Below, piece by piece: positions 1-64,000 of a DNA stretch of 64,000 nucleotides; position 1 is the stretch's first letter, and the number at the start of each line of letters is the position of its first letter. The notes beneath the pieces are model-generated. The model did not search any database, was not told the origin of the DNA, and worked only from the letters and a program-made list of their open reading frames with translations. The position numbers and the translations under genes are program-made. The stretch is from Octopus vulgaris (taxonomy: Eukaryota), in the NCBI GenBank assembly GCA_951406725.2, contig OX597815.1, forward strand, positions 122,946,001-123,010,000, read 5' to 3'.

Positions 1-189
1 AACTAAAATGTTACTGTGTAAATTAAAATCAAATAAGTTTTAATATTCAAATTTTATCCTTAGCTGCAATATTTTAAGTAGAAATTTTCTTGTTCTGTAC
101 TTTATCAGATGTAATAAGTTGTCCTGAGCTTTTCCAAGTGTAATAACTTGTCCTGTAATTTTTCCAGGTTTATAATCTTAAGAATACTA

Positions 190-1290
190 TTTCTCTTGCA
201 CAGGTTGGACAGTTGAACTGGCAAAGTTTCTACAGCTGGATGCCCTTCCTAATGCCAACCACTCCAAGAGTATAGTGGGTACTTTTTATGTGCCACCAGC
301 ATGAGGGCCATGCTTGAATGGTGCTTTTTACATGCCATCGGCATGGGAGCCAGTCAGGCAGCACTGGCAACAACCATGACAATGACTTCACTTGACTCAA
401 CAGGTCTTCACAAGCACAGTTTATTGCCCAATGATTGAAGGGTACTCTCAAACGGGCTGGTTATGCTGCACTGGCATAGGCCACAATTACAGTCTCACTT
501 GCCTTGCCAGGTCTTCTCATGCATAGCATATCTCCAAAGGTTTTAATCACTCGTCATCGCCTCCATGAAGCCCAGCATTCAAAGGTTGTGATTCACCACC
601 TCATCCCAGGTTTCCACAGGTTCCCTCTACTGCTAGGGTGTGACATTTTTTCACACAGCTGTCCACATCCATATGCAACACATAACCATACAGTGCAGTT
701 GTCTCTCTTGCGCACCACATCTGATGCTTCTTATGTCCAACTTTTCTATCAGGGCACTTGTTAGCCTTCCTTTGATATTGCTGCACCTCTTATGTTTCCA
801 TAGCTTACACCAGGTACATCTTATGGATTTTCTACATACGCCTTTTCTACAGATTGAGCAGGGTCATCTACCTGAAGGGATTTGTAAATTGTCTGCCTCC
901 CTACTTATTAAGACTTTGGTTTTTGCTAGATTGATTCTAAGGCCCTTTGACTCTAGACCTTTCTTCCACACCTGAAACTTCTCTAGTTCTGATAGTGATT
1001 CAGCTATTAGAGCAAGGTCATCAGCATAGAGAAGCTCCCAGGGGCACCCTGTCTTGAATTCCTCTGTTACTGCCTGAAGGACTATGATCAATAAGAGGGG
1101 GCTGAGGACTGATCCTTGGTGGACCCCTACCCCTACCCAGAATTCTTCACTATACTTGGTGCCAACCCTCACCTTACTGACAGCATTCCTGTATATGGCT
1201 TGTACAGCTCTCACTAATCACTCATCTATCCCTAGTTTCCACACTAACCACCAGAAAAGGGATCGGGGGACCCTGTCAAAGGCTACCCTC
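190..1290 (-). mobile_element. RTE-clade non-LTR retrotransposon 3' fragment (RT remnant plus 3' tail)
   Basis: ORF 864-1214(-) has RT motifs GVHQGSVLSPLL and LLYADDLAL. The lower-coordinate part matches the tail found repeatedly in the window (...ctggatgcccttcctaatgccaacc...). Confidence 0.85.
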
Positions 1291-2608
1291 AAGTTTGAGG
1301 AACAAACACTCATAACTTTTTCTTTTTAAACTTCATTACATGAAACTGATACCATGAAATTCCTTGAATTGAGCTCTATCATTTAAGATTAATTAAAATA
1401 AAGTTTGTTTTTAAAATAAAAAAGTTAATTATACTTAAATACAATTTTTTTTTCATGATATTTTACCTCATAACATTTTTGATACAAATTTTTGTTGCAT
1501 GGGAACAAAACTATGAAATTCTTCATTGAAGCTAAGATAAATATGTTTTGCTTTTAAAATAAAAAAAAACAGTTATTTAGATCCAAACTTGATCAGTGGT
1601 ATTACTTAATCTCCTATAACGTTGCTACAAATTTTGATGTAAACTTTTTTCTACTGGATCAAATCTCGATTTTTTTTTTAATGCCAAAATGTAGCTAGGG
1701 ACCAGTCCTCTTCAAAAATGTTCACAATTTGGTTAAGAACTGAATTAGCGACAAGCTCTGAAAGATACTGACTGTGGATAAATTGCAGCCTTAATAATAT
1801 TATTCAACTACTACTGTAGTTGAATGATATATCAGTTAAAAGGATTCATTAAGAATTGAGGCACATCAAAGTGTAGAATGCCACTGATTGACTAAAAGAA
1901 TCACACAGAGCAGACAATGAAAAAATCCATTATTGTAGAATTATACAAAATTGGATACTGTTATTGGGTAATTTGCAATTCCAATTATCTGATAAATTAA
2001 GAAACTCTTAATCTGGAACAAGTATAATGAATTATTGGCCAACCATCAGTTAACTATCCAATGGATGTTAAGTGTTCATTATGATGTACATATGCATCTA
2101 TGTATCTAGATATCACACGATGGTTATAAATGAGCATCACTGTTGTACAAACGGGGTTGTTTGTTTACAGTCTTCTGTTAAATATAATATTACCTTGTTT
2201 GAGACAGGTGGGGATTGCTGATAGAGAGGGGATCCAGTCATAGAAAATATGTCTCATCAAATTCCATTTGACCAATGTAAGCATGGGAAGTGGACATTAA
2301 ATGATGATGATGAATGATGAATGACCATTCAACATACAGAGATGTTTGTTAACATGGTCATTGAAATAACAGCCTATTTATTCAATATATACAATAGGTT
2401 ACAGTGTTTGCTTGTGATAAAATAAGTTGATATAATCAACTATCTTCTCCTTATATAAATTGTGGGTTCTTTGCATGTTTGTCAAACTTGAGCATATACA
2501 CTGAATATAGCTCACATGTCATGACCTGAACTCATGTTACATGCACATAAACTTCATTAAAAAAAAGCTATCCAGCTGATTAGCAGATTCACTCAATACA
2601 ACCACTAG

Positions 2609-2651
<43 letters not shown>

Positions 2652-3449
2652 TCTACTGCTACTATAATGACTTTTGATCCTGTGAATATACAAATTGTGT
2701 CTACCTTCACCCAAGACTACCTGATCCCCCATCATCTCCTGTTGTCGTCCTTACTCGTCCCATGCCCTTGCAACAAAAAACACCTCTTTATTCCTTGCTA
2801 CAATTCACTCTCAGCTCACACTATCTTTACAGGTATGAACTACATGAACAAAACTTAAATACCAGTCATATCAACCTCATCGACTCAATAAAAAATACCA
2901 CTTTGGATAAAAGGTTGCTGTCAATGGTAACAGTGATGTATAGCTAAGTGACAATGATAAAAATATGCCAAATAATATCTGAAGGATTAAAATTGTTAAT
3001 AAGGCAGATGAAGCTGACGAGTTTCTCCTTGACAAGTGGTAAATATAGGGATTTTCATGTAACAAAGAGGTCAGCCTGATTACAGCCTCCAGTAACTTGT
3101 ATTTTTTTAACATTTTCCTCTACCCCCTTTGAATTTAATACTTATATTTAATAATCATAAGTTTCATAATTTCTGACACAAATCCCAATTATTCACTTGA
3201 TGACTGACCTAGGTAACAGAAGTTTACAGAATAATTGCCACTAAAAGATATCTTGTTTTCTGGGATCTTTAATATCTCAGAGTAATGAGGTTACTGAAGC
3301 TAATATTACACAACCAACCACAGGAATGTAAAATCTTTCTTAAAAAAATGTGTTTCTCAAAGGGTACTGTTACAACTTTGTTAGGTTGTAACAGAAAATT
3401 ATATGTGTGGTAAAAACTGAAATTACTAGAAGCATTACATGTATATTGC

Positions 3450-3860
3450 ACAAGAGTGGCTGTGTGGTAAGAAGTTTGCTTCCCAACCACATGGATCTGG
3501 GTTCAGTACCACTGCATGGCATCTTGAGCATGTGCCTTCTACTATAGCCTCAGGCCAACCAAAGCCTTGTGAGTGGATTTGGTAGACAGAAACTGAAAGA
3601 AGTTTGTTATCTATCTATTTTATCTGTGTGTGTATGTGCGCATCTTTATGTCTGTGTTTGCCTCCCCTTTCCATTGCTTGACAATTAGCCCTGGTGTATT
3701 CACATCTCTGTAACTTAGCAGACTGGCATAAAGACCAATAAAATAAACACCAGGCTTAAAAAAAAGTACTGGAGGTTCAAGTCATTTGACTAAAAATTTA
3801 TCAAGGCATTGCCCCAAAACGACCACATTCTAATGACTAAAACAAGATAAAGGATAATAT
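3450..3860 (+). mobile_element. tRNA-derived SINE, family A (gtggctgtgtggtaagaagcttgcttcccaaccacatgg...)
   Basis: A/B-box-like head (TGGTAAG...GGGTTCAGTACC), central (TG)n and shared 3' tail. Many copies in the window, e.g. 6018-6395, 31657-32045, 38800-39187, 41525-41885(-), 44089-44495. Confidence 0.8.
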
Positions 3861-5559
3861 AAATACAGGAAGGAAGGAGTGTTGGTCATTTTATAAGATC
3901 AAAAGGAGCCATTTAAGCAAACACTGTTAAGAACCAGTGTTCACAAAAAATAATAGACCTTTTATTTTTTTACTTGCTGGACCTGGAGAAAAGGGCTATA
4001 CCTATTACCTTTGCATTCCCTCCTGGACCAATAAGATTGATGTTATTAAATGTTCCTTTTGAAGCTTTGAGTCAACACCTGATGGAATTACATGAATGTA
4101 GTGATTAGTGCAGGGCCTGGGAGATTGAACACTCAATGAAATAACATGGAACTTGGAAAGTATATTTGAGATAACCTTCACAATAAATACTCTGCAAGAA
4201 AACCTGAAGATCAGAACTGTGGGTACTATAGAATAAAGATAACAAAGAAGAGACTTCTTATTTTTACTGGTGGTGCAGAGGCAATAACAAAACCATCTGA
4301 ATCAACTGAATAACTGAATCTAGAGAGGATGCAGATATATGGAGATGATGCAATTATATCCAGAGGATCCACATATAATAATTACCTTAAGTGTTTGTTC
4401 ACTACCATATAAATGATATAGTGTTGAAGTAGGAGGCTGTTGAATAATAAATATAACAGACATTTTATTTTTGATTTAGTTTTAGTATATTTTCTCTTAT
4501 ATTTGTGTGTGTGCATGTGCATGCATGGCCTGGCCCTCAGTCGTTTACGATGATGAGTGTTCCAGATGATTCAGTCAATGGAATAACCTGCTCAGGAAAT
4601 GTGTGAGTGGCTGAGCATTACACAGAAATGCATACACTTAACATAGTTCTCAAGAGAGATTCAGCATGATACAGAAAGTGACAAGGCTGGTCCTTTGAAT
4701 TACTCATTTTTGTCACTTGAGTGGATGGGAGCAATATGAAATAAAGTGTCTTGCCCAAGGACACAATATGATGGCAGGAATCCAGCTCACAACCTTATGA
4801 TTGTGAGCCAAGTACCCTGACTACTAAGCCATATACTGTCATATACATACCCATCCACACACACACATGTAATCCTTTCATTTTAATAATTTTATGGCCT
4901 GATTTCCATGTTAGCACAGATTGGTCAAATATATTATTGAGCTTTTGTTTTGCAGCCAAATGTTCTTCCTGTCACAAATGCTTACGTGATTTTCAGGTAA
5001 GGGATCTCTTTTTTTTAAACAACTTCAAAGGCAAGAAACAAATAGATTATTTTTTGACAGAATTAACAATAGCAACAGTGCTTGTAGCTCATAAATTTTG
5101 TAGACCATAAATAAATACAAACACAACAGGCTTCTTTCATTTTCTGTCTTCCAAATTCACTTACAAGGCTTTGGTCCAAGCTTGGGTTAAAACAGAAAAC
5201 ACCTGACCAAGGTGTTGTACAGTAGAACTGAACCAAAGTCACATGATGGGCAGCTATACAGTGTATATGTATGTACATGTTTGTGTGTGTGTGTTTGTGT
5301 CTGTCCATCTGTCTGTATATGCTGGCATTGGTTGGACAGTTTGACTTGAGCACCGCTATACCAGTGTATATATGTACATACATGTGTGTGTGTCTGTCTG
5401 TATATGCTGGCATGGGTTGAATGGTTTGACCTGAGCAGGCAAGCTGGAGAGCTGCACCAGGCTCTAGTCTGATTTGGCATGGTTTCTATGGCTGGACACC
5501 CTTTCTAACACCAAACACTTTACAGAGTGTGCTGGGTGCTTTTATGTGGAACTGCATGA

Positions 5560-7280
5560 GTGCTTCAAACAAGAAAAGATTTTGCTTCCTTCTCATGGGA
5601 AGACCTTGGTATTAAGCTGAACTCTAACTATAAATTGATCAACAAAGTATTTTGTTAGATCATATGCTGACTTGTCATTAAGAATTTGACTAGTGTTCTC
5701 TCTACAGAGAAGAGTTTCCTTGGGAGGTGGGAAAAACACTTGCTGATCTCTTAAATTCAGTTGCAATAAAATCTCTTGGAGGACATGAGATGCATCTAGA
5801 GGCAAAGACTAACCACACAGAAGTTAAAGTCAGAGATGGTTAAAGTACTCAAATGTGACAAGACTACTGGGGAAGAATGAAATTCAGCCTGAGATACTAA
5901 AAGTCCCAAAATCAGAGAAGGTATTCTGATTGGCTTGTATATGCCAGGTCACTTGAACCCTTAGAAAGACACCAAAGCAATGGCAATCCAAACTGATAAT
6001 TTTAAAAACGTGAGAGAGACACAGGTGTGGCTTTGTGGTAAGAAGCTTGCTTCCTAACTACATGGATCTGGGTTCATTCCCACAGCATGGTACTCTGGAG
6101 AAGTGTCTTCTACTATAGCCCCAGGCCAACCAAAGTCTTGTGAGTGGATTTGGTAAACCAAAACTGAAAGAAGCCAGTTGTATATATATTTATGTGTGAG
6201 TTTTTGTGTTTGTCCCCCAGCACCACTTGACAACTGCTGTTGGTGTGTTTACATCCCTGTAATTTAGTAGATAGAATAAGTACAAGGCTTAAAAGAAATA
6301 AGTACTGGGGTCAATTCATATGACTAAAAATTCTTCAAGGTGGTGCCCCAGTATAGCCACAATCTAAGGACTGAAACAAGTAAAATATAAAAGACAAGAG
6401 AGAGTGCTCTAATTATAGAGGAATCTCTTTGTTGAACTTCCTGGTAAAGTCTATTCTAGATGCCTGGGAAAGAGATGTAGGTAACAGTCAAACCCAAGCT
6501 ACATGAAGAAAAGAGTGCTTTCTATCTTGGAAGCAGCACAACTGACCAAATGTTCACTTTAAAGCAGGTCATCAAGAAACTGTGGGAATATTGCTAAGAG
6601 ATGTGCACTTGGTTTGTAAATCTCGACAAGGTGTAGTACTACATGCCCTGCGACATACTGCAGAGGGCTTTGCAGGAGTTTGGGATTAACATGCAGTTTC
6701 TAGTTGCCATGGTGTTCCTTTACAAATGCCTTGATGTCTGTGTTCAGGTAAATGGTGCTAAGCTAAAACTTTTCAACATGTGTGTTGGCAGGGGTGTGTA
6801 TTGTCACCTCATTAGGTGATCTCCAACATGCACTGAATTGATTTGCTGTCGATTGCTGCAAGGCAGAGATGAAAATTAGCAATGCAAAGACTGAGGCTTT
6901 GATTCTGTCAAGAAAATCTTTCCTGTGCACTCTGTATGCTAGTGGAACACCACTAAGACAAGTGAAGAAGTATCTCAGGGCCATATTCACAAATGACAGA
7001 AGGCAAGAGGTTGAAATAGATGCTAGGATTGCAGATGCAAGCACAGTAATGCACAAGCTCCAGCATTTGATCTTCAGAAAATGAAAGGTTGATAAAAAAG
7101 CCAAAACTGCATCTTCAGTTTGGTTTCTGTGCTTATCTTCACTCATGGTCATGAATGTTGGGTAATGACTGAAAGAGTACAATTGCAAATGCTTGCAACT
7201 GAAATGGGGTCCTCTGAAGGATCTCAGGGCGTCTCTCCAGATCAAGATACTGCTTCTCTGTACTGAGAAGTCACAGCTCT
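5560..7280 (+). mobile_element. Degenerate RTE-type LINE ORF remnant, interrupted by a SINE at about 6018-6395
   Basis: Translatable remnants NEIQPEILK, NYRGISLLN, TDQMFTLKQVIKKLWEY and EIDARIADAS, with many stops and frameshifts. Confidence 0.7.
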
Positions 7281-8256
7281 GCTATTATCATCATCATCAC
7301 CGTTTAATGTCCACCTTCCATGCTAACATGGGTGGGACAGTTCACAAGAGCCGGCCATGCAGAAGCCTACACAAGACTTCTGTGACTGTTTTGGCAGGAT
7401 TTTTACAGCTGGATGCTCTTCCTAACACCAACCACTCAGCAGAGTGGATTTAGTGCTTTTTACGTGGCACAAGCACAAGTGAGGTCAGTTTTGGCAAGGT
7501 TTACAGCCAGATGTCCTTCACTCACTTTACAGTGTGGACTGGGTGCTTTTAAGTAGCACCTGCATTGACAGGGTCACCAAGTATGAAAAAAAAATTTTGA
7601 AGAGCAGAGGAGGCATTGGAGGAGGTGATCTTTGTTGGATGATGAAAGATTATAGTGAGACAGATACAGTTTGTCTTGTAGTAGCGATAGTACAAGGTTA
7701 CCTGTCCGGAGAAAGAGAGAGAGAGAGAGATCAGGAATGAAGACAGAAACAAGTGCACAACTGCAAAGGAAATATATGGTTACCCAAACTGAGGGAAGTG
7801 CAGGAGAAGAGAGAGAGTAAGAGACAGTAAAATAGAGATGGTGGCAAAATGCCAGACATACTCACAAGGAACAGGGATCATAATATAAATAGGATAGTTG
7901 AATAAAGGAAGAGAGAGATATAGATGGTGGCAAGTGCCAGAGCAAACCTTTGCAGTTCCAACACCATAATATAAGTGGCAGGATATTGTGAAGAAAGTGT
8001 GATTAAAGAGTACAAGTGACGAAAAACCTGGGTATATATAGAGTGTGTGTGTGGAGGGCTACTGGATAGCAATGATACAAATGAACATGGCCATGAGGAT
8101 AGGATTGGGGAGGGAGAGCTAGCTATAGTGTATGAAATGTGAGAAAGAGATGTGGAGATGTAGATTGGTTTGTTGGGGTAGGGTGAGGGAAAAGTTTTCT
8201 TGTTACATGTGGCTGGAACACACAGGTTGGGGGCTAGCAGATAGCAATAATAAAAA

Positions 8257-8489
8257 GGCGGCGAGCTAGCAGAAACGTTAGCATGCTGAGCAAAATGCTT
8301 AGCGGTATTTCATCTGCTGTTACGTTCTGAGTTCAAATTCTGCCGAGGTCAACTGTGTCTTTCATCCTTTCGGGGTCAATAAATTAAGTACCAGTTAGAC
8401 ACTGGGGTCTATATAATCGACTTAATCTCTTTGTCTGTCCTTGTTTGTCTCCTCTATGTTTAGCTCCTTGTGGGCAATAAAGAAATAAG
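8257..8489 (+). mobile_element. tRNA-derived SINE, family B (ggcggcgagctggcagaaacgttagc...gagttcaaattc...)
   Basis: B-box GAGTTCAAATTC and conserved core ctttcatcctttcggggtc...aagtaccagt. Copies at about 10510-10650(-), 21400-21616, 31021-31237, 43686-43815, 51725-51930(-), 59400-59630(-). Confidence 0.8.
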
Positions 8490-11400
8490 ATAGTAATAAT
8501 ACAGTGAGACAGGGCATGTGGATAGAACACACAGGTCAGAAGCAAGCAGAGAGCAATGATACAGTGGCACAGAGTCAAGAGGACAGGATTGGGGAGTGGG
8601 AGGTAAGCATAGAACATGAAGTGGAAATGTGAGGAAGAGATATAGAGACGTAGTTTGGTTTGTTGTAGTAGAGTGTGTGAGAAGTTTTCTTGTTAAGTGT
8701 CGGTGGGACACACAGCACTTCTAGAACTCAGTTTCGCTGACGTGGGCGGGTCATCTCAAGAACTTCATATTGTTAAACATCTCGGTCCATTGTTATTTCC
8801 TCTGTGAGACCCAACTTTCTGTGATCGGTCCTTACCACTTCATCCCATGTATTCCTGGGTTTCCCACTTCCATGGGCACTGTCCACTTTCAGTGATTGGC
8901 ACCTTCTTTATGCAGCTGTCCTCATTCATATGCATCACATGTCCAAAGCAATGTAGTCTTCTCTCTTGCATGCTACATCTGATTCCTCTATTATCTCAAT
9001 TTCAACCACTCCAATGTTTCAACAGGTTCATTATTTTAAGAGAAGAATGAACAGAGATAAGGTAGGGTGGAAGGGATAGCCAAAACTAAAATACACTATT
9101 CATTAATAATTCAAGACATGGACTCCAGAAGCTACATTGCAAGGCTACACACCTATGAGAGCAATACCCAACTAAAAACAGTACAAATTAGAGGGAATCC
9201 TTTAGTTCTTGTGTAAAGAAACCTCTTTGCTGCTGGTGGCATGATAAGCTCTGTACACCTAGTACATGTTATAAAGTGGTTAGTGATAGGAAGGACATCT
9301 TGTAGAAAACCTGCCTACCTAAGAAATCAGTTATTCCAGATAAGAACAAATTCAGGGAAGAAAGAAGACATCAATCCCCTTCATGTGGGACAAGCTCTCT
9401 ATTGCCACTAGCACAATAAAATACATCCAGTTCACACTATAAAACACAATACCAAGGGTGGCAGGTTGTTGTTTAGCTCCAAGTTCACGTATGTGAACTC
9501 AAATCAACCTCTATAAGACTAAGTATATTTTACATACAAAATCAGGACATAAATCCCTGTATTGCCCATGATTTCCAGCATCTCTTCCTACACAGGAGAT
9601 TAAAAGATGATACGAGAAGGATGTTATTCTTGTAGGTTAATTGTAGCTGGAGAAGAAAAACGAGCTGAAAGTGTGTACACCTAAAACGCAGTTGAGGAAA
9701 AATTGTTTTGAATGTTGCCTGGAATGACACAATAAAGTGTGCAAAATGCGGGGGAGGAGAGACGGATTCACTGACTTGAATAGAAGTAGCGGTAGAGGAA
9801 ACAGCGACAGATAGAGCTGTAAGCTCAAAACTTACTTATTTGGTAGACTGTGAAAGATTTTAGGGTAGGGTACAATCTAGCGTGTTCAGGAAGATGGTGG
9901 GGTATAGTCATCTCATGCAAAAATACCTGAGTACATTTTCATCTTAGACAAACCAATCAATTTCCCTACCTACAAAATTAGTCTTGTGACTAATCAAAAT
10001 AAATTATTAGTTTTGTTTGTTTGTTTTTTCAATATTTATTTTAAGATTTAACGCGATCATGACTTTAAGGGGTTTAGATTCAAATGGAAAAAGCAAGTAA
10101 ATTGCATTTCATTGTCTCTTCATCTGAAAAATGAAGATTTAAAAAAATTAATGAAGACATTAAAAAATATTAAAAATAAAAGAAAATCAATACTCCATGT
10201 CAGTTATCAATTTAACCATCCAATTATCTCGAGTTATATTGTTCAATATATTTTCCCATCAATACATGTTTACAACGATAGTGAACATCGTATCAACGCC
10301 ACACCGATATATCTAGAATTAACAAAAATAAGCACCATTTTTTAAATAGGGAGTCCGCTTTGTACCAAGACAAAAGAAAAATTACTCTTCCAATACCTAA
10401 TAAATCGCTATGGCTATATATACAAAATAATTATTTTATATGTACAAATATTCGTTACAATTAAAGTGTGTATATATATATAAGTGCCAATGAACGAAAC
10501 TTTCGGCCCTTACCTCAACCCCAGTGCACCTCCAGTACTTATTTCATCGACCCCGAAAGGATGAAAGGCAAAGTCGACCGCGGCGAAATATGAACTCAGA
10601 ACGTAAAGACGAACGAAATGCCGCCAAGCATTTTGTCCGACGTGCTGTCAAAAATTAACTATATATAATATGCATACATAAACTCATAATTCGAGTTCTA
10701 TTTTTCTGTTAGCATCACCAAGCCTATATATATAAATATATATGTGTGTGTGTGTTTCCAAAATGAGATACAAAGTTTGGATGAGAGCCAAGCGCGAAAC
10801 TCGGATGCCCCACTCAATATCTATTTGTATTACTTTAATAATACAATATTAGTAACAAATTCAGGAATATATAATTGTTTTTCAGCTTTTCAAAAATGTT
10901 GTTTCTGATTTAGATCTAATAAGTCCGGCATCTATATATTCAAATAGTTGCTCACAAGATGTTAAATAGAAAGTTGTCTTCAAGTACACATTAGGAAGAT
11001 AGAAAGACACACTGAAGTCTATATAAACAATAAACATACCTGGCCGTAACAACGTGGTCAACGCCATCGACTTATTGCTATATTCCGGTGGTACGGAATG
11101 ATCTTATATATCAACACCAGTAATAAATATATGTGCCCAGTTTTAAGAAGATTATCCAAATTAGATCATTTACCAAACTGGGTCGTGAGATGAAAAAAAA
11201 GTAGAATAACCTACCTCACTTCAATGAAAATCAAAACTGTTTAATTAAAGAAGTACATGTGAGAGTGGGGAGTGACGAGAATCTCGAAATAAAACAAAAG
11301 TGAAAATAATTCACATAATATTTTTAAATTTGAAGTCTATTTAATGCAATTTTACTTAAAATGAAATACGAAAAATACCAGTGCAATGATTTTTTTTGTC

Positions 11401-11616
11401 TATAAAATAAATGTATTTATATTCTCTCGTCTGCGATATTTAACTGACGTTAAACATAATTTAGTTCGCAACAACAATGGCGATAAGTGTTTTAAAATAT
11501 TGACCACAGTGTTTAACATTTATATATAAAAGAGACGTCTAAGATGAGAAAAATCGCAGATAACCGTGAGGGAATATATTTACTTCTATCAAAGGGGCAC
11601 ATTTTGTCTGGCTGTG

Positions 11617-11927
11617 ATGTTCAAAAACTTCGTGATTCCTCCACAATCGGAGAATGGAGTCCTGGAATCACCTATGGCAACAATCGAAAGTCAATCTTCA
11701 TACGAGGGTTCGACACAAACCCGATGCTTAAATGCAGAAAAGCAATTGATGGAGTTGCCTGAAGATATACTTTATCTATTGTTTCGTTACTTGGATCTTT
11801 GTTCCTTGGGACGCCTATGCCGTGTTTGTCGGAAACTGCGTCGTCTGATATATACAGATAGTGTATGGCTGCGATTCACCAGACAACAGATGGTGATTAA
11901 AGATCTGGGTCATCGGCCTAAAGGCAA
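11617..11927 (+). CDS. FBXW4: FBXW4 coding exon 1 (F-box domain)
   Basis: LMELPEDILYLLFRYLDLCSLGRLCRVCRKLRRL; phase-2 donor AA|gtacgt. The start ATG is ambiguous (11617 or 11674). Confidence 0.88.
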
Positions 11928-11982
11928 GTACGTATCTCACTTCTAATCATTCTCTAGTTTCTTTCTCTCTCACAACACACAC

Positions 11983-12038
<56 letters not shown>

Positions 12039-14632
12039 CATATAATGTATACAAGCTATTTAAAAACAATTACTCTGGTCTATGTCAAAATCATGTCAAA
12101 TATTTTCAAGCGAGGGTGTTGGCATTCCTTATGATCTTCATTTGTTTCTTAAATCAACATATCCTTCAGGGTAAAAAGTGACATTTTAAACCGACACTGT
12201 ACTGTCATTTATACTAAAACAATATGATGTATGCCTCAAATCTTATTTGATCGAAATTTTGGAAATACTAATCAATTGCTCCTTCATTAAACCCTTAGCA
12301 TCTCGACATAGAAAGTATGTTAGCGATTATCGTCCTTTACATCTTTACGTGGACCAGTTAGAAAAAATTGACCAAATCACCAGCTTATGAAAATTTGATG
12401 TCTCACGAAAGATATCTAGAACCCTGAAAGATTGATGACGGCATAATAAGCAGGCAAACATTTCGAAAGATCGCCTGTCGATTCCGAAGCGATTTAAACT
12501 TAGAAGAATCAGCTGGAAGGAATACCGCAAGACAAAACTATCAGAAACACAACACAGATACTCAACCAGACCCGTCAAAGAAGCAGGCTATTCGATGAAT
12601 CACCCTCAGTCCTTATGATGGCTACTGAAGCGACTGCATATCGGAATTAGCCAGGTGACCCCTGCCCACGACGCCCACGATGACTGTGCTCCTACTCACC
12701 TTGAAGGTGCTTCAGGTGCAGTGCCGGATTTTAGATAGATGAGGCCCTGTGCTAGTTAAGTTATGAGGCCCCTTACTCAGGCATACATACTCAGGAAATT
12801 CATCGTAAAAAATTCTTTGGATAGGAAGATGGGCCCGCCTGGTGCCCTCCCCGCCAAAGCAGCTGGTCTTGTGCCTAAATTTCATAATAGAGTGTATAGT
12901 TCTTTGTGATAAAACTATAACTCTCCTCATAAATATTAGTGTTTCTTGATTATAAAAACTACCATAAAGTATATTGATAATACAACTTATGCATGAAATT
13001 TTGTTGTATCTCGGGAGGGTCATTATGCTAATGATAAATGCATGCATAGGCTTTATTTCACTTCTTTATTATTTGTCCATCGTTTAACTAGTCAAGCAAT
13101 TAATCGATTGTTTGATCAGTCGTTCAGTTAATCAACCATGTTTGTCAAAGTCTGTTCATTGCCCTTCATGACTGACGACCACAAGGATTGTTGCACCAAA
13201 CCGCCTAAGGCAGCTGTTTTGAAAAGTTTTCAGGCCTTTTGTTTCATGAAAATACTTTTGTTTTTGAAATTAATAAATTTATTTCCATTAGTCCAATTTT
13301 GTTTAATTTGTTACATCTCTTTTGTTCTGTAATGGAGCTTAAGGATGTTTTCAAAACAAACAGTCGCATTTGGTTTACAACTGTTTTTACCGCCTAAAAT
13401 AGTAAAGATGCCATGAACTGCACTTTCCTCATCAAGCATTTTCTTCCAATGGATTCCCTCATATGAAAACCCAAACAAAAGTCTCTTCTAGACAAAAGTT
13501 GCATTTAGTTTATGTACCTTTGCAATTTCTTTTATGATCCTGGTTTGAAAAACTCTGGTGTATGATCTGTATCCAATATCCTTGTGCACTACATGTCTGA
13601 TAACAGGCTGTTCAACGAGGTGGAGTTGTTGATTATGCCCTGGACTTACCTGGTTGTCCTAACCTCTGATCTCTAAGAATGTTCCTTTCTTTTGGTCTCA
13701 CATGACACATCCTCACCAAAGGCTTCCATCTCTTTGCCAATGCTGAACAAGAAGAACTTGGCCTTATTCAAGAAACAGGTAATCTCTAAATCAGTGTAGT
13801 CAATGGCTAGAGTGTGACCTCAGCATGACTTTTCATTTCTTTTGCTAGATTGGTATCTGCCATGTTGATGCTGCTGGTGCATCTAAAAGACAAATGTGGA
13901 ACTTAAAATTTAGTATGATATCCTGCAACATTATATAAGATTGTCTTCTATTTATGGTCATCAAAAGTTTGTTCACAAATATCCAGCACACCCTGCATGT
14001 AAATAATATACCATTATCATCAGCATCATTTAGCATCCATTTTCCATGCTGGCATGGGTTAGATGGTTTAACTGGAACTGGTTAGCCAGAGAGCTATACC
14101 AGGCTCCAGTCTGATTTAGCTTGATTTCTATGGCTGGATGCCCTTCCAAATGCCAACCACTCCAAGAGTGTAGTGAGTGCCTTTTATGTGTCACCAGCAC
14201 TGGCCACAACTATGATTTCACTTGGCTTGCATGTCTCCTCAAACACAACAACTTGCCAAAGGTCTTGATCACTTGTCATCACCTTCATGAGATCCAACAT
14301 CCAACGATCATGCTTCACCACCTCATCCCATGTCTTCCTGGGTCTACCTCTTCCACAAAACCAATGCCAGTATGAAAAATAGATGTTAAATGATGATGAT
14401 AATGAGAATTCATCATCGTTTAACATCTGCTTTCCATGCTAGCACGGGTTGGACGATTTGACTGAGGACTGATATCATCATCATCATTTAGCGTCCGCTT
14501 TCCATGCTAGCATGGGTTGGATGGTTCAACTGGGGTCTGTGAAGCTGGAAGGCTTCATCAGGCCCAGTCAGATCTGGCAGTGTTTCTACGGCTGGATGCC
14601 CTTCCTAACGCCAACCACTCCGTGAGTGTAGT

Positions 14633-14698
<66 letters not shown>

Positions 14699-15840
14699 TT
14701 AGCCCATTTAATGTCCATGTTCCATGCTAGCATGGGTTGGACAATTTGACAGGATTCAATAACTGTATCATGCTCCAATGTCTGCTTTAGCATGGTTTCT
14801 ACAGCTGGATGCCCTCCCTAATGCCAATCATGTTACAGTGTATACTGGATGCTTTTTACATAGCACCAGCACTAGTGAGGTTGACATGCAGCTTGCAAGA
14901 CTAAGGTCACCTACAATTAAGTGGGACTGCAGTAGAGAGGGAGATAGATTTATAGGGCTCTAGGGTGAGGTATTAAAGTGAGAGAGAGAGGGCAAAAGCA
15001 GAACAAGTTCCTTGCTGTAGGGGAGTTACTCACTTAGAAGTGAGAAAAATGGTGATTAGGTATCAGGGTGGACCTTGAAATACAAGGTGAATGGAGACAG
15101 GAGAACAAGAAGTGTTAGTTGATAGAGGTTGCAAGAGTGTATGAGTGAATGAGAAATGATTCGAGATAGGGAATAGTGAGAACATGAATATGAAGAGCAA
15201 GTGTTGAGGGATGATATGTAGAGGAAGTAAGAAAGAATAGGTGACAACTGTGGAAATAGGGTAGGGTTGATAGGGGTTCAGGAATAACCAGTGATGAGTT
15301 GAAGAAGAGAGATAATGGATATGCAGAAAAGAGGATGGGGTGGTGAAGGGCAGCAGAATAGTAATACTAATCCTTTTTATCATAGGCACAAGGCCCAAAA
15401 TCAACCCCGAAAGACAGAATTTGAACTCAGAACGTAAAGATAGATGAAATACTGGTAGCATATAATAATAATAATAATAATACATCAGGCAAGGCAAGAA
15501 AGAGTGAGGATGAGCAAAAGGGAAAGAAGTTGGGTAGAATGTAAGAACGTAGTGCAGATGTAGTGTATGCAGAGAGGAGGAGGTGCAGGAGAGATAATTT
15601 GGTGGCTCAATGATTATTTGGTGATCAATGTAAAATGTGGATAACGAGAACAGTATTAAGAATGAATGATGGATAGCAAGTAGAATGGTTCTTGGTAGTG
15701 AAAAAGATCAGTGCCTTCAAGGAAAGTATGCAATTCTGCTCACATATGCAGCAGCAGAAAGGATATTACAGTTAGAAAGATGATGAGTGATGGGAATATC
15801 TTGAGGAAGAAATTATCCAGGTGGTGGTGAGCTGTTTTGC

Positions 15841-15883
<43 letters not shown>

Positions 15884-18800
15884 TGATAGGCTTCATAGAA
15901 GGAATGACAGGAGACTGAGACTCCTGGCAATTTGCTGTGCTTGAGATGTCAAGCTAAGTAAAAGTGTGGTTGTCCTTGCATACAGGCATGTCCCTTGCGT
16001 CCCCCTCCAGTTGAGCATTCTTAATCTTGTGATCTCATGGGTGCTGGTGCCATATAAAAAGCATTCTTACCAGTTCCACATAAGCACACCTGTGCTGATG
16101 CTGTGTAAAAGCACCCAGTACACTTTGTAAAGTGGTTGCTGTTAGGAAGGGTATTCAGCCACAGAAACCATGCCAAAACAAACATGGAGCCTGGGTAGCT
16201 CTTCAGCTGGCCAGCTCAAGTCAAAGTGTCCAACCCATGGAAAACCGATGTTAAATGATGAACTGATGATGATGATAAAAATAAGGTACATCTAGTTTTG
16301 AATCATTTCAATGGGTTTAATTCAGACTATTATCCCTGGGATGTCTGATCTTGATCAATAAAACTGAAAAGAACTGCTAAACTCAAACATTGTAGACACT
16401 GGATAGTGTCATGTTAAATAAACTGGAGGGTCATATCTAAAATGCCTTTAATTATAGGTGTTTAATTAGATTTGATGTATAGCTAAACAAAACTTAATTG
16501 GAGTACATGGTATCTACCCATATATTGCCAACTTCCATGTTGTTTACCCCAGGGCAGCTATGATCAAAAGCATTTCATTAATGATCATCTCATCCTTCTT
16601 CTAACAATGTATTTATACCTAGGACTTTATATTATCCTCTGCATCTTTTCTTTATGGTGTAAATTAAAAGAAATTTAGCTATTGTTTGAGGCTTCCTCAT
16701 GTCAGGTTGATATACTACATACTTTAATATATTATGTTACTTCTGTTTTCTGTACACTTTCCCTAGTAAAATTGAATGATGCATTGTCAAGTGAATAATT
16801 TTTATTTCAAGTGAACCTTATAGAAATAATTTTACACTTCTGTCTTCCAATGAGATCGTTTCCCTGAAAGTATGTTGCTAATGCATTTTGGCAAATGAAC
16901 GTTACCACTTCCTTTCTCCTTTAAAAATCTCAGACATTGTGTTAAAATTGACACTGTTTCAGTTGTTTGGTGTCATGGTAAGTTCCCAGCAAAATTAATC
17001 TTAAAATTAGTCTTGATGCTCAGTTGGAACCATTTCATTTCAGTTTCTTAGTTAAACCTGTAAAAGCACAACATTACAATTCACTGTGTTATTTTTTTTT
17101 AAATCATTGGCATTGTGGTAGCTTGTTTTTGTTTAACTTTTACTTATTAAAAAGGCTTATGCTTCTAGCCTTTTGAGTTGAAAAGTTAATCTGATTCATT
17201 TCTCTTAAGACACATCTCATTTTACCTCTCTAATGCCTGATGTTTCATAATTATGTTTGAAATTCTTTTTTTACTCAATTTAGATCCTGCACACCTAACT
17301 TGAAAGAACAGTACCGTGTGACTAGAAACTGGATTAAAGGGAGGAATCGAGAGACTGCAGTTGTGAAGTATCGTTCAAAGTAAGTTAAAACGCATTCATT
17401 TTGTATAATTTTTATATTTTATCTGCCTGCTTACAGCTGAATTGAAGGATGTCCATGACCAACGCACTTAGTTCTCTACGACTAGCTCTGGGTAGGCATC
17501 ATAAGCTTGTATAGTACATTAATGAATAATTTGTTGGTTTGTGCTAGTTCTTCATGACCTCACTATTGTCTGGAAGTCATCACTCTCAGTTTCTTCTGTG
17601 CTACTATGGAATCAGTGGTGTTGTATGAGTTTACTATTTGGACATTTACTAAACACATAAAGACAAAAATTTGATGGTACTTCATATGTTGTGGGGTGTT
17701 TTAAATATCATCAGAGAAAAGGCATTCACTCAAACTCAGACTGCACACCAATCTTCTTGCAGTTACTAATGTCATTAGAAAGAGACATATGTACTTTGTG
17801 GGACACTACTGTAAGGCTAAGCAAGAACTCGTTAGTGATATACTCTTAGGGACACTTCAACATGAGCTAGTTTTACAGTTTTATGGGGACATGGGATGTT
17901 ATCCTACTAACCTACCAATCACTATTTAAGATTATAATTGAATCAGGCAAAGCCAAACAAGCTTAAGCAGATGATGATGATGATGATAATAATGTTCTAC
18001 TACTTAAGTTCAATTCCTCTAAAGGGAAAAATTAACTGTCTGCTTGTAATAGGCCAGAACACAATCCTGGAGATTTCCTTCTCATATACACAGAGCTGCA
18101 GAGTTGTTACCCAAAATCTGTGACTCAAACTGTGACTGTGGTTCCTTTATTTGTAATTAGACTAATTATATATTTCTTACATTGATTGAAAGCATACGAC
18201 ATATGTACCCAACTATTGTCAGTGAGGCTTTTTTTTAATATTATTTATTAACAAAGTTACAAACATATGATACAACTTACCAAATTAAAAGAGGCAGTTT
18301 TTATGAAAAGGATGTAAAAGAAAAAAACAGATCAGAAAATCAGTAATGTATTTGTTTACTGTTTCAAAAATCTCAAGTTTATCAAACTCAAAACTAAAAT
18401 ATTGAACTTAAACCAACTATAAGTTGGTGAAATCAACATCAGAGGTGCTTTGCCCCATGCAGAAATTTATGGAGCTACTCAGAGGTTTTGCAAGCTCTTC
18501 TAAATCCACTGTAATGCTGGAAACCCTTCCATATCATCAGCAGGTGTCTCAGGTCACAAGCATTTCATCTCTAAGCCTGTACATTTCACATGAGTGGAGC
18601 AACAATGACAGAGCTAGTCTTCACCTACAGAAGGGTTTCACTTTTGGTCTCTTATCAACCAGAGTCATCTTGAGCTAGCTTCAGCTGCTGTGTTTATTTC
18701 CTCGATAGCTTTCCTCAGTTGTCTGGGTTCCAGACCTATTTTCTGCCAGAAATAGTCCACTGATCCAGCTGGAAAGCCACAGCAGCTGACTTCAGTGAGG

Positions 18801-21800
18801 AATGAGGCTGCATGCCATCCCTTGACAAGAGCCTCATTGACTAAATCCTGATATTTCGATTTCTTTCCCTGGTGGGAAATACTGAGTCTATCCTCCCAGG
18901 ACATTGTGAGTTTGACCACAATGATTGTTTTTGTATTCTTGGAGAGCAAGAGCATTTCTGGTCAATTAGATATATAACTCTAATTTTTTGAGATTAAAAT
19001 ATTGTTTGCATATAAAATTCAAATGAAAGCAACATGAAAGGTTACATGAAATGAAATAAAAATTGTGACATTAATAGTTGAAATGTCTTTAGAGAATTTG
19101 TTAAAAGAATCATTATATCTATAGAATAAGAATTAAATTAGATATCCAAATTCAAAATTGTTCTTGTTCCTATGAAGTGCTTCTACCAGATATTCCTTCA
19201 TAGAAGCCCTTAAATCTGACCTGGTTATTTTCAGTGCAGAAAACATTTGAAATTTTAATGCTGTTAAAATATTAGTTTCCATTTAGTTGGTGTCCATACA
19301 TTTTTACTGACTCTAGTAATTCAGTAATTGCTTCCAACTCCAACTCCCTAACCTTGCATATACAAAATACTACAGAAAACTGGAAGAAGCGTTAGCCCTG
19401 TAGATCATTGTAATTCACAACAGATTACTCAATTTTAATCAATAGATTAATTTATGTTGAATTCTGTCTTTTGCTGGAACATTGTTGTAGTGAGGATGGA
19501 GAGTTTCATGTATGGATAACTTATAATCTTCCCCTGAGAGAAAATTGCTTTGGCTTACTTCTTAGAAGAAACTTTCGCAGGCTTAATCTATGGTTTTGAG
19601 AGATATGTAAGAATTGCTTTGCCACCACCAATTATCTAGTATAATAATTTAAGTAATTCATAATTATTTTCCTTGGAACCTATTCAAGATCAGTCATCAT
19701 TGTCTTTTAATGTCTGCTTTTCTTGCTGGCATGGGTTGGACGGTTTGACTGAGGACTGGCAAGCCAGGAGGCTGCACCACGCTCCAATCTGTTCTGGCAA
19801 GGTTTCTACAGCTGGATGCTCTTCCTAATGCCAACCACTCCAAGAGTGTAGTATGTGCTTTTTTACATGCCACAAGCACAGGGGCCAGTCAGGTGGCACT
19901 AACATTGACCGTGCTCAAATGGTGCTTTTTATGTGCCACTGGCACAGGAGCCAGTCAGGCAGCACTGGCATCAACCACTCTTGGATGGTGCTTTTTACAT
20001 GCCACTGGCACAGGAGCCAGACAGGCGGCATTGGTATTGACCACACTTGAATGGTGCTTTTTACATGCCACCAGCATGAGAGCCAGTCAGGTGACACTGG
20101 CATTGGCCTTGACAATGATTTCACTTGACTCAACAGGTCTTCTCAAGCACATCATATTGCCCAACAATTGAGGGTTACTTTTAAACAAGCCAGTTATATG
20201 ACACTGGCAAAAATGTGAAACTTGAAGTGGAATTTTCTTTTTCTTGCACTCCAAATTTCAGTCACTATTTATGGACATTAAAAGTTTTAATAGTTTTTTA
20301 AAATTACGTCCTATTTTCGACTGTAGCTATACTGGGATACCACTTTATAGAGTTTAATTGACTACAATGCTTATTCTATCAGTTTCTTTTGCTGAACTGT
20401 TAAGTTAGAGAAGCAAAAACAAATCAGTGGTTGTCAAGTGAGTCAAAGGCTGGAATAAACAGCACGTGTGCACATGCACAAACTGGACTTCTTACAGTTT
20501 TCATCCACCAATCCAACTCACAAAGCTTTGGTCAGCCCATTACTTATTTAGGAGATACTTATCCAAGATGCCATGTAATACGAAACCAAAACCATGTGGT
20601 TGTGAAACAAGCTTCTCAACCACATAGCTATGCCTGTGTGAATCAATTTGTGGGTCTATAATTTATTTATTTAAGAAACTAGAGAGCTGTTTAATATATG
20701 CTTGTTTAACATACATAATGAAAGCAATTACAGTAATTATTTCAATTATTCTATTGAGACAAGAGCATTCTTGTTAACAATTTAGTGGCAGATATTATAG
20801 GAAAGCTAATTACTATGAAACTGCTGGCAGTCCATCATAAACTTAGTTAAATTATGAAAAATCATCCAGTTCATGCCAGTATTAAAAGAAAATGAGCATG
20901 TCAAAACATTTAATTTCAATAAAATAATATTCTACCATCTAAAAAATTTTTTTCATGCATATAAATACCATTAAGTAAAATTAAAAATATAAATTATTAT
21001 AAAATTCTTGTAATGTATGTTAAGTATGTTGTTTTATCTTATATATATACTGCAAAACCTTTAAAGTTAATTGAATGTACTTTACTTTATTAATGTGGTT
21101 TTGAATGAATATTTTCATGAGATGTCATTTTGATATATCTTTCAGACAGCTTCCATGGATGCATTTTGATGACGATTATAATAAAACAATGTGGTTATCT
21201 ATTGGCTCATACATAAAGTGCTATAAAGTTCTTTCAAATGGGCTCTTTCATGAAAACTGTCAACGAATGCTTGGACCATTGCCCAGTGATGTGACTCGAT
21301 TTGTATTTAAAGATTCTGTAATTGTCACTGGATGTAGGTCAGTAGTAATTTTTATTTGTTTGCATACATATATCTGTTATCATTATATGACTATTAAAAA
21401 GGCTGTGAGCTAACAGAATCATTAGCATACTAGATGAAATGCTTAGTGGTATTTCACCTGTCGCAGCATTGTGAGTTTCAAATTCCACCAAGGTTGACTT
21501 TGCCTTTCATCCTTTCAGGGTCGATAAATTAAGTACCAGTAAAACACTGGGGTCGATGTAATTGATTATCTCCCTCCTCCAAATTTCAGGCCTTGTGCTT
21601 ATAGTAGAAAGGATTACATGCCTATTGAAACTCTCTTTTTAATCAATCACTAAAACCTCATTAATACCCATATCAGAGGTTATAAAGAAACATTAGTAAT
21701 TTTATTTCAAATCAGTGTAAATATAAGTTTCATGGAGTATTTCAGTTTAAATACTGATTCTCAGTAAGGAGTTTTTATAAATCTTTGTTCATGAAAGTCT

Positions 21801-21963
21801 TGCTCTGTGTGTGTGTGCATAGACATGGTTGTGTGGGTATGGAATTTGCTTGTCTCAGATTCTATCCCATAACATGCTTGTAAGTGGAATTGGCAGGCAA
21901 AATATACAGAAGCTCATCATAAACATTGTGTGCATAAATATATATATATATATATATATAAAT

Positions 21964-22021
<58 letters not shown>

Positions 22022-24109
22022 ATAATAAATATTAGGGAATAAATCCAAATTTACAGGAAAAAAAATCAGATTTAGGATTAAATCCAATTTTATAGTAAAA
22101 TATTATATAATATTAATTAGAGACAAAACCACTATTTTGCAAAACAAACAAGGAAAGACTTAATCAATACATAAAATTTTAATAAAAAGTAAAAAAAACC
22201 GCCACTACAATTGTTTCATGTCCTGATCGACAATCTTCAGGTGGATTTCAATCTAAAATATCAATATTTTAAAATATAAAAAATAATAATTTTAAAATAA
22301 TTAAAGTATCAATGAAAAAATATAAATATATAATCTATATATAACCTATATATAATCCATATATAATCAATATATAAACTAAAATAAACCTATCAACAAT
22401 TAAATATAAAACAAAATAAAAATAAACTATATATACACCCATACACATATAACTAATTATATATAACCATATCTAAATACATACACTAAATCACACACCT
22501 ATATATATATCCCTATACATACACATAAAAACGTCTAGGCAATGATAAATAAATAAAATAGCCAAATACTTCAACACAATACTTATTCATACTCCCTCAC
22601 ACACACATACAACCCACATTCATAAACAATATACGTATACCCGCTCACACATACATATACAAACATACAGAACTCGATATATACACCAATATATTCACAC
22701 CCACAACTATACAGATAAATAAATTATGCAAATAATTCCCCACACACACACACACACCCATTCACACATACATAAACACTCAAAAGCAAAATAAATAATT
22801 CTTTGCACTTGTTGATCGAACGTTTTTTTTTAAATTATAAATGGAATAATATATAATCAACTTAAATATACAGAATCTACTACAAAACACCAATAAACCA
22901 TCAAGATAAATGAAACCCACATACATATTATGATAAAACTCCCCCTACCATACACAATTACACCTATATAGCAATCCCATATACACATTCACACACAAAT
23001 ATACATACGTAAAACACACACACACAACATATACGTATACCCCCTCACATATACATATACATACTTACTAAACTCGACATATACAACAATATTTTCACAC
23101 CCACACTCATACAGATATGAGTGTGGGTGTGAAAATATTGTTGTATATGTCGAGTTTAGTAAGTATGTATATGTATATGTGAGGGGGTATACGTATATGT
23201 TGTGTGTGTGTGTTTTACGTATGTATATTTGTGTGTGAATGTGTATATGGGATTGCTATATAGGTGTAATTGTGTATGGTAGGGGGAGTTTTATCATAAT
23301 ATGTATGTGGGTTTCATTTATCTTGATGGTTTATTGGTGTTTTGTAGTAGATTCTGTATATTTAAGTTGATTATATATTATTCCATTTATAATTTAAAAA
23401 AAAAACATTCGATCAACAAGTGCAAAGAATTATTTATTTTGCTTTTGAGTGTTTATGTATGTGTGAATGGGTGTGTGTGTGGGGGGGGGATTATTTGCGT
23501 AATTTATTTATCTGTATAGTTGTGGGTGTGAATATATTGGTGTATATATCGAGTTCTGTATGTTTGTATATGTATGTGTGAGCGGGTATATGTATATTGC
23601 TTATGAATGTGGGTTGTATGTGTGTGTGAGGGAGTATGAATAAGTATTGTGTTGAAGTATTTGGCTATTTTATTTATTTATCGTTGCCTAGACGTTTTTA
23701 TGTGTATGTATAGGGATATATATATAGGTGTGTGATTTAGTGTATGTATTTAGATATGGTTATATATAATTAGTTATATGTGTATGGGTGTATATTTAGT
23801 TTATTTTTATTTTGTTTTATATTTAATTGTTGATAGGTTTATTTTAGTTTATATATTGATTATATATGGATTATATATAGGTTATATATAGATTATATAT
23901 TTATATTTTTTCATTGATACTTTAATTATTTTAAAATTATTATTTTTTATATTTTAAAATATTGATATTTTAGATTGGAAATCCACCTGAAGATTGTCGA
24001 TCAGGACATGAAACAATTGTAGTGGCGGTTTTTTAACTTTTTATTAAAATTTTATGTATTGATTAAGTCTTTCCTTGTTTGTTTTGCAAAATAGTGGTTT
24101 TGTCTCTAA

Positions 24110-24143
<34 letters not shown>

Positions 24144-24696
24144 TTAAGTAGTTGAATGAATTATCCTAGTATGGATAATTCGGTTAACCGATACCTGGGT
24201 AGCAAATTCATGTCAGAAAAACACGGTTGAAGCTACATGCCAAGGGCAGAGATCACGTGCTTTCGTGTGTAAATTTGCGGGTTTTTTTTTCATACAAATA
24301 AATGAAAGAATGGAGTTGAACAACGATTTAACAAAATTCCTTTATTCTCCACATATGTTTCGAAGACTGCATATTCCTAATTTGGAAGGAATAAGGGGTG
24401 CATTATGCCGCCTTCTCATCAGGAAAGACAAGGAACTTATGTCAGCATCATGATGAACAAAAACTTTTAGATGACTGCCCATTCGGAGTCCATATGGCTA
24501 TGGACTCCGTATGGGCAGTCATCTAAAAGTTTTTGTTCATCATGATGCTGACATAAGTTCCTTGTCTTTCCTGATGAGAAGGCGGCATAATGCACCCCTT
24601 ATTCCTTCGAAATTAGGAATATGCAGTCTTCGAAACATATGTCGAGAATAAAGGAATTTTGTTAAATCGTCGTTCAACTCCATTCTTTCATTTATT

Positions 24697-24728
<32 letters not shown>

Positions 24729-24976
24729 CATATGTGTGTATTATGTATGTTATCATCATCATCATCGTTTAACATCCATTGTCCATGCTGGCATGGGTTG
24801 GACAGTTTGACTGAAAACTGGTAAACAGGAGAGCTGCTCTAGGTTCCAATCAGATTCTGCCTCCACGAGGCCCATCGTTTGAAGCTCATGCTTCACCATC
24901 ACATCCCATGTCTTCCTGAGTCTGCTTCCTCCACAGGTTCCTGCCTCTGTTAAAGTTCAGCACATCTTCACACAGC

Positions 24977-25007
<31 letters not shown>

Positions 25008-28000
25008 GGGATCTTCTATCAACATTGGTCATAATTTGTTAGATTTCATTTGTAAATTTAAAAATGGTAAATTATTTCATGGTTATAAATGCTTTGGAAG
25101 ATAGTGTAGCCAGGTCTTTGACATTGAGTAAATTATTGGTAACTGTTGTATTGACCATTGAGTGCTAAAGACTAAAATTTATTTAACAGATGTCAGGCCC
25201 TTCTCCTATGAGCCTTTCTCTGTAAAAGATGACTGTGTGTGTATGTATGTTCAGTCATGGGCTAGATTTTTTGTGGAAGATTGACAGCTGTCTGTGCAAT
25301 CAAGTCTCACTTCTCCACATCACTGATGTTCATCCAGAAGAGAGGCCAGCAACTTATGCTGATACAATTTAGCATCACTGATGTCACAGGCATTTCTCTC
25401 AGAATGCAAAATGCCTGAACAGATACTACAAAAGGTATTTCCTTAACCTTCAGATAGATATAAGATTAAAGTAGAAACAAAGTTGTTTTGCTTCATTCTA
25501 TGAAGTAACAAATGATAATTATTTTAACTATGTTATTTCTTTTCCTTTCCTGTCTTTTAAATTGTCCTTAACTGCTTTTTGTCTTATATTTTGCATTAAA
25601 CTCCATTCCACTAAAATATTGATTTTTTTATTAAATTAATTTTGGACATCAAGTACATTTTAGAATATCTATTTTCAGAAATGTTTATTTTTTCTTTACA
25701 CTTGGGATATAAAATTAGAAAAGAAAATGTTTTTATTCAAATGTGAACATGATCTTGTAACACTGTATTTTCTGTAATAGTAATTTTAAAATGTTTAACT
25801 TTCATCTTTCAGAGAAGGGAGCGTGGTGGCTTGGGATTGCAACACACAAGAGAAGCTGTTCCACTGTGCAAATGTCCACAAAGAAGATTCTCAATGCGTG
25901 GATTTTCATGGTGACATCATTGTTTCAGGTTCTCGTGATGCAACTATCAAGGTAAAAATTATCATAATTTCAGATTCTTCTGTAGTTGGTTTATTCTCAA
26001 GCCTAACAAGCTAGAAATGTACCTCTATGTGGCAGGAATTGACTATAGAAAAATATATTACCCAACATTATATGCATACTAGCAGGATACAGTGCATGAG
26101 GTTGAGTGAGGGAAAGATGTTGAGATAGGGGCAGGAATTTTGAGAAACTGTCTTTGTAATTTTGTTGTAATAGAAATTATTCATTCTAAAACTATTTTTA
26201 ATGTAAAAATAATAACCAATAGTTGTTTCAAAATATGTTTTAAGCTATAATTACATTAATATCATCATTATCATATGCATAATATTATGTAAAAATGAAG
26301 CAAAGATTTGATATTGGTTCAAGATTATTTGGGCATTAATTTTCTCAGCTAGTCTGCATTAGATGAATCTAATAATTCATTTCTGTACCATAATCTTGTC
26401 TCATCTCATTTGTGAGGTCCTGTATTCTTAGCACTAAAGTCCCAATCAAGTACTTATATTGGTTCTTTTCCCCATCTCTATGGAAGAAAACAAATGTGTT
26501 TAGACTTGAGAGAGAGTTGGGTTCCACCAAATTTTATAAATGTTCAAAATGTACCATATGTTACAATGATGCCCCTACAACTCCATCAAAACTTGAGGGC
26601 TTCACCAACTCTACCGCCACTGATTTTACATAACAATAGACAATATTGGTTCCTCTAAATAAAACTGAACTTATTGTTGATTTTATGCATTCGTTGCCAG
26701 ATTTCATTTCAATACAGCACCACACTGCTGTATGTATATATATATACACACACACACACCATGGCCAACAAAAGAGCCTTGGCATTGTCACTTCACCTGT
26801 TAGAAGTAGCAAATTCAGTATTTGTACTGAATGCCATAGAGCAGTTGTCCAAACCTTTTAAAATGAAAGATCCAGCTTGTAGAGCTGGATTTGTAGCAAG
26901 GCTGAATAATGGTCAAGTTCTGTAAAACAACTGGAAGTTTGAGAGAAATCTATCACATGCCTTTAATTACTAGAATTACCTGTAAGACCAAAATCTGCAA
27001 CCACCAAAGGGAATAACTTGGTTCTAATATATCTCCTGTTAAAAGTTTTAATATTTTAAAATTTATATAATCTTTATCTTTCATGCTGTATTGATGTTTC
27101 CTGTTTGGAGTTAGATTTTTAAAATGTTTAGCATAGAACTCATCATTATCACCATCATTGTCATTATTGATGATGAGTTCTATGCTAAACATTTAAAAAA
27201 TCTAACTCCAAACTGCAAACATCAATACAGCGCGAAAGATAAAGATTATATAATTCCAGAAATATTAAAACTTTTAACAGAAGATATATTAGAACCAAGT
27301 TATTCCCTTTGGTGGTTGCAGATTTTGATCTTACAGGTAGTTCTAGTAATTAAAAGCTAGTGATAGATTTCTAGAACTTGTGTCAATAGTTGATAATTTC
27401 ATTTATGTCATCCAATTTTTTTTATGGCTTGAAAGTCTTAAACCTTTAAGAGAGTTCAAATGAAATCAATGTTATTTTAATTTTATAATATACTTATCAG
27501 TTTAATAATATACCATTTACCAGCAGTTACATGTTCATGTCAGCATTAGCAACCACTTATACGTTTGTTTTATATTCCAGATTTTAAACATGCAAGAGAA
27601 AGACAGCAAGAGACAAGTTCGAGCAACACTTCATTCTGAAGATCGTCTATGGTCTGTGGCAATGAATCCAGATGGAACGTAAGCATGTAACTCTTTGAAC
27701 TTTTTTATTTTAGTTTTGTATGAGGAGAAAGAGTATTGGCCATATGTTGTAGGCATGATTTGCTTATGTTAGCAGTGAACAGAGCATAACAATTCAAAAC
27801 AAAAGATATTGGAGATTTTTATTCTTGATATAAATTAAAGACTTCTATGTTTCACTTAACAGATGTCAGGCCCTTCTCCTATGAGCCTTCATCTGTAAAA
27901 GATGACTGTGTGTAGTAATTTGATAGTGTTTCAAAAAAATATTTTGTTGATGATGTACTTACTGATTTCTTTCTAATTGATGATTTATCCAGGTCTTTTA

Positions 28001-30185
28001 CATCAGGAAATGCTTGCTGTAACAGTAAATTTCCCTTACAAGTTTGGGACTTGTACAAGTAAGTTTAGTTGATTTTATTTCTTAAAGTCAAGACTATCAA
28101 TTCTTTCATTATAATTTCAATATAAAGTTACTACTACCACCTGTCATCTTTTGAAGTTATCTAGCTCAATTTATTTCTCTTCGAAGTTACCCTCTCTTCT
28201 GATTTCAATATCTACTACTCTTCTTGGCTCTTGCACTTTTCCAACATTAACGCTGATGCCAAGATAGAAGTTTTTGCTACCCCTAACCATCAGTATCTAC
28301 TCTAACTTGTATTTCTAACAGTTGCATTAATACACCAAGTATCTTTAATCTGCTTTTCACTCAAGCTCAATCTTAACTCAGTTATCACTATCTGCACTTA
28401 TTGGATTGTCTGATTACAAGGCAACACTTTTCAACACTTAAACTCTCAGTTGGAACTCTGCCAATTATATGTTAACTACCTCAGGACAGCTTATAGATTT
28501 TATGTCCTAACCCCACTGAGACAGCTAAGCAACTGAGTGAAGCAATCTCTTAGTTATGTTTATTCACATTTTGTACACAATCAAAGCCTGTAAACTCTAA
28601 ATGATTTACCTGTAGTTGTACAGACCTAGAACATTGCCTACATCACCTGAAGACAGTCAGTTGCCACTACTAATGTGAAGGTTTTTACCTACTTCTAACA
28701 TTAAAAAAAAAGCAGGGGATGCTTTGTGCATCACAAAACAGCTTCTAAACTTTGCTAGTAACCAAACAAATTGCAGCAGAGGGTTACCATCAACTTTGTG
28801 GAATCCTCTTAACCACCACATCTCAAATAAGATGGCCTTATTAGCAGCACTCACTAAATAAGCCTTTACATTTACTACCTACTTCTCTTCCAGCTTTACA
28901 CTGCACACTCTCAACAAAGCTCTGCCAAACATCTGTTTTCCAAAGCACCAGTTTCAACATACAGACACACAATTGCAATATCTAAACTCTTCTAATCTTT
29001 TCAACCCAATAAGATGGTTGATTCTAGTAGCATCTCTTTGAGCACATTTGAATGGTGGGCTTTGGAGTTGGTCATCTTATTACCAAACTACTTAATTTCT
29101 AAAATTGTTCTAATTCCTTAGGTCATCCCAATATTTGTCACATCCCCCAAATGAGGCAATTGTCAGCAGTCACTTCTTTGATCATTTCCAGTCAGGCTGT
29201 CTCTTCAGTAATCATTAGTGCAAGTTATGCTCTCCCATGTCACTCACCAATGATCCCTTGCTTTTGACCATTTTGACAGCAGAACCTTACTAGCTTTGTT
29301 GCTAGCCTATGTAAACTTTACCCTTCAAATATTCACTGTAGCAATCTCATTGGTTGAGGTGGAGACTGCAAAGATCACAGGTAAAAAAAAAAAAGAAAGT
29401 CTCATGGCACCAAAAATATTTTAGTTGCTAAGAATGTGTAAGGTTTTTATTCAATTCTTTTTCTAGTCCATTTTCCATTTTCCCTTTGTTCATTTTTGTT
29501 GCCCTATTTCTATGTGGAACCCTACAAAAAAGAAAAGTTTGCATCAGCTTACCTTTAATATTTATAATTTATTTATCAGCTTGTATTGCTTTATCATCAA
29601 GGTGTGGATATTCTGTGTAGATGTTTGAAATAAAATATTTCGTATTTTATGTTTCATTACAGAGGCATTCTCGATTGTAGTTTGGGGAGTAATCATCGAC
29701 ATGGAGCTGGTGTATTGGATATAAAATATGAAACACCTTTTACTCTGCTCTCTTGTGGTTATGATTCTTTTGCTCGTCTCTGGGATCTTCGTACCAACAA
29801 ATGGTGAGGATATATATATATAGTTCATTATTAATGCTGCTGTTGTTTATAAATGTCAAACAAGAATTTTGAAAAGATAAGAAGAAAAAAATTGAAATAC
29901 ATTAGTGTGAAGATAACATATTATCTTGCTTCAGAGCTGAAATATAACAGTAATTAAGACTGGGTTTTCAAAACTAGAAGGCTGGCTGAACAAATATTGA
30001 TTTGACCAAGATGCTACACAACTCATGCATTGGATGTATAAACATAAGGAAAAGTGCACTCAGACCTCACAAAAACACAAATATTTTGTGTAATGATATA
30101 GGTACTTTTTCCAATTGTGTACTACTGTACTTTCAAGTCAGTTTAATACAAATACACTATTTCATATCCTGTAATAGGGAAAGCT

Positions 30186-30224
<39 letters not shown>

Positions 30225-33200
30225 GTGTGTGTTTGTGTCTTCTTCCATTGGCATTGTGTGAGAATATATCTAGTCATGGGGAAATATAACCTTACTTGGA
30301 AACAGGTTAGTGTTGGCAACAGGAAGGGCATCTGACTAGAGAATTTGCCTCAAATAAACTCCAACCTATGTAAGCATGGAAAAATAGACATTAAAAAAAA
30401 TTATGGTGAGAGTATTTATTTTATTTGTTTATTATGTTAAGGATGTGTGTGTCTCAGATTTTGAACTGGTGCATCATTTCCTTGTATCTTGTAAGAGATA
30501 ACAAAATAAGTTGCCAACAGGACTGCCTATGTCTATTAAATACTGCTTCATAAAGGGGACCATGATAACTCTCATGAACCTCTATGGTTACCACATCTTT
30601 AGTAGGGAAAATGGCCTTAAAACATTTGTTGTATTAAGGATGTACTATGATTTTTTTCCTGAAGCTTTTCATGTTATGAATTTTCATTAATTTGAATTGA
30701 GTAATTTTAAAATAAGACTTCACTATTTCAGTTTTTAAATTTATCGAGAGATCTCTCTTCATTCTGTTCTTGCCACAATATACTCTACTTCTTGTCTTTC
30801 TGGAATGTACCTAATAAAGTTACCATAAATTGTTATAAAACACGAATATGTATTCTATGTATTGAAGTACCTTATCACTCACATCTTCATAAGTATCATT
30901 TCACTCAGAAGTCAGTTCAGTCCCTTGTCTCTTCCACTTCAAAAAAGAAAAAAAGGAAAAAAGCACAAACAGTGTAGCCTGTACCAATAGTTAGAAAAAC
31001 TGTTATTATTGCTATAGTTTTAAGGTAGTGAACTGGCAGAATCCTTAGCACACTGGGCAAAATGCTTAGAGGCATTTTGTCCATTTTCGCGTTCTGAGTT
31101 CAAGTTCTGCTAAGGTCAACTTTGCCTTTCATTCTTTCAGGATTGATAAATTAAGTACCAGTGAAACACTGGGGTCAATGTAATTGACTAGTCCCCTCCC
31201 CAAAATTTCAGGCCTTGTGCCTGTAGTAGAAAGGATTATTATTGTTAGTTATTTAGTGATTTGAACTTGGTTATCTTACCAGTTTAAAAAAAAATTACTT
31301 TTAATACATTTTCAGTGAATTAATGTGGGAAGAACCTTTCAATTCTGCTGTCTATTGTGTGAAAACTCATGGGAACTACACGATGTTGACCGGTACTGCA
31401 AGGCATGGTATGACTAGGCTATGGGACAAACGAGTTACAAAGTCAATACAGGTGTGAGAAATTAGTCATTCATTTTTCTGTATTTCTCTTACAGTAAAAT
31501 CTTTATACTTAGATTCTTGTGTTTTTGGAATAATTACTAATATACTTGCAATTGACAATGAAATATAAAATAGTTGTAGTTTCAATTTTGATTGTTGTCC
31601 TGACATATTCTTATTTGAAATAAATAAAGTTTACAGATACAAAATAACTCTGGTAATAGGTGTAGGCATGGCTACATGATTAAGAAACTCACTTTACAGC
31701 TGCAAGGTTTCAAGCTCATTCCCACCATGTGGCACCTTGGGCACACATATTATATCCCCAGGCCAACCAAAACCTTCTGAGTGGACTTGATACATGGAAA
31801 CTGTGTAAAAGCCCATCATATATATGTGTGTGTCTTTGTGTCCATATTTGTCCCCATCCTCACTGCTTGACAACCAATGTTCGTTTGTTTACATCCTCTG
31901 TAACTTAATTCATCCAGCAAAAGAGGCTGATTGAATAAGTACCAGATCAAAAAAAAAAAAATAGTGGGATCAATCTGTTCAACTAAATTCCTTCAAAGCG
32001 GTATCCCAGCATAACTGCAGTCCAGTGACTGAAACAAAAAAAAAGATGTTTACAAACAGACTATAAATGGAGGAGGTCTCAGATTAAAGACAAAACACAA
32101 CAGTAATGTATTGTGTGATTAGATCTTATAAATTACAATCTGTTCCAAATATATCTGTGGAGATATACTCAGATAATAGCATGTAACATCCATCATAACA
32201 CCGGGGGACTTTCATAATCCATACCTGAGATCAATTATATATTTCAGCATGATGAAATGAATCTAGTTCAATCATCACTGGTTGATCAATTTTCTGTTTG
32301 TTGGTATTATAGATAAATAGTTCATTTTTATAGTAGGACCTTAGAAACTCAATAACTCCATTCTTGTGTGTTCTAGCCTTATACAAAGTTGAGTACCTTC
32401 TAACAATCCACATTGACTGAAAACTATTGCAATATAACTAATTTAGTTGATTGGAAGTTGATGGACAATACATAATCCATTTTTCATTAAAACTTATAAT
32501 TTCTTTATCAGTCTTTTTTATCAATTTTATTGAAAATTTTATAAAATGAATCTTTATTTTGAAGTCAACTATTGAACTGTATTGGCCTTCCTAATTTTCA
32601 CAAAGGCCAACAATTTTGAGGAGTTGGGGGAAATTAATTATATCCACCCCCAACACTTTGACTCCAAAAATATGAAAGGCAAAGTTAACCTCAGCAGAAT
32701 TTGAACTCGGATCATAATGAGTCAGAAGAAATATCAAAAGTGTTTTCCTTGACATAACAGTTTTGCCAACTTGCTGCCTTAACTAGATCTACTATTAAAA
32801 AAGAAATAAGACAGTGAGCTGGCAGAATTGTTAACATCTGGGGAAAAATGCATTGTAGCATTTCATCTGTCTTTACATTCTGAGTTCATATTCTGCTATG
32901 GCCCACTTTACCTTTCATCCTTTCAGGGTCAATGAAATAAGTACCAGTTGAGTACTGGGGATGATCTGATTGACTTAGCTTCACCCTTGAAATTGCTGGC
33001 CTTGTGCCAAAATTTGAAACCAATATAAAAAAAATAATGTTTCATGTCTTGCAAACTCCTGTAATACCTAATTCAGAACTGTAATATTAATGTGTCTTTT
33101 GCTACAAAATATATTAAATTGTTTCTTATCTTCTTTTTTTTCCAGTTTTACTATGCTGGTCAACGAAGTAGTCCGGTGTATTCAATGGCTTTTAACTCTA

Positions 33201-33262
33201 AACATCTTTACCTGGCTTTGGACAAAGGTGTTAGCTTGCTTGACTTCACAGTTTATAAATAA
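11617..33262 (+). CDS. FBXW4: F-box/WD repeat-containing protein 4 (dactylin-like), 9 coding exons; 431 aa from ATG 11617 or 412 aa from ATG 11674
   Basis: Exons 11617-11927, 17284-17379, 21146-21337, 25813-25951, 27581-27678, 27993-28058, 29663-29803, 31316-31451 and 33146-33262 join in frame through GT-AG introns (1296 nt including TAA). Motifs match vertebrate FBXW4 as I recall it: F-box LMELPEDILYLLFRYLD, QLPWM, IIVSGSRD, EDRLWSVA, GAGVLDIKYETPFTLLSCGYD, WEEP, SSPVY. Confidence 0.93.
14017..14900 (-). mobile_element. Cluster of nested RTE-tail repeats ending in (ATG)n
   Basis: Repeated catcatcatt/gtttaac..ttccatgct(g/a)gcatgggttgga units. Remnant GRGRPRKTWDEVVKHD is typical of the RTE C-terminus. 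Confidence 0.7.
17284..17379 (+). CDS. FBXW4: FBXW4 exon 2
   Basis: ttag|ATCC acceptor and AA|gtaagt donor; SCTPNLKEQYRVTRNWIKGRNRETAVVKYRS. Confidence 0.88.
17594..17870 (+). mobile_element. Degenerate RTE-like LINE C-terminal remnant
   Basis: Translations FCATMESVVLYEFTIWTFTK and RKRHMYFVGHYCKAKQELVSDILL resemble post-RT RTE motifs (ESVLLYGxETW, RxxxxGH). Confidence 0.55.
18420..18962 (-). mobile_element. 3' fragment of an RLE-endonuclease non-LTR retrotransposon (HERO/R2-like)
   Basis: ORF 18665-18955: VVKLTMSWED...KKSKYQDLVNE...GW...EVSCCGF, matching the RLE pattern ELTVPWE..K..KY..L...GW...EVG.RGF. Confidence 0.75.
19696..20210 (-). mobile_element. RTE-tail repeat with an internal 66-bp tandem array (about 4 units)
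   Basis: Units beginning gtgctttttacatgcca recur near 19855, 19921, 19987 and 20053. Confidence 0.75.
21146..21337 (+). CDS. FBXW4: FBXW4 exon 3
   Basis: ttcag|A acceptor and AG|gtcagt donor; QLPWMHFDDD...DVTRFVFKDSVIVTGC. Confidence 0.9.
22202..22244 (-). ncRNA. Minimal type I hammerhead ribozyme motif (antisense copy, palindrome 1)
   Basis: Exact reverse complement of 23983-24025. Confidence 0.7.
23983..24025 (+). ncRNA. Minimal type I hammerhead ribozyme motif (palindrome 1, sense to FBXW4)
   Basis: CCAC-CUGAAGA-u-UGUC(gaucag)GACA-u-GAA-ACAAUUGU-A-GUGG: stem I CCAC/GUGG, core CUGAnGA/GAAA, palindromic stem-loop III and GUA cleavage triplet at 24019-24021. The base of stem II is U.U rather than G-C. 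Confidence 0.72.
24346..24426 (-). ncRNA. Hammerhead motif copy with mutated cleavage triplet (GUG), probably inactive
   Basis: Reverse complement of 24567-24647 but reading GAAACAUAUGUG; G at the H position violates the NUH rule. Confidence 0.65.
24567..24647 (+). ncRNA. Type I hammerhead ribozyme with extended stem II (palindrome 2, sense to FBXW4)
   Basis: UUUC-CUGAUGA(24571-24577)-GAAGGCGGCA...UGCAGUCUUC-GAAA(24632-24635)-CAUAU-GUC(24641-24643)-GAGA. Canonical core, G-C-closed stem II with inner hairpin UAUUCCU/AGGAAUA, palindromic ACAUAUGU stem-loop III. Confidence 0.82.
25813..25951 (+). CDS. FBXW4: FBXW4 exon 4 (WD40)
   Basis: tttcag|A acceptor and AAG|gtaaaa donor; EGSVVAWD...VHKEDSQCVDFHGDIIVSGSRDATIK. 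Confidence 0.92.
26944..27372. repeat. Imperfect inverted duplication (about 205-bp arms, 20-nt spacer) of a probable Gypsy/Ty3 pol remnant
   Basis: Arms are reverse-complementary. Each translates to about F/LKNLTPNCK..YSAKDKDYI..EILKLLTEDILEPSYSLWWLQILIL, resembling the pre-RT EV..LL..GIIEPS.SPW segment of Gypsy pol. Confidence 0.8.
27581..27678 (+). CDS. FBXW4: FBXW4 exon 5
   Basis: ttccag|ATT acceptor and AC|gtaagc donor; ILNMQEKDSKRQVRATLHSEDRLWSVAMNPDG. Confidence 0.92.
27993..28058 (+). CDS. FBXW4: FBXW4 exon 6
   Basis: tccag|G acceptor and AA|gtaagt donor; SFTSGNACCNSKFPLQVWDLY. Confidence 0.92.
29663..29803 (+). CDS. FBXW4: FBXW4 exon 7
   Basis: ttacag|A acceptor and TG|gtgagg donor; GILDCSLGSNHRHGAGVLDIKYETPFTLLSCGYDSFARLWDLRTNK. 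Confidence 0.93.
31316..31451 (+). CDS. FBXW4: FBXW4 exon 8
   Basis: tttcag|T acceptor and CAG|gtgtga donor; ELMWEEPFNSAVYCVKTHGNYTMLTGTARHGMTRLWDKR. Confidence 0.93.
32585..33025. mobile_element. Head-to-head inverted pair of family B SINEs
   Basis: Minus copy at about 32585-32780 and plus copy at about 32810-33025, 30 bp apart and 120 bp upstream of FBXW4 exon 9. Confidence 0.7.
33146..33262 (+). CDS. FBXW4: FBXW4 exon 9 (terminal coding exon)
   Basis: Strong polypyrimidine acceptor ttttttttccag|TTT; FYYAGQRSSPVYSMAFNSKHLYLALDKGVSLLDFTVYK, then TAA. Confidence 0.92.
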   Translation, partial: FYYAGQRSSPVYSMAFNSKHLYLALDKGVSLLDFTVYK

Positions 33263-34711
33263 TAACTAGTCAAAAGGCTTTACAGTATTACTAATGCATT
33301 GAAGTACAATTTTTTATTCTATCATGAACATTGTTGAATTATATAGATATATAGAGCAGTGCTTTCTTTAAACTGAGACTAGTTCAAATTTTGTTTAATT
33401 TCTCAGCTTTTCTTTGTAAACAAAGAATACACATCTTAATCTTGAAATTTTCAGGGTATACACTATAACATTAATAAGATTATGTATTATAATTTTGTAT
33501 TCTAATCAGTCTTTTTTTATTTATTTATTTTTTTGTGTGAATTGAATCAGAACAGAATGAGTTAATTATATAGCTCTACCAAATATTGATAGTTTTTTCG
33601 TTTTTGATTTTTTGTGGGAATTGAATCAGAATTTGCAAATTATATGGCTCTAGCAAATGTTGATAGTTTCTCCTTTCCTCCTTCCCCAGTTGAACCCTTT
33701 GAAAGTGGTGAGACTAATGTGGTTTGTATTTAACTTTGAATTTCTGTGAATCAGTATCTGTCTGGAACATGTGGGCAGCGAGGGAATTTTGGAGGATTAT
33801 GTGGAGAAAGGCTTAGGCTAAGTGGTCAGTGTGAGATATGTTGACAAAAAAGAGGGGAGATGTACATTTCAGGTTTGCTTGAGTGGGGGAGGTGTAGTAT
33901 TTAATTTTTCTTGCAATCAAATACATTCTGCTTGTGACCATTCCTACCTTTTTTTCTTTCCATGACATAGTACATCAAGAATTGCATATCTGATGTGTCC
34001 TTAATTTTTTTTTAAGATGGTAAGGTATGATTTCAGAGAGATTTGATTGCTATTTCTTGCATGTTGGGTGACCATGCTCCTTTGTTGTCTCTTTAAATCA
34101 AATGATGTTTTTGTCTTCTGGTTGATTCATATTAGCATTTACTTATAAACTGTAATTAATATGAATATTTGGGCATTTATCTCAAGGTGATATCTTCTTT
34201 TATAAATTTATCTTATATATTCACTAACATCTATATGAAATATAAGTTTCTGAAGCTAAAGTCTTTTAAACAAAGAATACTTTATAATGCATACACTCAG
34301 TGGATACTTGATAAAAATCAGATGGTTTTCTGTTTTCCTTTTCAACTTAGCCTGAATAACTTAATTTTTCCATTATGGAAAGAAAAAAATTATTTCTCTG
34401 GCAGGTGTTTTGATGCACTCTTAAGATTTCCAAAGACCATGTTTGTGACTTTGATTCAATTCCCAGTTTGAATTGTTTTTTATACTTCAGACATTTTTTT
34501 TTCTGTGGAATTGGGCATCACCAAGATATCTTAAATCCCCTTCCCTTAGAAACCCTGGTCTGTTGTTATTATTCTTATTTTAGGAAAGACTACATTACTA
34601 ACTAGTTAGAAAATGTGATAAATTTTTTGCAGTATTTGAATAATATATACACTTATTAGTTTTATTATTATTACTATTATCTCTATTGTTCATTTTAACA
34701 GTTGTTGTTTG

Positions 34712-34717
34712 AATAAA
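34712..34717 (+). terminator. Candidate polyadenylation signal for FBXW4
   Basis: AATAAA followed by a T-rich stretch about 1.45 kb after the stop codon. Weak evidence in AT-rich DNA. Confidence 0.35.
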
Positions 34718-35597
34718 ATATTCATAATTTTCGAGTTTATTTTTTCTTTTTATTCTAAAAATAATTTATATTTACCATGTTTTTGTGTGTGAGTGTGTTT
34801 TAAATAGGCTTCATGTAAACAAAGTCATTTACAGCAAAAGGTCAATCTTTTATATTATTTCATATCATTTTGAATAGAATATCTCTCTTTGTGTAAGTTA
34901 TGTAATCACTTCAGTTGTAGAGATACCAAGGTAAGATATCATCAACATTATCATGATCATTTTAATGTCCTCTTTTCCATGCTTGCATAGTATATTTTCT
35001 ATGGCCAGATACCCTTCTTGATGCCAACCCTCACTTGTTTGCAAATATAGTAATATTCCCATGGCTAGATATGTTTTACAGTCTATTGCAAAGGAATAAC
35101 ACTGCTTGTATGACAGTGACACTTGTTTACAACTATCACATGATATCAGGTCAAGGAGACATGAACAAATACATAATCACACACGTACATATATAGCCTG
35201 AGTCTATAGTAGAAGATAATTGTCCTAGGTGTCATGCGGTGGGCCTGAACCTGAAATCATGTGGATTGGAAACAAACTACTCAACCACATGACCTTTGCA
35301 CATAATATATTTCTATGTGTCAGTGTTTCAGAACCCAGCTCTTTTTTAAACACTCTCATGGAAAGATTTGAATGTATTACTATAAGTTAAACAGGTCTTT
35401 CAATGATATAGTATTTCTGCTTACACTGGTATGTTGCACTCTCCATGTTGCCTATTGAAGGTAGGTGAACTGGACCATTTGAGGGTTAAGAATCTTGCTA
35501 TGAACACAACACACCACCAGTTTCATACTAATTGTGGATCCTTTACCAAGTCAGCCAACACTGTGACTCTAACAAGTTATCTTGTCTGTTAATAGTA

Positions 35598-36110
35598 CCG
35601 TAAATCCTCGAGTATAATCTGCACTTTTTTCCCAAAATTTAAAGGTCAAAATCCTTAGTGCGTACTATATACAAGGTTAAAAATGAAAAATATTTTCTAA
35701 GCAATGTCCGAGTCTATTCGGCAATGTTTATTCAGATGCATTTTGTGATGTCGGGCGCGAAAATACCTTAAGCTAAGCCTGAAAGCAATGAAGTCATAAA
35801 AGAATCATCCATAACTTGCAGTAAACAACATTTATTAGAAAAAAAGTATTCAGAACACAGAATAACATGTAGCAAAAACAATTTGCAAACATATTTACAT
35901 TCCCATATAACAGTTAAGAACATCACCATTATTGTATTACGCATGCACGGAAGTGTTTGTTCAACTAGGTGCTGCTGGCTTAATTATGCATGGTTCAAGT
36001 TAGAGAAGGGGTGCGTATTATACACAAGGTTTAGGTTTTTCAGAAGTACAGCCCCCTAAAAATCCCCTGTGTATTATACTCAAGGACAGACTATATTCGA
36101 AGATTTACGG
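35598..36110. mobile_element. Non-autonomous pogo/Tc2-type MITE
   Basis: TIRs ccgtaaatcctcgagtataatc and gactatattcgaagatttacgg, with TA on both sides. Confidence 0.8.
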
Positions 36111-36512
36111 TAATTATTTTCTTAAATATCAAGAGTTAATAGTGCAAAACTTCTATTGTTCTGTTTAGTGCTAACATTTAATACAGGGGTCAATAAAAAA
36201 GTTCATGTGAAACAACTATGTGTTGAAGAAAACAAAAGAACAATATTAGTCAATACCTAATGTAGCTTTAAATATTTCATTGAGTATGTGAGGCAATTCT
36301 GGACATATTTCAGTCTCATTTTGGCTTTGTCAGCAAAACATGGACAACTTAATACTAGCTGAAGTAGTTATCTATATTTATTTTTACTCCCTTACAACAT
36401 AATTATTTCTAGTTAACCTTGTAGTATTCCTTGCATAAAATATATTAACAGCAACTTTATTCCCAAAGTGATTTTACTGTTCGTCAACCAATAAACATTC
36501 TTTATATATTTA

Positions 36513-37801
36513 CGAGGGACGTTCAATAAGTAATACCTCTGACCCACTTGCAGTTGTTTGATCTAGCTGAAATTTTGCATGTGCAATCATTTATATCTCT
36601 ATAGAGTAAGTGGCAAATTACAGCTCTGAATTAATTGTGGTTTCTGATTTACAGGTGTTTGAACCGAGTCAAGTGTGAAATGGAGCCTGTTGAGTGTCGA
36701 GCAGTGATCCACTTTTTGTATTTGAAAGGACGCACACCACGGGAGACTTTTGATGAAATGAAAGTAACTTATGGTGATGATGCCCCATCATATGACCTTG
36801 TAAAACGCTGGCATCGTGAATTCAAACATGGTCGGAACTCTGTGGAAACAGCTCCCAGATCTGGTCGCCCCCTTCTGCCATTGATGAGGCATCTGTCCGT
36901 CAAGTTGAGGCTGCCATTTTTGAAGATCGACGCATAATTATTCGCCAAATAGCCCATGAGGTCAAGATTAGTACCGGGTCTGTGGAAACTATCATTCATG
37001 ACCATTTGCATATGCAAAAGGTGTCTGCCAGATGGATTCCCAGGTTGCTCACGCTTTTCCAGAAGCAAGAACGCGTCGAGTGCTCGAGGGTGAATTTGGA
37101 GATGTGCCAAGAAGATGAGTCAAAATTTTTCAAAAGACTGATTACACAGGATGAAACCTGGGTCCATCACGACGATCCAGAGACCAAAGCCCAGTCAATG
37201 CAGTGGAAGCACCGTGACTCACCCCCTCCAAAGAAGGCAAGGGTGCAGCCCTCCGCTGGCAAGGTCATGCTCACAGTCTTCTGGGACCAGGACGGAGTAG
37301 TGATGACAGATTTCCTGGCAAAGGGTACCACAATTGCAGGAGCCTATTATGCTTCACTTTTGAGGAAATTAAGAGAAGTTATCAAAATCAAGAGGCAGGG
37401 CAAGATCAGCAAAGGCATCCTCCTCCTGCAGGACAACGCTCCGGTCCACAACTCGCTTGTCGCCAGATCAGAAGCACAGGCGTATGGCTATGAACTCCTC
37501 CCCCTCCCCCTACTTTCCTGACCTTGCACCTCTGATTTTCACCTCTTCCCAATCATGAAGTTGTTTTTGAAAGGAAAGCGTTTCCCAGATGATGCAGCCT
37601 TGATTTCTGAAGTCACGTTGAGGTTGGAGGACCAAGCTGGGTTCTTCTACAAAAACGGTCTCCAGAGCCGCATCAAACGATGGGAGAAATGCGTAACTCT
37701 GGGTGGTTCCTATGTAGAAAAAGACTAATAACTGTGCCAAGTTTCGTTGCTCTACTGCTATGGGAAGTGGGTCAGGGGCATTACTTATTGAACGCCCCTT
37801 G
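36513..37801 (+). mobile_element. Full-length mariner (DD34D) transposon, 1289 bp
   Basis: 37-bp TIRs (cgagggacgttcaataagtaatacctctgacccactt, 4 mismatches) and a TA target duplication on both sides. Confidence 0.95.
36680..37728 (+). pseudogene. Frameshifted mariner transposase
   Basis: MEPVECRAVIHFLYLKG..., ARWIPRLLT, ITQDETWV, LLQDNAPVH, PDLAP/DFHLF, RWEKCVTLGGSYVEKD then stop. Frameshifts near 36870 and 37500-37535. Confidence 0.92.
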
Positions 37802-39196
37802 TACTCAATGATTCTCTCATTATTACTTAATTACAGAGAACCTTGTTCTTTGCTAATGAGGTCATAATAAAACTTAAGAGTTGTTTCCCATACTTTCTGA
37901 AATAAAAATTTATTCATCATCATCATCATTGTTGACATCCACTTTTCACATGAGTTGGACAGAATTAGTTGTGACAGATTTTCTACTGTTAGATGTCTTT
38001 CCTAAGTGAGAGAGTAATGTTACTGATTAAATTTGTCTTGTTCGCAGTTCAACTGTGAAGTGATTCTACATTCTCTCATGCCCCTTAACAAAGGTTTGAC
38101 AGATATTAATCATCATTGTTACAACACTAATTTTCAGTGTTTGTATAAACACAGGCATAACTGTGTTGTTAAGAAGCTCACTTCCCAGCCACATGGTTTC
38201 AGGTTCAATCCCACTGCATAACATCACGTTCAAGAATTTAATTGACTATATTTGACAGTACTTATTCGATCAGTCTTGGGAGGTTGAAAGGAAAGAATGC
38301 AGTTGGGTAAATCAAAACTTGTGTATCAATTATATACTTTTGTCAATGTCAGAGACATGGAAGCAAATTTGATGTTGATGGATTTTTGAACCCCAAAATA
38401 TCAAGATATGGAACTAGTGAGTAAAAACATCCACTTCACTGCAATAGCCCTGGACCAACTGAAGCCTTACGAATGGACTTGATAGATAGAAAGTGAAAGA
38501 AGCTTACTGTGTGCATGCCTCTTTGTTTTGACATCATATAATAGTTGTAAATGAGCATCACCATCATACAAACAGTATTATTTATTCATAGTGAAGAAAT
38601 ATTACCTTGCTTGGAAACACTCAAGGGTTTGGTGACTGGAAAGATATTTACCAAAGAAAATGTACCTCAACAAATTCCATCTGATCCATGCAAGTGTGGA
38701 AAAGTGGACGTTAAAATAATTATGATGATGTATTTTAGGGTGTTTCTTAACATGATCCAAAAATCCAAATTAATTAGTTAATTTCAAGGGATTTGTTTAT
38801 GCAGGAGTGGCTGTGTGGTAAGAAGCTTGCTTCCCAGCCACATGGTACCGGGTTCAGTCCCACTGTGTGGCACCTTGGGCAAGTGTCATCTACTATTGAA
38901 TTGTGAGTGGATTTGATAGCAGGAAACTGAAAGAAGCCCTTCGTATATTTGTATATATATGTGTGTGTATGTGTGTATTTGTATGTATTAGTGTGTCTGT
39001 GTTTGTTACCCACCATCACTTAACAACCAATGTTGGTGTGTTTACTCCCCATAACTTAGCAGTTCAGCAAAAGAGATGATAGAATAAGTACTAGACTTAC
39101 AAAGACTAAGCCCTGGGATTGATTTGTTCGACTGAAGGCAGTGCTCCCACATGGGAACAGTCAAATGACTGAAACAAGTAAAAGAATATATATATA

Positions 39197-40768
39197 CTAG
39201 GCTACCCATGTCCCATTGAGTCACCAATTATTCAAGGTATCAGGAAAGTCTGAGTTTTGTTTTGTGTTTATTTATTTTCTTTTCCAGGTTATTTTGCATG
39301 CTTTCAACGAATATGACATTGGAATCGCACGTATATGACTCCTTTCCCCAGAAAAGGAAAGATTTGGCTGCTATTTCTTGCATGTCATGTAACAGGTATT
39401 TTGGGTCCTTTATTGCAATTAGTTGTTACGTGATAGCAGAGTGTGCTAGAAATAACAGCCAAACCTTTGGAGATGAGTTATGTTGAATGCACTCGAAAGA
39501 AGCCTATGGAAAAAACTGTTTCACACCAAGGTTACGAATGGGTCTTTTACGAAATATTTACCGTATTTTTAAAGTCATTTTCACTTTAAAATATTTTGCC
39601 CATCATAATGTGTCTAATGGAAAGGCCGGAGTTTCTTCCCTTGCAGGGTTATGTTATTTTCTGAGTATTTTCCCATTATGCACTTTCAAAACCCCGAATA
39701 TCTCAATAACCACTGGTCCGATTTACGCAAAACTTGTTTTATTCCATTTGTATTCACATTTCAAGGACAGTTTACTTTCGAAGTATTTTCCCATTATGCG
39801 CTGGTTTGGCTGTGTAACAATTGCAAGCAAGATTGAAGTTCATTTTTAATGTAATACAAGACTACCTGTAACCTGTTGAGTCACCAGGAAACTCTGAGTT
39901 TCCCAGCAATGGAGTTCTGTTTTGTGGGGGGGGGGTTCCAGGTTATTTCGCATGCTTTCAACGAATGTGACTTCGAAATCACGCATCAACAGCTCCTTTC
40001 CCCCAGAAAAGGAAAGATTTGGCTGCTATTTCTTGCACGCCCTGCTACCACGTAACAGGTATTTTAGATCCTTTATCGCAAATAGCTGTTATGTGGTAGC
40101 AGGACGTGCTAGAAATAGCAGCCAAATCTTTGGAGGTGAGATACGTTGAATGTACTTGAAAAAACCCATGGAAAAAAAGCTATTTCACACCGAGGTTACA
40201 AACGGGTTTTTACGAAATATTTACCGTATTTTTAAAGTCATTTTCACTTTCAAATATTTTTTAGATATGCCAAAAAAATTTTTGTAATGTTATTCACTTG
40301 AAAATGATTTAAAAAACATTAAAATATTGTTTGTTTAAAGAAAGCTAAAATATAAATAATTGCTATACACATAACTTACATTTTTGAAATGACATTCAAT
40401 TAAAAAAATTTCTAAATGATTAAAATATTGTGTTTAACAAAGCGAAAATAGAAACATTTACTGTAAAAAAAAAAAACATTGTATTTTTTCGTTGTCAAAT
40501 CACTGTCTAATCGAAAGGTTAGAGTTACTTCTCTTTCAGAATAAAGTTATATTCGGAACATGTTCCCATGATACACCGTTTTGGGTATTTATACCACCAA
40601 ACCCCGAATATCTCAATAACTACTGCTCCGATTTACGTGAAAGTTGTTTCATTTCGTTCGTATTAACATTTCAGGGTAAACTTAATTCTTAGTATTTTCC
40701 CATTCTGCACCAGTTTGGCTGAGTAACATTGCATGCAAAGATTCAAAATGACTTTTAATGTAATATAT
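39197..40768 (-). mobile_element. Two tandem diverged copies (39197-39856, 39857-40768) of a probable non-autonomous Helitron-like element
   Basis: 39197-39600 resembles 39857-40260, and 39600-39856 resembles 40495-40765. The minus strand ends in CTAG|T. The classification is inferred. Confidence 0.55.
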
Positions 40769-40769
40769 A

Positions 40770-41260
40770 TGGGTGCTAATTTGGCGTGTGATCTACAATT
40801 TAAAGGGAGATTACTTTAGGTTTAATTTTCAAATTCTAAATTTTTTTATAAATTCTTTTATACATACTTAGCATTGTAGAAGTATTTTTTGAAAATTCTT
40901 ATTATTTTGATAATAATGAAACCATGTTTCATTTATGTCTTAATAAATAATAATAAGAAACCAAGAATAAACGATATGATAATTAAAATAATCGCTTAGA
41001 TCACACAAGTTTGCTAGCCTCAAGTTTTGCAACGTAATGTTGGCAAAATTTCCCCGTTTTTCCCTTTTCTTTGAGCTTCCTTCATTTCTCCACCACATTT
41101 TCTTCATCATCTAAAAGGCCATTTCATGCAACTACCTTCTTCTCGTCGTTGATCACATTGAAAAAATGTTTAGCCAACCTCTTACGGATTTTTAGAAATT
41201 GAAAAGTAACCTAAAGTAATCTCCCTTTAAATTGTAGATCACATACCAAAGTAGCACCTG
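40770..41260. mobile_element. MITE with about 53-bp TIRs (Tc1/mariner superfamily)
   Basis: ggtgctaatttggcgtgtgatctacaatttaaagggagattactttaggtt is mirrored at about 41208-41260. Confidence 0.8.
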
Positions 41261-41997
41261 TGTGTATGTGTATCTTGCCTTAGTGTATGTGAAGAGTTTC
41301 TATCAACTTAGTTTGAATGGATTTATTTCCCTTGATTAGTTTGTATTTAGGGTGTTACCTGAATATAGCTGCTAATATCAGGAAACATACTTTTGTCAAT
41401 ATTGGTAGCATCAAGTGATATTACGTCTGCAATCAATTGACCATTAAATCGTATTATTGTAGTTGGTAATATGTATATATTGCAAATACACAAATGCGAA
41501 ATTTATTTCAATCTTATTTTAATTTATCTTTTACTCGTTTCGGTCATTTGACTGCAGTCATGCCGGGGTACCGCTTCGAAGGGTTCTAGTCGAACAAATC
41601 GATCCCAGTACTTTTTCTTTTCAAACCTAGTACTTATTCTATTGGTTACTTTTGCCGAATCGCTAAGTTACGGTGACGTAAACACACCAACACTGGTCGT
41701 CAAGCAGTGATGGGGACAAACACAAACACATGGGCCGGGCTTCTTTCAGTTTCTGTCAACCAAATGCACTTACAAGGCTTTGATCAGCTACAGGCTATAG
41801 AAGACATTTGCCCAAAGTTCCATGCAGTGACACTGAACTTGAAACTACGTGGTTGGGAAACAAGCTTCTTACCACATATCCATCACTGTAATTTAATTAA
41901 TATTTTTAATTAATTTGAAAATTAGTTTTTATTTGCTATAAAATTTGGAAAAGGTAAAATCATAATTATTGTACTTCTGTAACATTACTTAATTATA

Positions 41998-42422
41998 CAG
42001 GTCGTCGTCAACTTACGACCGATCGCCTTTACGACGTTTGGCGCGCCAGCTCCCGGTAGCAATAATAGATAGTCCAGCTGAGATCTAATGAGTTTAATTT
42101 CTTAGAAATTAACCTGTCTACGAATGATGTCAGCTAACAAACGCTTCCCCTAGGTTTGGTTATTGATTGCGACAGTGTTGGATGACTATCTTGTCGCGAA
42201 GACATCGAGGCAACCTCGTATTTGTTTATAAGACGACTGCTTGAGACTCCTAAATTTTTGACTAACGCCATTATAATAGTATAATACAGAATGCTGCGTG
42301 TGACTTTTACCTGAGAATGTACCTTTAGAAAGTAAAAATATAAAACAAAGCTATGTGGGCCTGTAGGTCGACTTATACCTGTCAGTCAGAACCAATTGTG
42401 GTCGTAAGTCGACGACGACCTG
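41998..42422. mobile_element. Tigger/pogo-like MITE
   Basis: 23-bp TIRs caggtcgtcgtc(a/g)acttacgacc with a TA duplication. Confidence 0.85.
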
Positions 42423-42501
42423 TATTACATTAAGTATCAAAATACATACTCGTAACATTACTCATTACATGATGGTAACACTCTAGTTAATATATTAACA
42501 T

Positions 42502-43498
42502 TGTAGCGTATCTGATATCCTCACTGTTTGAGAGACACAATAAGAATGATCTCGTTTGAGATTATAACCATCTTTGGCTGGTTTGACCCTGTTGTGTCCA
42601 TTGATCTGATTGTTTGGCATCTAGTGCGGTTTGTCTCTCGACTTATTTCGCGCCAGTGTGTAAGCCAACCAATCACGGCCTTTAGATAAGGTCTCGTGAC
42701 ACTGTGTTTCAGATGCTCCTTTTTGAGCCATTTTAACCCTTTAAATAAGCCTGCTTTCACTATTCTACGTCTTTCGACTTCAGACCTTTTAAGGTCTAGT
42801 CACTGACCACAGAGCTACTTAGCCATGTTCCACTTCCAGCGACAGATGACCAACCTGCCAGCCATGCTCCTGCTTCAGTCACGACGACACTAATGTACAC
42901 CCGCAACAGGACGTTTTCCATCTCCGCCGCTGTCATCACCATCGTCGTCCTTCAACTCTATGTCGTCTCCATCTCCGTCGACTTCAACAACATGTACACA
43001 TCAACCACGACCCGGTTTGACTCCACGCTGTTTGTGCGAATCTTTTCACCGAGAAGGAACAGTCAGTCTACATCATCATCATCATCATCATTTAACCTGA
43101 AAGAATATCTGTATCAAGAGACTCGTGCACGTCATTGAGGTCACAACTTCTACACGTGTAGTAATCGGCCTCTGCCAATCTGACCGCTAACATCTTGTTA
43201 TAGAACTCTTGCTATTGTGTACCTTATGAACTGGTAAACTAACTCTATCTTAATTCAATATGCTGAGACTTATCTTATGCTCTGAATTTCTGTTGTAGAT
43301 GCATACACCTTTGTCTGTACCTTCTGTCGCACACACGAACACACAGACACAAATACTATGCGCACCCATTCATACACAACATTTCGCTAGCACTCACAAC
43401 ACTTTCACTTTGTACACTGTGTAAATAAAGTCTTCTTCTCTCTCAAACAGTGGAGCGGCTTGTCGTCCTTCATTATATCTTTTGGCACTGTATTTATA
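42502..43498 (+). mobile_element. Solo LTR (probably Gypsy-type)
   Basis: Begins TGTAGCGTA and ends gcactgtatttata like the 57767 element; shares the internal block cttttaaggtctag.cactgaccaca. AATAAA near 43423; flanks ACAT/TCAT. Confidence 0.65.
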
Positions 43499-44250
43499 TC
43501 ATGCATTTGGCTTCAATATTATGTTAGGGGCGACCATGCGGCGTTCAAAAAGAGACATTTGTCACCAACTCCTTACGTACGGTCGTATTTTTCTCTACAT
43601 CATAATCATTGTTTTAAAGTCCACATACGTTTTTCGTTTGCGCAGATACGATTAACTTACTTCTTTTTAATATTAGTTTCAGTAATGAGGCAGCGAGCTA
43701 GCAGAATCGTTAGTACGCCCAGTGAAATGCTTAGCAGCTTTTCGTTCGTCTCCCCGCTTTGAGTCCTTTCGGGGTACTGGGATTGATGTAATCGACTTAC
43801 CACCTTCCCCCGAAACTTTCCTTGCGAAATGTGCCGGCAGTTTTTAATGATTTCCTGCAGGTGATGAAATCAAGAATATTGCCAGCCACTGGCCTAGAGA
43901 AAAGAAACCAGCATTTACATAAAGTTCGCAAAGTGGAATTAATTATTTTTCCTGTAAAATGATTTATTCAACGTTGCTTAGATTTTGTACGAAGCAGACG
44001 ACACAGACCAGTGACTATTTCCATGTCAATAATTTTTCTTTTGTTTTGTTTTCGGACGGTGGAGATTGGCAAGACAGAAAAATATTGAGGCACAGGCGTG
44101 GCTGTGTGATAAGAAGCTTGGTTCCCAATCACATGGTTCCGAGTTCAGTTCTATGGTGTGACACCTTGAGCCAGTGTCTTCTACTATAACCTCAGGCCGA
44201 CCGCAGCTTTGTGAGTGGATTTGGTATACGGAAACTGGAAGAAGCTCGTC

Positions 44251-44341
<91 letters not shown>

Positions 44342-46075
44342 TGTTTGTCCCCCCACCATCGCTTGACAACCGATGCCGGTGTGTCTACGTTCCCGTAACT
44401 TAACGGTTCGGCAAAAGAGACCGAGAAAATAAGTACTAGGCTTTGAAGAAAAATCCTGGGGATTTGACTTGTTCCACTAAAAGAAAAAACCCTTCGAATA
44501 AAAAAATTACATGCTTTACTCACTAGTTCAATATCTTGATACTTTGGGGTTCAAAAATTCATCTGACATTGACAAAAGTATATAATTGATACACAAGTTT
44601 TGATTCAACCAACTGCGTCCTTTCCTTTCAGCCTCCTAAGTCTGATAGAATAAATACTAATCAAATACTAGGGTCGCTATAATCAATTAAACTCTTCAAC
44701 AGAACAAAAGTCTGATTGTATTAATTTTTATTACCATTTCCGTTTCCAGTCTTAATTACAAACATATTGATCAATCAGTGTGTGTGGCATTTGAATATAC
44801 GCCTCTTTTTCTTTTCTTTTCTTTTTTTTTTTTCTTTTTTTACATTGAATTTTGTTTGCCGACTGCATTCGGCTCGTACCAGCCAATATTTAGAAAAGTA
44901 CCTTTAGATGGCCATCATTGAAATTAGTTACTAAAAATACTCTTCCATATCATGCATGAATCAGAAAGCGCTCAAGTATTTAATACTTTTGCTATTAAAC
45001 GAAAATTTCATGAGATATGAAAAATATGAATATCAATTAATGTTGGACCTTGAATAGAAAAGAAGAACGAAAAATATTGAACTAATTAGAAAATAATGAA
45101 AATAACCTTGATGGACGAATATATTCAGTTTCAACTTTTTTTTTATATACGGTCATCAGTTTTGAACAAGTCTATTTAAAATAATAAATTGCTTTGTACA
45201 GTTGATATAATTCTGTTGACTGGAAACTGATATTAGATGCAGTCTACTTCTTGGAATTTTGTCCCGATTTCTTACCTGATTTTATTTTTACGTTTTCGCG
45301 AACAATTTCATGAATAGAATAATCGAAATGTAGATTATAACGTATATATTACGATAAACTACAAATTTTAACAATTGCTGCGACGTCTATTCAGACACTC
45401 GAATACAAATATGAATAAATGTCTTTTTTTTATTATCTCTCTCTGAATAGAGATTTTTCGCAGTATGTTCTGTTCACGGAAAGATGTAAGATAAAACAAA
45501 AAGGCATTTGTTCACATTTGTTCCTGTATATTAGGTTAAACACCACAGCGATGGCTAAAATTTTTTGTTTATTATTAGATAAACCTTACCATTTCAGATT
45601 ATGCAATATACGCTGTTTTAGTGCATCATTAATTAATTATAAAGTCTACGACATTTTCTTTTTATACAAACCAAATTGGAAATAAATAAAAGACACTTCG
45701 ACACAGAAATATATTTTCTGGTGTTTTAGTCAGGTTTTTAAAAAAAATCAAATACTAACAAGCTCTCTCTCTCTCTCTCCCTTACACTCTCTCTTTCTCA
45801 AATACTAACATTCTTTCTTTCTTTCTTTCTTTCTCGCTGTTATTGTTCAAGGAATAAAATCCATGTTTGAATTTATTTTGTTGTCATTTAGATTGGTATC
45901 TTTTTTCGTCTCACTCTTCCGAGCCTGGTTGGGAAAAATGACGTTTGAGAATAATTGGCTCGAAACATTGTTTCATACTGTCGGAAATCTCCACAAAATA
46001 TCAGTGGACGACTTTTCTTATTACTAAAATAAGTCCTCTCTCCTTTGTCGCCATTTTAAACGTTGAACAGCCATT

Positions 46076-47239
<1,164 letters not shown>

Positions 47240-48306
47240 TCATTAGCAATATCGTATATAAATATTTTATATCTTGAAAAAACCCCGAAAAAAATGAATT
47301 AATAAAGCATAAATTAGAACGTGACAATAAATAAGAAATATATATACACATATATACACAAGCATACAAACGTACATACATACATGCATATATCTGTACA
47401 TGTATATACACATACATGCACGCATACGCACAAATACATACATACATACATACATACATACATACATACATACATACATACATACATACATACATACATA
47501 CATACATACACGCCTAATCTCAAAATAATAAATTGCTATTTGAAGTTGATTCCAGATGGACATGTAAATGTATTCTGGATCCTAATCTCGTAGACATCAT
47601 GAAACTACGAGAAGAGAATAAAGTTTATATGTTATATGTCTGTGCCGCCATATTGAAGTTTGAAGTCGTTAATACGATTATTGGGAAACCATTAAGTCTC
47701 TTACAGGCTTTATATTTCATCAACTATCATAAGTCAGAATAATCTGCATCAATCCTTACTATCGGCTGGAGTTTTTTATTTGTTTTTTTTTTTGCAATTT
47801 ATCCTAATTAATCCTAAATTACTACGATTTAGATTGCTCCATTTACGGGTCTAAATATCATTGTGTCTATCTATAATTAGGACTATATGTGTAACAATCC
47901 AACAAGGGTAAAATTTTCGTAGTCGCCTAAACGGTTAGGAAAACACAGCCAAATCTACCTAGATTCACATCCTACCGGCTTATAAAAGAAAAAACACATG
48001 GGTTAATGTAGTCCTTGATGTATAAAAATATTAATGGTCATAGCCAGATTTCTTTTAATCACATGGTTAACCATGCGCTATACAAGACAAAATTTTAAAA
48101 ATATGCGTATGTGTTTTAAAGATAGCCTTGTAGTATTTTAATCTTTAAAAATACATTTTGTATCTTTAAGTTCATTATTTTCACAACCGCCCACATTCAG
48201 ACTAATTAAAACTGTATCATATGTCATACATGGCATATATCGGTTTTTATGTCATTAAAGGTATGGCAATTCCTTCCTGACAACAAGTCAGTTTAAAATA
48301 TATATA

Positions 48307-48486
48307 CGAGGGAATGTTGAAAAGTTCCTGGGTTTGAAAATGCAGGAGGATCAGTTGATTATGATTTTATTCAACATATTCCCCACATAGATTTACTTAC
48401 TGCACCGGTCCTTCAGTTTTTCTAAAAGTTTTTGTAAAATAACTCCAAACATTGGGGCTCCAAACAAACTTTTCAGCACCCCCTCG
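48307..48486. mobile_element. Short mariner-derived MITE (180 bp)
   Basis: TIRs cgagggaatgttgaaaagtt and aacttttcagcaccccctcg, TA-flanked. Confidence 0.75.
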
Positions 48487-48502
48487 TATGTGTGTATATG
48501 TA

Positions 48503-48624
<122 letters not shown>

Positions 48625-49672
48625 CATAGATACATAGATACATAGATTGATAGAAAGAGAGAGAGAGAGAGTGAGAGAGAGAGAGCGGGAGGGAGAGAGA
48701 GAGGGAGAGGGAGAGAGAGAGATGAGTGTGTGTGTAAACACGCTGTTTCTTTGATATAGTATGAACATGGCTTCATTTATTTGCTTTGGTTCGCAAGATA
48801 TAAAAGTATTTCCAGCTCTACCCTCCTTCGAATAAGTTTGCTAAGCCTTCTTCCAAACCATCGAACTGAATGTTTGACAGCATTTAATTTGATACTTCGT
48901 TATTCTTTATTCAAATGTTACTAGGGTGGACTTCGATATTGATCCACCTTATGTCGATAAAATAAATTCCTGTAACCGACTGAAGCACATTCTATCAACT
49001 TTATCTATTGCAATGTAGACAGAAGCACTTTATATTTTTTAGGGTTAAGGAGAGGAAACCTATGGGAGAGTAGGCAAAAATAATATTGAATTTTCGGACA
49101 ACATTACGCATATTTGAGTCATATTTGCACCTGAAATTTGCTTCAGCTGCAGTTTAAAGAATTGAAATACGATTAGAGTGAGACATGTTTTCTGTCGTGA
49201 CTTACAAACCACTATTATACTGCAGAACATCCGCAGATTTGATCAACCCCGTATGTGCGCTGTCGAAGTTGATAATGCTGAAAGAGGGCATGATAGTTGT
49301 GGGAGGGATCAAATGACGACAACGCTATTGATCACTTTGTATGGATGAACAATAAATACATATCTCTTATGTACTTCCATTTCTCCAGATTAACTATCTT
49401 GAAACCTACAATTTTGTCTTTGACGTGTAATCGTTGACACTGCAAATCTATATCACCTGATTAAAATCACCGTGCTAAGCTGAGTTAATCCGTAATAAAC
49501 TTTCATCCCTCTTGCTTCGAATAGAACATCTGCTCTCTTTATCCTTAATCCCAGTTTACATTTAATTTTGTCTTTTGTTTGACGATTCTTTCAACTACTG
49601 AAAATATCAGACGAGGCAGTAAAACTCAGCACAAGGTTACTGATCTCTCTCGTTTTCTCTTTCTTTAACGCC

Positions 49673-49690
49673 CTCTCTCTCTCTCTCTCG

Positions 49691-49740
<50 letters not shown>

Positions 49741-49775
49741 CTCTCTCTCGCTCTCTCTCTCTCCCTATCTCTCTG

Positions 49776-49838
<63 letters not shown>

Positions 49839-49853
49839 TTCTCTCTCTCTCTC
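49673..49853. repeat. (CT)n/(CA)n compound microsatellite
   Basis: Seen directly. Confidence 0.95.
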
Positions 49854-50508
49854 AAAGGAAAAACATTAAAAATGTAAAAAATAGGTTTTCACTAGATTAA
49901 TCATTATTGAAAAGGTTTTCATTATACATATTTTATTAATGGTGTTAAGTAGAAGCGAATTTCATTTTGTCGATATTGTTTGCGTGTCCAACAGTCAATT
50001 TTCATGCAAGGAATAATTAGCCAGACAATTAACCTCATTTTGTATTTTACTGTATTTTTAACATCAGAGATTTTTGCTTGCTAAAATCGTCCAAAAGTGT
50101 AAGATTGAAGAGGGATTCGAAATCACAGAAAGGAAACTAACAAAAATGTAACTGAGAGAGGGGGGAAGGAGAGAGAGGGCAAAGGAGAAAAGGGGGGAAT
50201 ATATGTGCACGTGAACATCATCGATGGCGGATCTTCATTAAATCATTTTATTAGTGTAATTAGTGCTCATTAATATGACTTTCGAAATCAACTTCAGTCA
50301 GTGAATCGGAGTGTCTTACAAAGTGATTAAAGTGGCGAATTTGCAGAATCGTTAGAACATTGGGTAAATTGCTTTGAGTTATTCTTTTTGGCTCTCAGCT
50401 TTAAGAATTCAAATACTAGAGGCCAACAGTATCTTTTCTTCTTTCGTGATCGATAAAGAAAGTACCAGTTCTATGCTGGGATAGATCCTTTTCTCTCTCT
50501 CTCTCTCT

Positions 50509-50570
<62 letters not shown>

Positions 50571-50579
50571 CTATCTCTG

Positions 50580-50653
<74 letters not shown>
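50509..50653. repeat. (TATC)n microsatellite
   Basis: Seen directly. Confidence 0.95.
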
Positions 50654-50658
<5 letters not shown>

Positions 50659-53600
50659 CTCTTTCTCCCTCTCCTCTCTGGAAGAAATCGGCTGCAGCAA
50701 AACCTGGAAAGGGATGCGTTCCACTAGTTCTAAAAAATGTCAAGACAAGCCGCATATCATGACGGCGCTCCAAAGACTTCGTCAGGAATTGAACACCCTA
50801 AGGCAATGCAAGACAAGCAAAATGCTTGCGTCGTAGGTTAGAAAACTGATCAGTAAAATTAAGATAATACGAAAAAACCATTGGGAAAACCTGGCACATA
50901 TAGTCATTAAGAGCTAATGAGGTGCATAGATTTTTCTAAAAATTAAGCTGTTACGAAATTCATGTCAACGACCTAATAAATAAGTGGATTACAAGTCTTA
51001 GTCGAAAAGTATATGTAATTTCCTGGTTCGAATCCAGTCTGGTATGAGATGGCAATATTAGTTGCTAATTTAGATACAGGATTAGCATTTTGAGGGGAAG
51101 AGGCCGGTCGATACCCTCGATTCCAGTTCTTAACTTGTAATCTATTTTATCAGTCCCAGAGGGAAGAAAGACAAAGTTGACCTAGGTGAGGTCTGCAACC
51201 AGAACATAAAGAGCCAGTATAAATACTGCAAGGCATTTTTCTAACGCCCTTACAATTATCTAGAGTAAGACAATTTCCTGGAGATGTGGAAAGCCTAACG
51301 GAAAATTTATAAGTCTTCGAATTACAAAATGCATCTTAGCATATCACAAGAACAAAAATAGACAAAGAAATTTCGTCCAGCCGTTTACAAATCCAGAGTA
51401 TTTCCCTATCACGTGGTAAAAGTTTTATCCAAATGGCTCCCTATCAGGTTAGAGTTACTATTGCGCAAAGAAAAAGAGATTCTGTTATACCTTATCTCTA
51501 GGTGTTCTGTCTTGATCGCAATCTTGTTGCAACATATATTTATGAGAGGAGCTACATATCTTTCGCAGTCAGTTTTCCCTCAATAAGAATCTACTCATAA
51601 TTCTGTGCAAAAATTATATTGACCAATAAAAACGCTTTCTCAACACTGAAACCCCATCAAATATAGAACAACACTTTTAAATAAAGAATGATACATTAAC
51701 AATAACTTTATGAATTCTTTACGATATTGGTTTCAAATTTTGGCACAAGGCCAGCAATTCTGGGGAAGGAACGAGCCGATTACATCGACTCCAGTGCTCA
51801 ACTGGTACTTATTTTATAAACCCCGATAGTTGAAGACGACCTTGGCGAAATTTAAACGCAGAACAAAGACTGACGAAATGCCGCTAAGCACTTTGTCCGG
51901 CATGTTAACGATTCTGCCAGCTCGTCGCCTTAAATTCTTTATCATATTAAGAGGAAATTATCTGCACATTTGGCTAACGTCAATAAAAACTGTTCTCATT
52001 CATATTTTATTGATTCATACATAGCTATTTGATTGGATTTTATTCAGTTCTTTATAAAGAAAATGTCCCGTTTTTTTAAAATATATTTTTGTTTTCAGAA
52101 ACACCTCTTGCTTTTGAAATTCCTTTAGTTCTTTTTCCAACGTTGAAGAACATTCAAGATTAGTTTCTTTCTTTGATATCTGGCATAAGTAGGAGACATT
52201 ATAAATTATAAAGAGAAATCAAAAAATATTTTATAGTGTTCATGTCTTTCTTTTGACCATCAGTGATATAAATGAAATGAAATAACTCGGACTGGGATTT
52301 GAAACTCAGTCGAGAATTCAGCTCCGACCCTGAACATACGAACATTTCATCACGTCGAACATCTGTCTATTTGTCTGTTTGTCTGTCTGTTCGTCTATCT
52401 GTCTGTCCCCCCACTCTCTCTCTAGTGGGGTTTAAGACTGAATGATAAGAACGCTGTTTTAAATCTTTGAACACTTATCAAATAATATATTGCATGATGA
52501 AATGGATTAGCTTAAAATTGCATTCTTCTAATCCCGGTATTGTTCAAAAGAAAAAAGAAGAAGGATTATGCAAAAATGATGTTTCAGTACTTTATAACTT
52601 TGTACTATTCTCTCTTCTGAATCAATAAATTTGAAGATCGTAATTAATTGTTAATAGACAAATGTAGTGATTATAGAGTATGCAATGATTGTATACCTCC
52701 TCACAAAATTAAGTATGGATTGCGTTTTACAACTGACAGTCTGTAAACAGATTTTTTAAACAAAAATAGACCTTGGATCAATGATATGGATTCTACAACA
52801 GCTGGAGCTCCAATCTGCATGACTTCCATTATGACAGCCTGATAAAATATCAATTTCCAGATATTCATTTTCCAACATATCAAAGCCGGTTTGGTGTTGA
52901 GCAATTTCTTTATCTAAAGTATCTCATTGCTTACACTTAAAATCACAGTCCAGTTTAATCTTTCATTCCTTTGGTACCAATAGAACTAGTTTTAAAATTT
53001 TGCTTCATCGAACACAAAATAATGTTACTAACAACTCTATAATTTTATTTCTAGTTCTCAAATCTGACAATAAAAATCTTGAAGCTGATTATTTTAAGAA
53101 ATGCAGTTTTAAATAGTGATTCTATTGACGTGATGACGATGTCAACAACGATAGCATACACAATATTAATGGTAAGACAAAAATTATACTCTTAATCTGT
53201 TCGAGTCATTAGGGGAATTTTAATGGAAAGCTAAATTACTAATTTGAAGACCAGGTTTAATACTCTTATAAAGAATTTTCTTATTTAGATATCTAACGAA
53301 GAAACGTGTTAAAGGACAACTACCAATACTTAGGAAACTAAAACCTGGATTAAGAGAGTAACCTTCTAACACGCTGCTGATATATTTAATCAATTGTATT
53401 CAAGGGAATTACGTTAAATCGTCAGTTATAGCAAGTAAGACTGATACAGAAATTTATAAAGACAGATAATATTATATACGTATTTACATTTTAAACAAAG
53501 CTTAGCGTGCAGATATGAAGAGTGCATATGAGAGAGAATAAAAGTGTTAGAATCTGTGATGAAGCTTGAATATGCAATGACCATAAAGCTACATGTCCTT

Positions 53601-53744
53601 ATCGGTACCCTTCATCAGCATTACCATCTTTACGCAAACAAGCATTGAATTTTAAGATGGTTTTGAACCTTGCACAATTGCGACTTGTATCTCGCCTATG
53701 TGTTTTGACTTGATTTCGTTTCAAATAGACCGCAAAAGTTTCAT

Positions 53745-53746
<2 letters not shown>

Positions 53747-53830
<84 letters not shown>

Positions 53831-53860
53831 TGTATGTATGTATGTATGTATGTATGTATA
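53747..53860. repeat. (TA)n(TATG)n microsatellite
   Basis: Seen directly. Confidence 0.95.
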
Positions 53861-54479
53861 CACATACATATATATAACGTTGAGATGGTTATTGAAATTG
53901 AAGTTATTGAAATCATTTTAAAGGAAATGATTCTTTTATTTTTTGTTAGCCAAAGAATACATGTTTGGATTATTAGAAAAAAGAAAAATGAAACGGGCGA
54001 TTAAAACATAACGTGAAAAACTCGATGGCTCATTGCATTACACCTTAGTGTAATAATCTGGGGCTATATTGGTCATTACCTTGAATCATCCATTATTTCT
54101 CAGGTTTTCTTTCTCTTCTTTCTTAGGGGTCACCACTAACCCTGTTCACTTTTACTTCTTTAAACTCAACTTCCTTTGCCTAGATAATATTGGCAACCTC
54201 TACCACATGTTTTAACAAGAACCTCCAGTGGTGTACTGACAATCTAGTTTGTTTTGCAGATGTGTCGTAGAGACACTTCACCCAGAAATTGTTGTCGTTG
54301 TTGTTGTTGTTGCAGATGTTGTTTCCAAAAACTACCTATGACTTCCACATCCTAAAATGTTAAATCTTGCAACATACGGGTGAGGATGATACATGACAAT
54401 AAAGACTTAGATCAAAGATAAAACTATTCAAACAACTAGTTTGTTAAGTCCTCGAATATTCTTTTTTAGATCTGATTTG

Positions 54480-55400
54480 ATGCTTAAAATGCAACAGCTC
54501 CTTAGTGTGTGGATCGATGATGACACCTAAGCGTAACATGCCGATAAATACCTAGGCTATTTAAACGAAAACTTAGTTTGTACGACGGTTTGCAGAAAGC
54601 AGAACGAGTAACTTCTAATGCAAAGCAATTTCTTGCTAATAAAGTCTGATTTGAGAGGTTTAAGAGGCACTTTATTTTTGTACATTAAAATGAACAGTGA
54701 AACAGCCAGTCCTGTAAAATAGCTGTTACTAGTTATTCCGAGGAGCTGAACAAAATATTAGTTAGAGGAGGTTGTACATTAAAACAAGTGCATGATGTTG
54801 ATGAAACCGGGATTCTCTGGAAGCTCATGATTATTGGTACAGAAAAATCAGCTCCAGTCTTTAAAGCTTCCAAATATCGTCTAACGCATTTTTATGACTG
54901 GGTGGGGTACTGCTGAGGAATGAAATTAAAGCCCCTTACTTGTAGTTCACTCTAAAAACTGAAACGCATCCAAAGGCTATTATAATGTAATCTACATTTG
55001 ATTTCGTGTTCAAATGAGAAGGCTTGGGTGATACAACGAGCTTTCTCTGAGATTGATTTACAGACATTTTGCTGTGTTATAGAAAAATATAGTCTCAGGA
55101 TTAATATTTACAACAAAGTATTGTTCCTTTTAGACAATTCACAAGTGAACATAAATTATCTTTTTGATGATGAGTTGAATATATCCTCAAGAACACAATT
55201 TCCTTGGATAAAGAAGTGATAGCTAACTTCATCGATATGTTACCTTAGAATAACTCGTAAATGCAATTGATAGGTAAGTTAAAACCTATAGTTCGACTTT
55301 TAGAAAATGCTTAATATTATAGAAGCTGTAATTATTATAGCTGAGTCATCGTATGAATTGAAACCCTCAGCTAAGAATAGTGTTTGGCAAAATACAATCA
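54480..55400 (+). pseudogene. Highly degenerate Tigger/pogo (TIGD-like) transposase
   Basis: Remnants LSVWID, FERFKRH, QVHDVDETGILWK, EKSAPVFKASKYRLT, KLKPL, SNEKAWV and KVLFLLDNS. Confidence 0.8.
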
Positions 55401-55783
55401 GATTGTATCCGTAACGTTAGGGTTTCTATCCGTGTAGAGTTTTTTTTTCAGGCGAAAGCCTATGTCGGGTGCAACATTGCCAGACTAGAAAATGGTGCAA
55501 GATTTGAAGAAGTTGTCGGTTGAATTAGGATCGAATCGACTTTAAAGAATATAGCTAAATAATGGACTTTGCTGATAACATGATCCTAAACCTGAACGTA
55601 ACATAAATAACTAGAGGAATTCATAATGAGCTCAGCTTTTACACTGATCTGTACAAACAGAAGATACGTCGTAAACGCCTAACAACTTTGGATACGTTCT
55701 TTACGCCTTCAACAGATACAGATGATGATGATGATGGTGATGGTCACAATGAAAATGACGATGATGATGATGATGACGAATAA

Positions 55784-56490
55784 CAGGGGTGTCAAACTTG
55801 TTTGGTTTTAAGAACCGGATTAAATCATAAACTAGATACCGAGGGTCGGATAATAACAATTATTCTTAAAACTAATTCATAACGTAGACCAAAGTAAATG
55901 GATAAAGGGGGCAATAAACATAATAACTTTATTAACAATGAAGAAAGGAAAGAATATGAGGTGTTAACAAAGTTTGTGCGCAGAGATGTGTGGAAATATT
56001 CATATGGTATATATAAATTATTAAGAAAGAATCCCTAGAGAAAAAGCAGAGACAGAAATTGTCCAAATAAAAGTATATAGTTCTTGAGAAGACCAATGCT
56101 CGATAGAAAGTTGGCATTGCTTCAGTTGTAAAATTTTTCAATATTGTTCACACCACTGGAATCCATTTGGCTAAACACATACGTAAATTTGAAACATAAG
56201 TTGGTTCAACGTTACAGATAAAGTGAAGGGGAAATAGGTCACATCATTTAGTATTTGGTTTCGAAAGCTTTTTCCATTGGCTGAGATATAAAAAAAAGTC
56301 CCCTAACGAGCACTGATTCGACTAATCTGTACTAATGTTATCACGGTTCTAGCCGAGCTCCGGCTCTGAAAGCATGCTAGTGACACACATTTAACATAAT
56401 AATTAAAAAGTATTTAATGATAATTTTTATTTTAAAAATTGAGTCGGGGAGGGCTAAACACAGCTGCAGGACATATGTTTGACACCCCTT
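55784..56490. mobile_element. hAT (Charlie-like) non-autonomous element
   Basis: TIRs caggggtgtcaaac and gtttgacacccct; no clear 8-bp TSD. Confidence 0.65.
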
Positions 56491-56984
56491 CTCTACAGAA
56501 CAGAAGATAGCGCTCTTCCTTTCAGTAATTTCTATTTTACCAATTCTCTTTACGCTGCAGTCAACATAATTTGTGATGAATACGTATTGTAACTGTATTC
56601 TCATTCATTCCCTTACATTTTTCTTTTCAAATGATCTTACATAAACATACTGTGCTTAGATATTTTAATATCGTAGAATTCATTCGGATGAACAGGTACA
56701 TTAAATTGAAAAGATAAATAAAAAACCAACAAAAACTCCTGATTCAGCGTGTATAGACAAAGTGAAGAAGAAATAGATCATATCTTTTAATAGATGAATT
56801 CATGCACAGAAGATGTATTCTTTTTCCGAATGAATTCTGTCAGAATGCATCTCAGTTTGTAATATGGAAATCAATGAGAAAATAGGTTTCGCATTACAGA
56901 ATTCCGCATAGCGACAATATTTAAAAGAATACAGGATACTGTAACTCGGGAGATGCCAGAATTTTAGATATTTGTAATACTTAC

Positions 56985-57204
56985 CGACAACAGTTGGTTC
57001 CAGATCAACAAAGACCGCTCTGGGGACATGCTTCCCAGCTCCAGTTTCACTGAAGAAAGTACTAAACGAATCATCTCTCCTCGATTTCTTATCTGAAGGT
57101 ACTTGACCATCAGGTTGAATTTTGTGTTCAAGACAGTAGAGTTCCCAACAGGCATTGCCAATTTGTACACCTGCTTGTCCAACGTGGATACTGATACATT
57201 CCCT
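56985..57204 (-). CDS. TUBA: Alpha-tubulin, coding exon 2 (ATG-only first exon not located); about 450 aa in total
   Basis: tttcag|AGG acceptor and G|gtaagt phase-1 donor matching the next exon; [73 protein letters not shown]. Confidence 0.96.
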
Positions 57205-57766
57205 CTGAAAGAAATAAAGGAATACATGATTATAATTATGATGTACCTTTAATTTCTACGAGCTGCGCCCAAGTCTCAACCGGAGACATCAAGGGAGAAA
57301 AGTTTTTACATCTAAAGATACAAACAGTTGAGGTGTCATACAATTGAAAAACTGATGTTTGTGTTTATAAAAACATTATTCGTTTGTTATCAAATTTATA
57401 ATAAAACTGAATGAATAAGATCGTATTAAACTAGAGTCGATTCGATCAACCAAACTCCTTTACATGTAAGTGATCATGTGTCACCACAAGAAATAATTCA
57501 ACAACAATATTATAGTTTACCATGCCAGAAAATTCTTTAAAAATAAAAATACTAATGTCTTTTCCTTGGTCTCAGAATTTCTGATGAAATTGTAAGAGTA
57601 CTGTCTTGGACAGTTGTAGACCGAGCGGTGCCTTTCCATCTCCAAGTCTGACCACAGAAGATCTCTTGCTAGAAATGAGAAACAGACAGAAAGAAGTAGG
57701 AGAATCGATCCTAGTAGAGGACTGGTACTTTATTTATCGATCATGACAAGCAAAGTTGACCTCAAG

Positions 57767-58719
57767 TGTAGCGTAGACTCTCTATATACGTACATTCGAA
57801 CGTAGCAGGGAACAGCTAACCTTCGGTTGCTGTTTGTATCCCGTTGTGTCCACTACTATGATTGGTTGGTATTGGCACAATTTATCCCCTTCTTAGTTGT
57901 GCCAACTGACTGCAGATAGCCAGTCAGAGGTTTTAGATAGCATCACGTGAACAACCTTTTTCGAACCCTTTTCGGGCCTACTGCTCCTTATAAAAACCCA
58001 GCTTTTTCCTCATTAAACGTCTTTGGTTCCTCCTTTTAAGGTCTAGCCACTGACCACACAAGACACAGCCAGTTCCAGCGACAGCACCACAGCAGCCACG
58101 TCGCGACTTACCAACTTCGTCCAACAGCTTTCGGCAACCTCTACCTCAGTTCCCACCATCGTTCTAACGTCAACATCTCTACCGACAACTCGCCCAGGTT
58201 TCACCACTTCTCTGTTCATTATTTACTTCACCATGGATCAACAGTGAATATACAACCTGCGAGAACTGTACCAAATGACCCAAACAGCAGCATCACAGCC
58301 ACAACTTCACGTACGACATGTACCTGTTACCGCTTGGCATCATGGCCGCAACTTCTTGATACAGTATTTCAATTGCCGTGTACAATTGACTACGAACAGG
58401 TATTCTCATTCTTGTGTCTATGGACTTTTCACTTCGATGGCTATAGACTCTTTCACTGTCTTTTTCTTCATTGCCATTCCCATATGTTCTTCACACGCGC
58501 ATACATCTATGCTTACACACGCACATACATTTTGTTCTCATGACGGCCTGTCTATTATTCTGTATATATGACACATACACAGACACACATTAACTATTCT
58601 ACTCGGTTGTGTCTCTTTTCCCCCTAGCACTTATGTAGTATTCATTTTATATTTATTGTATCGACCGTGTAATGTACTAAAGAGCAATTCCCGTCACTTC
58701 GCATCGCACTGTCTTTACA
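57767..58719 (+). mobile_element. Solo LTR (TG...CA, 4-bp TSD CAAG) inserted into a family B SINE
   Basis: caag|TGTAGCGTA...TTTACA|caag. The SINE sequence (aagttgacctc / atttgaactc) resumes across the insertion; TATA-like TATAAAA near 57989. Confidence 0.8.
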
Positions 58720-59814
58720 CAAGTTATTTGAACTCAAAAGGCAAAGAGCCGAAACGAATTCCAAAAGGCAATCTATCAGATACGATCTTCCCTACCAAAT
58801 CATCTATAAAGACATTGTTATAGATGGACATACTAGCAAATATATTTGATAGTGAGTGTTTTATAATTATAATTTATAGATCGGTGGTTACCAAAATCAG
58901 TAGATTGCCGTGCAAATGATTTATTGTATCTAGTTATGTCTTTTACTCGTTCTTGCTACTAATACCGCGCTGGCCAAAATACCTGACTCTTAAACAGCCT
59001 AGTCCACCGTGTTGCAATAAATTGATATGAACTATCTATGAGCAACTCACTTCGATCAACAGTAACCTCTAAAACATATAACTTCTGTAAGCAGTAAAGT
59101 CTTTAGGCTATGACTTCTGTACGCAGTACCTTCCATAACCTTTGATCTCTATAACGAATGACCCAGCAGCATTGTAAAATTAACAAATGTTTCATTCTAG
59201 CACTATTTTCCGTTTCTACTTTGCTGCAAACATGACCCCTGTCATGATAGCGGAGGTACTCTATATAAAGTCTGCACTACGGTCTCTGCCACCAAAACCT
59301 ACTACCACTCTACTTATCTTAGATGGTGAATTTCAGTCGGTGTGTAATAACTGCACGAATCCCTATTGCGTTCTACGGAGAATACACGCTATGTCTTATT
59401 TGATTTTCAATTTAGGCACAAGGTGTAAAGTTTGGCCGGAGGTGGGAGGTTAGTCTGTTTTATCGCCCATGATACTTGATTATCTTTTTATTTTATCGAG
59501 CCCAGAAGATTGAAAGTAAAAGTTGACCTCGGAGGGTTTTAAACTCAGAACGGCAAGAGCCGGAAGAAATATCCGAAGGTATTGTATTCAATACTTTAAC
59601 GAATTTGCAACTCCACCACCAACGCCGTCTTAGCATCATTATAGGCCCCACCTCCTGACAAATCACTGCACTGGGTCCTATAGTATTTATTGACAGCAAT
59701 CCACAGCATACGCGTATAAGAATTGAACTTCTTGCCCTGTAGGTAACTGTCCCGTGACTCCGTCCCTTAAGACGACACGGTCCACCACTCTTGTTAAATC
59801 TAATAACGGTTCTT

Positions 59815-60224
59815 TTTTAGGCACAAAGCCGGCAATTTTGTTGGGAGGGTGTGTCGATACGATCTACTCCAGTATTTGACTGGTACTTTACTTTATTGAC
59901 CCCAAAAGTAAAAATGGTAAAGTTGATCTCGGCGGGATTTGACCTTAGAATGTATAGAGCTAGATCAAATGTCATGTGATGCTTTTTCCGACGCTCTAAC
60001 AATTCAACCAGTTCGCTGTCCTTGCTAATTCTAATAATGGTTTCAGATGTTGGCACAAGGCCAGCAATTTCGGGGGAGTGTTCAACTAGTACTTCTTTTA
60101 TCGACCCCGAAAGAATGGAAAGCAAAGTCGACCATGACGGAATTTGAACTCAGAACGTAAAGACGGACGAGATGCCACTAAGCATTTTGCCCGGCATACT
60201 AACAATTCTGGCAGTTCGCCACCT
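59815..60224 (-). mobile_element. Two tandem family B SINE copies
   Basis: The units ggcacaa(g/a)gcc.gcaatttt...gaccccgaaag...atttgaactcagaacg...cagttcgcc are repeated. Confidence 0.75.
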
Positions 60225-61230
60225 TTTTGTTAATTCTATAATGCTATGTTAGCATCTTCTACAATTGAAATACCATTTATGTTACCCGTGCGTTTGACTG
60301 ACTGTGTCTTTCATTTCAAACACCTGGCGTCATTAACGGACTGTTTCCGTTTTATTTCCTAAATATTAGTGCTAGCTTTTGAAATATTTCCTCCAGTTTT
60401 TTTAAATATTGTTATTTTGTTCCATTGAAGATTGGCATGTCATCAAAATAATGTGTTGAAGATTGGTGTGTCTTTAACACTGATGCTTGGACAGTTTACT
60501 CTCACATCTTTGTCCACATGTACAAAAATCGTAAGCAGCCAGATTGGTAGGATGCCACTCTCGGGGTTAAATAAACAGTGGTTCGAATCCTGACGCTGGC
60601 GTTGTGTTGAGTTCATCATCACAACATTGAATTCTTGTGGCTCAATCTACATAGCTTCAAATAAGTCATTATTGTAAGTGACAAAAGCAATGAACAATTA
60701 ATGAATGTTTCAATAGCTTCTTCTGAATTAAGGTTTTTTTTTTATGTGCCTGCTAATTTCAGAATTCTACTTTTAGACCTTCCCATTTCCAATCACATGC
60801 AGATTCAATAGAAATGAATAGTTGTGGTCTAAAATATATCAGCTTATAGTAAACAAATCATTGTCTTTTATCATTTATTTTACCATCTCCTCCGGGAGTA
60901 ACATCAGAGTTTCTTTTTATGCTAAACTATTGTTGCTGTTTTCCCTCAAGCTAATCCTTTTCGAACAAGCATGTAATTAAAAGCAATCCAGCTGTGATCA
61001 TCTCGTCTATTTTTCAGATGTGTATCGTTTCAAGATCTATATTATCCAATGTGTTGAAACAGTAGTGATTTCAGGTAGATTTAGATGCTATTCCTAACAT
61101 GTAAAGGTCATGTAAAGGTTCTTCATTGTCTTGTGTTATACGAGTTGAAGCACTCAGTCGTAGATAAGGCAGATCATCCAAAGAGACAAAGTTTCATTGT
61201 CACTTTGTAATTGTCAGATATTTTATTATA

Positions 61231-61716
61231 TCTATATATATAAAACTGTAGTTGTGTGAGTGTCTGTCCCCTTCGATTTAGATTCCTAACTACTCCCACA
61301 TTTTGCGGTGCAGTTTAACCAAATTCGAGTATCTTATAGTCGTGATTCATATCAAGCCCGTCTGAGTATTAGCGCGCGTCTACGATGAGTCTACGATTTT
61401 TAAAATAATTTAACATCATTTTTTATTCCATTTTAATGCATAATTTTTCGTGTGTCGATGGCGGCGGAGTTGGCGTCCATGGTCACACCTGCACCCTCGT
61501 GAAGCTGTGGGGAGGGGAGTGTAAAGAATTCAACGTCGTAAAGCGTTGTCAAGGAGACCGGCGTTCTTTTAGAACAACGACTTCATGGCTTGAAGACACC
61601 AAAATTACCATAATTTTTTATTCCATTTTTAATGCATTTTTTTGCTATAACTCACTAAAAATGCTTATATAGTTATTTCCCTTACAAACCCGAGCAACGC
61701 CGGGCGATACTGCTAG
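61231..61716 (+). mobile_element. Non-autonomous Helitron
   Basis: A|TCTATATATATAAAA 5' end, subterminal hairpin cccgagcaacgccggg, CTAG|T 3' end. Confidence 0.85.
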
Positions 61717-61917
61717 TATTTTATAAAATATCCAAAGTGGCTCCCTAGTAAAGGAGAAGTATTTGAAGCTTAATCTTTCGAGTAAAACCTTTCATTAGAA
61801 AGATATAAATTCTGTAATAGATTAGCATTCTGTCACAAGAAGAGGTATCCCATAGCCGCTTAAACCCATGGAAATACTGGTAAGTTCCAGTATGCTGCAA
61901 TAACTTTTGGTGGTGTC

Positions 61918-62141
<224 letters not shown>

Positions 62142-63700
62142 ATAAGGCAAGAAGAAAATTAATATAAAAAATTATCATATTTATAATAAAACTCTGTGCC
62201 CATATCATCAGACTTTCTAAGTGACCGCAATTTATTTGATCATTTCATTATCAGACCCATTAATTCACATGAAGTGATGACGTAAGAAATTCGCATACAA
62301 TAATCATTGACTTTATACACACCAATAGTCATAAGTAGTAATTGACGTCATTGTAAGTTTTGCAGATATACGTGAAAAACTGTTCAGTAATAACGTTTTC
62401 TACTGATACATATGCCACAATGTTGTACACTGGTAATTCATTAATTGAAACTAATGCAACACCTAAGAGGTTGTACACTAATACCACACCGACAATGTTG
62501 TATACTCATACTATGCCAAAAATGCTATACACAAACGCTATACATTTAAGATTGTACAATGATAGAAAATCAGAGATGTCGCAAAAGGACACCACTTCGA
62601 CATCATTGATTTTTAGTGGCTCACCGAAGTCATCCAACAGTGATGCATCACCAGCAAAATTATTTACAACGAGCTCAACGTTCACCAGAACCACGCCAGC
62701 AAGATTGAAAACCTATGCGACACCAGTGACAGTGTGCAGCAATTGATTGGATTTTGATTGAGATATCAATGAATGTTTTGGGTTGGTTGGAAATTCCAGA
62801 AAAGATGTCTTTGCAATCATTATTTGATTATCTCTAATTGTTAACATTCTTTTGAGTAAGAACGACACGCCTCTCCAACTTTTGTGTAAGACGAATTATT
62901 ATAGACTGACTCTCCGTAAATGAAGCATCTACATGATGCGTAATGAAGAATATATAGATATATATAACTCTAGTGAGCTCCCTTAACCGGGATACAGGGA
63001 GACTTAAACTTAGAACTAAGGAAAACACAACGGTAAGCCCGTCCTACGTCTATAGTATTTATTTATAATGAGCTATAAGCATAAAACGGTACAACTGACG
63101 GATGCTCTACCGACTTGCTCGAGCATCTAATCCTGAATATTATTTGTTCTTCATGTAATTGATTAAGACGAAAATCAAAATCAACGCCGAACAACGTGCG
63201 AGATTATCGAACTTTCTGCGGTTTCATTCATCCCTTTAATAATTATAGATTCTCCCAGTAAGCGTTGGTTTATTCAAATGTTAAAATATAGGATGTGTTT
63301 TCTTCGATGATTTTGTAATTATTTTGATGTATGCATGCAGAATAGCATCAACGTTAGTTGATGTTGTGAGATTATGAAAAACCTTGAATCTATCTTTTTA
63401 TGGAAATAGTTCCATTAGGCTCTTTTAAAATTTGCAAAAAAAGTGGCTTTGCTTTTTTACAATGATGTGTAACTGTGTTCGAATGATAATTGGTTGGTGT
63501 CCCAAGTAAAATTATCGATTTGTGTGCGTGCGTGCATGTGTGTGTGTGTGTGTGTTTCCGTAAAGTCACAGAAGTGGCTGGGGTTACTATGAAAGTGTTG
63601 TCGGGGGAAGTTATTGTAAGTAAGCTTGACAAGGTATGTATGTCTGTGCGAGTTGTATGTATGTATGTATGTATGTATGTATGTATGTATGTATGTATGT

Positions 63701-64000
63701 CAGGTCACTTTCGAGTGCTACTGGTAACATGTAACCCAGTACAACCTGTTGCATGGTCGGGCCGTCGGCGACTAAACTGGCAACCCCATCAAGCTTGCTT
63801 GGTGAGGAGGGTGATTATTGGACACCCTGCGGGATGAAAAACAAAACCCGTCAAAGGGCGGAGGAACTCTTGAGAGTCAACGGCCATCCGATAAATGTGT
63901 ATTTTTTTTCTCTTACGGCTTAAGGCTGTATCATGCACGGGGACAGAAATAATCGGACTGAATACCCGATCGCGCGGTTAAACCATTGGGAGTGAAGGAC
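63701..64000 (+). mobile_element. Probable 5' end of a non-LTR retrotransposon (RTE-like 5' UTR) running off the window
   Basis: Abrupt GC- and CpG-rich sequence directly after (ATGT)n, beginning with an HDV-like fold candidate. No ORF is visible within the window. Confidence 0.45.

Follow-up and report, generated by a model that had tools for sequence, protein, structure and literature searches.

Two palindromic Penelope-like insertions with hammerhead motifs in an intronic (TA)n tract of Octopus vulgaris

Results

Structure of the intronic cassette

The window analysed here, a stretch of 64,000 nt from contig OX597815.1 of the Octopus vulgaris genome, contains on its plus strand a host gene with an F-box exon at 11548–11943 (Pfam E 3.6e-11) and weak WD40 matches. 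By its likeness to the human gene, it is presumably FBXW4, with the cassette in what would be intron 3, which are the gene and intron named in the original prediction. An atlas search with the host exon returned generic WD40 look-alikes, with recognition below threshold and no gene name. The exon upstream of the cassette (21146–21337) is contained in RNA-like contigs of 957–2931 nt from four out of four runs, the RNA nature of these runs being a guess, and both this exon and the WD40 exon at 25813–25951 have AG/GT ends on the plus strand. Elsewhere in the window, minus-strand exons at 46076–47239 and 56800–57255 presumably belong to an alpha-tubulin gene, and a plus-strand remnant in two frames at 36635–37521 presumably derives from a mariner-like transposase. 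The cassette and its surroundings comprise the following features:

21146–21337, plus strand: exon of the F-box/WD40 host gene upstream of the cassette (RNA-like contigs, AG/GT ends)
21934–22019: left-hand flanking microsatellite of (TA)n/(CA)n, remnant of the target (repeat runs)
22020–22103, minus strand: 3' tail of family A, about 85 nt, on this arm only (family ends)
22104–23117, minus strand: primary copy of family A, 5'-truncated 3' UTR/pLTR of a Hydra-type Penelope-like element (family alignment)
22202–22244, minus strand: hammerhead A (descriptor)
23116–24115, plus strand: inverted, tail-less copy of family A, merging into (TA)n (family alignment)
23983–24025, plus strand: hammerhead A in host sense, predicted cut after 24021 (descriptor)
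24113–24143: (TA)16 separating both insertions (repeat runs)
24143–24290, minus strand: 3' tail of family B, about 147 nt, on this arm only (family ends)
24291–24494, minus strand: primary copy of family B, 5'-truncated pLTR, starting about 500 nt past the family frame stop
24346–24426, minus strand: hammerhead B (descriptor), G at position 17, predicted non-cleavable
24499–24702, plus strand: inverted, tail-less copy of family B (family alignment)
24567–24647, plus strand: hammerhead B in host sense, predicted cut after 24643 (descriptor, sister-family comparison)
24693–24733: (TA)n, right flank (repeat runs)
25813–25951, plus strand: following exon of the host gene with a WD40 repeat, probable boundaries set by AG/GT

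Alignment of the arms confirmed the predicted arrangement of two adjacent palindromes, each with a centre of 4 nt; (TA)n separates them from each other and bounds them on either side. The arms of palindrome A (22104–23111 and 23116–24122, approximately 1,008 nt) are 98% identical, with nine substitutions and five gap columns, and flank a centre at 23112–23115, while those of palindrome B (24291–24494 and 24499–24702, 204 nt) are 97% identical with six substitutions around a centre at 24495–24498. The two palindromes are indeed unrelated in nucleotide sequence, their best match being 10 nt long (E 0.57). Comparison with five family copies identified centre A as family sequence of the minus-strand copy, followed by a 2-nt microhomology at 23116–23117; in centre B, two bases match a family variant upstream of the plus arm and two do not. 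The left arms are extended by the family tails at 22020–22103 and 24143–24290, which the original prediction had missed. Both tail-bearing copies thus lie on the minus strand, and the host-sense ribozymes are part of the secondary, inverted copies. Small hairpins and a short internal repeat are found near the far ends of the tails (22020–22103; 24160–24190).

A third, older palindrome of 433 nt (26944–27372, 89% identity) is located in the next intron; it contains no hammerhead motif, and a genome search with it yielded no second full copy.

Hammerhead motifs

Four type I hammerheads had been predicted, and our own descriptor found exactly these four in the 64 kb; in 100 second-order Markov copies of the window, it produced on average 0.14 loose and 0.01 strict matches. 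The CUGANGA and GAAA core, stems I and II and an NUH triplet are present in three of the four motifs, the minus-strand B motif having GUG instead. The minus-strand A motif consists of a 4-bp stem I, CUGAAGA, a 4-bp stem II resting on a U.U pair, a palindromic loop III and GUA, whereas the host-sense B motif has a 4-bp stem I, CUGAUGA, a long branched stem II, a palindromic loop III and GUC. The predicted cut positions proposed earlier, after 24021 (GUA) and 24643 (GUC), are correctly placed. The G17 of the minus-strand B motif is a private change, present in three exact genome copies compared to 485 with C, and these counts rule out that G17 is the norm of family B.

Loop III of the motifs consists of 8-nt self-complementary segments, and one sister family retains the palindrome despite a double change. 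Covariation among copies, on which the original prediction had made its ribozymes depend, is present in family B and its sister families, where 6 of 18 pairs show a two-sided change and 94% of the cells are paired among ten related sequences that represent few independent events; equally high values were obtained in 2 of 500 shuffles. In family A, a swapped pair occurs in a single divergent copy (L092). The preserved fold in the B lineage points to a role of the ribozyme for the element and not for the host.

At the base of stem II in hammerhead A, exact copy counts were 27 for the U.U form of the window and 206 for U-A, with predicted fold probabilities of 0.002 and 0.41, respectively. That the U.U pair cripples hammerhead A was dropped as a firm claim, the form being common in described Hydra hammerheads (Penelope-1, -2, -3, -4, -5, -6, -8_HM and others). 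An Rfam scan of 21000–26000 gave no hammerhead family among 29 matches at E ≤ 10; the matches were to miRNA-like and two other sRNA families, all hairpin-like and none reaching the gathering score. In host sense, the B motif is intact, and a pair probability of 0.6–0.7 is predicted for its stem II, so that some cleavage by this motif would be possible if the antisense arm were absent.

Two families of Penelope-like elements

The original prediction had compared the hammerheads with those of Penelope-like elements (PLEs) and retrozymes, for which minimal motifs with a palindromic loop III are known, and had proposed to search the arms genome-wide for links to RT and GIY-YIG frames. In a first look at the 2.8-Gb genome, approximately 1,687 and 2,025 candidates were found for the ends of families A and B, and the top copies among the 40 candidates scored per end were 95–99% identical. 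Over 1.1 kb, the A arm of the window is 97% identical to L061 and L064, and it is 93–95% identical to the ends of the frame-bearing loci L065 and L090. The B arm is 90–95% identical to five other copies and 93–95% identical to L063, L075, L076 and L095. The solo B copies L075 and L076 (about 350 nt) start within about 10 nt of the truncation point in the window, hinting at a preferred 5' stop.

Longer fetches yielded frame-bearing loci for both families (L065 and L080 for A; L063 and L073 for B), with RT and GIY-YIG frames upstream of the respective ends. Searches of the genome with RT pieces gave 152 (A) and 150 (B) scored matches, many of them in uninterrupted frames of 800–900 aa. Family A ends 3.5–4.5 kb past uninterrupted RT and GIY-YIG frames of 820–860 aa, and 11 of the 12 A loci fetched by their RT have a match to the family end, which is strong and located downstream in sense in 10 of them; the exceptions are L089 without an end match and L092 with a weak match on the opposite strand. 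Family B ends about 500 nt past the frame stop in L063, L093 and L095. The linkage of RT and GIY-YIG in a single frame is therefore present in other copies of both families and absent at this locus, and it supports the assignment of the motifs to Penelope-type hammerheads. In agreement with the original prediction, tblastn with three parent frames detected no RT or GIY-YIG coding sequence in the window.

The two families are 45% identical over the RT, and with many uninterrupted frames both are young and abundant. Pfam analysis of six parent frames detected no RT family and GIY-YIG only below threshold (E 0.074), and a protein search with the A RT region gave 18 matches, of which the one named match was an uncharacterized protein from Octopus bimaculoides, with no clade label. 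Partial tandem (direct) pLTRs are present at L081, L082, L084–L086, L090 and L094, and inverted copies occur in 29 pairs. Both families contain long Asn-rich stretches between RT and endonuclease (L081, L093, L094).

Head-to-head order and the one-tail rule

The ends of both families occur in a short and a long form. The long form has an additional tail, about 85 nt long in family A and 147 nt in family B, which was present after the common end at 32 of the 56 A ends and 25 of the 54 B ends examined. Our locus set comprised 38 A and 36 B loci, including the window and with duplicates dropped; as the loci were picked as best matches, the pair frequencies are not genome-wide rates. Head-to-head pairs were found in 12 A and 17 B cases, and exactly one tail was present in 12 and 16 of them, respectively. 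Among 14 further short pairs, 12 were one-tailed and 2 tail-less. Overall, 40 of 43 pairs have one tail, three have none and not a single pair has two (P 1.5e-9 against a coin toss of 0.5). The lack of two-tail pairs rejects an independent choice of start sites at the two arms, and the one-tail rule thereby constrains how inverted PLE insertions are made.

Neighbouring copies within 10 kb were predominantly arranged in the same orientation: 24 head-to-head, one tandem and no tail-to-tail for the first 100 of 206 exact A matches, and 14 head-to-head, one tandem and no tail-to-tail for the first 100 of 485 exact B matches. A head-to-head palindrome reads antisense-first on either strand. The antisense copy preceding each sense ribozyme, rightly noted in the original prediction, is therefore an automatic consequence of a family-wide geometry, and this order needs no selection by the host. 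The span between the ends varies by locus from about 140 nt to more than 8 kb, as do arm lengths and centres, and the whole span was palindromic to at least 95% in 10 of the 14 short pairs, a sample biased by having been chosen for short span.

These data also bear on two other explanations of the palindromes. The original prediction had described the elements as non-autonomous, and they might be non-autonomous retrozymes or a foldback/MITE-type unit with true terminal inverted repeats. Short copies are numerous, the window contains no coding sequence of the elements and retrozymes are described as derived from PLE ends (Li et al., 2026; bioRxiv 10.64898/2026.07.22.740005). However, the locus lacks tandem monomers, the variable arm lengths and centres and the one-sided tail, which makes the ends asymmetric, do not fit a fixed unit, and the same ends occur downstream of RT frames. 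We therefore regard this explanation as very unlikely: no coding frame is present here, but the copies form no separate non-autonomous family or retrozyme, since other copies carry RT and GIY-YIG.

Alternatively, the palindromes could be chimeras formed by fold-back during assembly or library preparation. When contigs from four other runs, of DNA type, were compared with 23080–24530, whole-family fragments but none spanning either centre were found, although such contigs break in repeats. The arms differ by nine (A) and six (B) substitutions, the short arm ends at the fixed end of the family and continues into a separate (TA)n tract, 40 of 43 pairs obey the one-tail rule and the same structure has been described in other animals (Craig et al., 2021; Arkhipova et al., 2013). 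A chimera is thus unlikely, in our view to the point of being hardly credible.

Clade motifs and target sequences

Motifs of the Hydra clade, read by eye, include SDKT in both families and an N-terminal motif of the RWK type, which is KWK in family A and RWL in family B. Both families have CxxC and CxH beside conserved E and N, and neither has CCHH. From these motifs, both families likely belong to the Hydra clade. A CxCx5C (CxCx5Cx5C) linker precedes GIY-YIG in 12 of 12 long A frames, but is absent from nine of nine B frames and six of six sister frames (two B frames being too short upstream to judge). The absence of the linker would make family B a Hydra-like variant without a Cys linker.

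Of the ends examined, 48 of 56 in family A and 49 of 54 in family B have a TA run of at least 10 nt no more than 45 nt away, compared to a background of 5% and 2%, demonstrating that both families target (TA)n. All seven terminal ends of sister families that we viewed abut (TA)n. The linker-less lineage comprises family B and its sister families at L063, L093–L100 and L104–L109, with many identical uninterrupted frames of 899 aa.

Discussion

With high confidence, we interpret the cassette as two separate 5'-truncated insertions of two PLE families, likely of the Hydra clade, into one intronic (TA)n tract, each consisting of a tail-bearing and a tail-less inverted copy, with the hammerheads being the ordinary ribozymes of the end repeats and likely inert passengers of the host pre-mRNA. 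The pairing of each ribozyme with an antisense copy would then probably be a side effect of insertion rather than a switch for the host gene. The locus as such is ordinary, consisting of two transposon stubs of known shape, and the families are of modest use to PLE specialists.

The insertions could have arisen when the element protein nicked (TA)n and reverse transcription started at the far site, which would account for the tail. If the cDNA stopped early, it could have folded back via the 2-nt microhomology and been copied, and the fold-back copy may then have been resolved at the fixed short end of the family. Near-equal truncation points and whole-span palindromes of at least 95% favour such a fold-back over two independent starts. 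We give the fold-back route somewhat better than an even chance, consider coupled priming at two start sites rather unlikely and leave a still smaller probability to other routes. Once transcribed with the host gene, the arms would pair into a long dsRNA incompatible with the ribozyme fold, again as a by-product.

It is described as standard for PLEs to leave inverted copies truncated at the 5' end, to carry a tail on one side and to insert into microsatellites (Craig et al., 2021, PMC8557442; Arkhipova et al., 2013, PMC3846280). For the Hydra element Penelope-13_HM, an inverted 5'-truncated copy and a hammerhead on both strands are listed (PMC8557442), and dual hammerheads on opposite strands, 100–700 bp apart, were noted in 2014 (PMC4209133). 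The described PLEs of the Hydra clade, including Hydra-1_Obim and Penelope-13_HM, share with our families the C-terminal GIY-YIG, DKT, the lack of CCHH, CxxC and CxH around E and N, (TA)n targets and a 3' hammerhead with palindromic loop III (Craig et al., 2021, PMC8557442). In contrast to these elements, mostly described as shorter than 3 kb, the elements analysed here are longer, with a family A 3' UTR of 3.5–4.5 kb containing internal repeats; they carry Asn-rich inserts in their frames, their tails measure about 85 and 147 nt compared to the 30–40 nt described, and family B has a long branched stem II and no CxCX5C linker.

In Penelope of Adineta vaga, similar head-to-head inverted pLTRs with an optional one-sided tail were described, junction palindromes were read as self-priming and Asn-rich inserts separate RT and EN (Arkhipova et al., 2013, PMC3846280). 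That element belongs to another clade and host, and its target-site duplications are visible, whereas here they would be hidden by (TA)n. The Anolis Poseidon element PAc cuts and extends both strands, and its two start sites bound the tail (Frangieh et al., 2024, PMC11167929). It resembles our families in having two fixed 3' ends separated by the tail, an AT-rich target and a pLTR hammerhead, but it belongs to the Poseidon clade, its hammerhead overlaps the frame start and its activity was measured.

Animal non-LTR retrozymes were reportedly treated by Cervera and de la Pena in 2020. As described more recently, they share with the cassette the type I hammerhead, the lack of coding sequence at the locus and an origin from PLEs (Li et al., 2026, bioRxiv 10.64898/2026.07.22.740005). 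They differ in being tandem monomers of a non-coding unit, whereas the stubs found here derive from coding elements and are arranged in inverted order.

The original prediction had further proposed that the upstream antisense arm could neutralise self-cleavage of the host transcript. In a selected form of this idea, the arm would have been kept to stop the host pre-mRNA from being cut, and editing or unwinding would release the ribozyme. For naked RNA, masking is thermodynamically sound: the local duplexes have predicted energies of –103 and –173 kcal/mol, and forcing the hammerhead fold within palindrome B is predicted to cost about 121 kcal/mol. Both host-sense motifs retain a cleavable triplet and the sole change at a cut site is on the non-transcribed strand. 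Retrozymes are described as depleted from introns in Xenopus (bioRxiv 10.64898/2026.07.22.740005), and fast ribozymes such as HDV can abort splicing, as reported second-hand in PMC2995048. According to the same source, likewise second-hand, splicing can proceed when an intronic hammerhead is slow. A single base change confined to one of the strands constitutes no selection signal, and as a function masking is unsupported, the antisense-first order being forced by geometry on both strands and throughout the families.

Moreover, there may be little cleavage to be masked. Stem III is predicted to be unfavourable in the monomer (+2.4 kcal/mol), and the A–B heterodimer would be weak (–1.2 kcal/mol) compared to the homodimers (–6.4 and –7.0 kcal/mol). 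PLE hammerheads are reported to depend on dimer formation or on the protein of the element: single PLE motifs from Schistosoma are described as showing no cleavage (PMC4209133), and the Anolis PLE hammerhead as cleaving only together with protein and being dispensable for insertion (PMC11167929). As the locus offers a single sense motif of each family and no element protein, cleavage would probably be negligible. A mask retained by selection is thus quite improbable.

Among the papers listed by one narrow literature search, none dealt with antisense masking of intronic hammerheads. A broader version of the idea, which we still consider improbable, would be that fold-back provides every copy with a strand-independent antisense mask, that introns tolerate the palindromic form and that thousands of dsRNA stems represent ribozymes kept closed by their structure until RNA editing, which is heavy in this animal group, opens them. 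Should intronic copies be enriched for the palindromic form, an element with a ribozyme would be seen to protect its host in a novel manner.

A more general question is whether (TA)n targeting requires the Cys linker, for which the lineage of family B offers a natural test. We rate the chances as even that this lineage targets (TA)n without the Cys linker that was proposed as mediator. It would then be a counter-example to linker-mediated targeting, unless its members were moved in trans by a linker-bearing family. Among the fetched loci, families A and B were also found side by side at L049, L087 and L096, which suggests that a given (TA)n tract is used more than once.
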